Assembly: GCA_000004695.1 (NCBI GenBank)
Contig: CM000154.2
Location: 3,936,001 to 4,000,000 of the forward strand
From: Dictyostelium discoideum
Taxonomy: Eukaryota
Reading direction: 5' to 3'
Length of the DNA: 64,000 nt
Shown here piece after piece: positions 1-64,000 of the stretch. Under the pieces are notes generated by a model. It ran no database searches. It was not told where the DNA came from and was given only the letters and a program-made list of their open reading frames with translations. How positions within the stretch are numbered: position 1 is the stretch's first letter; each line of letters starts with the position of its first letter. Made by a program: the position numbers and the translations under genes.

Positions 1-114
1 TATAATAAGATATTATGAGCTTAAAATAAAATAAAAAAAAAAAAAAAAAAAAAATAGAAAAACAATGACATAAATAGTTTTTTTAATCTTAATTTTTTAT
101 ATTTATTCCATTAC

Positions 115-167
<53 letters not shown>

Positions 168-241
168 TTTTTATTTTAATTTTTTATTATTATTATTATT
201 TTTTTATTATTATTATTATTTATTCTTTAAAATTTTAAAAA

Positions 242-659
242 ATGACGGATCAAATAAAATTTACGCCATCTGGATATGCAAATTGGCCACAGAACAATCA
301 ACCAAAGATGACCAATGATCAAGCTATGTCCATTTTTAAAAATATTAAATGGGCAAATAAAATAGAATCTGTAGATGATTATTTTGAACTAATGAATCTT
401 TCAAAAACTGATAAAAGAGTGAAAGAGGAAGATATAATCAAAGAATTTATATCATTATGTATCATTAATAAAATTAGAATTAAAACATGTTCAAATAATG
501 ATACTGAAAATCAAAGAATTCGTATATTGGAAGAATCATTAAAAGATATTCAATTATTTTTGCAATCCGATTTCAAAAGCTATACACCAAAACCTGTTGA
601 AATAATTGCAAAACAAACATCATATCAGACAAGCTCATCCCTATACACCAAAAAACTAA

Positions 660-705
<46 letters not shown>

Positions 706-1957
706 TTTGGAAACAAAAAATGTAGAATTGGAAATCAAACACCAAAAATTGGAAAGGAAATACCAAGAATTGGAAAGGAAATACCAAGAATTGGAAAGTA
801 AATACCAAGAATTGGAAACTGATAACAAAGAATTGGGATGTAAAAACCTAGAATTAAAAATCAAAAACCAAGAATTGGGAATTAATAACAAAGAATTGGA
901 AAATCAAAACCAAGAATTTGAAATCAAAATCCAAGAATTAGAAACCATAATCAATCAATACAAAAATGAAAATAGTGCCAAAGATATGGAAATAATTGAT
1001 ATTAATAAAAAGAAAGAAGAACTTGTAAGAGCCATAGAGAATGAGCTAGATGATATTAAAAAAAGGTATGTGGAACTTGAAAAGGTCAATAAAGAATCAA
1101 AAGAAAATTATGAAAAATCAATTTTTGGATTCCATGAAGCAAGAATTGAAGAAATCAATAAATTAGTAATAAAATATAATGATTCACAAAAACAATTGGG
1201 AGAGGAAAAAATGAATGTAACCTTTTTAAAAAAAAAGATTGAAACATTAAAAAATGAAAATGAAAAATTATCAACAAATTGTGATACCACCACCACCGCC
1301 ACCACCACACCATCATCATTATCATCTTCATCTTCATCTATATCCACATCACCATCACCCTCACCCTTACCATCGCCATCATCTAGTGTATGTATTCCTT
1401 CATTTGGATCAGTTCCTCAACAACAACAACAACAACAATTACAACAACAGCTTGAACTAAAATTACTACCATTGCAATCAAATGCATCATCAGCATCATC
1501 ACCACCATCACCACCACTATTACCACCACCACAACTACCAAATTTCACAGTGTACTTGACAGATGATAGTTTGATGGAAAAAATGTGTGAATTGTTTCAA
1601 AAAGCCTTAAAAGATTGTTTGGTTGAAAAATTACCAAGTGATCCTACAGAATTTAAAAAGAATTCTCTTATACTATTTATAAAGAATATTGGTGGTGCTA
1701 GAGCTGATGTTAATGTAGATACTGAAAAAATCAAAGCCTTAATAAACTCTTATGGTATAGTTAAAGATTCAAACTCAAAGTATCCAATTGTCTACACTGT
1801 ATGTGTTATGGGAAAAATTTCAAGTAACGTTTTCTCCAATGATATATGTGAATCAGTTTTAATAAATTACGTTTCACAAAGAAGAGGATTCAGTAAAACT
1901 TTAAACAAATCATCAATTCAAACAATTCAATCATTTATTAAAAAAGAAAAAAAATAA
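242..1957 (+). CDS. Coiled-coil protein of unknown function with a poly-Ser tract and KYQELE-type heptad repeats; apparently single exon.
   Basis: Uninterrupted 571-aa ORF from ATG. (TCA)15 encodes S16. Repeated ELERKYQELE units are typical of a coiled coil. The C-terminal ~150 aa are not low complexity. The antisense ORFs 625..891, 1108..1347 and 1155..1337 are repeat shadows. Confidence 0.55.
659..707. repeat. (TCA)n microsatellite encoding a poly-Ser tract, inside CDS 242..1957.
   Basis: Visible directly. Confidence 0.9.
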
Positions 1958-2192
1958 AAAAACCAACTTTTTTTTTTTTTTTTTGATTACCTTTTTTTTA
2001 ATTTTTATTTTTATTTTTATTTTTTTATTTTTTTTTTTTTTTATTTTTTTATAAATTTAATAATAATAATATTAATAATAATATTTATTTTTTTTTTATT
2101 GTAATTACTTTTAATTAAAATAAAAAAAAAAAAAATAATAATATTAATAAATGATCGTTAAACAGTTTGGGTGATCGTAAAAAAATCGAAAA

Positions 2193-2235
<43 letters not shown>

Positions 2236-2384
2236 CTCGAAGTCGCAACTTTTTTTTTTGAAAATTTTTTTTTTTTTTTTTTTTTTTCGAAACATGATAA
2301 AAACAAATCTTTGAATGGACTCTTTTTTTTCAATATTAAAAATAATTCTCGATTTCTAAGATTTGCCAAACATTATTGTAAAAC

Positions 2385-2415
<31 letters not shown>

Positions 2416-2584
2416 AAAAATAATTAAAAAAATAATTAACACAAAAGGCAAATAATTAATTATTTTTTTTTTATTTATTTTATTTTAAAAAAAATAAAAT
2501 AAAATAAAATAAAAAATAAAATAAAATAAAAAATAAAATTTTTTTTAAAAAAAAAAAAAACAAAATAAAAACAGAAAATAAAAA

Positions 2585-2804
2585 ATGTCGACAACACCAA
2601 ATTCGTCGCCAACTTCAAACATAAATACAGATACAGATATAGATACACAAAATACAAATACAAATACAAACACAAATACAGATATAGATACAAATACAAA
2701 CACAAATACAAATACAAATACAAATACAGATACAGATTCAATTGAAGCCACAACAACCCCAACACCAATACCAACACCGGCAGTAGTAACTACACCACCA
2801 CCAC

Positions 2805-2836
<32 letters not shown>

Positions 2837-4056
2837 ACACAAACATCAACATCAACAAGTAGTAATAGCGCAAATTCAGGTAATTTATTTATTAGTTTTT
2901 TACCAGCAACTTATACAAGTGATACATTACGTTCAATATTTTCAGCATTTGGAGAGATAGATAGTTGTAGAGTGATGGTAGATTTAAATACTGGATTAAG
3001 TAGAGGATTTGGTTTTGTAAAGTTTAAAGATGTTGCAAGTGCACAATATGCAATCAATTCAATGAATGGTGCAAAAGTTGAAAATAAAACACTTTTAGTT
3101 AGATTTGCAAACTCTGATCCAAATAGTAATAATACAAATAATAGTAATAATAATAATGATGATGATAATAATAATAATAATAATAATAATAATAGTAATA
3201 ATAATAATACCAATAATATAGATGAACAGAAAATAAGTAATAACGTTTTCATTAGAGGATTACCAATAGAATTTGATAAAAATCAATTATCAGAATTGTT
3301 TTCAGCATATGGTGAAGTTGTAGAATCAAAACTGTTAATTGATATCACTACAAATGCAAGTAGAGGTCAAGGTTTAGTTAGATATATCGATACACAATCT
3401 GCAATCAATGCTGTTAAATCCTTAAATGGTTTCATTTTACAAGATCCTGAAAAACCTTTAATCGTAAGATTCGCTGATAATGAGGATGAAAAGAAACAAA
3501 GTAAGTAATAATAATAATAAATAAACTTACCTATTAATTAATATTGATATTCAATGAATGAATTAATTAAAAAATCAAATCATTTATTTTAGAAAGACAA
3601 AAATTACAACAAAAACAAGTTAGACAAAATATGAGATTTTCACCATACCCACAACAACAACAACAACAGCAACAACAACAACAGCAAATGATGAATTCAT
3701 CAGGTGCAATGATGTATCCATTTTATCAAAATATGCCAACAATGAATAGTTTACCAAATTCAATGATTGGGTCTTCATCACAACCACCACCTGGTGGAAA
3801 GAATCCAGGAACTGATCCAACCAATTTATATGTTTACAATTTACCAAGTGATGCTGATGATTCACTTTTATATAGATTATTTTCACCTTGTGGCGCAATT
3901 GCAAGTGTTAAAATAGTTCGTGATCAAACCACTCAAGTTTGTAGAGGTTATGGTTTCGTTAGAATGGTTAGTTTGGCTGATTCCTATTCAGCTATTAATT
4001 CAATTAATGGTGTTCAAGTTGGTGGTAAAACAATTTCAGTTTCTTTTAAAAAATAA
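2585..4056 (+). CDS. RNA-binding protein with three RRM domains (ELAV/CELF-like architecture). Exon model: join(2585..3500,3593..4056).
   Basis: RNP-1 octamers are visible in three domains: RGFGFVKF, then SRGQGLVRY, then RGYGFVRM after the intron. GTAAGT donor at 3501. The AG acceptor at 3591-3592 restores the frame into ORF 3631..4056. Poly-T/N and poly-Q linkers separate the domains. Confidence 0.8.
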
Positions 4057-4128
4057 TATTAAAAACTAAATAATAAAAAAAATAAAAAAAAAATAAAAGA
4101 AATAACAAATAATTAAATAATTAAATAA

Positions 4129-4159
<31 letters not shown>

Positions 4160-4524
4160 AATAAAAATTAGAAAAAAAAAAAAAAAAAAAAAACTTAAAA
4201 TATTTATTTAAAAAATAAAAAAATAAAAAATAAAAAATAAAAAATAAAATAAAAAACTATATATATGTAGTTTTCTAATAAAATAAATAAAACTACATAT
4301 ATGTAGTTTTCTAATAAAATATTTTTAAAAAAAAAATTTTTTATTTATTTATTTATTTATTGAATAATTTCTATTGCTTTTAATTTTAAAGTTGTTGGTG
4401 TAATTTCGTTTTTAAGAATGAAGCTTTTTTTTTTTCCAAATAAATAAATAAATAAATAAAAAAGGGTTAGTATTTTTAAAATTAAATATACATATATATT
4501 TATATTTATATTAAAAATATATAT

Positions 4525-5058
4525 TTACCCAAAACTATACATTTGATTTGGATATATTATTTGATCTTCTTTAATTATTAAATCACCATTTGGGAATCTA
4601 TCAACATTCCAAAAAGATGTAATACCATCTTTTAAATATAAGTTACATTCTGTTGAAATTCTAACATTTTTTAATTTATTTTTTGAATTATTAATAAAGG
4701 TAACATCGTATTGATATGATTTTACACCATTTTCATGAGTATTTACTGATACTTGATGATATGAAATTGGAATTTCGGCAATTCCTTATTATTTTTTTTT
4801 AAAAAAAAAAAAAAAATTTTAATAAAATTAATATGGTTTTGTAATTTCTTTTAAAAATTAATTATTAAATAAAAAAAAAAAATAATAATTACATACTTGA
4901 ACAAGAATATTCTGTTGAATTTTGAATTACACAAGTTTGTTCAATATTGCAAACATTAGGAAATTCTATACAATTATTTGAAGCTGGTTGATTAATAGAT
5001 ACTTTCACAATAATTGAAATTATAACTACCACTAAAAAAGAATAAAATGTTTTTTTCA

Positions 5059-5059
<1 letters not shown>
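4525..5059 (-). CDS. Small secreted protein (~140 aa) with an N-terminal signal peptide. Exon model: join(4525..4784,4897..5059), minus strand.
   Basis: Minus-strand ATG at 5059 is followed by a hydrophobic leader, MKKTFYSFLVVVIISIIVKV. GTATGT donor at 4896..4891 and an AG acceptor ahead of 4784. The frame stays open to a TAA at 4525-4527. It is absent from the ORF track because each exon is shorter than 60 aa. Confidence 0.5.
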
Positions 5060-5090
<31 letters not shown>

Positions 5091-5496
5091 ATCTAATTTT
5101 TTTATTTTTTTAAGTTTTCCAATTTAATTTTATTTATAAATAAAAATGATGTATGTTTTTTAAATTATTAAATTTATTTTATCTTTTTTTTTTTTTTTTT
5201 TTTTTTTTATTTTTTTAAATGTTTTTTTTATTTTTTAAAATAAATATAAATAAATAAATAAATTAATAATATTAAGCTGGATAAATATGGATCGTAAAAA
5301 AGTTTTCTTAAATTATTTTAAAAAAAAAAAAATATCCACCCACCCAATTATTTTTTTAACCAAAGCAGGAAAAAAAATAAAAAAAATAAAAAAAATAATA
5401 TTTTATAAAATGTGTGTTAATCCAAATCTGTACTTTTAAATCTTTTTTTTTTTTTTTTTTGTGTTTGTCAGCAATCCAATTATATAATTCCCAATA

Positions 5497-5528
<32 letters not shown>

Positions 5529-6084
5529 AAATAAAATTTATTATTTCAATCGGATTAAAAAAAAAAAAAAACTAAACAATAATTATTATGTCATAACTAT
5601 TAAAAATATTATTTCCAAATAAAAAAAATAAAATAAAATAGATATCAAAGATCTTAAAAAAACTTATTTTGGTTATTTTTACCAAATATAATAATTTTTA
5701 TAATTATAATTTTTTAAAATTATTTTTTTTATTTATTTTTTTTTTTTTCCATTTACCGCTTAATAATTCATTTCTTAAAACCAAATCAATTTCCAATGAA
5801 CTTTTATCTATTTTTAATTCATATTTATTACTAAATAATGATTGAACTTTTTTTTTATTTAAACTTTTTTTTTTTTTTTTTTTTATATAATAAATATTTA
5901 TATAATAAAAAAAATAATAGAAAAAAAAAAAAATGGGAAAAATAAGTTATTTTAATACTGATTATCATATAATATAATATAAATAAAACTTTTTTTTTTT
6001 TTTTTTTTATTTTTCAATTTCTTTTTTTTTTTATTATATATTTTTTTTTTTTTTTTTATTTATCATTATTTTTTTTTTATTTAT

Positions 6085-6969
6085 TTATTTAATATAAGCA
6101 TAAAAACAATCATCAAAAATTAATTTAACAGTTTCATTATAATAATCTTCATCGAAATATTCTTGTAATTCATCTTTTGTTACCCATAAATAATCTTTAA
6201 CGATCTTTGGATTAATTTGGAAATCACCACCAAAGTAATGAGCTCTATAGAAGAATTCTTTAATGCCTTGTGCTTTAATTAATTCTTGAATATCATCATC
6301 AACATTATATTTATAAACACCACATGGTGCTTGTGATGGAATGAAATATTTCCAATTTGATCCTAAACTATCTCTTAATGATCTTTCTGCACACTATTTT
6401 TTTTAAAAAAAAAAAATAAAAAAAAAAAAATAAAAAAATAAAAAATTAATATATATTATTATATATTATTATTATTATTATTATATTATTAAACATACAT
6501 TTTTCATTGATTCACCATTAATCCAATTTGTTGAAGGGAATTGCCAATCATATCTTGAACCAGATTTATTAATGATGAGGTATAAAGATTTATCTAATTT
6601 TCTATCTAATGATTTTCTATCATTTTTGAGATCAGCTTCAGTTTCTCTTGGTTCTGGAGTATAGTTTGAGAAATCCTCTTCAAATTCATCTTGAAGGTTA
6701 TCTTCATTCTTTTCACGTTGTTGCTCTTTAAATTCTGGTAAATCCTCAACAATTGAAACGAAACGAATTGGATCCCTACGAACGATCTCTTGTAAACGTT
6801 CATAAGTTTCCATATAGGTTTTCTCAATTTCGTTTGGTAGTGGATTAAGTGATGGGAATCTTTCAATGATGACACCAGAGGTGTATTTGTATTGGTCTTG
6901 GTATTTTGGGTTGGATGCTTTTGGTGTATTCAAAGCACGTTCTTCAACTCTTTTTCTGGCGAATTCCAT
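6085..6969 (-). CDS. Mitochondrial ribosomal protein L46 (mL46, Nudix-like fold). Exon model: join(6085..6393,6499..6969), minus strand. The 5' end may lie further upstream.
   Basis: Family motifs as I recall them: EADLKNDRKSLDRKLDKSLYLI and a C-terminal YLWVTKDELQEYF. GTATGT donor at 6498..6493 and an AG acceptor at 6395/6394 keep phase 0. The frame stays open for another ~76 codons upstream of the ATG at 6969, out to about 7197. Confidence 0.65.
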
Positions 6970-7607
6970 ATTTCTTGCGATTGAGGGATCCTCTTTTTGG
7001 ATATCTGGATCTTGTAAATCAATGATTCTAGGTACTTTAAATTTCTCTAATAATTTCGATCCATTACTTCTTGAATCTTCTTTCTTTGAATTCTCAATTG
7101 CTCTCTTTTTTCTCTCTAATCTTTCTGCTTCTCTCTTATCTGAATGTGCAATAACTGCTGCAACTTTTGCCTCTTGTGTAGCAAATCCTCTTTTAAATAA
7201 TTTTACATTTATATTATTATTATTTAATAATAAATTTTTTGATGTTTTTACTATATTTATATATATTTTTAATTTAATTTGATTTGATTAAAATTGGTAA
7301 TTTCATTTGAAAAAAAAAAATAAAAAAATTAAAAAAATATAAGTATTTTTTTTTTTTTTTTTTTTTTAATAATTAAATTATATATACATATATGGTTTAA
7401 AATATATATATTTTTATAAAACCCCAAAAGGTTCCTTTTTTTTAATTTTCCCCCATTAATTTCCGTCCAAAAAAAAAAGTTAAAAAACCATTAAAAAACG
7501 GAAAAATTTTTTTTTTTTTTTTTTAATTTTTGGGGGTTTTTTAAAAAAAAAAAATTAAAAAATTAAAAATTAAAATTCCTTAAAATTTTCCTTGATTTTC
7601 CATAAAT

Positions 7608-7647
<40 letters not shown>

Positions 7648-7728
7648 ACTATTTTAATATTTTCATTTTTAAGATTTAACGGTTTTTACCTTTTTTTAAA
7701 ATCTTTTTTTTGGTTTTATATCTTTTGG

Positions 7729-7761
<33 letters not shown>

Positions 7762-8328
7762 AATAGTATATATTCGAGAAAAAAAAATATAAAAATAAAA
7801 AAAATAACTTAAACACATATATTTATTTTTATTTTTTTATTTTTATATTTTTTTATTTTATTTTTTTTTTTTTTTGTTTGGATCTGTTGGTGGGAGTGTG
7901 AGTTATTTATACTTTTTTATTTAAAATAATAAAAAAAAAAAAAAACAATTCCAACAACGACCCCTAATCATATTAATTTTTTTTTTATTTTTTTTATTTT
8001 TTGTATTTTTTTATATTTTTTCAAGAATTAATTATGTTAAATAAAAACAAATAACAATTGCTTTTTTTTAATTTTTTTTTTTTTTAATATTATTTTTTTA
8101 TTTTTTTTATCACAATAAATTTTTTACGTAATAAACCTTCCCCAAAATTGGTTTATTAAATTATTATTTTTTATTTTTTAATTTTATTTTGTTTTTTTTT
8201 TTATAATTTCAATTATTATTTTTATTTTTTTTTTTATTTTTATAAATTTAATATTACCATATTTAATATTTATATATTTGTATTTATATAATTAAAATTT
8301 TAAATAATAATTAAAATTATAATATTAA

Positions 8329-8691
8329 ATGAAATTTTTTAAAAATGTATCAATTATTTTAATTATATTAATTTTCAACTTAATTAATAATATAAATTCT
8401 ATTGAAATTAATAATAGTAGTAATAACAATAATAATAAAAATGAATTATTAGAATTATCATCAAATTCAAATAGCCAAGAGAATATGGTTGAAGTTAATT
8501 TATCAATAAAATCATTATCATCTGTTGATTTATCAAATAAAATAATTAATTTATATTCAAAATTACCAAGGTATTCATTCAATGGTATAAAAGTTGATAA
8601 TAATTTCTCACCAAAAAATAAAACATATATAGAGGTAATCATTTTAATTTTTAAAAATTAAAATTAATATTAATATTTATAATTTATTAAT

Positions 8692-8741
<50 letters not shown>

Positions 8742-10272
8742 GTCAATTATTTTAACAGGTTCACCATTTGAATTAATTATTATAATTACAATTTTTACAA
8801 GTTTAATTTGTTTATTAATTAAACTATCTATAAAAATTCATAAATGGAGAAAGAATAAATCAAATAATTCCTATCATCTTTTATTAGGAAATCCAAATAG
8901 TAAATACCATTATAAAAATAATAATTATAATAATAATAACAAATCATCAATTAAATATATATGTTCAACTGTTATTACTTTAATTTTATTGTTATCAGTT
9001 TGGTAAATATTTAATTTATTAAATTTTTTTATTTATTATAAAATATAAAATTAAAATTTTAACACTTTTATTTTTTTTTTTAAAAAAAAGCTCATTTTTA
9101 TTTATTTCAATATTTGTAAATAAAGATTTAGATCAATCAATAACAATATCAATTGATAATTTAGAATCACATCTTAAAAATAGAGTTGAAGTTGAAAATA
9201 GAATTGTTAAAGAATGTGAACCAATCACTTCAATACCATATGATGCAATGGAGATAGTATCAACTACCAAACAAATATTGAATGCTACCGAAGAGACAAA
9301 AGAGTATATACGTGAATATGAATATTACAGATACCAATTCATTTTCATATTGATTCTATCATTATTTGCTGTGATTTCATTAGGTTTATTATCAATTATA
9401 ATTCGATTAAAATGGGTATTGGCTTTGTTCTTCATTATTGGTATTTTCATTACATGTATTGGTGTTTGGATCGTACCTTCAACTCATGTACCAATGGGTG
9501 TAGTTATCTCTGATATCTGTCCAAACATGGATACAATCATTAACCAATATGCACCAGAATCAATTAATCCATACATTTATTTCTTTTTAAATTGTACAGG
9601 AAAGGATGACTTTAATTTCATCTATGGTATGTTGGATGATAAAATTGAATCCACTCAAAATTCCCTAGAAAGAGCTAAATCACGTCATTATTCAAATTCA
9701 ACTATCAGTAAAATTCAATCAAAATTAGATGACCTTGTTAATTTATCAAGAGATGCAAAAGATATTTTAAATTGTAAAATAACTCAAAATACTTTTAAAT
9801 CAACAAAAGATATAATTTGTATTGATATAATGTAATTATAAATTTAAATTTAATTATATATATATTTTAATAAATAATAATATACTAACTCTTTTTTTTT
9901 TTTTTTTTTTTTTTTTTATATAGAAATTCTTCATTCATTTTATCAATTTTATTTACTATAATTGGTTTATTATTATCAATTGCATTTATTACATCAATGG
10001 TAATTTATTCAAAACCTAAAAAACAAAATAGAAATAATTTTGACAGTAAGAAACAATTTGATTCTCCAAAAAAGACAAGAATGATTAAATCAAAAAATAT
10101 CAATATTAATGGTGCTAATGATGAGGATGATGATGATTTTGAAAGAGATGATTCTTTAACACCACTTTTATCATCATCAGAATCTTTATTAAATAGTTAC
10201 TATGATGATGATACTGTAGTTTCAAATATTTCTTCACCATTCTCTTCACCTTCAAATAGATATATAATTTAA
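8329..10272 (+). CDS. Multi-pass membrane protein: signal peptide, about five TM helices, Ser/Asp-rich cytoplasmic tail. Exon model: join(8329..8634,8743..9002,9091..9831,9924..10272).
   Basis: Three introns with GTAATC, GTAAAT and GTAATT donors and poly-T...AG acceptors. The chosen splice phases join ORFs 8329..8661, 9248..9835 and 9997..10272 into one frame. Hydrophobic segments include FELIIIITIFTSLICLLI, FIFILILSLFAVISLGLLSIII, VLALFFIIGIFITCIGVWIV and FILSILFTIIGLLLSIAFI. Confidence 0.6.
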
Positions 10273-10401
10273 TAGATAAAATAATAATAAATAAATTAAT
10301 TTAAACTTAAAATAAAAATAGTAATAAAATAATAAAAGTCGGTATTTATAGTTTTAATTTTTTTTTTTTTTTTATATTGTTTTAACTTTATGTGTATTTA
10401 T

Positions 10402-11228
<827 letters not shown>

Positions 11229-11467
11229 TATTTATGTATACAACGAAAACTGATAACAAACAAAAAAAACAAAACCTAAAAAAAAAAAAAAAAAATTGAA
11301 CCGAGGGAAAATTTTTTGTGTGGAATTTTTCAATTTTTTTTTTTTTTTCAAGATAACGAACAAATTTTCTATACTCGATTTTTTTTTTTATTTTTATTTT
11401 TTTTTTTTAATTAATTTTTTTTAATTTTGGTTTTTTTTTTTTTTTTTTAAATTTCAATGCCAAACTT

Positions 11468-11504
<37 letters not shown>

Positions 11505-11628
11505 CAATAAAAACTATTATTTATTTTCCTTTTTTATTATTATTATTATTATTGTTTTTTTTATTTTTATTTTTAAAATATCATATTTAATATCTCTAAA
11601 ATTTCAGTTTTTTATTTATTTTTTTTTA

Positions 11629-11664
<36 letters not shown>

Positions 11665-11752
11665 TGTTTTAATTGTATTCAAAAATAAATCATAAGTAAT
11701 CGATTGATTGTATTTCCAACACTTTATTATTATTATTATTATTTTTTTTTTT

Positions 11753-13178
11753 TTATGTTGGAGGAGCTTCCCAAAGTGGATTTGTACCTTGATGTGGTGA
11801 TGGTTCATATAATGGATTTACAGATGAGGTTGCCATCTGATTATTTTTCAAAGACATCCAATGATTATAACCAGCTTTAGCACCAAATAAAGCTAAACCA
11901 AGTGCAACGGCACCACCAACAACTACACCAGCAATTGCAGCACCACCAATAACACCTGCTTTTACAGCCACAGATTGACATCTGAATGGAAGTGGATCGA
12001 AATCTTTAAATGTACATTTTTTAGTTGAGTTATCACAAATACCATATTGACAATGAGGATCATCAGGTATACAAACTTTATCATATTGATTACAACCACC
12101 ATAACCTACATCACATTGAGCCACTAAACAAAATGCACTTGATGGACAGACTATTGGTGATTCAATACAACCTTTATTCGAATCACAACTTGCAACCATA
12201 CAAACTGAACTTGATTCACAAGTGATATTACTATGAACGCAGCCAATATCAACTTTACAAAAATCATTTGTACATTTATTTCCATCATCACAATTCTTTT
12301 TAGTGTGAATACATGTGCCATCCAATGAGCAACTATCGTCACTGCATATGTTATTGTCATTACAATTATCGGTGACAATGCATTTACCAGTGACCATATC
12401 ACATTGTGGTTTGTTACAAGCATCTTTAATCTCACAAACCACTGGTAAGTTTGAACATTTTCCAGTGGCTGGATCACAAATATCATTGGTACAGAGATTG
12501 CCATCATCACAATCCACCAATTTAATTTCATTACATGTGGAATTATCATAAGGATTACACTCTGTACGCACACAAAGATTACTTTCATCAGTGGCACAGA
12601 GTGTTTCATTACATGGTTGACAGTCTTTTACCCTATCGAAAAAGCATTCACCAGTGATACTTGAACAACTATCAATTGTACAATAATCCTTATCTGAGCA
12701 TTGTTTCTTTAAATGTGAACAACCATTACCTTCGATACAAGTACTAATTATACATTTATCTGGTATATCACATAACCTATTAACTGTGCAAGTACCATTT
12801 ACACATGGAAGTTCATAACATGTTGGATCAGAGAATGCCTCAGAGTAACATTTTTTTTCAACTTCATAACAACCTCCCAATTCTTCACTACAAACTTTCT
12901 TTTCACAACTATTAGTATATGCACATGGATCAACATTCTCTCTTGGTTCACAAGTTTTTGAAATTGCATTACATTCATAACTTGTACACATTGTATCCAA
13001 TAATGTACAATTTGGTTCTTTCATAATACAATTATATTTCCATTCTTTTGTACCAATATTTGGTGGTGGACATTCCCAACTACCACATGGTGATAAACTT
13101 CCAGTACATTGTGAAACATCACAACATTTTCCAGTACCTTCACAAACTCCACAATAATCTTTCCACTTTTTTCAAATT

Positions 13179-13220
<42 letters not shown>

Positions 13221-14272
13221 ATTTAATTAATTAAATACAAATATTATTATTATACTTACTTTGCATTCTAAATCAATACTTGTTGAAATATGAATATAAG
13301 ATTCAGTTGTATGTCTTTCACAATAAAAGAAATCAAAATTATAACTTTTACCTTTTATTAAACCAAGTTTATCAAGATCAACACTTGCTGATTCTGCTGT
13401 ATGTGGTGCACCCAAATCAATTACTAAATCATCATTAATAAATACCCTTAATTATTATTATTAAATTATTAATTAGTATAAAATAAAAATTAAATTAAAT
13501 AAATAATAACAACGACAACAACAACTTACCAAACATCATCATCACCTTTAAAATTAAATTCTTCACCACCAATATAAAAGAAAGAAGCATGCATTTCTAA
13601 ACAAAAATGGTAATTATGGGCAAATTTATCTTTTGACATATAATTTGGTTCATTAATTTTTTTACCTTTATAATTTGGATCTTTAAAACCTAAATCATCA
13701 ATTGGAAAGAATGATGGAGTTTCATAATAGAATACTCTTGGATCAGTTTGGTTTTGTTTAAATACTAATTTACTTAATACTGGTACATTTACACCTGGAA
13801 CATCATGAAACCAGCTATGAAATGTACTTTGATTATGAACTACGAAATTATATGCATCATTTGATGGAGCATGATTATCACCACAACAATAGACTGGTGA
13901 TCTATCACTATGATTAAGTTTAGATTTTACAATTCCTTTAACTAATGTATTATTATTTTTAATTTCAAAATCTGGATTTGTCATTGGTGATAAATCCCTA
14001 ATTGTAACTGGGAATATTTTATCATCACCTTTTTTTTTTAAAAAAAAAAAATTAAAATTTTAAAATTAGTTTAATTTATTTTTATTTTTTTAGATATTAT
14101 TATTTTAAAGTAAATCTTTAAAAAAAAAAAAAAAAAAAAAATATATATATCTTTTTTTTTATTATATTATTGTTATAAAAAATTTATTAGATTTAAAAAT
14201 TTAAACATTACCATTTAAAAAAGATATAAATAAGCTAAAAAGGATTAATCCTTTTAATAGATTGGATACCAT
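11753..14272 (-). CDS. PA14-domain, Cys-rich type-I membrane protein of the psi (PA14/PsiA) family. Exon model: join(11753..13165,13260..13446,13530..14028,14212..14272), minus strand, ~719 aa.
   Basis: Exon 1 encodes the signal peptide MVSNLLKGLILFSLFISFLN. Exons 2 and 3 encode the PA14 core GDDDVW/VFINDDLVIDLGAPH...SYNFDFFYCERH. Exon 4 encodes about 45 CX(n)C EGF-like repeats, a TM helix (GVIGGAAIAGVVVGGAVALGLALFGA) and a short cytoplasmic tail. Three GTAAGT/GTAATG donors. Total length 2160 nt, in frame. Confidence 0.8.
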
Positions 14273-14717
14273 CTTTTCTTTTTTTTTTTTATTTTTTATT
14301 TTTTTTTTTTTTATCTTTTTATAGTTTTTTTTTTTTTTTTTTTTTATTGTTATTTTTTAATTTTATGAAAAGGGTATAATTTTTTTAATTTTTATTTAAA
14401 ATATTTTATTTTAATATATTTAATTTGTTGGTGAGTATGTATATATTTATATTATTTTAAACAAATAATAAATAATTTTAAATAAATCAGCTTTTTATTT
14501 GATATTTTTATTTTTTCCTTTTTTTAATATTTATTTTTATTCTTATTTTTTTTATTTTATTTTTATTATTTTTAAATAATGTACATATATATATATTTTG
14601 AAAATTTATGTATATATAATTATATAAATAAGGGTATATTTATTTAATCAAATAAAATAAAAATCGTATTTATAAATTACCATTTTGTGTGATTGTTAAT
14701 GTTGCTATTTTTAATTT

Positions 14718-14757
14718 TGGGGGTTACTTTGGTGTGGGATGTGTGGTGAATGTGGTT
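14718..14757. promoter_or_regulatory. Cluster of G-box / CA-rich-element motifs (GGGGG, GGTGTGGG, GTGTGG, TGTGG), about 450 bp upstream of the minus-strand psi-family gene.
   Basis: A G/T-rich island, ttgggggttactttggtgtgggatgtgtggtgaatgtgg, sits in otherwise A/T-only intergenic DNA. It resembles the GBF-bound G-boxes/CAEs of Dictyostelium post-aggregative promoters. This is an inference only. Confidence 0.3.
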
Positions 14758-15555
14758 ATTTTGTCATAAAGGGTAATGTTTCTTAAATCAAAATAAAAAG
14801 ACATAAATAAAGAATTGTTGAAAAGCTTTGTTTTTTTTTTTTTTCAAATTTTAAATAAATCTATTAAAAAAGTTTGGTATATTTGTGTGTGTTAGTGGTT
14901 TTTTTTTATTTTTTTTATTTTTATTTTTATTTTTCTATTAAATTATTATTATTTATTATTTATTATTTTAAAATTTTCGTAAATTTAATTTTTATCTAAT
15001 GCAGTTAAAATTATTTAAACCAAACAAATTCAAATTAAAAAAAAAAAATAAAAAAAAAAACATGACCTTTTTTTTTTTTTAAAATATTATTTTCAGTATT
15101 AAACATTACATTTTACCCTTCCCAATTTTTAATTGTTTTTTTTTTCCAAAATTGGATATTATTTTTATAATTTTGTATTTTGGCACTATTGTTTTTTGAA
15201 AAATATCTTTAAAATCATTTTTTTAGGTACAAAAACATTAAACCCCATACAAAATTCAAACAAAAATAAAAAAAAAAAAAAAATAATAAACAGTGTTATT
15301 TTTGTTTTTTTTATACCCCCCACCTTAGTTTATTTGATTTTATTATAATGGTAATAAAATTTTGAATAATTGGTATTAATAACAAAATTCTTTTTTTTTT
15401 TTTTTTAACCGTTATTTGTAAATAACCAAAAAAAGTTAGTATTTTTTATTGACTAATAAAAAAAAAAAAATACATATATTCCTTTTGCTTAAATAAAAAA
15501 GATTTAAGTTCAAAAAAAAAAAAAAATAATACTATTAAATAAATTTTTTAAAAGG

Positions 15556-15598
<43 letters not shown>

Positions 15599-15984
15599 CA
15601 CAAGTTAAATACCATATCTACAAGTAATTTTATACTCTTTATTTTAATAGGTCTTTTCTATGAAAGTATTTTTTTTTATTATTTTTTTTTATTAATTATA
15701 AAAGATGAAATATCCACAATATATATTTTGGAATTGAGACAAAGGAAAATTATAAGAATTTATAATAATAAACTTAAATAGAAATAATAAATCTATATAA
15801 AATATTACCAAATTTAACAATTTTCAAACTAAATAAAAATAATAATGAAAATTTTAATTGTTTTCATTAATAATAAAATTAAAATAAAAATAAAAATTTA
15901 AAAATATATAATTAATAAACCTTTTATTTATAAAATCTTTAATTTATTTATTTATTTTTTTTTTTCTTTAAATTAAAATGGGGA

Positions 15985-16018
15985 GTTGGTTGAGGAATAC
16001 CATTATGCCTCAACCAAC
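15985..16018. other. Perfect 11-bp inverted repeat (GTTGGTTGAGG / CCTCAACCAAC) with a 12-nt loop, forming a hairpin about 400 bp upstream of the BolA gene.
   Basis: Read directly from the sequence. The local region 15980-16130 is also richer in GC than the flanking intergenic DNA. Confidence 0.3.
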
Positions 16019-16374
16019 AAATTTTGTTTTTTTGCGGTTGCTAATAATCAAAGTATGGATACGTCTTGCACTAAATAAAGTGATTGCGACTATCCATTTG
16101 GATTTGGTTTTTGTTTTAAAAAAAAATAATACTTTTTTTTTTGTGTTTCTGAAGTTTAAATTTATAATAGTTTTTTGATAAATAATGGTCAATTTCACCC
16201 ACATTATTATGGGACAGCGATTCTTAAATTTTTTCCAATTTTCTTAAATTTATTTTCCCACTTTTTTTTTTTTTTTATTTTTTTTCTTAAAAAACAATCA
16301 CAATAAATTAAAAAGTTTATGTAAAAAAAAAAAAACTTTTTCGCATAAAATTATTATAAACATTTGGTGTATTT

Positions 16375-16409
<35 letters not shown>

Positions 16410-16410
<1 letters not shown>

Positions 16411-16510
16411 TGTTTTTTTTTAAAAACACTTTTTATGCAATGATTAGGAATTTAATAAATGGTCAATTATTTAAAACATCGATAGAAACTGTTAAAGTTA
16501 GATATTTTGT

Positions 16511-16545
<35 letters not shown>

Positions 16546-16895
16546 GTGGTGGTGAACCAATAAAGAATACAATAATTGAAAAATTAAGCAACCAATTTAA
16601 ACCAATTCATTTAGATGTTGTGAATGAAAGTTATATGCATTCAGTACCTCGTGGATCTGAAACTCATTTCAAAGTTATAATAGTATCTGATATATTCAAT
16701 GGTAAATCAGTTGTAGCTCAACATAGATTAATTAATGATACCCTCAAAAATGAAATGAAAAATGGTGTTCATGCACTATCAATTCATTGTTCAACACCTG
16801 ATAAATGGGATGAATCCACCATTTCACCTTCACCAGGTTGCATGGGTGGAAGTAAAAAAGAAAAACAACAAAAACAACAAAAAGATGAAAAATAA
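16410..16895 (+). CDS. BolA-family protein, probably mitochondrial.
   Basis: BolA signature HLDVVNESYMH...GSETHFKVIIVSDIFNGKSVVAQHRLINDTL...HALSI. The N-terminus resembles a targeting presequence. A poly-N insert lies before the domain. Confidence 0.8.
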
Positions 16896-17074
16896 TAAAA
16901 AAAAATAAAAAAAAAATAAAAAAAAAAATATGAGGTTGTTATATATTTTTTTTTACTTATTTTAATGATAATTGAATAAATCTGACCATTGTATATAAAA
17001 ATATTTTATTAACAATAATAAGTGTTTTTTTATTTATTTTTTATTTTTTTATTTTTATTTTTATTTTTATTTTC

Positions 17075-17110
<36 letters not shown>

Positions 17111-17116
<6 letters not shown>

Positions 17117-18207
17117 AAAAGATCTTTCAAATTTAATTGAACTACAATTAATTTTAACGATATCAGTTAAAAAAGAAAAGATAAAACTATGATAGATTTC
17201 TTTTGGAAGTAATGAAATATCTTTGAAAATCCAATGATGATTTGAATTATTATGGATATATTTAAATACTTGTAATGAACCATGAAGAGAAGCATAATAA
17301 AGTACCCATCTTGCTCTTTGAGGATCTTTAGTTGATAAAAAAGTTTCAATTGATTTTAAATCTGTTCTAAAACAAATTTCATTTATAATTGCGTGTTCAT
17401 TTGTAATTTCTGATAAATCTAATAAACCACTATCACCATCACCATTACCACCATCACCACTAATATTTTCATAATAGTTAAATAGAATTAGTTGATTTAA
17501 TCTACCTTCTTTTAAATAATATTTTAATTTTAATGGATCATTTATAATTCTTAAACATTTTTCTCTTTCATTCTTATCTAAATTATTAATATCCTTAATA
17601 TCATTATTAGTTGTTGTTGTTGTATCTGGATTATAATGATTTGAATGATAATTATTATAAGAATTAATATTTATTGAATGATCAATGTAATAGGTTATTA
17701 ATTTCTCTTTGAAATCAGTGATATTTTCAATTACGAAATCAATTGTATCATTATAAAAAATTGAATAACCAAGTTTAAATACTGATAATGATTTTTGATA
17801 TTCTAATGGATACATTGATTTAAAGTAACCCAACATTTCAATATTATTATTAAAAAAATTACTATAATTAATAATAATGAAATATTTTATACTAATAAGG
17901 TAATCTAGCATTTGAGGTGACTTTGGGGAAGAATCTTGAGGTGGGGTTAAATGAAATTTTTTAAAATTTTGAAATAATATATCCATCAATTCTTTATTTA
18001 CATCATAATTAATAAATTCATTCCAAATTGAATTTAATGTTAAACTAATTTGAAATGAATCTTCACTACCACCATCATTTAAAACTAGATTTCTATAATT
18101 ATTTAAAATATCATTTAAAACTTTAATTTTTTTATTTAAATTTATATTTGAATTTAAAAATATTAATGATCTTTCATCCATTGAAATTATAAATTTTGGA
18201 TATTGGA

Positions 18208-18250
<43 letters not shown>

Positions 18251-19504
18251 TTGTTTTTTTATCATAGCTAAATAATAAACATATATTAAAAAACTTCTTG
18301 AATTATTTAAAAATGGTAAAATCATTTTAAATAAATTTGAAATCATTTCTGTTGTTGTTGATTCCCAATTTATTTCAATTTGACCAATAAACTTACCTAA
18401 TAGTTCAAATTCTTCAAATTTCTTTTTATAATCTTGTAATTGATCAGTTGATAATGAAAAATAATCTTCAGTTAAAAATTCATTTGAAACTTTATCAGGT
18501 ATCATATAACCTGAAAATGGGATTTTATATTTTTCAATTAATTTTTTCTTATTATTTAATTGATTTTTTGAAAAGCCGAGATATGAAATTGAAAAACATG
18601 AATTTAATAAATCATTTAATTTCAAATCAGTAAACGAATGATTGAGTTTAAAATCAGTAACTGATTTTATTATTTTTGAACTTGGAGGTTGTAATTTTAA
18701 TTTATTAATTAAAAAATCAATTTTTGGATTAACTGAACAAGTTATAATTTTATTACTATTATTATTTTCATTTATTTCAATTGATACAGTATCAATATGA
18801 AATAATATTGATTTCCAAATTTTATCAATATTTGATTTATTAATTATAATTTGGTTTGATGATATTAAATAAAGTGATATATTAAATGATCCTTGATTAA
18901 TTGAATAGATGAAATCATCATCAGTTGGTTTATATAATCCATAATCTTCAACAATTATTGAATATGCAACATGATTATCATAATCAATCAATCTATCCAT
19001 AAATAGTTGTTTTTGATCTTTTGTTTGAATTTCTTTTTCTTTTTCTTTTTTATTATTGTTGTTGTTGTTGTTGTTGCTTGATAGTAAAATGAATTCACTA
19101 TCAATACATTCATATTTATTTAATAGTAATTCATTTATAAAATAATTATAATAATTCTTAAATAATGATCTATAGAATGATTTATCTGATTTTAAAGGTT
19201 CATCAACATTAAATATTGAATAAACAATAAGTTTTGAACTTTTAAAACATTGATAATAATAATGAAAGAATGATAATCCTTCTTCACCTTTTTCAATTTT
19301 TTCTTTTAATAAGGAGTAATATTTATATTTAATCATCCATTTAACACTTTTAATTTCATAATATCCATAATATCCAAATCTAAAGTGTACTCTTAAAAAT
19401 GATGTTATACGTTTAAATAAAAATATATTTTTAATTACTTTCCAAAATAATATTTCATTTTTTTCTTCATTATTTGATTTATTATTAATATTGTTTTGTA
19501 TCAT
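17111..19504 (-). CDS. Lineage-specific protein of unknown function, tandem paralogue A. Probable start at the MIQNNINN Met (19504). The poly-F extension of the ORF is a poly-A tract artefact.
   Basis: Long minus-strand ORF. It shares colinear motifs with the adjacent ORF 19755..22028: N-terminal EI(I/L)FWKVI(R/K)NI(Y/F)LFK, WKSI, ISNL(L/F)KMI(I/L)PF, CFR(T/R)DLK(S/A)I and a C-terminal HxWIF. Confidence 0.6.
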
Positions 19505-19544
19505 TTTTAAAAAGTAAATGAATAATCTGGTAAAATAAAAAAAA

Positions 19545-19575
<31 letters not shown>

Positions 19576-19754
19576 CCACTCACCAACTGATTAAATTTAT
19601 TTCAAAAAAAAAAAAAAAAAAAAAAAAATAAATTAAAAAAAAAAAAGATATTTCTTTGAAGATATTTTTTGTAAAAATTTTATTTGAAACTGAATCTTTT
19701 TTTAGATTATTATTTTTTTTATTTTTATTTTAACTTTTTTTTTTTTTATTTTTT

Positions 19755-21300
19755 TTAATAAATATATTTAATAAATCTTATATTATCACATTTAACATTT
19801 GAATTTAATAAAAAATTAAAAATATTTGAATGTTGAATTTCATCAGGGAAAACTTTTTCATTAAATATCCATTTATGTTTTGGATTGTTGAAAATAAATT
19901 TAAATATTTCAATTGCACCACAACCAGAAGCATATAATAAAACTTTTGAAATTAATGGAATACTTTTAGTTAATAATAATTTATCAATTGCTTTTAAATC
20001 ACGTCTAAAACATAATTCTTTAACTAGTATACCTCTATCACTTGAAATATCAATTGTATCATCGAAATAGTATTTAAAAATGACAGTACCTCTTTCTCGG
20101 AAAAAGCATCTTAACTTTTCAGGATCTTGAACCACTTTTAAAATTAATTCATCATCTAATCGATCTCTATTATAAAATCTTAATGAACTACCATTATCTT
20201 TTAAATGCTCAATTAATTTCCCTCTAAATTGGTCATAGTTATCAATTAGGAATTGAATTTTATCATTTTCATAATAACCATAAATGATTGTATAATCAAT
20301 TAAAGATTTTTCATAATTTATTGGATACTTTTCCTTGAAATGACGTAATAAACTGATTGAATAAAATAATCTATTGAAATTAATAGTTTCTTGATTCTTT
20401 TTTGAATATAAATAGTCAAACATTTCAATTGATTTAACTTTATGAAAGAAATATATATCAAACCAAGAATTGATAAAACTTGAATTAATTTTCATAAATT
20501 TCATTGATAAAATCTCTAATAATTCCGTATGAGAATCAAAATGAATGAAATCCTCCCAATAATCATATAAAATATCGAAATTATTGATTTTCTTTTCATT
20601 ATTTTTTAACATATTATTTAAAATACAAATTTGTTTATTTAAAAACTTTTTTGATTTTATACTAAATATTAATAATCTCTCTTCTCTACTAATTATAAAT
20701 TTACAATATTCTAAATTATTATTATTATCAATTATTGAATTTTCATTTTTATTTTTAATTTTAAAAATTACTAAATAATATAAATAATTTAAAAAATTAA
20801 ATGAATAGCCTGTAAATGGTATTATCATTTTTAATAAATTTGAAATCATTTCATTAACAATATTTTTATCATTATCATCATCATCTGTTAAATCAATAAT
20901 ATCATTTACATTATTTGATAATATATTTAATTCTTGAAATTTCTTTTTATAGATTTCAAGTTGTGATAATGGTATTGAATAATATTCTTCATTTAAATAT
21001 TGAGTTACTGCTATATCAGTTGCCATGTAACCATTTATAGTTGAAACACCACTTTTTGAAAATTGATTTTTAATTTTTTCCCAATAATCAATTTTAAAAT
21101 TTAAATAATAAATTGTAAAACATGAATCTAATAAAGTTTTTAAACTTGATTTACCAACTTGATAATTAATTTGATATTCTATTGATTTAAATAATTTTAA
21201 AGGTATTTCAATTTTAGCCTTATTTATTAAATAATCAATTTTCAAATCAATACTATTATCTATAATTTTAATAATATTATTTTTAATATTGTTATTACTA

Positions 21301-21332
<32 letters not shown>

Positions 21333-22028
21333 TTTATCATAAGATTCATTAATTATTGATTTCCAAATTTTTTCATTATTTGATTTATTTATTTTAACTT
21401 TTTCTTCATTACCACCATTTGAAAAAATTAAATAATTTGAAATTTCAAAAGAGTAATTATTAATTGAGGTTATTAAATCATCATCAGTTGGTATATGTAA
21501 TTTAAATTCATCAATTATTATGGAATATGCAATTAAATTTTCAAATTTAATTAATCTATCTAAAAATGATCTTTTTTGTTCAATTCTTTCATTTTTAATT
21601 TGTTTTTTTTTAATTTTCTTTATTTCAAATTTATTATTATTATTGTTGTTATTATCAATAGAATCATAATTTCCTAATAACTGTTCTTCAATAAAATAAT
21701 TATAATAATTTTTAAATAAATCTTTATAGAATTGATAATCTGATTTTAATGGTTCATTCAATTGAAATATTGAATCGTGATTATTATTATTTGTATTTCT
21801 GTCTGTATAATATGAACATTTAAAAAATGCTAAATCTTGATCATTTCTTTGTACTTTATCTTTTAATAATAATAAATATTTATTATGTATCATCCATTTT
21901 ACATCTTTAATTTCATCATATCCATATTTTTCATATCTAAATTCTGATTTTAAAAATGATAATATTTTTTTAAATAAATAAATATTTCTAATAACTTTCC
22001 AAAATATTATTTCATCATTATTATTCAT
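19755..22028 (-). CDS. Lineage-specific protein of unknown function, tandem paralogue B, same family as 17111..19504.
   Basis: 757-aa ORF, colinear and about 35-40% identical by eye to the downstream neighbour. Same strand, separated by about 250 bp. Confidence 0.65.
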
Positions 22029-22144
22029 TTTTTATATTTTTTTTTTAAAAAGAAAAAAAAAAAAGAAAAAGAAAAAAACATAACAAAAAAAAAAAAAAAA
22101 AACAAAAACAAAATCATAAAAAAAAGAAAAAAACTCAAAACCAT

Positions 22145-22195
<51 letters not shown>

Positions 22196-22301
22196 AGATA
22201 TTTTAAAATTTTAAAATTCTTTGAAAAGAAATAACTGATAAGATATTTATGGTTTTTAGTTTTCAATAAGAAAAAATTAATTTTATTATTGTTTTATTAT
22301 T

Positions 22302-22332
<31 letters not shown>

Positions 22333-22339
22333 TTTTTGA

Positions 22340-25300
22340 TTATTGATTAAAAGATTTTAATAAAATTGGAATACCATAACAAATACAACTGCCACCAACT
22401 AAATATTTCCAATCACAAGATTTACGAGCGAATGAAATTGCTAAACTAATATCAATTGTTAATGGTTTTGTAGCATTTGTTTTTAAATCGAAAAACCATT
22501 TGTTTAAGAAAGATTTGGTTAAACGATCACAATCCGAGGTTGGAACATCATAGATATTACCAATGACAGTTTTACTACCAGCCAAAAGGAAATCGAGTAT
22601 AACACCAGTTGGTTCAAATTCACCTTGTTCTTCAAGATGACCACTTTTACAACCCATTAAAACAGAAACACCACATTTTTCCAACTTTTGAATACGGTCA
22701 CCTCTAAAGTATTGTTCACCACTACCATGACCCATGTAAAAGAAAATATCATGATTCTCCAACGCTTGTTTATATTGATGTTTCGAGGGTACACTTCCAA
22801 CGAGTCCATCCCATTCTGGAAATTTCTTTTTAAAGTAAGGTGCAAAGTAATTCTCTGTCTCTTTCAAGCCACCACTTGGGTTCAAAAGATAATATAAACT
22901 CTTTGGATCAATAATTGGCATAACTTTACTAAATTGATTTGAAATTTGATCATAACAAAGATACCTCTGGAATGTGAATGATGGTAATCTATACAATGAC
23001 ATTTGATTCAATGGTGCCAACGATTCAAATGGTAAACAATGTAAAAACTTATCAACAATCAATACAATTGGTTGTCTCTCTTGATTTAAAAATAAATTTA
23101 AATTATTTTGTTTAATATTTGATGGTGTAGTTGGTGATATTGTTTGTAAAACTAATGGTACAACTGTTGAATTTTTACTACTACTATTTTCATTTACTGT
23201 TATCGCATTATTATTATTTACACTTGTTGTAGTTGTGGAAGGTGAACTATTATATTGTGGATAACATTTTGAAACTTCTGATGAAATTAAATTATAAATT
23301 TCAAGTATAGATTGAAAATTTGGATGACCTTCTAATGTTGCCGCAGTTTTATCTAAACTTGAATATTCCATTAATTCAATAATACCATCTGTTATTGCTC
23401 TTTGACTGAGAATTGGAAAACCATAAAATATACAATCAAATAAAATATTATCAAACTTTTTAATTATAGTTGCTGTTGTTCCTGTTGCATTAGTAGTACT
23501 GGTGGTTGATTGCACTGAAGAAGATGACCTCTTTATTGTGCTACTTGAATTATTATTATTATTATTACCGTTATTTTCAATAAATAATTGATTATTTAAA
23601 ATTTGCATTAATGAATCTTTTGTTTGATTATATTTATCTTTTGTAATTGGATTTGTTAATGAACCAATTAATAAAGTTTTCCAAGGACCTAAAATTGTAT
23701 CAACCATATCTAAAACTTTACTAATTTCAAATTCCAATGTCTTTCTTTTACAAAACCAAGCTTTCTTACTATCAGTAGTTTCATTTGGTGAATTTTCTTT
23801 ATTATTAAATAAATTTTCACTTTCAATGATTCTTATATTACCTCTAATTTTATCCATCATATTAAATTTAATATTATCTTCTCTATTACCAATTGAACTA
23901 CTACTTCTTCTTAATGAACTAATGTTATCTTCTCTATTACCAATCGAACTACTACTTCTTCTTTTAAATAAATTATTTTCATATTTTTCATTATCACTAT
24001 CATTATTATCATCACTACTATCATAATCACTATTATTTCTATTTGTATTTTGTTCATTATATTCTTCTTCTTCACCCTCTTCTAATTCCAATTCCATATC
24101 TTCTTCATCATCTTCTCTTTCATCATCAAAATTATAATAAGCATAATCTTCACTATCATCATCATTATTATTATTATTATCATCATCACCATCAGTTTCG
24201 GTATCATCAGAATTTTTATTAATATTTTTGAGGTTATTAATTTCTTCAATTAATGCTGTATTGAAAGCATTTGAAATGGTTGGTATTTTCGATCTAACTA
24301 AAATTGGTGATTGATTGGCAACCATTTTACAAATGATTAAATGATCATCTTCACATGTTAAACTACAAGTTGACCAATCAACTGGTAAATCAGTACTATA
24401 AATCTTTTTCAATTTATTTGAGAACGGAATATCACCTAATTGATTTGGTATTTCAATACCACCATTCCAAGAAAATAATGATTCTTTAACTTTTATAAAT
24501 TGATCCTTACTATTTGGTGTTATTGTTGTTGTTGGTGTTGTTGTAGTCTTCTTTTCAGATTTTTGATGATGTAAAATTGATTGCATATCATGTTTTGATT
24601 TAATACCAATTGAAAGATTAATGAAATGACAAGTTACAAAAGGTAATAATTGACCAGTTGTTAAAGCTAAATATTTACAACAAGAAGTGTTCAATTTGAT
24701 AATATTATATTTTCCAACTCTTTCAAATGAACTTAATAATAATTCTCTTGCTGATGAAATTGATGGATGAACTTTAAAATTATTGACACTAATAGTTCTT
24801 GACCAAATTTTATCCTTATAATCATCATCAACACTTAAATAATATGCTCTACCAAGATGAAACTCTAAAATTGATAATGTTATATCATGGCAATATCTAC
24901 CACTACCATTTTTACCACTACCACTACCATTAGTATTACCACTTGCACCATCCTTTGGTTGGTCAACTTGAATTAATTCTTCTAATGATTCAATTGCTAA
25001 ATCATATTTATTTTGTGCAATTAATAATTTTGCTAATTTACCTTTAATTCTTAATTCAAATGAAGATAAATGATTCTTAATTTCTTGAACACCTTTATCA
25101 TCTTTATCATTATTTTTTAATTTTTGCTGTTGTTGTTGTTGTTGTTGTTGTTGTTGCTTTGTTGCTGATATTGATTTTGAAGATAATAATTTAATTAATC
25201 TTGCTTCTTTTGGAGTTGAATCATTTGTAATATTTAAAAGGTTATTAAATTTAGTTAATAATTGATTTTCATCATTATAAAGGTTATTAATTAATGATAA

Positions 25301-25795
25301 GGATTTATTATAATGATCTGTTGATTTTGAAATTAATAATTGTTTACGATGTAAATCACCTAATAACATATTTGATAATATCATTGGTTTTTGAAGTGAT
25401 GGTTCAATAATTGATGATGATTGTTTATTTGCAGTTGAATGACGAGAAATTAAAAATAATACTAAATCTAAATTAATTTTACTATCAACATAATTTTGTT
25501 TTGAATAAAATAATTCACCAATTTCAGCCAAGAATTCACATGTAACCTTTATTGAACCATATATTATACCAATTAATAAACCACGTTCATAAAAATATTG
25601 AGCTTCTTTTGGTCTACCTCTAAGTTCAAATATACTTGAAATATGTAATAAAGAATCTAAACATATCTTTAATGATGCCCATTTACTTGTAGTTGTAACT
25701 GGTAACATACTAATTTCTTTTGTTGTTGTAGTTGTTGTTGAAATATTATCTTTTGTTGGCGTTGTTGTTGAACTATTATTACTACTGTTTACTCC

Positions 25796-25854
<59 letters not shown>

Positions 25855-28800
25855 GCTGTTGTTGTTTTAATTCTTTTTTTTGTTCTTTTAATAAATCTAA
25901 AGATTCCATTGGCATAGCAGTGAAAATACATTGAACTAATTTATCAGAGACAACAAAAGCCATTGCAGAATTTGTTTGAGAAACGTAAATGTTTGAGACT
26001 ATTTTTGAAATTTTCATAAATAATGAAATGTCAAAGCATTTATAATTAGTTTCAATTTGTTTTAAACATTGATCGTATAACTTTATAATTTCATTACAAA
26101 TTGAATCATTGGAAGAGTATAAACAATATTGTAATTCATAAAAATGAATTTGATAATGTAATTGAAACAAATCCAATTTCTCTTGTACTAAAATCGATTG
26201 ATAAGATTTAATCAATTGATCATTTAATTCTAAATAATGTTTTGATTGACTGGTATTATTCATTTCTAAGTAATTTGAACTTATTAAATTAAAACATTTT
26301 GAAATCTCTGTTAAATAACACAACGAACCATTACTAAATAAACATTTAACTAAACCAATCACTAACTTTAATGTAAATATTGAGCTGATGAAGTCACCTT
26401 CAAAACTATAAATATCGCTCATACTATACAATAATGAAATTGTTGTATGTGGTGATATAAATGATTTTAAATTATCTTTAATCCATTGTGGTTCGACAAC
26501 AATCGCTGAATTTGTAACTTGTTGTTGTTGTTGTTGTTCAGTTGGTGGTTTCTTTAATGATTCTAATAATTTACTCCAAAGATTTAAAGAAAGTTTAAAT
26601 TCTTTACTAATTATACTATTCTCTGAACCAATTGGTGATCTAAATCTATTTTGATCAGTTGATTTTATAAAATTACAAATTGAAGTAGTTGAACTATATC
26701 TAAATAATGATGTTGGAGTTGTTGTTGTTGTATCTGTATTATTATTACTATTGGTATCATTACCATTTGTTGATGTTAAATTTTGTTGTTTAATTCTTTC
26801 ATTTGATAAATAGTTTAATATATCTTTACATTGATTTTGATGAATTTCAACATGGGTGATTGCCCTCCAAAAATGAACTTTTGCCAATTCATTATAAATT
26901 GCAGATTCAAATGGTTTATCTTGTTCAAGATCTTGAGATTTAATGAGATCGATTGATTGTTGAAAAATGAATTCAATATCTTGTTTCATTGGATTCCAAA
27001 ATCTTAATACCTTTGCTTTCTCCATTAAGAATCTACCATGAAGTATTGGATGTTTATCACTGGTTAAACTATTTAAAATCTTATCGATTTGTACATACAA
27101 TAATTGATGACCATTTGATTCTGTAATAATATGATTAAAATTTAATAATGTCATATCAAATAATTGTATCTTAAATTCTAAATCACAATTATTACCAATA
27201 CTACTATTGTCAACTATATCATTTATAAATGAAATACCTGTAAATTTTGGTTGAATATATCCACCATCACTTCTTTTATTATTACTATTACTACTACTAC
27301 TGTTTCCATTACTTGATTGTTGTTGTTTATTAATTAAATTTTCATTAATTTCATTAAATAAATAAAGTTGAGTTAAAGCTAATTGTCTTAAAATCTCTTG
27401 AATTGAACGTCTACTTTTTGAAGAATTACCATTATGAATTACTTCAGTAAATGATTTCTTTTCTTTTAAAAATGCTTTAATTGATTCAACTGAAAATTGA
27501 TGAGCTTTTAAATAATTTTTTAATTTTAAATAAACTTGTGATAAATAAAAATAACTTGATGATAACGAATCATAATATTGTTCAATTTGAATATTATTAT
27601 TATTACTATTACTACTATTGCTATTTTTATTATTATTATTATTATTAAATTTACTTTGAATTAATTTGTTTAAAATAATTATTGAACTTTCTAAATAAAA
27701 TAAAGATGATTTATAATCATGTGGTACTGTAAGTTTAAAATAATGGGTACCAATATTATAAAAAAATGTTGATAAATCTTCTAAACCACTACTAGTGATA
27801 CCAGGTGTATTGCTACCAATGATCGAATACTCTAATGAGATGGTTAATAAATCCCTATTGATATCATTGAATTGTGATTTAAAATCTTGTGGTATTAAAC
27901 CTTGAAATCTTTTAAAATGTTCATATAATGAAAAAGTATAAGATTTTAAAAAGTCATCAATGTAAATCAAACTTGATGGTTGCATTTGATTCGATGCTAA
28001 CAATACACCATTTTGATTGAAAGCTTGTATCCATTTGATAATTAATGATGGCATTAATAAATAATATTGGTTGAATAATTGAATTTGTGAATTCAATTCA
28101 TTTCTGTATAATTTCTCTTTATGTTTTGAAACTATACCAATTTCAATTAAATTTTGTAATAATAATCCTAACAATTTAAAATATATGAATTTACTATCAA
28201 CTCCTTGTTGTATTTGTGAATTATCAACATAAAATTCTGTATTCATTAATGCTTTCTCTGTTAGTTGATGAATTGAAATTAATAATCTATTCAATTCTTT
28301 TTCAATATCTGTCATTTCACAATTATTATTAATATTATTATTATTACTATTATTATTATTATTAATATTATTATTATTATTATTAAACTTAATTCTATTT
28401 GATAATGTTATAGCTCTAGTTGTCCAACAATATAATTGTGTTATTACTAATTCTGTTGAATAATATTTTATAATATCTTTATTCTCTTTTTTCTTTTTAA
28501 TATATTCACTTGTTATTTCATTAATTTCATTTAATAAATTTAAATTTTTCTTTTTTTTTTTTTTATTATTTAATAAAATAAAAATTAATACTTTGTTATA
28601 ATAATATTTAAATAAAAAAAGAATAAAAAAAAAATACATACAGAGTCATTTGCCCAAATTGAAATAATTGAAAAAGAAGCAATAAAAATTGGATCAATTG
28701 AAATTTGTGGTAACATATATGGTAATAAATTTATTTTTATAATATTAATAATATCTTGAATTAATCTCCAACAATTTGTTTCTGTAAAAAAAAAAAAAAA

Positions 28801-29009
28801 AAAAAAAAAAATGTTAATAATTAAATTTTTAAAAATATACTATATAAAAATCATACCTAATTGATAATTCTTTTTTTGAATTGCTAATAAAAAAGTTAAA
28901 AGTCTATCAAAGAATTTTGAAGGATTATTTATTTTTGAAAGTGATTTCCATGCAATAAAATTACAATGATACATTATTGTATTATCAAATTCACTATTAC
29001 CATTACCAC

Positions 29010-29074
<65 letters not shown>

Positions 29075-29651
29075 TTTTGAAGTATATAAACTGATCTATT
29101 ATAAAATTTAATAAATAAAGCTTCATGATAAATATTTGGTTTATCAGCAACTTGAAATCTATAATTGAACCAATTATTATAAGTTTCAATGAAATTTTTA
29201 TCGAAATCAGATGAAGAAGAATTATTATTATTATTATTATTATTATTTTGATAATGGTATTGTAATACTTTTAAATCTTCAAAACATTGAAGTTTTATAA
29301 AGGTTGCATGAATTAAAGTTTTTTCGAAATAATCATTCTCATTCTCTGTATAGGTTTTTTGAACATCTGGTAAGAGTTGAAGGAATTCTGACATTGATTC
29401 AATTGCTTTAATCAATTGTTTTTGTTCTGCATATACACCACCAATTAATAACCATTTCTTATGTAATGAACATAAATTACAAGTTATACTCCATTGTGAT
29501 AATTTTCGAAGTAATAATAATGCTGACTCTATAACAATTGATAATCCATCTTTATATTGCATTGTTTTCTTTGTAAATAATTCATTTAAAACTTTTGTGA
29601 TTCTATCTAAATTTAAATTTAATGTTTTTGCGTCTCTATTTAAATATTTGA

Positions 29652-29682
<31 letters not shown>

Positions 29683-29920
29683 AATTAATTATTATGAATT
29701 TAAAATTTACATAATATACTATAAAAAGTATATATTTTATTATTATTATTTATAAAATTATTTACTTTTTAATATTCATTAATTCTTCACACATTTTATT
29801 GAATGAATCTAAAATATCGGTTTGAAGTTTATCATAATCATTTCTTTGTGAAAATAATAATTTTTGAAACTCTTCTTTATTTTCAAATATAGAAAGAATT
29901 TGTTCGGCTGAAAATGTCAT
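22340..29920 (-). CDS. Separase (separin, peptidase C50). Proposed exon model: join(22340..28492,28642..28781,28857..29635,29766..29920), minus strand, ~2408 aa.
   Basis: C-terminal caspase-like catalytic domain with the His and Cys boxes: FFYMGHGSGEQYF and VLMGCKSGHL. The N-terminus is a long helical-repeat region with poly-Q/N inserts. Upstream exons were joined using a GTAAAT donor at 29765, AG at 29636, GTATGA donor at 28856, CAG at 28782 and GTATGT donor at 28641. The phases sum to 7227 nt. The acceptor of the large exon (28492 or 28483) is uncertain. Confidence 0.7.
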
Positions 29921-30057
29921 TTTTATTTTTTTTAATTATGTGCGTAATATTTTATTTAGACATTCAACAATTTTATTTTATTTTTATAATATTTAAATAT
30001 ATATTTATATGTATAATCTTTTGTTTGTGTTTTTAACTTTATAAAGTTATTTATTAC

Positions 30058-30082
30058 TAATATTATTATTATTATTATTTAA

Positions 30083-30135
<53 letters not shown>
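30058..30135. repeat. (ATT)n microsatellite, intergenic.
   Basis: About 26 ATT units, visible directly. Confidence 0.9.
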
Positions 30136-30549
30136 TTTTGTAGGTGAATTAAATTGAAAAACACCAATGGATTGTGAAAAAAGAAATGAAAAAAATAAAA
30201 AAAATTATGAAAAAAAAAATGGTTGGAAAAAAGGAGAAAAAAAAAAAGGCGCCAAATAAAATTTTTAAAAGGGGACTTTTCCTAAATAGATACTCGAATA
30301 AAATAAAAATATATATATTTAGATTACTTTTTTTTTATTATAATGTTTTTTTTTTTTTTTTAATTTTTAATTTTTTTTTTTTTTATTTTTTGGGTGTGGT
30401 ATTTAGTCAAGTATAAATATTTTTTTGTTTTTTTTTTTTTTTTTATTTTTTTTTTATTTTATTTTTTGGGTGTGGTATTTGTTTTGTTTGTTTGGGTTTT
30501 TTGGTTATGATTGATTTAAGATTTTTTTTGATTTTTTTGATTATTTTTT

Positions 30550-30585
<36 letters not shown>

Positions 30586-30620
30586 ATATTGACACTGCAA
30601 ATATGGGAGTGATTTCACTT

Positions 30621-31077
30621 TTAATTCCAAATCATTTCACCATTTGCTTTATTAAAGAGGGTATCTTTACCATTCAAATGCATAATGCCATCTTTAAAAT
30701 TACATTTTCTCTTATTCTTTATTCTTGATACTTTTTCATATTGACAAAGTACAAAATGTTCGATAATTGGATCTGGGTCGTCATCATCGTCGTCATCTAA
30801 ATCACTACCCAATGAGTCCTCCTCAACTTTACCACCTCCTCCACCAATTTCTTCATCCTATTTTTATATAAATTTAAATTAAAGCAATTAGTATAGGCAA
30901 AATAAAACACAACTCCAATAACAATGATGATAATAATAATAATAATAATAATAACTTACATCCAAATCATCATCATCATTAAGCCCATCATTTTGAGGGA
31001 TAACTTCATCACCATTAAAATTAAAATTCTTTTTAAAACCATCTATAATTAATTTATCTATATTATCTTTATTATTT

Positions 31078-31111
<34 letters not shown>

Positions 31112-31848
31112 CGTCATCGTTATCACTTTCATCCAAAGTACCATCATTTTGTGGCATTGGATTCATAATACTTCTTAAAGAGGATGGTAAATTATTATTA
31201 TTACTGCTATTACTGCTATTATTACTGTTATTATTATTATTATTGTTGTTGCTACCATTACTACTATTCATTGTTGGCGAAGTTCCATTTGAAACCTCCT
31301 TTTGTGGGGGTAAATATTGTTGTGGATTTCCAAATGTTGATGTTGTTGTAGTTGTAGTGGTTTGTGATTTATTATTTAATTGAATTAAACTATTTAATGT
31401 ATTTCTAACATTTTCATGCTATTATTAAAATAAAAATAAAAATAAAAATATAAAAAAATAAAAAAATAAACGTTAATATTAGAATTTTAGATTTTTGGGT
31501 GAGTTTCATTTGAAATATACCTCAACTGTTGATAATGTAGATTGTGGTTGAGTTGTTGTTGTAGTTGCTGTTGTTTCATCAGGATCATTTTGATTACTAA
31601 TTGCACCTGTTTGTGTTAATCTATCTAACCACATCTAATTATAAACAAAAAAAATAATAATAAAACGTAAGTAAGATGAATGATATTTATTATTTTATTT
31701 ATTTATTTATTATTAAGATAGTTACAGTTTGAATTTCATCAATAATACTCTCGTCAACATTTTCAGTGTCGGAATCATTCTTTATATTGCTCTTTATATT
31801 TCTGATTACATCGAAAACAATATATTTATAAACACTGTCTACACTCAT
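30621..31848 (-). CDS. Transcription factor TFIIA large subunit. Exon model: join(30621..30857,30960..31418,31521..31634,31726..31848), minus strand, ~310 aa.
   Basis: N-terminal four-helix-bundle motif SVYKYIVFDVIRNI...DESIIDEIQT/MWLDRLTQTG. Acidic poly-D linker. C-terminal beta-barrel domain DPIIEHFVLCQYEKVSRIKNKRKCNFKDGIMHLNGKDTLFNKANGEMIWN. Donors GTAACT, GTATAT and GTAAGT. Total 933 nt, in frame. Confidence 0.8.
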
Positions 31849-32273
31849 TATGAATTTATATGTATATAGTGGTGTATGTGTATGTGTAAAAAAAAAAAAA
31901 TAAAAAAATAAAAAAATAAAAAAATGAAGGTTCAATTAATTTACAAAAAAATAAAATAAAATAAAATTAAAATTTTAAAAATAATAAAGAAAGAAAAAAA
32001 AAAAAAAAAAAAAAAGGTGTAAAAATTTGTATTTATTTATTTATTTATATGAATTTATTAAATTTTTTTTGAATGATTGTGTTGGGTGATATCTTATTTT
32101 TTATTTTTTATTTTTTTATTTTTTTTATAAACACAAAAATTAATTAAAAAAAAAAAAAAATTCAAAAGAAAAATGTGAAATTAAATAGATTTATAAATAT
32201 ATATAAAAAGGTAAATATATATATATAAACTATTGTGCGAAATGACCAAAAAAAAAAAAAAAAATTTGAAAAT

Positions 32274-32317
<44 letters not shown>

Positions 32318-32558
32318 AAAAAAAAAATTAAAAAATTAAAAAAAAAGAATTTAAAAAAAATTTTTAAATTAAATTTTTTTATTTTTTATTTTATTTTTTT
32401 GAAAAAAAAAAAAAAAAAAAAACATATGTGTACACCATTTTTTGATTATTAAAAAAAAAAAAATTACTATTTAGAGAAATAAAATAAATTAATAAATTTT
32501 TGAAATTTTTAATTTTTTATTTACAAATTATTATTTTTTTTTTTTTTTTTTTTTTTTT

Positions 32559-33464
32559 CTAATCAAAATTTGTTGAGGTTGTTAGAGTTTTAAAATTATT
32601 TAAATCTGATTGAATAGAGGTAACTTTTTTATTGAAAAAATCTATAGTTTCAGGACCCAAAAATAAATGAAGTGGAGGTGAAGTATTATTATCTAATGAG
32701 AGATCTATTAAAATGTTCATTGCTTTTTTAGGATCACCATTGAATGTCCAATTGGGTTTATCATTAACAGCCTCTCTGACATTTGAATAACAATCCAATG
32801 GATTATCAGAAGAGGTAGCAGATTCTTGAATACTAGTTTTAAAGAAACCAGGTTTCACACAAGTCACATGAACATTATGTGGCTTCATTTCCATATGCAA
32901 CGACTCGCTGATTGCCTCCATGGCGAATTTGGTCGACGAATAGGGCGAAGATCCCGCTGACAAATTCAAAATACCAGCAATTGAAGAGATGTTATAAACC
33001 CTGCACCCGCCATACTTGTTGGTCTTGGTGTACTCCCTTAGCAGTGGCAAAGCGTTACGCAACACATTTAACATGCCGAAGAAATTCGCGTCGAATATAT
33101 CACGATACTCCCTATCTGACAACTCCTCAACAGCGCCCAGTCTGAGGTAACCACTGTTATTAACGACTACATCCAATCTACTGAATTTCGATATTGTTTC
33201 AAGTAAACTTGATTTTACACTTCCTTCATCCACCAAATCAACTTGACAAATTAATAATTGTTTACCATGTTCTTCTTTTGATAGTCCTGTAACTTCACCT
33301 TGATTTAAATCTTTATTAAATATTTTCTTTTCTAAATTCTCTTTATTTCTAGTTGTTGCTGTGACTTTAAAACCTCTTTTAATTAATAATACTGTTAATA
33401 TAAATCCAAATCCTTTTGAACATCCTGTAATATACCATACAAAATTTTTATTAAATTCTTCCAT
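32559..33464 (-). CDS. Short-chain dehydrogenase/reductase (SDR family), single exon.
   Basis: TGCSKGFGF glycine-rich NAD(P)-binding motif, NNSG, and the catalytic YSSTK (YxxxK). 301 aa. The central third has anomalous GC-rich codons (see findings). Confidence 0.85.
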   Translation of the reverse strand: MEEFNKNFVWYITGCSKGFGFILTVLLIKRGFKVTATTRNKENLEKKIFNKDLNQGEVTGLSKEEHGKQLLICQVDLVDEGSVKSSLLETISKFSRLDVVVNNSGYLRLGAVEELSDREYRDIFDANFFGMLNVLRNALPLLREYTKTNKYGGCRVYNISSIAGILNLSAGSSPYSSTKFAMEAISESLHMEMKPHNVHVTCVKPGFFKTSIQESATSSDNPLDCYSNVREAVNDKPNWTFNGDPKKAMNILIDLSLDNNTSPPLHLFLGPETIDFFNKKVTSIQSDLNNFKTLTTSTNFD

Positions 33465-33915
33465 ATATTTTTTATTTTTTTATTTATTTATTTTTTTATT
33501 TTTTTATTTGTATATTTATTTATATGTGTAAAATTTTATGTATCTATTTTTTTTTTTTTTTTTATCTCCAGTGGTGGTATTGAATAATAAAATTAAATAA
33601 AATAAAATAAAAAATAAAAAAATAAAAAAAAATGATATTGAAAAAAAAAACTAAACCCAATGTCAAAGTTTTTTTTTTTTTTTTATTATTCCGAAAAATG
33701 AAGAAATTATTTTTTTTTATTCAGAAAGTTGAAGAAATTGTTTTATTATTCCGAAAGTTGGAGAAATTGTTTTTTTTTTTTGTAATTTGGTCTAAATTAA
33801 TGAAAAAAAAAAAAAATATCCTGGTGAAAAAAAAAAAAAAAAAATATCCTCTAAAAAATATCTTAAAAACAAAATTTTATAAAAAAAAAATAGTAAATTT
33901 TAAAAAATTAAATGT

Positions 33916-35698
33916 TTATTTCTTTTGTTTCTTTTTAGCTTTTTTATCTTCTTCAGATTCTTCCTCTGATTCATCTGAAGCAGAACCTTCATCAGACTCA
34001 GAACCAGACCTATAATTTTGGAGAGAAAAAAAATTAAATATGTTAGAAAGAGATTTTTTTTTTTTTTTTTTTTTTTATAAAAATATAAAGGCATACTCTG
34101 AAGGTTCATAATCATCATCATCAGAATCATCATCATCTATTATCATTGCAGGACCAGTAGTAACTGGATTTAAAATTGATAATTTCTTTTCTTTAAGGAA
34201 ATTGAAAAGACTTGGATATTCTTCACGTTGGATATTTACAAATTGAATGGAAGTTGAGTTCTTTAGATTGATAGATAAATCGAATGTACGATTACTACCA
34301 CCCCTAACGGATGGTGCACCATAACGAGCAAATTCAATGTTTGAGATATCTTCAAATTTAATATAGGTTGGTGGTTTATGAACAAAAAAGAAACATCTCT
34401 CCAATGGATATAAATAACCTTCATTGGCTTTCAATGAACATTTGATAGAGTTTGCACCTGAGTCCGATTGGAAATTACCAGGAATTGTGATTTTCTTGCC
34501 AGTCAATGCTTTAAGGATCTTACAAATGAGTGCATTGGCATTACCATTCATAATTGGTGAGAGTTGATCTTTGAATTTCTGTTGAAGTTCATCGGTTAGA
34601 TTTAATTCGAGATGAATGTTCTCCTCTGCTTGGAATTGAATGACTAAATGGGCGTATTTAGTTTGACCTTGACGAATGGGTGGGTCCAAGGAGATGATGA
34701 AAAAGATATGTTTTTGGTCTGGTCTAAAGAATTGAAAGAGACGTGAAATACTCTCATAGGGCACTTTATAGTCATGAGTTTTACCATGAAGTTTAAGGAA
34801 TGTTGGATACATTTCAATATCGATACGACCTCTTGGTGTAAGGAATTGAATGGCAGAGAATACAACCAAACTCTTACCAACATTCGATACCATATCTGAT
34901 TTATTCATAATGGTTTGTTGGAATTGCTCCAATGCACTAATCTCCTCCTCCTTTTCTGCATCCTCTTCATCCTCCTCATCCTCTTCGCCATCCTCGCCCA
35001 CCTTCTTTTCTTTACCACCTTCTTCACCCTCTTTCGATGGTCTAATTGGTGTGAAAAAACGCATCTCTACCATTGTTTCATCATCGTCATCCATTGCTTT
35101 ATCATGATGAAATTCCAATGTTAATTCATTTTTATTGTTTGCACCAATGACCGATTGTGATACTTCAGAGATTGGAAATTCAAATCCAACCTTACCATGA
35201 TCAGTGGTAAATTGAATCATTGGTCCATTGACTTTAACCTCACCCCAATTACAACCTTTACTTGATAATTCGATAATTTCCAATGGTGATACATTATATT
35301 GATCTGATAAATACTTTCTAACTACTTCATAATCTTGTTCTTTAAATCCATCAAATTTAACTGTTGCACCACCTTTAATCGATAATATTAATTGAAATAT
35401 TCTTGGTGTAACTCTAGCCCAATTTGCTCTCTTTATATCTGATGATGAAACTGTTTCAATTTTACCATTCTCCGATTTCCATGTTATATTATTTGTTGTA
35501 AATTTTAAAATACCTCTAGTCTAATAATAATAAAAATAAAAAAAATTAATATATTTATAATTTTTGAGAAAGTATTTAGAAAATTAATAATAAAAATTAA
35601 CTATATTATATATTTTTTTATGATGAAATTTACTCCACTAATTCTACCACCTAATGAAATATTATTAAATTGTGATACTGGATTTGAAGATGAGCTCA
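33916..35698 (-). CDS. FACT complex subunit SSRP1/Pob3-like, lacking an HMG box. Exon model: join(33916..34009,34097..35520,35633..35698), minus strand, ~527 aa.
   Basis: Colinear with SSRP1 as I recall it: KGCNWGEVKVNG, TLEFHHDKA...MVEMRFF, FLTPRGRIDIEMYPTFLKLHGKTHDYKVPY, GNFQSDSGANSIKCSLKANEGYLYPLERCFFFVHKPP. The 22-codon first exon MSSSSNPVSQFNNISLGGRISG ends in a GTAAAT donor. The 3' micro-exon encodes an acidic/basic tail ESGSESDEGSASDESEEESEEDKKAKKKQKK, reached through a GTATGC donor at 34096. Confidence 0.8.
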
Positions 35699-36262
35699 TT
35701 TTTTTTTTATTTTTTTTTTTTTATTTGTTTTTATATATATAAATCTACAGTAATATATATAAAATAAATATATTATTAAATATATGTTTTCTAAAAAAAG
35801 AAGAAAAACTAAAAAAAAAAAAAAACAAAAAACAAAAAACAAATATGACAAATTTTAATAAAAATAAATAAAAAAAAAAAAAATAAAAAAAAAAATAAAT
35901 AAAAAAAAAAAAATTTTAAAAAAAAAAAAAAAAATTCAAAAAAAAAATAGTTTAACGAGAAATCTTTTTTTGGCGCCACACCACACACTTTTTGATTGAA
36001 TGTTTAATAATAATGTATTAAACATTATTATCTTTATTAAAATATTTTAAATGTTTGGCTAAATAATAATTATCACCACATGATTGGAAAGTTATGATAC
36101 TAATTATAAAACAACCCAAATTCAATATTTTATTATTTTTTTTTTTTTTAAAATTTTAAAAAAAAAACAACTGGAAATTTTCTGGAAAAAGTTGGATTTT
36201 TGTGAAAATTTGGTAATGAAAAAGGAAAGGTTGGAATTGAAAGAAGAATACTTTTCCCGTTA

Positions 36263-36313
<51 letters not shown>

Positions 36314-36699
36314 AATAATCGTTGGCAAAAAAAAAAGAAAAAATAAAAAATAAAAAAAAATAAAAAATAAAAAATAAAGGGAAAAAAAAAAAAATTTAAG
36401 AAAAGTCTTTTGAATCTTTAAATTTTGAAGCTGTTATGTTGGAACTGATCTTGTTTTAAAACAAAAGATAATAATTTAGATATCATCAATTTTGTGCCCA
36501 TAAACAAATAGTTTTTATTTTTTTTTTTTTTTTTTTTTGTCAGTCCTGTTTTTTTTTTTTTTTTTTTTTTTTTCAAGTGATGATTATTTTATTTTTCATT
36601 TTTTTTTTTTATTTTTTTTTTGATTTTTTTTTTTTTTTTTCTTTAACCTCTTGTGTATTCACCTCACTGATGACGTTTGAACATTATTTTAATTCAAAG

Positions 36700-36735
<36 letters not shown>

Positions 36736-37177
36736 CAAAATCAGAAATAAAAAATAATCAATGGAAACATATTCTATCTTTTTTTTTTATTTTAATTTTT
36801 TATTTTAATTTTTTTTTTTATTTTTTTATTTTTTAAAGTTAAAAAAATGTTAATTCAAATTTGAAAAAATGGGATGGGTCGTTGAGATATTTCCAAAATT
36901 TTTTTTTTTTTTTTTTTTTTAACCCAAAAAATCGCATTGCAAAAATAAAAAAAAAAAAAAAAAATTAAATAATTAGAAAATTAATCAGCTGATTCTGTTC
37001 AACTTTTTTAAATGACAATTGAAAAGATTTTTATTTTAAAATTTTTTTTATTTTTTAATTATTTTTTATTTTAATTTTTTTTTTTTTTTTTTCATTTTTT
37101 TCACCATCAGTATAAAAACTTTTTTTTTTTTTTTTATTTTATTTTTTCATTTAGAATATTTTAGATTAAAAAACAAA

Positions 37178-39140
37178 ATGAGAGTTTTGTTACTTTTAGT
37201 TTTCCTCGTATTTTGTATCATTCCAGCAGCTCTCTCATTCAGAGACACCAACTGGAGCAAATACAACAGAGCTGGTAAAAAAGAAACTGTAGATTTCCGT
37301 ATTGCACTCAATCAAAGAAATTTAGATGTCTTAGAAAATACTTTATTGGATGTTTCTAACCCAGAATCACCAAATTATGGTATGTGTCAAAATAAAAAAA
37401 ATAAAAATAAAAAAATAAAAAAATAAAATTTTTTTTTTTAAGATTTAAAACTAATAAATATTTTTTTTTATTTTTATTTATTTAATTAAATTTAAATAAA
37501 ATCAAAACCAAAAAAAAAAAAAAAAAAAAAAAAAAAATTCTATAGGTAAACATTGGACTTCTGAACAAGTTGCTGATTTAGTTGCACCAGAACCATACGT
37601 TTCAAAGAAAGTTGCAAATTATTTAAAAAAGAATGGTTGTCACAATGTTGAAAATCATCGTGATTACATTAAAGCAACTGGTCCAGTTGATTCAGTTGAA
37701 AAGATTTTCTCAGTTGAAATGTACAATTACAAACATAATATTAAATCCGATCAAGCTATCATTCGTTCATCAGAAACCTATCAAGTTCCATTTGAAATCT
37801 CTCAATATGTTCACATTGTTTCTGGTATCTCTGAACTCCCACATCTCAAGAGTGGTCCAAAATCACAAAGATTAAGACCAAATCCAAAGGATTTCCAAGC
37901 TACTCCAGCCCCAGCTGGTCCAGCTGATCCAGGTATGGTCGTTCCACAAACCATCCAACAACTCTATGGTATTCCATCAAACTACCAAAACAACCAAAAC
38001 ACTTCACTCTGTTTAGCTGAATTTGCTGCAGATCGTTCATACCAACCAAAGGATCTCAAGACCTTTGCCGCCAAGACTGGTACTCCATTAATCAATGTTG
38101 TTAAGAATGTCGGTCCATTCCAACCAACTCAACCAGATCTTGAATCAACCCTCGACGTTCAATATGGTGGTGCCACTGCACAAACTGCCGATGTTTGGTT
38201 CTGGACTGTCAACGGTTGGATGTACGAGTTCTCATCAGATCTCGCCGCCACTGTCCCAGCTCCATACGTTGTCTCAATGTCATGGGGTTGGCCAGAACCA
38301 TTACAATGTCAACAAGGTATTGGTAACTGTACCGATGGTGAATCATCACAAGACTACGTCAACCGTGTTAACATTGAATTCCAAAAGATTGGTCTCCGTG
38401 GTATCACCCTTTTAGCTTCTTCAGGTGATCAAGGTGCCCCAGGTGATGGTAATCCATCATGTACCTCAAGAGATCAACCAATCTCAACCATTTTCCCAGG
38501 TGCCTCCCCATGGGTTACCTCTGTTGGTGCTACCATGTTAGCTGCCCCATCCACCAGCAATCCAAATCCAATCGATACTTCTGATGCCCCAGTCTGTGGT
38601 ATCCACGCTTGTGCTACCTCAACTCAAGAAGTTACCTGTTCATCTCCATCCGCTTTGATCACTACTGGTGGTGGTTTCTCCAACTACTCCCCACAACCAG
38701 CATGGCAATCAAAAGCTGTCAATGCTTACCTCAACTCTGGTGTTGTCTTACCAAACAAAAAATTCTTTAACGCTTCAAACCGTGGTTTCCCAGATGTCTC
38801 TGGTTTAGGTCACAACTACTACATTGTTGCCGCCGATCAAATGAACTTAGTCGATGGTACCTCTTGTTCATCACCAGTCATTGGTGGTATTGTTGCCTTA
38901 TTAAACAGCTATCGTTTAGATAATGGTAAATCAACCCTCGGTTTCATTAACCCAGTCTTATATGCTGCTTACGCCTCTAACCCAGCTGCCTTCAATGATA
39001 TCACCGTTGGTAACAATTATTGTACTGAAAGCTGTTGTGCTACCACTGGTTTCGTTGCCACCAAAGGTTGGGATGCTGTCACTGGTTTAGGTTCACCAAA
39101 TTTCAAACCATTATTATCATACATTCAATCTTTAAATTAA
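37178..39140 (+). CDS. Sedolisin / tripeptidyl-peptidase I-like serine protease (peptidase S53) precursor. Exon model: join(37178..37379,37546..39140), ~598 aa.
   Basis: Signal peptide MRVLLLLVFLVFCIIPAALS. Prodomain motif WTSEQVADLVAP. Catalytic motifs SGDQGA and GTSCSSP. GTATGT donor at 37380 and TATAG acceptor at 37545, joining in phase 1. Confidence 0.85.
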
Positions 39141-39208
39141 ATAAATAAAATTATTTAATAATAAAAATAAAATTAATAATATTATCTAAAAATATCTAAA
39201 AATTGATT

Positions 39209-39240
<32 letters not shown>

Positions 39241-39306
39241 TTGTGATTTTCTAAATTTTTTTTTTTTTTTTTAGATATTTTATTTTTTAAAAAAAAAACA
39301 GAAATA

Positions 39307-40386
39307 ATGAATATAAAAAAAGATACAAATATTTTATTTTTAAAAGTTTGGAGAAATATTGTAATAAGAGAAATTATTTTATATCATTTAAGATTGTTTA
39401 AAAGCAATTTTATTTTTAAAATTAATAATGTAAAAGGATTTAATAATAAAAAGAATAAATATTATGTACAAAAGATTGAAATTAATTTCAATGTTGAATT
39501 AAAAGAAGATATATTCTCAAAATACTTAAATTTAACATCTTTAAAATTTTCAAATAAATTTAATAAATCAATTGATAATTTAACATTAACAAATAATATT
39601 AAATATTTAGAATTTGGTAATTTATTTAATCAATCACTAAAACCATTGGATCAATTATTTCAACCTAATAATTCACTTGAATCAATAAAGTTTGGTAATA
39701 ATTTTAATCAAAAACTTATATTTAATAATAATATTGAAAATCAATCAATTTTATTCACCCACTTGAAAACTTTAAAATTTGGAATTTATTTTAATAAACC
39801 ACTTTTTAATATACCAAATTCAATAACACATCTTGAATTTGGTAGAGAATTTAATCAAGATTTTTCATTTTCTAGTAACAATGGTGATGGAGGTGATAGT
39901 GGTGATGGTGGTGAACAGCCAAATTTAAAATGTTTAAAATTTGTGGGTAGATATAATAAGATTTTAAAGGTTGGTCAACTTCCATCATCATTGAAAATAC
40001 TTTATTTGTCAGATCAATTTAATTTGAAATTATTTAAAGGTATGTTACCAGAAGGTCTTGAAGAATTATATTTCCAATCAAGTTATAATCAAGAATTAAA
40101 ACCAAATGAATCAATACCATCAACTGTAAAATTAATAAAATTATCATATTCATTTAATCAAGAATTATCAGTAGGTGTTTTCCCACCAAATATTGAAACT
40201 ATTATATTTGGTGAATTATTTTCAAAACCAATTAAAATAGGTATTATACCAGAGAGTGTTAAATATTTAAAATTACCAAAATTTTATAAAACATATTTAA
40301 CATACTTACCTCAACCACCAGCCATTAGTGAACTTTATTCAATTCCACCAAATTCTTATAAAAATTTATCATTTTATGAAAATTAA
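39307..40386 (+). CDS. FNIP-repeat-containing protein.
   Basis: About ten tandem copies of the ~22-aa FNIP unit (L.FG..FNQ.L....LP.S...L.F). This repeat is characteristic of Dictyostelium. Confidence 0.7.
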   Translation: MNIKKDTNILFLKVWRNIVIREIILYHLRLFKSNFIFKINNVKGFNNKKNKYYVQKIEINFNVELKEDIFSKYLNLTSLKFSNKFNKSIDNLTLTNNIKYLEFGNLFNQSLKPLDQLFQPNNSLESIKFGNNFNQKLIFNNNIENQSILFTHLKTLKFGIYFNKPLFNIPNSITHLEFGREFNQDFSFSSNNGDGGDSGDGGEQPNLKCLKFVGRYNKILKVGQLPSSLKILYLSDQFNLKLFKGMLPEGLEELYFQSSYNQELKPNESIPSTVKLIKLSYSFNQELSVGVFPPNIETIIFGELFSKPIKIGIIPESVKYLKLPKFYKTYLTYLPQPPAISELYSIPPNSYKNLSFYEN

Positions 40387-40415
40387 TTAATTAATTAATT
40401 ATAATAATAATAGCG

Positions 40416-40448
<33 letters not shown>

Positions 40449-40951
40449 TTCTATTAATAAATAATATTTTCACATTCTATTGATAAAAACATTCAAATCT
40501 GACACACTTAATTTTATTTATTTAAGTATATAAAAATAGAGCACCATCCATAAACCTTTTCACCAAATTTGTATGTTTTAAACCCCAGGTTTCCTCAAAA
40601 ATTAATTTAAACTATTTTTTTTTGATTTTTTTTAATTTTTTAATTTTTTTTTAATTTTTTTTTTTTTTTTACAAAATTTTATTTTTTTAATTTTTTAATT
40701 TTTTTTTTTTATTTTGTCGAATCATTACATATGTGGTCAATTCACATATACTCTATTGCCATACTATTTAATTTTATTATTAATAAACCATCTATATAAC
40801 CAATAATAATATAATAGTAAAAATATACTAAATAGTTATCTAATAATTTATAAATTTCACTAAAAAAATAAAAAATAAAAAATAAAATAAAAAACAAAAA
40901 AAAAAAAACTAAAACACTAAAACACTAAAACACTAAAACTTTTAAAAAAAA

Positions 40952-47217
<6,266 letters not shown>

Positions 47218-47669
47218 ATTAAAAAATAAAAAATTAAAAAATATATATAAAAATATAAAAATAAACTTTGGTCCATTCAAAAAATAAAAAAATAAAAAAT
47301 TCTAAAAATAAAAAAAAAGATAAAACTCCCACTTCCAAGATTGTTTCCAAAAAAAGATAAAACTTATCAACAAAGTTGTTTTTTTTTTTTATTTTTATTT
47401 TTATTTTTTTTTCATTTTATTTTTTTTTTAATTTTTTTTTTTAATTTTCAGTGGGCAACACTTTTTTTTTTTTTTTTTTAAATTGGTTGCAACATATAAT
47501 TTCCCCCCAAAATAAAAAATAAAAATAAAAAAAAAAAAAAAAACAATAATTATTTAATTTTATGTAGTTAAAATCATATATTCATTTTATATTAGTTTTA
47601 TAAATACAATCAAACATAATAATAATAAATAATAATAAATAATAATATTGAAAACAAATTAAAATAAAA

Positions 47670-50235
47670 ATGATGATTAGTGATACAGAAAATCAACCAT
47701 TATCACCAAATAAAAATTCAAGTGGTAATAGTGGTAGAAATGATTTAATTATTAAACTTGTATTTCCACCATCATCATCTATAAGAAGTAAATTTATGTT
47801 TGTTCAAGAGAATCAAAAAGTTAGTGACATAGTAGATTATGCAACTCAATTAGCAGGTTTAAACCCTGGTTATAGTTTACAATTATCAGCATCACCAACA
47901 ACAGGTAGACCTCAATGGTTAGATGATGATCAATTATTAATAAGTTATTCAATTCCAACTTCTGTATGTTATATTATTATATTTATATACACATATACAT
48001 ATATCATAATAATAATAATAATAATTATTATTATCTCACAATTTATTAACATATATGCTGAATGAATATATAATATATATATATATATAGAGTGAAATTA
48101 AAATTAAAAGAAAACCAGGTATTAAAAGAAGAAATACACTTTCAACTATTAAACCAATTAAAGAGGGTAAAGTTCAAAAATTAACATCAATTACAAAGAT
48201 TTGGACAACTCGTTATCTAAGATTATATTCAATGAGATTAGCTCATTCTTCAAATGAAAATGATTCAAGTGCTGATCATATTCAATTTGCTGATATAACA
48301 AATGTTGATAAAGAAGTTAATAGAAAATATACTTTTGTAATTTATTGTCAAAATAATAGTAATACCACAAATACAACAACAACATCATCATCATCAACAA
48401 CGACGGCAACAGTGGGTAGTGGTAATGCTGGATTATCGCAAAGTCAAACAGTTTCAAGTTTTCAAAATTTAAGTGCAAGTACCAGTGGTACCAATTTATT
48501 TGCAGAGAGTAAAAAAGAAAAAGAATATGTTTTTAGATGTATAAATCAAAGAGAAGCTGAAGATTGGATCACTTCAATTCGTTCAATGTTAAGATCATCA
48601 AGACCTGATCTTTTATTACCACCTTTAACACCATTTTTATCTGTAAATAATAATACAAAGAATAATAATAATAATAATAATAGTAATTTAATATTACCAC
48701 CATCACCTTCACCATCAAATCAATTATCTTTAAATAATAATAATAATAGTAATAGTAATAATAATAATAATATATGGACTTCACCAACATTACCAAGTTC
48801 AATGCCACCACCAACAACGCCAATAATATCATTAAATCAAAGTGTAACACCAACAAATGAAAAGAATAGTAGTAGTGCTACTACTATTGATAGAGAAATA
48901 ACACCATCACAAACACCAACTAAACAAAGATCACTCTCCTTTTCATTTTCAAAAATTGGTGGTAATAAAAGAAAAGAATTACCACCACCATTTATACAAA
49001 ATCAATCATCATCATCAACATCATCATCACCTTCATCAACAAGTTCTACATCATCATCATCAACACCACCACCACCACCTACACAATCTTTATCAGAAAG
49101 AAATAATCAATTGGAGGAAGAGATAAAAAGATTAAATGAAGTATTAAATAGGGATACAAAATCTAAAGTAGAACTTGAAAAGAAGTATCAAAAGATTAAA
49201 GCGAAAATGGCGATTTTAAAGAAACAAAGATCAAGATCACTCTCTACTCCTGCAACACCAGAAGTTCCAAGAAAAGATAAATCTTCTTTTATTCCAACAT
49301 TTTTAATTGGTGGTAGTAGAGTTAAAGATAAAGATAAAGATTTACAACAACAACAACAGCAACAACAACAACAATCACAAAATGCTACAGCAACAACAAC
49401 ATCAAATACACAAGTTTCACATAAACGTCATTCATCAAGTTCTCAATCATTTAATTTAAATAATTTAAATAATGGAAGTTCATATTCAAATAAAGGAATA
49501 ATGATGGATGATGATAATACAGATAATGATATAACCAGTAGTGAAATGTTTACAGGTAGTGTATTTGATGATGCTGATATTTCAGATTTTGAAAAGGATA
49601 AAGAGATCAAAGATTTGAAAGATCAATTGGTTAGAATTAAAGAAAAGATACAATTAGATTTAAATGAAAAAACTAAAGTTGAAACTTCTTTTAAATTATT
49701 GGAAAAAGAATTATTCACCCAAAAGAAATTGGATGAAAAGAGAGAAAGAGAAATACTTGTAAATGAACAAAGACAAGATGATCAATTAGATTCTATGGCT
49801 GAATTAGCTTCACGTCTAAAGAAAACTTTATTCGATTTGAAAGAAAAGTTAGAAAACGAACAACAACAACAAGAAGATGAAGAAGAAGAAGATGAAGAAA
49901 ATGAATATATTGATGTTGAGGATGGTCATGATGATGATACTAATAATAATATTAGTAATATCAATCATGATGATAGTTATCAAAATGAAAATCAATATAA
50001 TATCAATGGTAAACATAATAATAGTAGTAATAATAATAATAATAATAAAGAACATACTATCAATAATGAAAATGAAGAAGACGATGAAGAGTTAGATGTA
50101 GATTATGGTGATATAGGTGATGACATTGAAGATTATGATGATGATAAAAATGAATCTTATATTGAGAGTGGTAATATTACGACTGCATCAATAAAAGAAG
50201 ATATTGATTATCAGGATCTTGAATCAACTATATAA
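47670..50235 (+). CDS. PH-domain protein with an N-terminal ubiquitin-like/Ras-association-like fold and a C-terminal coiled coil. Exon model: join(47670..47963,48091..50235), ~812 aa.
   Basis: PH-domain pattern KEGKVQKLTSITKIWTTRYLRLYS...YTFVIYCQNN...EYVFRCINQREAEDWITSIRSM. GTATGT donor at 47964 and an ATATAG acceptor at 48090, phase 0. Long poly-N/S/T linkers and a heptad-rich tail. Confidence 0.6.
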
Positions 50236-51020
50236 TTATTAAAAAATAATAATAATAATAATAATAAAATTTATTTATTTAATTATTTATTTATTTACTA
50301 TATATTTATTTATTTATCATTTTATTGACTAATTTGTTTTTATTTTTATTAATTTGTTTTTATTAATTTATTTGTTTGCTTGTTTTTTTTTTTTTTTTTT
50401 CTAAATAATATTTAAAGAAGATTAATTAATTCGGCCACATTCTTTAAAAAAACACCAATATAAACGAAGAGGTTGATATAATTGATTATTACATCTTAAA
50501 ATTGAGTGTCGTCTTAAATTCTGTCTTTGGAAAGTTTGGATAATTTTTTAACCTATTTTTTTATAAGGATTATCCATTAAAGGAAATAAACAAAAATTAA
50601 TAGTTTTATTTTGAAATTTCAAGATAAAAATTAGTTTTTCTTCTTTGATTTAAATTTTAAATAATTATAGTGTTGTTATTGTTAATATTATGTTTTTTTT
50701 TTTTAAAAAAAATATCCAATTTTAAAAATATTAATTAGTATTTAAAATTAAAGAAATTAAAGAAATAAATCAAATATTAAAATTGGTTATTTAGATGAAA
50801 AGGTGGAAGGAGACCCTGTTTGGAAACACTGTTTCAGGAGTAAAAGTACCACGTACGGGTATATACTTTTCATGATAGTTTCTTATATTATCTGTTTAAA
50901 TCATTTGAAAGAGTTAATTTTAAAAACTTTTTCTTTTGATTTTTTATATTCTAGAGTTTGTATCATATAAAGTAGACCCTTTTTCTAATCTTCATGTTTC
51001 CTTATCTTTTTAAAATTTAA

Positions 51021-51031
51021 GAGTCGAACCT
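51021..51031 (-). promoter_or_regulatory. External B box (exB), a Pol III B-box consensus GGTTCGACTC, about 30 bp downstream of the tRNA gene.
   Basis: The minus-strand GGTTCGACTC matches the GGTTCGANTCC B box. It cannot be placed in a T-arm stem, so it is not a second tRNA. Dictyostelium tRNA genes commonly carry such an exB element. Confidence 0.4.
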
Positions 51032-51061
51032 GCGATCTTGAAACTCTCGCGAGGGAAAATT

Positions 51062-51157
51062 TGGAGAAGAAGGGTATCGATCCCTTTACCTTATGGAAAT
51101 CTGATTATCGTTGCTGTTTATGCAAACCATACGCTCTACCATATGAGCTACATCCCC
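51062..51157 (-). tRNA. tRNA-Ala (anticodon UGC) with a 23-nt intron at 51098..51120.
   Basis: Manual cloverleaf on the minus strand. Acceptor GGGGATG/CTTCTCC with a G3:U70 wobble, which is the alanine identity pair, and one U6:U67 mismatch. D-arm GCTC-ATATGGTA-GAGC. Anticodon stem TATGG/CCATA with loop TTTGCAT. Intron between positions 37 and 38. T-arm AAGGG-ATCGATA-CCCTT. Discriminator A. Mature length 73 nt. Confidence 0.6.
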
Positions 51158-51457
51158 TTTGATGAAATTTTAGGAATTTTTGATGATTTTATATATTAAA
51201 ATTTCAGATAATTCCCAAAAAAATTATAAAATTCATTTTTTTTTTTTTTTGAAAATAAAAGTTTATCTAAATTTATTATCAATAATCTTGGGAAAAATTA
51301 AAAACCACAAACGATATTATAATGATTTATTATAGATTTAAACACAAAACAAAACAAAATTTTATTTTAAAAAAATAATAACACAAGATGACTCACAAAA
51401 AAAAAAAAAAAATTATTTTGAAAAAAAAAAAAAATAAAAAATTAAATTAGAAACAAA

Positions 51458-52839
51458 ATGACAAAGAGTGTATTTGTGACAGTTGGTACAACCAAGTTTG
51501 ATGATTTAATAGATAAAATTGATTCACCAAAATTATTTAATATATTATTAAAGTATGGGTTTAACAAAATGATTATTCAAATTGGTAATTATAGTGGAAC
51601 AATTGAAAATTCATTACCATTTGATGAAAATAATAATAATAATAATAAAACAAATAGTAAAACAACAACATCAACAACAACAACAGCAAAATTTGAATCT
51701 TTATATTTTGATTATAAACCATCACTTTCTGAATTTATGAAAAATTCAGATTTAATAATTTCTCACGCAGGTAATTAATTTTATTATATATACACAATAT
51801 TTAATAATAATAGTATAATTATACTAATAGTAACTATAATTATTATTATTATTATTTAAAATAATTTTAGGATCAGGATCAATTTTAGAATCTTTAGAAA
51901 ATAACAAACCATGTATATGTGTTGTTAATGATAAATTAATGGATAATCATCAAAAAGAATTAGCAGATAAATTATCAAATCTTTCATATATTTTATCAAC
52001 TAATCCAACTTCATTATATGAAACCATTGAAACTAAATTGGATGAATATTTAAAGAATAGAATTTATTTAGATAAATCTATTCATCAAAAAGCACAACAA
52101 CAATTTGCTACATCATTATCAAATCAATTTAAATTAATAAATAATAATGAAGATGATAATACTAAAACATCATCATCATCATCAACAACAACAACAACAA
52201 CAACAACAAATTCAAAAAAGAAATTTAAAACAATGGTAGTTTTAGGATCAGGTGGTCATACAACTGAAATGTTTTATTTATTAAAAAAAGTTGATAAAAA
52301 TAAATTTAATCCAATCACTTATGTATTAGCTGATAGTGATAAAAGATCTGAAGATAAAATTAAAATTGAAGATACATCATCACCAATCATAAAGAAAATA
52401 CCAAGAAGTAGAAATGTTGGTCAATCATTTTTTAATAGTATTTTTACAACTGTATGTTTTTAATTTTATTATTAATTATTATTATTATTATTATTATTAT
52501 TATCTATTATTAATTATTATAAATTTAAATATATAGTTAATTGCATTATTTTATTCAATGTTATTAGTATTTAAAGAAAAACCAGATTGTCTTTTATGTA
52601 ATGGACCAGGTACATGTGTACCATTAGCAGTTTGTGTTTTATTATTAAGATGGTTACGTATTGGAAAAGGTTCAAAGATTATTTATATTGAAAGTTTAGC
52701 AAGAGTAAATGATTTATCATTATCTGGGAAAATATTACAACATATTTCTGATTGGTTTGTTGTTCAATGGCCTGAATTACTTAGTAAAACTGATTCAAGT
52801 AATGTATCTTGTATAAATTTATTCTTTGAAACATTTTAA
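51458..52839 (+). CDS. Fused ALG13-ALG14 UDP-GlcNAc transferase (both subunits in one polypeptide). Exon model: join(51458..51770,51871..52451,52537..52839), ~398 aa.
   Basis: The N-terminal half is ALG13-like (VFVTVGTTKFDDLI...ISHAG/SGSILESLE). After a poly-T/S linker come the ALG14 hallmarks VVLGSGGHTTEMFYLL, CNGPGTCVPL, IYIESLARVNDLSLSGKIL and FVVQWPEL. GTAATT donor at 51771 and AG at 51870 (phase 1). GTATGT donor at 52452 and TATAG at 52536 (phase 0). No stop codon separates the two halves. Confidence 0.75.
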
Positions 52840-52987
52840 AAATTAAAAAAACAAAAAACAATAAACATTATAAAATATAATTATATATTTTATTTTTTAA
52901 ATAATATATTTATTTATTTATTTATTTATCGAAGTTTATATTACATTAAAAAAAAAAAAATAATGATGATAATAATTTAATATGTTT

Positions 52988-53026
<39 letters not shown>

Positions 53027-53029
53027 CTT

Positions 53030-53766
53030 TTATCTTGAAAATAGTTTAAATACTGTTGAAAAGGTACCAGTAATCATGGACTGACCAAATGGAATATATG
53101 ATAGTGAATACCAAATTACTGTTATAAATTGAATTACCACAAATATTAAAGTTAAAATTGTAGATTGAAGTGAAAGTGCGAAATAAATTGTAGCAAATAT
53201 TGAACCTATATATAAAATGGTTGAATATAATCTCTCTTTTGATGACATAATATTGGCTATTTGTTTTTTAACACCAACTAAAATAACTAATCCAATTATA
53301 ATTGATAAACTACCTAATGAATAAAATTTTGCAAATTGTCTTGGTATAAATAATACCATTGTTGACTAATAAATAATAAATAATAAATAATAAATAATAA
53401 ATAATAAATAATAAATAATAAATAATAAATAATTAGTAAAATTATTAAAATTATAAATTATTTTATTTTATTTTTACTTACCATTCCTAAAAATATAATG
53501 CCAATAACCAAACATATTACGAAACCAGTTAATCTTTGAAAATATGTTAATGAAGATGATTCTTGTAATTCTTGATAAAATGTTTTCGATTCTGCTGGTG
53601 ATGTTGTACCACCTAAAGCACCTGGTATATTTGATTTAATTTTTGACAAAAATCCATCTCCTGTATTACTAATATCATTCCAATATTGACCAGATGTTGA
53701 TTTAAAACTACTAAATACTGATGAATTGGTTTTAAATTCTACATCTAATTGACTTGTATCTATCAT
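53030..53766 (-). CDS. SFT2-domain vesicle transport protein (Got1/Sft2 family). Exon model: join(53030..53365,53482..53766), minus strand, ~206 aa.
   Basis: Matches SFT2D as I recall it: LTYFQRLTGFVICLVIGIIFLGM, FAKFYSLGSLSIIIGLVILVGVKKQIANIM and VIQFITVIWYSLSYIPFG. Four TM helices. GTAAGT donor at 53481 and ATTAG acceptor at 53366. Confidence 0.8.
53368..53446. repeat. (AATAAAT)n heptamer tandem repeat of ~11 units, inside the SFT2 intron.
   Basis: Visible directly. Confidence 0.85.
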
Positions 53767-55147
53767 TTTATTTATACTTAAATTTCTTTTTTTTTTTTTT
53801 TTCTTTTTTTTAATTTGTTTTAATTCTCATATTATTTCAAAGGAGTGAAATTAAATTAAATTTATAAAATATCTCTTTTTTTTTCTTTTTTTTTCTTTTT
53901 TCTAAAAAATTAAAAAATTAAAAAATAAAAAAATTAAAAAAATAAAAAATAAAAAAAAAAAAAATAAAAAAAAAATAAAAAAAATAAAAAATAAAAATAA
54001 AATAATAAAAATAGTTTAACCACAAATTATTCGTTTCATGGTTTACCAAAATAAAATTTATTTTAGAACTAACTAATTTTATTTTCTAATAATTTTTTTT
54101 TAAAAAATTCTTTTGACATTTTTTTAAAAAAATGAACTTCAAATTAAAAAAAAATCAACAAAAAAAATATATTAATAATCAAAACAATTAATTAAAATAA
54201 AAAAAAATAAAAAAAATCACAAAAAAAAAAAAAAAAAAAAAAGAAAAAACCAGATATCGATTAGATTTTAATTTAAAACTTTTTTAAAAAATGAAAAAAA
54301 AAAAAAAATAATAAAAATAATAAAAAAAATTAAATTGTTTATTATAATCTTCAAAACAAAGCTCGAAAATCTATTTTTAAAAAATTTTAATATTAAAACC
54401 ATTTTATAATTGAAAGTGTTCGAAATGATTCGCATTCAAATTTGATATAATTTTTTTTTTTAAATTGATTTTACAAGCAATCACCTTCCATTAATCCAAT
54501 CAAAAAAAAAAAAAATAAAAATAAAAATCAAAAAAAAAAAAAAAAAATATCAAAGATTAAACATGTCTGAAATTCAATGTTGTATTTATATTTTATTTTA
54601 TTTTTATTTTTTTTTTATTTTTTTTTCGCAATGTGTGATGCACACTGTGTGTTTGTTGATATTAAATGTGTGAAACCACACCACCACTTTGTGATGGTAT
54701 TTTTACAAATTAATTTAAAATAGTTCAACTCCCAAACTAAATTTAAAATGATTGAAAAAAAAAAAAAAAAAAAAATAAAATTAAAAAAAAAAATTATAGA
54801 TTGGTTGGAAAAAAAAAAAAAAAAAAAAAAAAAATATTAAAAAGCAAGTGAGTATAAAATTTTTTTTTTTTTTTTTTTTATAATTAAATTTTAAATAGTT
54901 ATATAAACACTCGTATAATAAAATCTATAAACAATTCAAACTATTTAAAAAAAAAAAATAATAATTAAAAAACTATTAATTTACCATTAAAAAAAAAAAA
55001 AAAAAAAAAAAACAAAACTTTTTTTATTTGAAAAAAAAAAAAAAAAAAAAAATATCTTTTTTTAAAAAATCTAATTAAAAATAATTTTAATTATTATTAA
55101 GAAATAAAAAAAAAAAAAGGAAATTAATTTTAATAACAATTTTTTTA

Positions 55148-56077
55148 ATGGTTTTAAATTTTATAAATAAATCAGAATCAATTTGTAATGCACCAAGTAC
55201 TGGAGCAAATGGTACATCAACATTATTATATATTCCAATAACTCAACCAAATGAAACTCAACCATTTTTAACATTTAATATACCATCGACATTATCAAAT
55301 AGCAATTTTATGATTGGTTCAATCTCCATTGAATCAATTAGTGAAGTTAATTCAAATAATGATATGATTGTAAAGAGAATACCATTTACCAATTGGTTAA
55401 AGATTTCACCATTAACTTCAGTACCATTTAAATATTCAATTAAAACCAATGATTTAAGTTTACTAATTGATGTCAATTGGTCAGTGAATGTAATCAATGC
55501 ACAATTGAATTATACAAATATTCAATTCAGTTTTAATTTCACAAAATATCAATTTCAATCACCAACAAATAAATTGTCTTTGAATTTAGTTCAAAGCTTA
55601 ATGGATTCTCAAGTTTCTACTGGAAAAAGTGCATGTGGTATCTCACAATTGGTTACAAATTCAGTTTATCATCAAGAGGTTAAACTTGGTGATATTACAT
55701 TACTTGGTGAATTAAATACTGATTCAAATATTGATGGTACCCTTGAAAATAAAGTACTCATTGCTACTCAAGTTAATAAATCTACTACAACAACAACTTC
55801 TTCAATTGAAACTTCTCAAAAAATTTCAATCATTATTCCAAATTTCTTAAATTTTGCTCAATTTACAACAAATTATTTCCCAATTAAAGATCCAAGTCCA
55901 ATTACATCAACCTTTGCAAATGGTACAATTTGTGTTTCTGGTCCTTCTTCAAAAACTGGTAGAACTCAACAAGAAGTTGCTGCAATTTGTGTTGGTGTAA
56001 TTGGTTTTTCAATTATTGGTTTAATGGCACTTCACTTTTTCTATTTAAATGGTAGATTTTATAACAAAAGAGATTAA
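55148..56077 (+). CDS. Ser/Thr/Asn-rich type-I membrane glycoprotein of unknown function. The 5' exon is possibly missing.
   Basis: 309-aa ORF with many N-x-S/T sequons and a single C-terminal TM helix, AAICVGVIGFSIIGLMALHFFYL, followed by a short tail. There is no signal peptide after the first Met, so an upstream exon is likely. Confidence 0.45.
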   Translation: MVLNFINKSESICNAPSTGANGTSTLLYIPITQPNETQPFLTFNIPSTLSNSNFMIGSISIESISEVNSNNDMIVKRIPFTNWLKISPLTSVPFKYSIKTNDLSLLIDVNWSVNVINAQLNYTNIQFSFNFTKYQFQSPTNKLSLNLVQSLMDSQVSTGKSACGISQLVTNSVYHQEVKLGDITLLGELNTDSNIDGTLENKVLIATQVNKSTTTTTSSIETSQKISIIIPNFLNFAQFTTNYFPIKDPSPITSTFANGTICVSGPSSKTGRTQQEVAAICVGVIGFSIIGLMALHFFYLNGRFYNKRD

Positions 56078-56170
56078 ATAATTTATTTATTTTAAAAAAA
56101 AAAAAAAAAAAAAAAATTAAAATCTTTGATTTGGATTAAATTTTAAAGTTTTTAAAAACATATTTAATTA

Positions 56171-56208
<38 letters not shown>

Positions 56209-56462
56209 TATTTTTAATTATTAATAAAAAAAAAAAAAAAAAAAAAAAAAACGAACATACCCCATTTTGATTTTTTTTTTTTTTTTGAAATCTAACGAAA
56301 ATCTTTACTTTTATTTTTAATTAAAATCACACAAACAATTTTTTTTATTTTTTTATTTTTTTTTTTTTGTTTTTGTTTTATTTTTTCATTTTCATTATCT
56401 TTCATTTTTTTCATTTATTTTATTTTTAATTTTTGTGTTTAAACAAAAAAAAAAATTAAAAA

Positions 56463-56921
56463 ATGTCAGCAATTTGTGTTATAAAAGGAGATGGAGTCGA
56501 TGGTATAATTAATTTTAAACAAAATGATAATAAATCACCAGTTATAATTAGTGGAGTAATTTCAGGATTAAAAGAGGGTAAACATGGATTTCATGTTCAC
56601 GAATTTGGAGATACAACCAATGGGTGTTTATCAGCAGGAGCTCATTTTAATCCATTTAAAAAAGAACATGGTTCACCAAATGATGAAAATCGTCATGTTG
56701 GTGATTTAGGTAATATAGAATCTAATAAAGATAAGAAATCAATTATAAACATTACAGATAATATCATAACATTGTTTGGTCAAAATAGTATAATTGGTAG
56801 ATCAATAGTTGTGCATGATAAAGAAGATGATTTAGGCAGAGGTAATTCACAAGATTCTAAAATAACTGGTAATGCTGGTTCAAGACTTGGTTGTGGTATA
56901 ATTGCACTATCAAAAATTTAA
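56463..56921 (+). CDS. Cu/Zn superoxide dismutase.
   Basis: Metal-ligand and signature motifs [32 protein letters not shown] and [12 protein letters not shown]. 152 aa, single exon. Confidence 0.9.
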
Positions 56922-57061
56922 AAAAAATAATAAAAAAAAAATTAAAAATTAAAAAAAAAAAAATAAAAAAAATAAAAAAAATAAAAAATAAAATAAAAAA
57001 TAAAAAATAAATAAATATATATACACACAATAACATATAATTTATTTTATTTATGATAATT

Positions 57062-57755
57062 TTATTGAATATTACTAAATATGAAAGATTGATGGGGTGG
57101 TAATTTTAGGAAATTCCATTTTGAAATAAAAGGATTAATCAAGTAATAAAGTTTATCATCACTATTTTTAATATAATCAATGTTGAAATGATTATTACTT
57201 AAATCTACATATTCAGTTAATAAATTTAATTTTGATTCAAATGTTTTAATTGAAATTTTTAAATTTGAATCAATTTCATTATCACTATTTCTTTTTGATA
57301 TTATTTCTTCATTATTATTACCTTCTTCATCATTAATATTTCCATATCCATTATTTTCATTATTATTTCCATTATCATTATTATTATCATTATTATTATT
57401 AAATGATAAATCAATATTGATTTTATTATTATCATGATTATTTAATAAATTATAAAGTAAAGTGAAAATAGCGATTATTGAAAGATTACAATTTCTAAAT
57501 GAAACTTTTTTTAAAGATTTACAAAGTGGTAAATGTTTAATGAGTATTTTTGAACCTTTAATACCAATATTATTATTTTGTAATTGTAATACCAATAATC
57601 TATTTGAATTTTCAATTAATTTACCAACACTTGTGATATCATCCATTGTTGATAATTCCATATCATCAATAACCAATTTACTAATTTTATTAAATTCACT
57701 ATTATCTAAAATTGATAATGATACTGGTGTCATTGCTGATGTTATTACATTCATC

Positions 57756-57793
<38 letters not shown>

Positions 57794-59319
57794 GCTTGTT
57801 GTTGTTGTTGTTGTTGTTGATTTAATTGAATTTGAACCAATATCTAAAGTTGGAATTAAACTACATTTTTTAAATAAATTAGTTAATGTTTGATTTGATA
57901 ATTTATCTAAACCACAAGATCTAATTTCAAATTCATGTAAATTTGAAAGTATATTACAAGTTGATGATGATAATAATTGAAAACCACTATCACCAATTTC
58001 TTCATTACCAGATAATTTTAATACTATTAAATTTGTTGAAGAAGAAGATAATAATAATAATGATTCAAAAATGATTTTAAATGATTGAAAAGTTAAATTA
58101 CAATAACTTAAATTTAAAGTTGTTAATGGTGAAAAAGTTAACCAATTTAAAAAGATATTTGAATCTAATTTTGAAAATCTATTAAATGAAAGATTTACAT
58201 TTTTAATATACTTTGGTTGATAATTTAATGATTTAATTGCCAATGTTAGCTTGCTAATAGTTTCTCTATTCAATGCACAATTAATTAAAGATAATTCTTC
58301 AACATTATATAACGATAGAAATATTGAAATCATTTGATCAATTGATTGAATTGATAATCTATTATTAGTGAATGAAATCGATTTAATTGTAGCTCTATTT
58401 CTAAATGATTCCAAATGAAAAGATAATGTAATTTCCAATAATGTTGATTCTTTAAAAATTTGATTATTGGTAGTGGTAGCAGTAGTATCATTTACTAAAT
58501 AATCACAACTATAACCATTAATTAATAATGAATCATCAGAGATTGAAATTGAATCGATTAGATCAGAATCTTCAAGTTGGTCATGTGAATCATCAATGAA
58601 TGAACATTTCAATTGTTTAATATTTTTCTTTTCAATTAAATCTATTAATTTATATTTCAATGGTACTTCTTTTTCATTACCAACATAGAATTTATCAACT
58701 TGAATAATTTTTTCAAATCTATTATATCCTAATAATTTAATTCTATCATTACATCTTTCTCTTAACCAATTTAAATCATATTCATTTGATTCTAATCCAA
58801 TAATTGGTATAAATAATATAATATCTAAAAATATTTTAACTTTAATAAATTTATATTTATTTAAAATTGTAGTTATTGTTATTGCTGTTGTTGTCGTTGT
58901 ATTTGATTTTTTAATTGGTGATATTAAATTATTATTATCATTGTTGTTATTGATGGTATTGTTGGTATCATCAAATACCTTATTTAAATTCTTTTTCCAA
59001 TCTTTATTTTTTTTAATTGGTACATCATTTGGAACAATAAAGTCATTAGTCCAACATGGTAATAATTCGCCATTACTATCATAATGACTTGGTGAATGAT
59101 ATTCAATTTCATTTTGATCGAAATCATCTTCAATTGAATAATTATTAGTACTACTACTATTATTATTATTTGGTGATTTCGTAGGTGATAATGGTGATGG
59201 TGATGATGTATTAAATCTTCTTTTAGTTGGTGTTGAAAGTTTTGAAGGTGTTGAAATTCTACTATTACTATTACCATTGATATTACTACTACTACTACTA
59301 TTATTATTTTTTAAAATCG

Positions 59320-59351
<32 letters not shown>

Positions 59352-62128
59352 CTATCAACAATAATTGGATCTTTAATACTTCCAGTATTTTCATAACTTT
59401 TATATTTTCTTTTTTGTTCTTCTTCTTGTTGTTCCTTTTGTAATTGTTCTAATAATGGACCTGATGAAGGATAAATTATGAAATCATCTTTATAGGAAGG
59501 TAAATCAACTGGTTTACCTGTGATTTTTGAATATTCTAAACCATCAGCACCTACTATATAACTTGAACCAACTTGAAAATGTGATCTTGTCTTTTTAGAT
59601 GATGATGATGATGATAATAATCCTCCTTCTTCAAAATTAAAATTCATTTCCCTTTTATTATTTTCATTCCTTTGAATTTGTAATAAATATTCTGTATCTA
59701 GTATTTCATTTTCAAGTTTCTCTCTTTCTTCTTTTTTATTCCTTAATTCTTCTAATATTTCTTTTCTACTTTTACCATTACCATTACTATTACTATTACC
59801 ATTACTATTACCATTACTCTTACCATTACTGTTACCATTACTATTACCATTACCATTACCATTACTATTACCATTATCAATATTATTTTTATTATTTTCT
59901 AGTATTATTGGAGATGATTTATCAATTGACATTGGTGAATTATTACCAGTTTTTAAATAATCAGCACTATTATTTAGATTATCTTCAAATGATAAATTCT
60001 CAAAAGATAAATCCTTAGTTCCATCTTTCTTTTTTGGTGAAATTTTAAATTTTGAAGATTCTGTATTATCTCTATCATCACCACCATCATCAATATAGTT
60101 AATATAATCAGTATCACAATCATAAGAGTTTTTAATATTCTTTTGAAATTGTTTTGATAGAGAGTATTTTTGTGATTGTGATAATGATAATGATTGTGAT
60201 GATGATGATAATGATAATGATAATGATGGTGATGATGATTGATAATTTTCTTGTTCTTGTTTTAATTTTTTAATTCTTTCATTTACTTTTGATTCTTTTA
60301 TTAAAGTTTCTTTATAAAATTTTGAAAAATCATCAAATTCTAAATAAACTAATAATAAATTTGAAATTGCCATTAATTTCCTTTCAAAAATTGAAATTAA
60401 TATTTGATATTCTTCTTCTTGATCTTCTCCTCCCTCTTTTTCTTTTTCAAATTGATCATTCTCTAAAATTTTAATTGCATCATTTAATAAACTAATTCTT
60501 TTTTCCTTTCTACTATCACCAAATGGTTCTAACCTTTTCAATGCATTTGAATAATTTATTTTTGCTAATGCTATTATTTGTATTATTTGTTGTTGTTGTT
60601 GTTGTTGTAATTGTAGATTATTATTATTATTATTACTGTTTTCATTTATTTTATTACTAAATTCTATTATAGATCTACTTAAACCAATTGAGATATTAAA
60701 ATATTTTTTTATTTTTAAACAATCTAAATAATTTGAATGATCTTCTAAAACTAAAAATAATTTATCATATTTTTTTAAATAAATTAATGATTTTTCATAT
60801 TCTACCCAATATTTTAATTTCTTTTCAATGAAATAAAAATATCTATTTTCATAATCATCTGGTTTCTCTTTATCTAATTGATCTAAAATCGTTTCATATA
60901 TTAAAATTAAATTTTCATGATATAGAGTTATATCTCTATTATTATTATTATTATTATTATTATCATCTTCATTTTTATTTTTATCTTTATTATTATTATT
61001 TGAATTTAAAATTGAATTTAATAATTTTTCAGATTCAATTCTATTTTTATTAATTTTAATTGAATTTTTTAAACGATTCATTTGAAAATCTAAATATGAT
61101 CTCTTTATTAAATGTGGACACTTTTCAGATTCTTTTTCAAGTTGTTTAATTGTTTCTTTAAATTCTTTATTTCTTTCATCACTATAATAGCATTCAAGTA
61201 ATAATTGATAACAATCAAATTTATCTTTATCCATTTTAGTTGTTGATGATGATCTATTAATTCTTTCATTTAAATAATAACTTGCTCCAACTGCATCATG
61301 ACATTTTAAACATAATAATCCTAAATTATAATATTGATTTCCTTCCATATCTTTTTTACATTTTTCTTCAACTAATAAAAAAAAAATAATAATAATAATA
61401 ATCATATATATATATTAATAATTAATTTTTTAATTTTTAAAATTATAATGTATAATATTATTCTTACTCTTTTTATAAAATGATAAAGCTTTTTTATATT
61501 GTTCTAAATGAATACTACAATAAATTTCATTTGATAAAAGTTCAATATTCTTTATAAAATCTTTAATGTTTTCAGATGATTGATTATCAATTTCTAAAAG
61601 TTCAACTGAATATTGATATGCTAAAACTTTTAAATACTTTATTGCTTTCCTTATTATTGTATATGGATTATTGTTTTTATTATAAATTTTATTTTTATTA
61701 TTTGTTGAAGAATCTTCATTATCTAATTTATTTAATTTATTACAATAAAATACACCAATGTCATGAAAACAATCAAATGATATTTTATAAAATTTCTTTG
61801 TTGGTGGTTGAAATGTTTTAAGTTTCGATTGAAAATGTTCAATCCTTATGATTATATCATTTTCATTTAATATGTCAATACCAAATAGCATATTGGTATT
61901 AAATACACCAATTAAAATACCTAAAATATCATATAATGTACTCTCTTTGATATCATTATCATTATTATTATTGTTTTTATTATTATAGTCACTACCAACA
62001 CTATTATATATTTTATTTATAATTTCCCATCCTTTTCTATATTCATCTCTAGTTTTCTTTTTTTTTTCAAATCCACCTTTTTCTGATAATTTTGCTGATT
62101 TTAATATATTTGATAATTGTACTTCCAT
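57062..62128 (-). CDS. Large TPR-like + leucine-rich-repeat (RNI-type LRR) protein. Proposed model: join(57062..61371,61468..62128), minus strand, ~1656 aa.
   Basis: ORFs 61430..62128 and 57062..61405 are separated by 24 nt. They join in frame through a GTAAGA donor at 61467 and a TATTAG acceptor at 61372, giving ...ALSFYKK|IEEKCKKDMEGNQYYNLG.... The N-terminus has TPR-like helices, the middle is Asn/Ser-rich, and the C-terminal ~550 aa hold LRRs of the L..L.LS.N.I type. Confidence 0.55.
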
Positions 62129-62920
62129 TTTAAAAAATGGTCAATTTATTATTTATTATAATAAAAAAAAAAAAAAAAAAATAGAAAACTTCTTGTTTAT
62201 TTATTAATTATTTATTTATTTTATTTATTTATTTATTTTATTTATTTATTTATTGTTTATTTGTTTGTAAAAAAAAAGAAAATAAAAAAAAAAAAAAAAA
62301 AATAATAAACTTCTTGCTTTTTTTGAAAATTAATTTTTTTTTATTTTTCAATTTTTTTTTTAAAAAAAAAAAGGAGGGAAAATTTTTTAGATATTTTAAT
62401 TGTTTCTATGAATATAACAATTAAAAACAACTTTACAAAATAAGAAATCTAATAAATATATATATTTGAATAATTAAATAATTATATAAATAAAAGGTTG
62501 AATAATAATTGTGATTCTAAGCATTATTTAATCTTGATAAAATTTTTGAATGGGCTATTAGTATATGTAATTAATTTAAACTTAATTTAGGTCATCAGAA
62601 ACTACATATAATGAAATCATGTTCACCTCAACCCACACCTACAATTTGGTACAATGCAAATATGTGTTAAGGTCAAAAAAAAAAAAAAAAAAGTTTTATT
62701 AATAAAAAAAAGTTTTATTATTAAAATTTTCTATTAAAAAAAAAAAAAAAAAAAAAAAAATTTAATAAATAATAAAAATTAATAATGCCTTACAGAAGGA
62801 ATTTGTTTTAAATTTTGTATCCCTTTCTATTTTAATTTCAAAAAAAAAAAAATAGATATCAATGGTTGCACTCTAAAAAATAGAAATATATAAAAAAAAA
62901 TTATAATAATAAAAAAAAGA

Positions 62921-63028
62921 GTTTGAAATAAATAAAATTAAAATAAGCACCAAAAAAGATTATAATTTTAGCTTTTTTTCTCTTATTTCGAAAAAAATAA
63001 ATTAGGAAATTCCCTTAGACACATTTCA

Positions 63029-63036
<8 letters not shown>
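62921..63036. repeat. Copy 1 of a tandemly duplicated non-coding module. Core motif AAATAAATTAGGAAATTCCCTTAGACACATTT.
   Basis: A second copy at 63341..63440 shares gtttgaaataagca.caaaaaa...aaataaattRggWaattccctt.gacacattt. Similarity continues downstream of both copies. Confidence 0.5.
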
Positions 63037-63078
<42 letters not shown>

Positions 63079-63099
63079 AATGGATAAAATTATTTATAT

Positions 63100-63232
63100 A
63101 TTATTCTCCATTTTTAACTCTTGAGAGTGCTATCCGGACTATTAGTGCTAATAAAAGCCCTTCTAAGGGATGGTCGACCTTGCCATTATGTGTAGCCAAT
63201 CAAATAATGAAGCATCAAACCCTACTTTTTTT
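63100..63232 (+). ncRNA. Candidate small non-coding RNA. A GC-richer ~130-bp segment starts about 65 bp after the conserved upstream motif and ends in a T10 run.
   Basis: Local GC is far above the intergenic background (tgctatccggactattagtgctaataaaagcccttctaagggatggtcgaccttgccattatgtgtagcc). There is no ORF. It ends in a Pol III-like oligo-T. The family is not recognised. Confidence 0.25.
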
Positions 63233-63340
63233 TTTCTTTTTTTTTTTGCTTTTCACTTTTTTTTTTATTTCACCCATGTAATAAAAATTAATTTCTAAAT
63301 ATGGATTGATTGATTCTTTAGAAATGTAAAAAAATTAAAA

Positions 63341-63435
63341 TGTTTGAAATAAGCATCAAAAAAATAAAAAAGTGTTTAACCACTTCCCAAAAAAAAAATA
63401 AATTGGGTAATTCCCTTTGACACATTTTATATTTT

Positions 63436-63440
<5 letters not shown>
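63341..63440. repeat. Copy 2 of the duplicated non-coding module.
   Basis: See copy 1. The core is aaataaattgggtaattccctttgacacatttt. Confidence 0.5.
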
Positions 63441-63468
<28 letters not shown>

Positions 63469-63596
63469 TTTATAAACAAAAATTTAATTTAGTTCAAAAA
63501 ATTATTCTATATTATTTTAATAATTCAAATAATAATTTTATCTGTTTTACAAAAAAAATGAATAAATCAAATAATGAAATATCAAACCCACAATAA

Positions 63597-63942
63597 GGAA
63601 GCTCAAATGATTCTAATGTTAATTCATCAAATGGTGGTTCAAGTAGTCCAAATTTTTTTATAGTTTATAAAGATGGTATTCAATACAAATTTCACAATTC
63701 ATCAACTTCGAAAGATGTTCTCAACTTTTTTGGATTAGAAAATGGTTATCTACAAACTCAACTTGGCCATCAAAAAGTTATTAATGCTAATCCAAATTAT
63801 TTACCAACATCTGGTACTTTTCATGTTGTTGAACAATCTTCAAAATTTTTATTTTTCAAAATCGCTGTATTAATAATTTCAATTAACTTTATAATTCAAA
63901 TTATATATTATTCAATTAAAATTTTAAAATAATTATATAATA
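63597..63942 (+). CDS. Terminal coding exon of an unidentified gene: ...FIVYKDGIQYKFHNSSTSKDVLNFFGLENGYLQ... followed by a C-terminal hydrophobic segment. The 5' exon(s) were not found.
   Basis: 115-codon open frame ending in a TAA at 63940-63942, with no ATG. It begins immediately after an in-frame TAA and a possible ATAAG acceptor at 63595. Confidence 0.3.
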
Positions 63943-64000
63943 AATAAAACTTTTTTTATAATTTTAGTTTTTGATTTATTTTTATTTTTTAGTAATTTTT

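Follow-up and report, generated by a model that had tools for sequence, protein, structure and literature searches.

Why should the middle third of an otherwise ordinary, AT-rich gene of Dictyostelium discoideum be written in GC-rich codons that are rare around it? The gene encodes a short-chain dehydrogenase/reductase (SDR) and lies on the minus strand of the 64,000-nucleotide stretch of DNA analysed here, which we call the window. An initial annotation made from the letters of the window noted the uneven codon usage and proposed a recent gene conversion, a chimeric horizontally acquired segment or an assembly chimera as its source. Here, we describe the composition of the gene, follow it through related species, and weigh the processes that could have produced it.

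A GC-rich core inside an ordinary SDR gene

The gene and its parts are as follows.

32559 to 33464, minus strand: SDR gene, an intron-less ORF of 301 amino acids for a classical short-chain dehydrogenase/reductase
33192 to 33464, minus strand: N-terminal third of the ORF, the nucleotide-binding part of the Rossmann fold, with the usual AT-rich codons
32883 to 33191, minus strand: GC3-rich tract and W>S (A:T-to-G:C) substitution cluster, codons 92-194, from just upstream of NNSG to past YSSTK, covering the catalytic core
32559 to 32882, minus strand: C-terminal third of the ORF, with the usual AT-rich codons

The translation is identical to D. discoideum AX4 protein XP_635804 (UniProt Q54G79) at 301 of 301 residues and matches the Pfam family adh_short (PF00106) with an E value of 2.6e-37. 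This identity, together with the exact match of a 6.4-kb block from another part of the window to assembly GCA_054883475.1, marks the DNA as D. discoideum of the AX4/AX2 laboratory type. We read the motifs ITGCSKGFG (TGxxxGxG-type), NNSG, NISS and YSSTK in it. By its sequence, the protein is a classical SDR, as it combines the adh_short domain with the Gly-rich, NNAG-type and catalytic Ser...YxxxK motifs. The best solved structural relative is 3m1a, a “putative dehydrogenase,” with an E value of 7e-34. A search of NCBIfam with the protein returned zero models at the cut-off, and the gene was absent, by UniProt accession, from the literature searched. SSRP1, a subunit of FACT, lies directly upstream of the SDR gene in all of the Dictyostelium loci that we fetched, and TFIIA lies downstream in the three wild discoideum-clade loci with a recorded domain match. 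The order SSRP1 - SDR - TFIIA is kept wherever TFIIA was identified among the fetched orthologous loci. Furthermore, the gene has no introns in any Dictyostelium orthologue examined, including the AT-rich ones. In short, this is an ordinary, vertically inherited classical SDR gene.

The mosaic composition of the ORF is real. A maximum-likelihood fit with two breakpoints placed the tract at 32883-33191, close to the 32880-33200 of the initial annotation, with a GC3 of 0.58 within codons 92-194 versus 0.12 in the rest of the gene. The latter value bears out the claim that the 5' and 3' thirds are AT-rich. The tract is ~310 bp long with a DNA GC content of 0.45, and the remaining details of the original description (a core of ~105 codons at 45-50% GC, with NNSG and YSSTK inside it, in an intron-less ORF) were all confirmed. 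A sliding GC3 profile, one of the checks that had been suggested, is not uniform. Windows of 15 codons have a GC3 of 0.00-0.13 over codons 1-90, mostly 0.47-0.87 over codons 96-195, with a dip to 0.33-0.40 around codons 151-175, and mostly 0.07-0.27 over codons 200-301, with a peak of 0.33. Taken as whole segments, codons 1-95 have a GC3 of 0.09 and codons 196-301 a GC3 of 0.16. The GC content of codon positions 1 and 2 is flat, at ~0.3-0.5 along the whole gene. Out of 20,000 within-gene permutations of synonymous codons, none matched the observed 45-codon GC3 maximum of 0.64; the highest value reached by permutation was 0.58.

The tract also stands out from its surroundings. The window as a whole is 21.5% GC, and its 150-bp windows have a median GC of 0.21 and a 99th percentile of 0.45; over 32794-33209, GC reaches 0.50. 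Among the in-frame coding ORFs of the window, the SDR patch has the highest GC3, and the next highest values are 0.49. Other GC spikes in the window are of an ordinary kind, being the uL14 exons with their codons of the expression type, a peptidase that owes its GC to codon positions 1 and 2, and a tRNA.

We counted a codon as rare if it made up less than 10% of its amino-acid family in 10,505 background codons of this window. By this measure, 28 of 109 core codons are rare, versus 4 of 90 in the N-terminal and 8 of 102 in the C-terminal part. The rare codons of the core include TCG (five times), AAC (four), GGC and AGG (three each), CTG and GCG (two each), and single instances of GGG, CCC and others. 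CTG, GGC, GCG, TCG, AGG and CCC had all been listed as rare at the outset, and the list holds for these six; CGT, also listed, occurs in the core yet is not rare in the background.

Timing and direction of the change

We fetched the locus from two wild D. discoideum assemblies, FIR (L010) and FIW (L001), from two assemblies named “D. cf. discoideum,” FIY (L008) and FIZ (L002), and from D. citrinum, D. dimigraforme, D. firmibasis, D. purpureum and Cavenderia fasciculata. Orthologues and paralogues were collected by protein search, and more strains were added by cluster look-up. Judged by their species names, the clade assemblies appear to be those of a recent preprint (10.1101/2025.08.01.668227), in which two tropical isolates are treated as probable cryptic sister species of D. 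discoideum.

The rise in core GC3 is graded and limited to the discoideum clade. Outside this clade, core GC3 stays between 0.16 (D. firmibasis) and 0.25 (D. dimigraforme), with D. citrinum at 0.20 and D. purpureum at 0.24; within it, the values are 0.29 in FIZ, 0.47 in FIY, 0.55 in AX4 and 0.57 in FIW. The flanks of the SDR gene have a GC3 of 0.08-0.20 in all orthologues compared. Between AX4 and FIZ, third positions of the core have diverged by 38%, versus 8.8% in the SDR flanks and 8.7% in SSRP1. The pattern is not a property of the family, as GC3 stays flat at 0.11 along Q54FW2, the paralogue in AX4.

Next, we polarised the changes. Parsimony on a tree of nine taxa assigned 10, 21, 11 and 3 W>S changes in the core to the four branches that lead in succession to AX4, versus 1, 1, 1 and 0 changes in the opposite direction (S>W), and the FIR/FIW and FIY branches carry W>S changes of their own. 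Between the FIZ split and AX4, 35 W>S versus 2 S>W changes accrued in the core, where the per-codon background rate predicts 5.6 W>S changes (Poisson P = 8e-17). The derived sites are interspersed along the tract and do not form blocks. As the W>S changes are spread in this way over at least four successive branches, the tract was built up by more than one event.

We also applied a strict polarisation, using third positions only and accepting an ancestral state where two or more of the three outgroups backed it. Along the lineage to AX4, G/C replaced A/T at 28 of the 67 third positions of the core that were ancestrally A/T (~40%), and 0 of 15 ancestral G/C third positions changed to A/T, a sample that lacks the power to show suppression of S>W change. 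The W>S rate per A/T site on this lineage is 0.418 in the core, versus 0.037 in the SDR flanks and 0.040 in SSRP1, a difference of ~11-fold (Fisher P = 9e-17) against controls that lie within roughly 3 kb on each side of the SDR gene. In the core, the FIZ lineage is ordinary (3 W>S versus 2 S>W changes). With both flanks pooled, 6 of 160 A/T sites underwent a W>S change on the AX4 lineage and 6 of 160 on the FIZ lineage. A Tajima relative-rate test gave 30 changes in AX4 versus 5 in FIZ for the core (P = 2.4e-5), and 9 versus 8 for the flanks.

The spectrum of the core changes (16 A>G, 19 T>C, 3 A>C and 4 T>G) is strand-symmetric, and no excess of W<->W or S<->S changes accompanies the W>S excess. 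Most of the derived sites (42 of 51) lie in codons without an amino-acid change, and the other 9 lie in changed codons. The few non-synonymous W>S changes in the core, such as K119R and, in FIY, Y146H and K148H, are small in number, and they come from a tract that has no non-coding sequence. Six of 24 informative sites among four haplotypes are phylogenetically incompatible. The core shows a lineage-local excess of substitutions, a strong bias of W>S over S>W, and strand symmetry, three of the traits expected of a gBGC (GC-biased gene conversion) tract or W>S substitution cluster.

A weaker skew is present in the neighbouring gene, in the following segment.

34500 to 35100, minus strand: middle of the large SSRP1 exon, with a weaker W>S skew in the same lineages as the SDR core

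Among alleles derived within AX4, FIR, FIW and FIY, 34500-35099 carries 29 W>S versus 1 S>W change; FIZ-specific changes in the same segment number 2 W>S versus 6 S>W. Across the whole SSRP1 exon, the four GC-rich assemblies carry 44 W>S versus 6 S>W changes. Under strict polarisation, however, the whole exon has only 13 versus 2 changes on the AX4 lineage, and its W>S rate per site of 0.040 is not raised. Some of 34500-35100 consists of an acidic run of low complexity, and this run has a high GC3 in D. citrinum, D. dimigraforme and D. firmibasis too. The skew in the middle of the SSRP1 exon and the SDR tract may share one regional process. No W>S burst was seen in the adjacent N-terminal SDR codons or in the SDR-SSRP1 intergenic region. 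An apparent loss of the last SSRP1 intron in one “D. cf. discoideum” assembly proved to be wrong, as the intron is present and is stop-free in frame.

Proposed GC-biased gene conversion at the core

The best explanation for the GC-rich core is a W>S fixation bias that was confined to ~310 bp and to one lineage, was sustained over time and resembles GC-biased gene conversion (gBGC); the core would be its footprint. The most likely mechanism is gBGC itself, to which we give roughly even odds (a probability of about 0.5), and we infer that recombination or mismatch repair is the cause. With respect to the recent gene conversion proposed at the outset, the ectopic form falls away, as neither the protein search nor the 64-kb window yielded a GC-rich paralogue as donor, and an allelic, GC-biased form that acts repeatedly is plausible.

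The bias was active in the D. discoideum lineage after its split from the closest cryptic sister lineage. Under gBGC, recombination at the tract would repeatedly give rise to heteroduplex DNA between alleles, and mismatch repair would favour G/C in this heteroduplex. New W>S variants would then fix far above expectation, and S>W variants would hardly ever do so. Most amino-acid changes in the catalytic core would be purged by purifying selection, and what is left would be a run of rare synonymous codons that end in G or C. This run of rare codons probably serves no function and is a neutral or slightly deleterious by-product.

Several features of the tract bear on this mechanism. The strand-symmetric spectrum fits a bias in double-strand repair and speaks against editing or a transcription-coupled process. 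The incompatible sites among haplotypes are expected where alleles recombine within the SDR gene, and they lend gBGC slight support. The milder W>S skew of SSRP1 in the same lineages is another slight point in its favour, much reduced under strict polarisation. A length of ~310 bp is within the usual range of conversion tracts. On the other side, gBGC predicts that non-coding sites are affected equally, and the tract lies entirely in coding sequence. Additionally, a simple model of a promoter-centred hotspot fits poorly, given that the adjacent N-terminal codons and the intergenic region lack the burst.

Phenomena of this kind are already known from other eukaryotes. Both gBGC tracts and W>S “biased clustered substitutions” have been described in mammals, birds and yeast, including human accelerated regions and phastBias-type tracts. 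Like these, the SDR tract is hundreds of bases long, is accelerated in one lineage, consists of nearly all W>S changes, is strand-symmetric and leaves the GC content of the flanks unaffected. In gBGC tracts, protein function is ignored save where purifying selection removes changes, and the SDR tract, which is wholly coding, may behave alike. Unlike gBGC tracts elsewhere, the SDR tract sits in the middle of a coding exon and not at a promoter or known hotspot, and it appears to have been active through several speciation-level splits. Its host also sets it apart, as D. discoideum is a 22% GC species that has been used as a gBGC-free model (PMC8321536).

A genome-wide study of D. discoideum points the other way. 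It found no evidence of gBGC, which counts against it here; GC content did not correlate with recombination, intron GC did not correlate with exon GC, and the allele-frequency spectrum of W>S variants in introns was not shifted (PMC8321536). Two observations hint indirectly at gene conversion. In D. discoideum, GC content falls as chromosome size rises (Pessia et al.; PMC5635611), and exons flanking lost introns have raised GC (PMC4683709). In the latter study, the raised exonic GC around lost Dictyostelium introns was attributed to gene conversion with cDNA. The SDR tract resembles those exons in that it comes from the same genus and shows a local exonic GC enrichment that is read as a footprint of gene conversion. 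However, the SDR tract has no coincident intron loss, the effect is much stronger, and it dates to the discoideum clade. Intron loss by cDNA conversion was rejected as its source, since the timing does not fit; the Dictyostelium orthologues examined are all already intron-less.

There is a nearly even chance that D. discoideum, while treated as gBGC-free, holds very narrow, strong and persistent W>S hotspots, produced either by gBGC at fixed recombination sites or by an undescribed targeted A:T-to-G:C process. If so, a hotspot of this kind is able to rewrite one third of the silent sites in a gene over the time that cryptic sister species take to diverge, and the SDR core would be the first documented example. 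The new clade genomes would permit a genome-wide census of W>S hotspots. If the tract is a gBGC hotspot, it would point to a fine-scale, recombination-linked repair bias in Dictyostelium that leaves no genome-wide signature, and it would bear on the use of D. discoideum as a “gBGC-free” null model for selection on codon usage. It would also be a candidate recombination hotspot in a species for which the map of meiosis is still poor.

Alternative explanations of the tract

Selection may instead have acted on the composition of the core, in nucleotides or in codons, and favoured G/C-ending and hence rare codons in D. discoideum; this is an unlikely alternative with some points in its favour. Possible benefits would be slower translation for co-translational folding of the Rossmann core, mRNA stability, or the loss of AT-rich cryptic signals. 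Within the protein, the tract falls on the catalytic part, which is the most conserved, and its silent sites shift one way while the amino acids stay. Since the rare codons of this genome are the G/C-ending ones, selection for rare codons would look the same as a W>S bias, and rare codons make up 28 of the 109 in the core. Synonymous-site selection in D. discoideum has also been tied to translation and mRNA stability (PMC8321536). However, the rare-codon block is missing in D. purpureum, D. firmibasis, D. citrinum, D. dimigraforme and one “D. cf. discoideum” assembly, although these orthologues encode an almost identical core protein, and the paralogue lacks it as well. The mRNA is not unusually structured (z = +2.0). 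The codons gained are unlike those of a highly expressed gene, as uL14 in the window uses no TCG, CTG, GCG, GGC or GGG. Finally, the milder W>S skew in SSRP1, an unrelated neighbour, points to a regional process that is independent of the gene.

Two narrower forms of codon selection were considered and rejected. Expression-linked codon bias is known in D. discoideum (Sharp & Devine 1989, as cited in PMC8321536), and it likewise raises GC3 in some genes; uL14 in the window has a GC3 of 0.36. This bias affects whole genes and involves mainly C-ending codons and AAG. The SDR core, in contrast, has G-ending rare codons (TCG, CTG, GCG, GGG, AGG, TTG and GAG) confined to one third of the gene. The tract is not translationally optimal codon usage, given that the bias spans only a third of the ORF and that the core uses the five codons absent from uL14; moreover, the preferred codons of D. 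discoideum are not GC-rich (PMC8321536). The second form is a conserved rare-codon cluster. The SDR block resembles clusters proposed to pace co-translational folding in being a contiguous run of rare codons inside a folded domain. However, such clusters are defined by positional conservation across orthologues, and the SDR block is absent from close orthologues; its positions are not kept, and core GC3 is 0.16-0.29 in five orthologues with nearly the same protein.

A local W>S mutational process would bias the input of variants and not their fixation, for example through recurrent damage or breakage that is repaired by an error-prone polymerase favouring A:T-to-G:C changes. We consider this improbable as well, though a W>S rate raised ~11-fold without a demonstrable drop in S>W change is in its favour. 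Short lineage-specific runs of A>G lie just outside the core, where FIZ has four such changes in 30 bp and FIW three in 16 bp, and a preprint reports regions of Dictyostelium DNA that are locally hypermutable in a structural sense (10.1101/2025.08.01.668227). However, a raw burst of mutation would strike all codon positions, which is not what the 42 of 51 derived sites in codons without amino-acid change show; even a mutational origin would need site-by-site filtering over time. The mutation spectrum of D. discoideum is strongly biased from GC to AT (PMC8321536), and W<->W and S<->S changes, as noted above, are not in excess. If either selection or a local mutator is the cause, the locus is a clean natural case in which a catalytic core was recoded at silent sites rapidly and in one direction, and it lies in a model organism that lends itself to experiment.

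The tract is not foreign DNA. A core pasted in once from a GC-richer bacterial SDR, another eukaryote, a paralogue or a retrocopy would explain the sharp-looking composition boundaries, and this SDR subfamily has many bacterial relatives at ~40% identity, yet we regard such an origin as very improbable. The core is the part of the SDR protein most similar to its AT-rich orthologues, at 94% identity to D. firmibasis, 78% to D. purpureum and 76% to Cavenderia. Its identity is only 41-55% when compared with bacterial proteins and 49-50% when compared with the dictyostelid paralogues tested; the horizontally acquired segment proposed initially is contradicted by these values. A single insertion is also at odds with derived sites that are interspersed over several branches, with the intermediate GC3 of the two “D. 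cf. discoideum” assemblies, and with changes that are almost purely W>S and not a random mixture. A blastn search in “distant” mode found no DNA match in 72,556 plasmid records. Ectopic conversion was rejected for want of a donor, as the nearest paralogues are 41-46% identical and Q54FW2, the AX4 paralogue, lacks any GC3 peak; there is no second copy within the 64-kb window, and the protein search found no close paralogue. On any reading, an abrupt shift in codon usage within a gene need not mean horizontal transfer or misassembly.

Nor is the tract an embedded RNA. We find it very doubtful that a structured non-coding RNA or an antisense gene lies over the core and needs its G/C. An antisense stop-free frame of 77 codons does overlap the core (32912-33145), but a frame of this length arises by chance (P = 0.61, synonymous permutation), and the AT-rich orthologues have antisense stop-free runs of 53-74 codons. 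Rfam gave no match to the SDR region in a search of the whole window at gathering thresholds or in a search of 32500-33500 at E <= 1. The core has no excess folding energy in the sense orientation or the antisense orientation (z = +0.6 for the latter), and no notable repeats were found.

An assembly chimera or contamination of the reference, for which only the odd composition speaks, has a negligible probability: an independent assembly, GCA_054883475.1, and three contigs that Logan assembled from reads have the same CDS with 0 differences, and three more wild-isolate assemblies carry the GC-rich core with private variants of their own and conserved synteny.

Substitutions and the last intron of SSRP1

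We compared derived alleles in SSRP1 (FACT subunit), the gene adjoining the short-chain dehydrogenase (SDR) gene, among the four GC-rich discoideum-clade assemblies (AX4, the wild D. discoideum FIR and FIW, and the 'D. cf. discoideum' FIY). Two SSRP1 features are considered here:

34500-35100, minus strand: W>S-skewed stretch of the large exon (W>S, A/T-to-G/C change; S>W, the reverse)
~33950-34060, minus strand: last intron, compared across strains and species (~2050-2100 in sequence L004)

Of the derived alleles of these four assemblies in the large exon stretch, 29 are W>S and 1 is S>W. This second skew is weaker than that of the GC3-rich core of the SDR gene and is seen in the same assemblies. 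The counts for FIZ, the other 'D. cf. discoideum' assembly, are 2 W>S and 6 S>W. Part of it is an acidic low-complexity run, and this run is rich in GC at third codon positions (GC3) in D. citrinum, D. dimigraforme, and D. firmibasis too. Once polarisation was strict, no elevation of the per-site W>S rate was observed in SSRP1.

Every discoideum-clade strain has the last intron, as does D. firmibasis, and D. purpureum lacks it. The FIZ copy is stop-free in frame by chance and so looks like an intron loss when ORFs are compared.

Private changes and read-assembled contigs of the SDR gene

Just upstream of the SDR core, small lineage-private A>G runs were observed:

33243-33304, minus strand: lineage-private A>G runs, SDR codons ~55-75

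One run is private to FIZ (four changes in 30 bp) and another to FIW (three changes in 16 bp); such runs may represent short clusters arising by conversion or by mutation. Three Logan read-assembled contigs (SRR26869266-8) of ~950 bp carry exactly the SDR CDS, with 31 nt upstream and an A run downstream. These may be transcript assemblies, or contigs merely ending at homopolymers.

Other GC-rich spots

~10395-11200, minus strand: ribosomal protein uL14 (RPL23) gene, four small exons
37719-39140, plus strand: subtilase/sedolisin-like peptidase ORF (Pfam PF00082)

Exons of uL14 account for the GC spikes at 10378-10600 and 10834-11012. With a GC3 of 0.36, this gene shows expression-linked codon usage of the C-ending type; TCG, CTG, GCG, GGC, and GGG are absent from its codons. 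The peptidase ORF, which weakly matches the pro-kumamolisin activation domain, forms the window's most GC-rich kilobase (0.45-0.53). Its GC content is 0.47 at codon positions 1 and 2 versus 0.29 at position 3 and therefore, unlike that of the SDR core, reflects amino-acid composition.

A tRNA gene and a pair of ORFs

51062-51157, minus strand: tRNA gene, 96 nt (Rfam, 49 bits)
17111-19579, minus strand: large ORF, 822 aa
19755-22028, minus strand: neighbouring paralogous ORF, 757 aa

The tRNA gene, which ARAGORN did not call, probably holds an intron, given its length. A Pfam scan of the 757-aa ORF, the member of the pair that was scanned, returned no family. The two ORFs have similar N-termini and look like a tandem duplication of an uncharacterised gene.

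Follow-up and report, generated by a model that had tools for sequence, protein, structure and literature searches.

A probable nuclear, intron-containing gene for tRNA-Ala(UGC) in Dictyostelium discoideum AX4 and its conserved downstream B box

In a 64-kb stretch of Dictyostelium discoideum AX4 DNA (hereafter the window; 21.5% G+C), a short minus-strand segment can be folded into an alanine tRNA whose anticodon loop is interrupted by 23 nt, and a second B-box-like sequence lies beyond its 3′ end. This locus raises the questions of whether the segment is a working tRNA-Ala(UGC) gene with a removable intron or a disabled copy, whether the downstream box is an element of the gene or a chance match, and why an intron is kept in a tRNA of this isotype.

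Both strands of 50800–51400 were read, and the feature is on the minus strand. There, the sequence from 51157 to 51062 matches the Rfam tRNA family RF00005 with a score of 49.1 bits, above the gathering threshold of 29 (E = 1.8e-7). The match is untruncated, covering model positions 1–71 of 71 and leaving 25 nt of the anticodon loop as an insertion, and RF00005 is the sole Rfam family above threshold within the 64-kb window. ARAGORN with its intron option (-i) reported tRNA-Ala(tgc) at c[51062,51157], with 73 bases and a 23-nt intron. The two programs thus agree on what a sequence-only reading had proposed, namely an Ala(UGC) tRNA of 73 nt once a 23-nt intron is removed, and place it on the minus strand. 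In its default mode, ARAGORN found 0 tRNA genes in the window; because the program ignores introns unless -i is set, as its own help text states, and because -i recovers the gene, this miss is explained by the absent option. Intron-blind tRNA finders miss this gene and other intron-containing eukaryotic tRNA genes.

The features of the locus are collected in Table 1. The anticodon is of the alanine type (NGC), and the acceptor stem carries the G3:U70 wobble pair, the major identity element for alanyl-tRNA synthetase, together with the discriminator A73. The G3:U70 pair had been claimed from the sequence, and both of its bases were located; the T-loop ATCGATA with A54, also claimed, was read directly from the sequence. 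The description of the fold as canonical stood as far as the full covariance-model match is concerned, though the acceptor stem contains a U6•U67 mismatch in the Rfam alignment, which is kept in the orthologues described below. At 96 bp, the gene is at or just above the top of the 69–95 bp range of the 407 nuclear D. discoideum tRNA genes, including Ala(TGC), catalogued by tRNAscan-SE (PMC13063481). Weak Rfam matches to snoRNA and miRNA families near the gene (E = 0.9–10) fell far under their gathering scores and were rejected as chance, and a scan for bacterial-type promoters and terminators, irrelevant to a Pol III gene, gave the same result as shuffled sequences.

Table 1. Positions in the window of the tRNA-Ala(UGC) gene and its downstream elements
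Feature	Position	Strand	Basis or remark
Whole tRNA-Ala(UGC) gene, positions 1–73 plus 23-nt intron, 96 bp	51062..51157	-	RF00005, 49.1 bits; ARAGORN -i
Exon 1, tRNA positions 1–37	51121..51157	-	Sequence; 37/37 identical in three Dictyostelium genomes
A-box region TAGCTCATATGG	51150-51139	-	Within exon 1
Anticodon TGC	51124-51122	-	Exon 1; sequence and ARAGORN -i
Intron TAAACAGCAACGATAATCAGATT, 23 nt, at 37/38	51098..51120	-	ARAGORN -i; equivalent ARAGORN register 51097-51119
Exon 2, tRNA positions 38–73	51062..51097	-	RF00005, ARAGORN -i; 36/36 identical in three genomes
T arm AAGGG-ATCGATA-CCCTT (A54, A60)	In exon 2	-	Sequence
G3:U70	G 51155 / U 51065	-	Sequence
Discriminator A73	51062	-	Sequence
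Internal B box, positions 52–62, GGATCGATACC (A54, A60)	51073..51083	-	Sequence
TTTT run, +3 to +6 after A73; presumed RNA polymerase III terminator	51056..51059	-	Sequence; function inferred
Conserved downstream block GATCGCA-GGTTCGACTC	51021..51037	-	Sequence; three-genome conservation
Downstream box GGTTCGACTC	51030-51021	-	31 nt between box and A73
External B box core GTTCGACTC	51029-51021	-	Exact GTTCRAnYC; +33 to +41 after A73

The conservation of the locus was examined in three fairly close Dictyostelium genomes, those of AX4, GCA_054859385.1 and D. firmibasis, by retrieving contigs that encode orthologues of the neighbouring PH-domain protein and running intron-aware ARAGORN and Rfam on them. 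A syntenic tRNA-Ala(UGC) was present in GCA_054859385.1 with a 23-nt intron and in D. firmibasis with a 22-nt intron, scoring 49.1 and 49.2 bits, respectively, against RF00005. Across the three genomes, 73/73 exon positions and 21/23 intron positions are identical, compared to a three-way identity of 34% in the 5′ flank, 45% in the spacer after the terminator and 15% in the 3′ flank beyond the downstream box, which itself has 8/10 identical positions and keeps its core as GTTCGAYTC. The TTTT run just after A73 is kept in 3/3 genomes at the same position or within one position of it. Exons that are 100% identical amid flanks at 15–45% three-way identity point to purifying selection, and the overall pattern is that which purifying selection on a working gene plus a DNA-level downstream element would give. 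This argues against the locus being a tRNA pseudogene or tRNA-derived repeat in which the 23-nt stretch would be an unspliced, inactivating insertion in the anticodon loop. At the orthologous locus of D. purpureum, which is rearranged with broken synteny, neither ARAGORN nor Rfam detected a tRNA, and a protein search for distant dictyostelids with the neighbouring Alg14-domain ORF returned no dictyostelid proteins; the comparison thus covers one locus in three genomes.

Two further observations were made in these alignments. The assembly GCA_054859385.1 (JBTAPF010000012.1, 8001–10659) is labelled Dictyostelium discoideum; yet the protein orthologous to DDB_G0290337 that it encodes shares only 85% identity with that of AX4, and the intergenic sequence surrounding the tRNA shares 36–68% with AX4, a greater divergence than would be expected within a species. 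The assembly may come from a species that is cryptic or wrongly labelled; alternatively, fast evolution of the gene could account for the difference. In addition, 3/3 genomes share a TCAAAAA motif upstream of the tRNA (window 51177–51183, minus strand, approximately −26 to −20), and CAAA immediately precedes position +1 in 2/3 genomes. The TCAAAAA motif may result from the way in which AT-rich DNA aligns, its distance from the gene being different in D. firmibasis, or it could be the 5′-flanking consensus box named in the title of a 1991 paper by Hofmann et al.

To what extent the individual features of the gene are unusual was judged against environmental tRNA-Ala genes. A scan of metagenome contigs with the pattern GTAGCTCANNTGGTAGAGCG-N(20-50)-GGGATCGATACCC, which admits introns of up to approximately 26 nt, gave at least 129 matches, corresponding to 42 unique sequences, on at least 120 contigs. 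Although the pattern permits an intron, 0/129 of the tRNA-Ala matches listed contained one, and 41/42 unique sequences among them are 73 nt long and hence intronless. The unique sequences among the matches listed carry G3:U70 in 41/42 cases, A73 in 40/42 and an alanine anticodon in 40/42 (31 AGC, 5 CGC and 4 TGC), and 12/42 have the U6•U67 mismatch. A54 on the listed contigs is nearly confined to Ala genes and to a portion of the Met genes, presumably initiator ones, and of the Thr genes; the remaining isotypes have T54. Eukaryotic cytosolic tRNA-Ala genes of the common 'GGGAUCGAUACCC' type share with the Dictyostelium gene G3:U70, A73, a T arm with A54 and A60 and, occasionally, U6•U67, as well as the 5′ part GGGGAUGUAGCUCA.AUGGUAGAGCG, and one environmental tRNA-Ala(UGC) is identical to the Dictyostelium gene at 61/73 positions. 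Unlike the environmental genes of this type, which among the matches listed are intronless and all but one 73 nt long, the Dictyostelium gene has a 23-nt intron. Because the A54/A60 T-loop and U6•U67 recur in the environmental intronless tRNA-Ala genes listed, both are normal for eukaryotic tRNA-Ala, the intron alone being uncommon.

Of the points that would speak for a pseudogene, the U6•U67 mismatch is therefore offset by its recurrence among the environmental genes and the lack of a default ARAGORN call by the missing intron option; the third point is the lack of introns in the similar tRNA-Ala genes listed. Other features of the listed environmental contigs were A54 in 9/42 tRNA-Thr calls matching the T-loop pattern, introns in 18/18 tRNA-Tyr(GTA) genes, and tandem or inverted tRNA-Ala arrays on several contigs, one with four copies. 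A stricter search of metagenome contigs, in which homologues had to bear an intron as well as the anticodon stem of the Dictyostelium gene, gave 0 matches.

The claim that an intron in tRNA-Ala is uncommon in eukaryotes is thus borne out by the matches listed and also by the literature, in which the introns of three tRNA-Ala(UGC) genes of Lachancea thermotolerans are read as a lineage-specific gain (Yoshihisa, 2014, review, PMC4090602). The Ala intron is uncommon yet not unprecedented. The Lachancea and Dictyostelium genes have in common the isodecoder and the presence of a lineage-restricted intron in a eukaryote; they belong to unrelated lineages, fungus and amoebozoan, and the two introns are presumed to have been gained independently. 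In the literature searched, no paper explicitly names an intron-containing Ala(UGC) gene of D. discoideum, a text search with the T-arm sequence returned nothing relevant, and the portion of the supplement of a Clp1 paper surrounding its intron-count table holds no Dictyostelium entry.

The position and predicted structure of the intron bear directly on whether it can be spliced. ARAGORN prints the intron at 38/39 instead of 37/38. However, T stands on both sides of the intron junction (TGCA/T...GATT/T, slashes marking the junctions), and the 37/38 and 38/39 registers give an identical mature sequence; because the repeated T makes the registers equivalent, the ARAGORN output is not a discordant call, and the placement between positions 37 and 38 in the sequence-only reading holds. 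The predicted spliced junction is UUUGCAU-CCAUAAGG, that is, ...GGUUUGCAU/CCAUAAGG.... When the cloverleaf stems were enforced, folding gave a 4-bp helix between U33–C36 and intron bases G7–A10 in 3/3 species, with the 5′ splice site located in a hairpin loop, and by inspection a conserved A at intron position −3, counted from the 3′ splice site, could pair with U32. An anticodon–intron pair near the 3′ splice site is the arrangement of eukaryotic endonuclease substrates. By sequence, the intron has the characters of a canonical one, beginning one nucleotide 3′ of the anticodon and pairing with the anticodon loop in the constrained fold. Canonical introns cut by TSEN, such as those of yeast pre-tRNA-Phe and pre-tRNA-Tyr, likewise lie at 37/38, form an anticodon–intron helix and carry, 3 nt ahead of the 3′ splice site, a base able to pair with position 32, and the length of 23 nt is inside their usual 15–30 nt; the present gene differs from the usual intron-bearing tRNA families in its isotype, Ala, and TSEN cleavage is here putative. 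Orthologues of all four subunits, TSEN2/15/34/54, are reported in Dictyostelium (PMC10485636). LOTTE-seq runs of D. discoideum exist (SRR11776729–SRR11776734).

Without constraints, the minimum free energy (MFE) fold of the precursor was no better than that of shuffled sequences (z = −0.48), and the cloverleaf was not the MFE structure of either the precursor or the mature sequence. A non-cloverleaf MFE is common among AU-rich tRNAs and is uninformative here, the covariance model being the relevant test. An inactivating insertion would hardly be expected exactly at the canonical 37/38 position, paired with the anticodon and conserved at 21/23 positions, and considering this together with the identity of the exons, we regard a pseudogene or tRNA-derived repeat as exceedingly improbable.

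A working gene with a removable intron leaves the question of why the intron sequence itself is conserved. The intron could be kept through a role of its own, either by guiding a pre-tRNA modification that depends on the intron or by acting, once freed, as a small RNA, instead of being a neutral passenger. Its 21/23 identity over three genomes contrasts with 34–45% in the adjoining non-coding DNA and with the generally poor sequence conservation of tRNA introns noted in reviews (PMC10485636), and precedents are reported in the intron-dependent m1A58 of tRNA-Tyr (PMC12168002) and in regulation by freed yeast tRNA introns (PMC13079951). However, anticodon pairing and splice-site context account for part of the conservation, and the comparison concerns three related genomes at one locus; a role of this kind is thus unlikely. 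The more specific proposal that the tRNA-Ala(UGC) intron of the D. discoideum group may be under sequence-level selection through a function beyond its removal, as a modification guide or a stable freed small RNA, is slightly less likely again.

External B boxes of D. discoideum tRNA genes were reportedly described by Hofmann et al. in 1991 and by Siol et al. in 2006 and 2011. The Dictyostelium B-box consensus is GTCnnnnGTTCRAnYC, with the core GTTCRAnYC, and 66% of D. discoideum tRNA genes are followed, after approximately 41 bp, by an external B box, isolated B boxes being sufficient as targets of TRE5-A (PMC3159450). A review places the external B box at approximately 80% of the genes and states that TRE3 can integrate relative to the internal or the external box (PMC5911963). 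In the gene studied here, the internal core GATCGATAC misses GTTCRAnYC at two positions, 54 and 60, whereas the downstream core matches it exactly, in the orientation of the gene and past the TTTT terminator. The downstream box is thus the better B-box match, as had been noted, and its distance, given as about 30 bp past the 3′ end, agrees with the interval counted (Table 1). The possible T-stem pairs in the sequences flanking it number, by inspection, 3/5, 2/5 and 4/5 in the three species; the flanks keep no T-stem, in line with the earlier statement that the box cannot form a T-arm.

The bare motif carries little information, GTTCRANYC occurring 5 times in the 64-kb window against 3.7 expected, without enrichment, and the downstream box could on this count be a chance match. 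Alternatively, it could be the decaying remnant of an old tRNA T-arm that is now functionless; the block resembles a tRNA variable loop followed by the 5′ half of a T-arm, and the D. firmibasis sequence GTCGCGTGTTCGATTC fits the internal-type consensus GTCnnnnGTTCRAnYC. However, the probability of a box on the matching strand within approximately 40 bp of the 3′ end of the gene is about 0.1% by chance, as estimated from the shuffle rate, and a 17-nt block including the box (GATCGCAGGTTCGACTC in AX4, GGTCGCGTGTTCGATTC in D. firmibasis) is kept with GTTCGAYTC in the three genomes while the spacer and the 3′ flank diverge. Such boxes are, moreover, documented at 66–80% of D. discoideum tRNA genes and used as retrotransposon targets (PMC3159450, PMC5911963). 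A chance match or a functionless remnant is thus very improbable, if somewhat less so than a pseudogene, and the downstream box is real by its position, orientation and conservation in the orthologues, not by its bare motif.

The identification of the downstream box as the exB element of Dictyostelium is thus upheld by its exact core, its reported position and the retention of GTTCGAYTC in two other genomes while the spacer diverges. Compared to the external B boxes of other D. discoideum tRNA genes, it has the same core, orientation and place after the terminator, 33–41 bp past the 3′ end, and no difference was found. Because Pol III would stop at TTTT before reaching it, the external box would act as a DNA element and not as part of an RNA. 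TFIIIC probably binds it, as judged from published work on other genes. A compensation of the weak internal B box by the external one was considered and set aside, since such boxes accompany most D. discoideum tRNA genes of any isotype.

The genomic neighbourhood was examined by Pfam and by comparison between genomes. The adjacent ORF at 48232–50235 matches DDB_G0290337 of D. discoideum AX4 with 100% identity. The tRNA separates this PH-domain gene from a gene in divergent orientation that has Glyco_tran_28_C (Alg13-like) and Alg14 domains, and it is approximately 300 bp upstream of the latter in 3/3 genomes; a Sec7/BIG-like gene is situated upstream, and a Got1 gene more distantly. Pfam revealed no retroelement domain in any ORF nearby. 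The distances from the tRNA to the flanking genes in AX4 and in the sister genome are 826 and 763 bp, respectively, on the 3′ side and 300 and 285 bp on the 5′ side. This near-equal spacing indicates that no tRNA-targeting retroelement, be it TRE3, TRE5, DGLT-A or Skipper, has settled at the gene.

Several observations on these neighbours are recorded here in their own right. In D. firmibasis, an additional gene of 746 aa was called on the minus strand between the PH-domain gene and the tRNA (positions 10441–12911 of the fetched contig), with no recorded Pfam match; it is absent from AX4 and GCA_054859385.1. Alg13 and Alg14 are separate proteins in yeast and animals. At 51458–52463 (+) in the window, the Alg13-like Glyco_tran_28_C and Alg14 domains are combined within a single gene that a short intron interrupts; this gene is a fusion of the two subunits, and both Pfam families are also present in its D. 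firmibasis orthologue. The ORFs at 57062–61405 (−; 1447 aa) and 55148–56077 (+; 309 aa) had no Pfam match at E ≤ 0.001.

Considering all of these results, we conclude that 51062–51157 is very probably a working nuclear gene for tRNA-Ala(UGC) in D. discoideum AX4, which RNA polymerase III would transcribe from the minus strand. In the pathway that we propose, TFIIIC would bind the A and B boxes inside the gene, probably together with the external B box approximately 33–41 bp past it, and would position TFIIIB upstream; Pol III would stop at TTTT just after A73. The resulting pre-tRNA would bear the 23-nt intron at 37/38, with four intron bases paired with U33–C36, and the tRNA splicing endonuclease would excise the intron before the exons are ligated. 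CCA would then be added, and alanyl-tRNA synthetase would recognise G3:U70. Transcription, splicing and charging are predicted here from the sequence.

The gene, its intron and its external box are all of known kinds, and the gene is in the reference genome; the finding has little importance beyond correct annotation. The locus nevertheless offers a clean, retroelement-free case in which a weak internal B box of the Ala type is followed by a perfect external B box kept between species. If the intron does have a function beyond its removal, a functional tRNA intron would have arisen by lineage-specific gain in an isotype nearly always devoid of introns, and its unusually good conservation is a possible entry point to the question of why sporadically gained tRNA introns persist.

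Follow-up and report, generated by a model that had tools for sequence, protein, structure and literature searches.

Partial tandem duplication of the 5' end of a gene is a common neutral variant. The DUSE-dependent ncRNA genes of Dictyostelium comprise Class I/II RNAs and the spliceosomal snRNAs; Class I RNAs are ~42-65 nt long and carry an 11-nt CCUUACAGCAA motif, which adjoins a short 5'/3' terminal stem. The DUSE consensus is given in one form as [AT]CCCA[CT]AA. In the literature consulted here it reads [AT]CCCA[AT]AA (PMC3188802), and the element lies ~60-63 nt upstream, counted from the transcription start or from a TGTG box (PMC7919456). Pol III genes with internal promoters (A box, B box) and 5'-truncated non-LTR retroelements or processed pseudogenes are the other systems with which the locus described below can be compared.

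We analysed a window (the whole stretch of DNA under study, 64,000 nt) from chromosome 5 of Dictyostelium discoideum AX4. The locus sits in the intergenic spacer of two divergently oriented genes, a large one on the minus strand (ATG at 62128) and DDB_G0290345, the orphan gene to which the ORF downstream of the module belongs. For comparison we used an independent AX4-like assembly (L002, GCA_054883475.1) and two related assemblies that carry a single module, L001 (20 kb of syntenic sequence; ~9% diverged from AX4, measured over 6.5 kb of flanking sequence) and L003 (12 kb). Literature searches with the DDB_G0290345 identifier and with sub-strings of the insert described below returned nothing relevant, and exact-protein look-up gave no record for the annotated product P0001 or for a neighbouring ORF of 232 aa.

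An initial annotation had described the spacer as containing a tandemly duplicated non-coding module, and the duplication is real and of an ordinary kind: two copies of roughly 400-440 bp each lie head to tail (Table 1). The 64 kb hold exactly two occurrences of the 32-nt core AAATAAATTRGGWAATTCCCTTNGACACATTT, where shuffles expect none, and even at 3 mismatches the window has no other; extended to a 44-nt block, the two occurrences are 86% identical at a spacing of 401 nt, a score reached by 0/500 shuffles. The distal block AATCAAATAATGAARNATCAAACCC (63198-63222 and 63565-63589; 23/25 identical) is likewise reached by 0/500 shuffles, and the left block (TAGAAAT...GTTTGAAATAA...GCAYCAAAAAA) is common to both copies and colinear, with an indel of 14-16 nt. 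Two further similarities listed by the annotation fared less well: the match of AAAATTATTTATATATTATT to AAAATTA-TTCTATATTATT (19/20), within the stretch given as ttataaa...aattattct, is colinear but weak, since 15/500 shuffles score equally, and the supposedly shared A run is T44 in copy 1 and A30 at the same position in copy 2. An inversion behind this homopolymer difference was considered, but the flanks have no reverse-complement match. Three-way MAFFT alignments of the low-complexity blocks were unreliable and pairwise local alignments were therefore used; a local alignment score over the whole region was not discriminating, because homopolymers raise the scores of neighbouring control regions to a similar level. 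L002 contains the insert and the core and distal block of each copy, and differs from the window over 62600-63700 only in homopolymer lengths. It reproduces both copies, and therefore the duplication is not an assembly artefact, the possibility that the annotation itself had raised.

Table 1. Features of the duplicated module and of DDB_G0290345 in the window (positions of the window unless L001 is named)
Feature	Position	Strand	Comparison or basis
Annotated exon 1 of DDB_G0290345 (MKSCSPQPTPTIWYNANM)	62613-62667	+	P0001 sequence matches window
Copy 1, left block TAGATATCAAT...TAGAAATAT...GTTTGAAATAAATAAAAT...CACCAAAAAA...TTTTAGCTTTTTTTCTCTTATT	62853-62987	+	103/109 ungapped columns identical to L001 9695-9815
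Copy 1, core motif, with near-palindrome GGAAATTCC	62995-63026	+	Repeat and shuffle tests
Copy 1, T44 homopolymer	63031-63074	+	T26 in independent AX4-like assembly; A run in copy 2
Copy 1, diverged remains of the pre-start segment (TTTATAAA ... AAAATTATTTATATATTATT)	63073-63117	+	19/20 match to 63497-63515
Copy 1, unique 80-nt segment, 46% GC (insert; proposed small RNA)	63118-63197	.	Counterpart in copy 2: ~44 nt, AT-rich, 63521-63564
Copy 1, distal block, duplicate of codons 3-11 (..SNNEASNP..), right end of unit	63198-63225	+	Repeat alignment, ORF comparison
T-rich spacer/junction between copies (T10 C T11 ... T10 ...)	63226-63314	+	3' part homologous to L001 sequence upstream of module
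Copy 2, left block, with internal deletions compared to copy 1 and L001	63315-63379	+	62/63 ungapped columns identical to L001 9708-9795
Copy 2, core motif	63396-63427	+	Motif search
Copy 2, A30 homopolymer	63437-63466	+	Homopolymer count
Copy 2, 46-bp segment just 5' of gene start, TATA-like TTTATAAAC	63469-63514	+	100% identical in L001; 100% identical but inverted in L003
Ancestral gene start: ATG 63558, then MNKSNNEISNPQ; TAA 63594-63596	63558-63596	+	ORF list, cross-assembly comparison
Remainder of ancestral ORF, in frame with ATG 63558; stop 63930-63932	63597-63932	+	S/N-rich stretch, then conserved C-terminal part with hydrophobic tail

The related assemblies have one copy where AX4 has two, and among the assemblies compared only those of the laboratory lineage of the species show the duplication. 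Positions 9678-9822 of L001 align to 62850-62991 and also to 63283-63425 of the window, and L003 lacks the core and has a single distal block. The one copy in L001 combines features each of which is present in just one AX4 copy, as expected from independent decay after duplication. The 46-bp segment of copy 2 is diverged in copy 1. As to the direction of change, parsimony from these two assemblies would allow that the AX4 lineage gained a copy or that the other lineage lost one.

L003 contains an intact, unspliced ORF of 132 aa (P0004, MNKSNNEISNPLLGSSNDSN...), the start codon and codons 3-11 of which lie in the distal-block region, and therefore the duplication copied the upstream flank and the first 11 codons of DDB_G0290345. 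Contrary to the annotation, the module is thus not wholly non-coding, its distal block being codons 3-11 of the ancestral ORF. Copy 2 does adjoin coding sequence, as the annotation had it, but the exon into which it was said to lead is not intact, because the ORF from ATG 63558 stops at 63594-63596. This TAA at codon 13 is an AX4-specific nonsense codon (TTA in L003); AX4 also has a 24-nt in-frame deletion, and L001 shows ATG -> ACG plus a 1-nt frameshift. On the comparison of these assemblies DDB_G0290345 is a decaying orphan gene, and its predicted ancestral form is an unspliced ORF of 132 codons.

The annotated structure of the gene would place the whole finding in a genuine long intron of DDB_G0290345, with exon 1 at 62613, an acceptor at 63600 or 63661 (exon 2 as annotated in AX4 begins at 63662) and an intronic module. 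Two independent annotations of AX4-type assemblies (P0001 and P0003) indeed have an exon at 62613 and span the region with an intron; however, they differ from each other at both splice sites, their donors GTTAAG and GTACAA poorly resemble the usual GTAAGT, and the intron, at 950-994 nt, greatly exceeds the D. discoideum mean of ~146 nt. Exon 1 lies within a GC-richer island that is conserved in the related assemblies as DNA but not as an ORF, its ATG being missing and an in-frame stop being present in both L001 and L003, whereas the L003 ORF starts, unspliced, inside the distal block. The two models resemble rescues of an ORF whose start was lost through the TAA at codon 13, and we regard a genuine long intron as unlikely. 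Annotated exon 1 is probably an annotation artefact, and the gene model for DDB_G0290345 in AX4 (exon 1 at 62613 with an intron of ~1 kb) is probably wrong, which is of concern to genome curators. The core motif raises a different possibility, namely that the duplication doubled a regulatory element, the GGAAATTCC-type near-palindrome together with GACACATTT being a transcription-factor site for DDB_G0290345 or for the divergent gene. It is the best-preserved part of the copies (the 86% over 44 nt given above) and contains a 4+1+4 palindrome. Nevertheless, it is cut down to CTTTGACACATTT in L001 and absent from L003, the very assembly in which the ORF is intact, it has no further occurrence in the window, and in AX4 the gene behind it has a nonsense codon, so that we give a doubled regulatory site little credence. 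Its reduction or loss in the related genomes implies that the core is shared only because the AX4 copies are paralogous.

The insert itself admits several readings. As the annotation had claimed, copy 1 contains a GC-richer insert (46% GC) followed by a T10 run (63226-63235, directly 3' of the copy 1 distal block), but the part unique within the window is only ~80 nt, not 120-130 nt; it replaces the ~44 nt of AT-rich sequence that in copy 2 stands directly upstream of the start codon. GC content over 62001-64000 is 17.6%. The window holds 15 GC-rich islands, 10 of them inside long ORFs, and the remaining five are one tRNA, three apparent short exons (judged from sequence) and the insert. It is unusual in this DNA for a 46% GC island to lie outside long ORFs, and we count this against our preferred explanation.

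The same island speaks for a young, lineage-specific small-RNA gene at ~63110-63226, for which the core and a TATA-like box would serve Pol III as the upstream element and the T10 as the end; no T run of >=4 occurs between 63116 and 63225, and a TATA-like TTTATAAAA lies upstream of the island at 63073-63081. The annotation had placed a Pol III-type small RNA at 63100-63232 behind a conserved DUSE-like element and had proposed folding and Rfam as checks, and neither these nor promoter order nor synteny bore it out. Against Rfam 15 at E<=10 the insert had no match (searches of 62400-64000 and 63070-63245 gave best scores of 12-21 bits, with thresholds of 36-88 bits), and its folding is no stronger than that of shuffled sequence on the plus strand (-20.2 kcal/mol; dinucleotide-shuffle mean, -21.5; z +0.38) or on the minus strand (z +0.94). 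The sole Rfam match in the window at the gathering threshold is the tRNA at 51062-51157, and the Rfam tRNA model has no match at the insert; ARAGORN found nothing in its search, in which it also missed this intron-containing tRNA. No DUSE with <=1 mismatch was found on the plus strand of 62850-63384, nor within 150 nt upstream on the minus strand. Exact DUSE matches at 63385 and 63586 lie downstream of the insert, in copy 2, and the window-wide counts from two consensus searches (13 vs 19.8 expected and 6 vs 9.4 expected) are at or below chance. The core that would have to act in place of a DUSE is 90-120 nt upstream instead of ~60 nt and is partly or wholly missing in the related genomes. A search for an A box (TRGCNNAGTGG) with a B box (GGTTCGANNCC) 30-60 nt behind it gave only look-alikes with 2 mismatches each; these are on the minus strand, and their order is reversed (B-like at 63221 upstream of A-like at 63185). 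The T10 after the insert is non-discriminating as a terminator because the 64 kb contain 109 T runs of >=10 (and 555 of >=5), which puts a T10 about every 600 nt per strand. Finally, the insert is absent from the syntenic regions of L001 and L003. A small-RNA gene in the insert, so far as sequence can tell, is unsupported by any test run, and we consider its existence very improbable. A Class I relic outside the insert was likewise rejected: the only CCTTACAG in the window (62788-62795), an 8-mer of which at least one copy also occurs in 22/100 shuffles, has, on inspection, no DUSE and no complementary stem, and is absent from L001 and L003.

Alternatively, the unique middle of copy 1 could be a retroposed or captured fragment on the minus strand, similar to a 5'-truncated non-LTR element or a processed transcript with a poly(A) tail. 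Read on that strand, the order is GC-rich sequence (63197-63118), AT-rich sequence (63117-63075) and A44 (63074-63031), and the homopolymer varies in length between assemblies (44 vs 26). A six-frame search of 5.8 billion proteins gave nothing at E<=10, however, and therefore the insert is not a recognisable fragment of an annotated CDS or transposon ORF; inspection of the flanks showed no target-site duplication. Transfer RNA genes are the usual target of the Dictyostelium TRE elements, and the nearest one is the tRNA gene already mentioned, 12 kb away. With 35 homopolymer runs of >=25 in the window, a long T or A run needs no poly(A) origin, and 63086-63105 is apparently homologous to copy 2 and not inserted, all of which makes retroposition or capture of this kind unlikely. 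Exact-match DNA scans of metagenome and prokaryotic genome collections with four sub-strings of the insert found nothing, and vector or E. coli contamination was rejected, as there was no E. coli match and plasmids gave only 27-nt chance matches (Spiroplasma). It might also be supposed that copy 1, with its core and TATA-like box, captured 80 bp of foreign or new GC-richer DNA and now drives a new transcript specific to the AX4 lineage, either a short ORF (MVDLAIMCSQSNNEASNPTFFF...) or a small RNA of ~110 nt that stops at the T10. On this reading a transcript would have been born very recently via duplication of the upstream flank of a gene; exact-protein look-up with the short ORFs of the insert, which covers called proteins and not transcription, gave no record, and we see only a very slight chance that it is so.

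The explanation that we prefer, and hold to be probable, is a neutral tandem duplication of the upstream flank and first codons of a decaying gene, the upstream copy being a decaying relic. In the AX4 lineage, ~400-440 bp comprising the DDB_G0290345 upstream flank and its start region to codon 11 or 12 would have been duplicated head to tail, perhaps by slippage or unequal exchange in homopolymer-rich DNA. Copy 2 would have stayed joined to the gene and retained the 46-bp pre-start segment conserved between lineages, whereas copy 1 would be a truncated relic in which the A run became a T run, the TATA-proximal segment diverged and 80 bp of GC-richer DNA, possibly filler captured during repair, took the place of the ~44 bp before the start codon. 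The core would then be common to the copies through paralogy and not as a constrained promoter element, and the T10 after the insert would be one of very many genomic T runs. The gene itself is decaying, by nonsense in AX4 and by loss of the start codon plus frameshift in L001, with an intact ORF in L003, and the AX4-type gene models would bypass the lesion by means of an invented upstream exon and the long 'intron' spanning the whole finding.

This locus suggests that, in Dictyostelium intergenic DNA, a GC-richer island with a T run is not by itself evidence of a Pol III gene, and that a motif common to two adjacent copies can reflect paralogy instead of constraint. It also suggests that upstream flanks in an AT-rich genome change fast, given the duplication, the 46-bp inversion, the deletions and the homopolymer changes between lineages ~9% apart.

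Compared with the DUSE-dependent ncRNA genes, the insert shares the appearance of an island richer in GC than the AT-rich intergenic DNA around it, with a T run behind it, and there is a C-triplet-containing motif upstream of it. It differs in that no DUSE is present up to 150 nt, the core having TTCCCTTAGA or TTCCCTTTGA, which by inspection are 2-3 mismatches away from the DUSE consensus; it has no Rfam snRNA match and is not conserved in a lineage ~9% diverged. It also has neither the motif of 11 nt nor the terminal stem of Class I RNAs, and its product would be ~110 nt long. With internal-promoter Pol III genes it has in common the T-run terminator and GGTCGACC, which is faintly similar to the B box. 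The minus strand resembles a 5'-truncated non-LTR retroelement or processed pseudogene in its succession of unique sequence, AT-rich tail and A44 run, but it differs in the absence of ORF similarity, of a target-site duplication and of a nearby tRNA, and long homopolymers are very common in the window. Partial tandem duplication of a gene 5' end differs from the situation found here in that copy 1 had ~44 bp swapped for 80 bp of GC-richer DNA, that a T run stands in copy 1 where copy 2 has an A run, and that AX4 carries a disrupted parent gene. It is alike in the two colinear head-to-tail copies here and the one copy in related genomes, in the right breakpoint, which falls within the CDS (codon 11 or 12), and in the decay of the unattached copy while the attached copy retains the conserved 46-bp segment.

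The window is strongly AT-rich (13-33% GC in 2-kb windows). A tandemly duplicated module lies in the 1.4-kb spacer that separates DDB_G0290345 from a large gene on the minus strand (ATG at 62128), and directly 3' of this module is an ORF with 98% identity to the hypothetical protein DDB_G0290345 of D. discoideum AX4. This match, together with the exact encoding of exon 1 of the AX4 model, identifies the window as AX4 chromosome 5 or a nearly identical sequence. With up to three mismatches allowed, the 32-nt module core is found twice in 64 kb (zero expected); it extends to a 44-nt block with 86% identity between copies, the distal block is identical at 23 of 25 positions, and for each the observed score was reached by none of 500 dinucleotide shuffles. 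The repetition described in the initial annotation thus clearly exceeds chance. The left block (TAGAAAT...GTTTGAAATAA...GCAYCAAAAAA) aligns colinearly between the copies, with indels. The GC-richer insert of copy 1 was also correctly described (46% GC, followed by a T10 run). The A-run thought to be common to both copies is in fact T44 in copy 1 and A30 at the equivalent place in copy 2, and the shared 'ttataaa...attattct' does show similarity, but a marginal one, equalled by 15 of 500 shuffles. We conclude that the upstream flank and CDS start of this gene were tandemly duplicated in the AX4 lineage.

Coordinates of features in the window and in two related assemblies
Feature	Window	L001	L003
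GC-rich island	10390-10990		
GC-rich island	30757-30859		
tRNA gene, minus strand	51062-51157		
Minus-strand ORFs (1447 and 232 aa, 24 nt between them)	57062-62128		
(TTTA)n microsatellite	62190-62260	8980-9095	
GC-richer island of the spacer	62600-62670	9463-9515	5563-5615
Exon 1 of the AX4 model	62613-62667		
CCTTACAG 8-mer	62788-62795		
Core, copy 1	62995-63026		
T44	63031-63074		
Insert (80 nt)	63118-63197		
Distal block, copy 1	63198-63222		
Core, copy 2	63396-63427		
A run	63437-63466		
46-bp TATA-containing segment upstream of gene start	63469-63514	9858-9903	5900-5945
Position of the L003 ATG	63558		
Distal block, copy 2	63565-63589		
AX4 stop (codon 13)	63594-63596		

Three more assemblies labelled D. 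discoideum were reached via protein clusters. One of them, the independent AX4-like L002 (GCA_054883475.1), is identical to window 62600-63700 except for homopolymer lengths (T26 in place of T44; A runs 1-4 nt shorter, the tabulated one by 3-4 nt), differences due either to genuine instability of long runs or to errors of the sequencing platform in them. Because both duplication and insert are reproduced there, an assembly artefact, which the initial annotation had named as a possible refutation, does not account for them. The other two, L001 (GCA_054859355.1) and L003 (GCA_054859385.1), group together at the protein level; across 6.5 kb of flanking DNA, most of it coding, L001 shares 90.8% identity with AX4, a divergence of about 9%. 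Each contains a single module, and the GC-rich insert is absent from the related loci of both. L001 9678-9822 aligns twice (window 62850-62991 and 63283-63425), a pattern diagnostic of tandem duplication in AX4. The lone L001 copy is a mosaic (GAAATAAATAAAAT, CACCAAAAAA and TTTTTTCTTTTTTTCTTATT copy 1-like, ATAAAAAAGTGTTTAA copy 2-like), each feature of which survives in one AX4 copy only; this fits a complete ancestral module that would have been duplicated and whose copies would then have decayed independently. The core is cut down to CTTTGACACATTT in L001 and missing from L003. The TATA-proximal 46-bp segment lies in perfect inversion in L003, so that the gene's upstream flank carries a small inversion polymorphism; orientation aside it is 100% identical across the ~9%-diverged lineages, being retained in the gene-attached copy 2 and diverged in the unattached copy 1.

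In L003 the gene is an intact, unspliced ORF of 132 aa (product P0004; MNKSNNEISNPLLGSSNDSNVNSSNG...FFIVYKDGIQYKF...) whose codons 3-11 are the distal block, so that the module, initially regarded as non-coding, includes the start of the CDS, and what was duplicated is therefore the upstream flank together with codons 1-11 of a decaying orphan gene. Copy 1 keeps the reading frame of the gene start (MVDLAIMCSQSNNEASNPTFFF) by chance, leading nowhere. In AX4, two substitutions (CTA TTA to CAA TAA) create a stop at codon 13 and the ORF also carries a 24-nt in-frame deletion, and in L001 the start codon reads ACG instead of ATG and there is a frameshift of 1 nt. Neither ATG, GTG nor TTG occurs in frame in the conserved C-terminal part, which explains the addition of an exon farther upstream when AX4-type assemblies were annotated. 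The tabulated exon 1 is encoded exactly (MKSCSPQPTPTIWYNANM), and the predicted 994-nt intron behind it encloses the entire duplicated module; this model looks like an annotation rescue. The two AX4-type gene models differ in both splice sites, and in L001 and L003 exon 1 lacks the ATG and contains an in-frame stop. Exon 2 shows 5 synonymous and 6 non-synonymous codon differences between lineages, thus constraint is weak at best. The ancestral gene is the unspliced 132-aa ORF still intact in L003, and DDB_G0290345 (locus at 62613-63932) appears to be a polymorphic pseudogene, its model, as a by-product of this analysis, likely mis-annotated.

The GC-richer island of the spacer (TCATGTTCACYTCAACYCAYACCTAC...), which serves as 'exon 1' in AX4-type models, is kept between lineages as DNA but not as an ORF, and had no match in Rfam. 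In L001 the microsatellite of the upstream spacer greatly exceeds its AX4 counterpart in length. The two minus-strand ORFs probably belong to one gene as two of its exons; in the other assemblies the syntenic gene is predicted to have a single product of 1656-1711 aa.

The insert had been proposed as a Pol III-type small RNA gene behind an upstream promoter element, with DUSE as the suggested comparison. The published DUSE, [AT]CCCA[AT]AA (PMC3188802), is located about 60-63 nt upstream (PMC7919456); none occurs within 150 nt upstream of the insert on either strand with one mismatch allowed, and over the whole window its frequency is below chance. The reverse complement of the core contains AAATGTG, the TGTG box, a heptamer seen 13 times in the window, with no DUSE 60 nt upstream on that strand. 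A-box/B-box look-alikes are weak, and their order is wrong. T runs of at least 10 number 109 in 64 kb. Rfam gave no match to the proposed RNA at the gathering threshold and only chance-level matches in relaxed scans (12-21 bits versus thresholds of 36-88 bits), and on neither strand does the insert fold better than shuffled sequence (z +0.38 and +0.94). What favours a small RNA is that islands of 46% GC seldom lie outside long ORFs in this window: 10 of 15 such islands lie inside long ORFs, the others being one tRNA, three apparent short exons (from sequence) and the insert itself. Partly for this reason we keep a very slight chance that the candidate is transcribed.

The islands at 10390-10990 and 30757-30859 (GC at least 44%, outside long ORFs) resemble, from their sequence, short exons belonging to minus-strand genes with several exons, so GC-rich islands in the AT-rich DNA of this window are small exons more often than RNA genes. 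The tRNA gene (Rfam 49 bits), with a 25-nt insertion (intron) in the anticodon loop, was overlooked by ARAGORN in its bacterial setting. The sole CCTTACAG 8-mer of the window, a sequence characteristic of the Class I/II RNA motif, has no upstream DUSE and no terminal stem and is missing from L001 and L003; with at least one occurrence in 22 of 100 shuffles, it is probably due to chance.

The insert resembles nothing among the protein, plasmid, E. coli, prokaryotic and metagenomic sequences searched. Its minus-strand layout (unique piece, AT-rich tail, A44) suggested a retroposed fragment, but no target-site duplication was found, the insert is without ORF similarity, no tRNA target lies nearby, and long homopolymers are very common in the window. 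Most likely the duplication arose when homopolymer-rich DNA underwent slippage or unequal exchange; the insert of 80 nt is probably filler taken up during a repair event, and the entire structure is probably selectively neutral.

The locus differs from DUSE-dependent ncRNA genes and from Rfam families in every testable respect, and with Pol III genes that have internal promoters it shares only the T run, which is uninformative. In form it belongs to a well-known class of structural variants, partial duplications of a gene's 5' end, and it exemplifies how fast the upstream flank of a Dictyostelium gene can change in structure.
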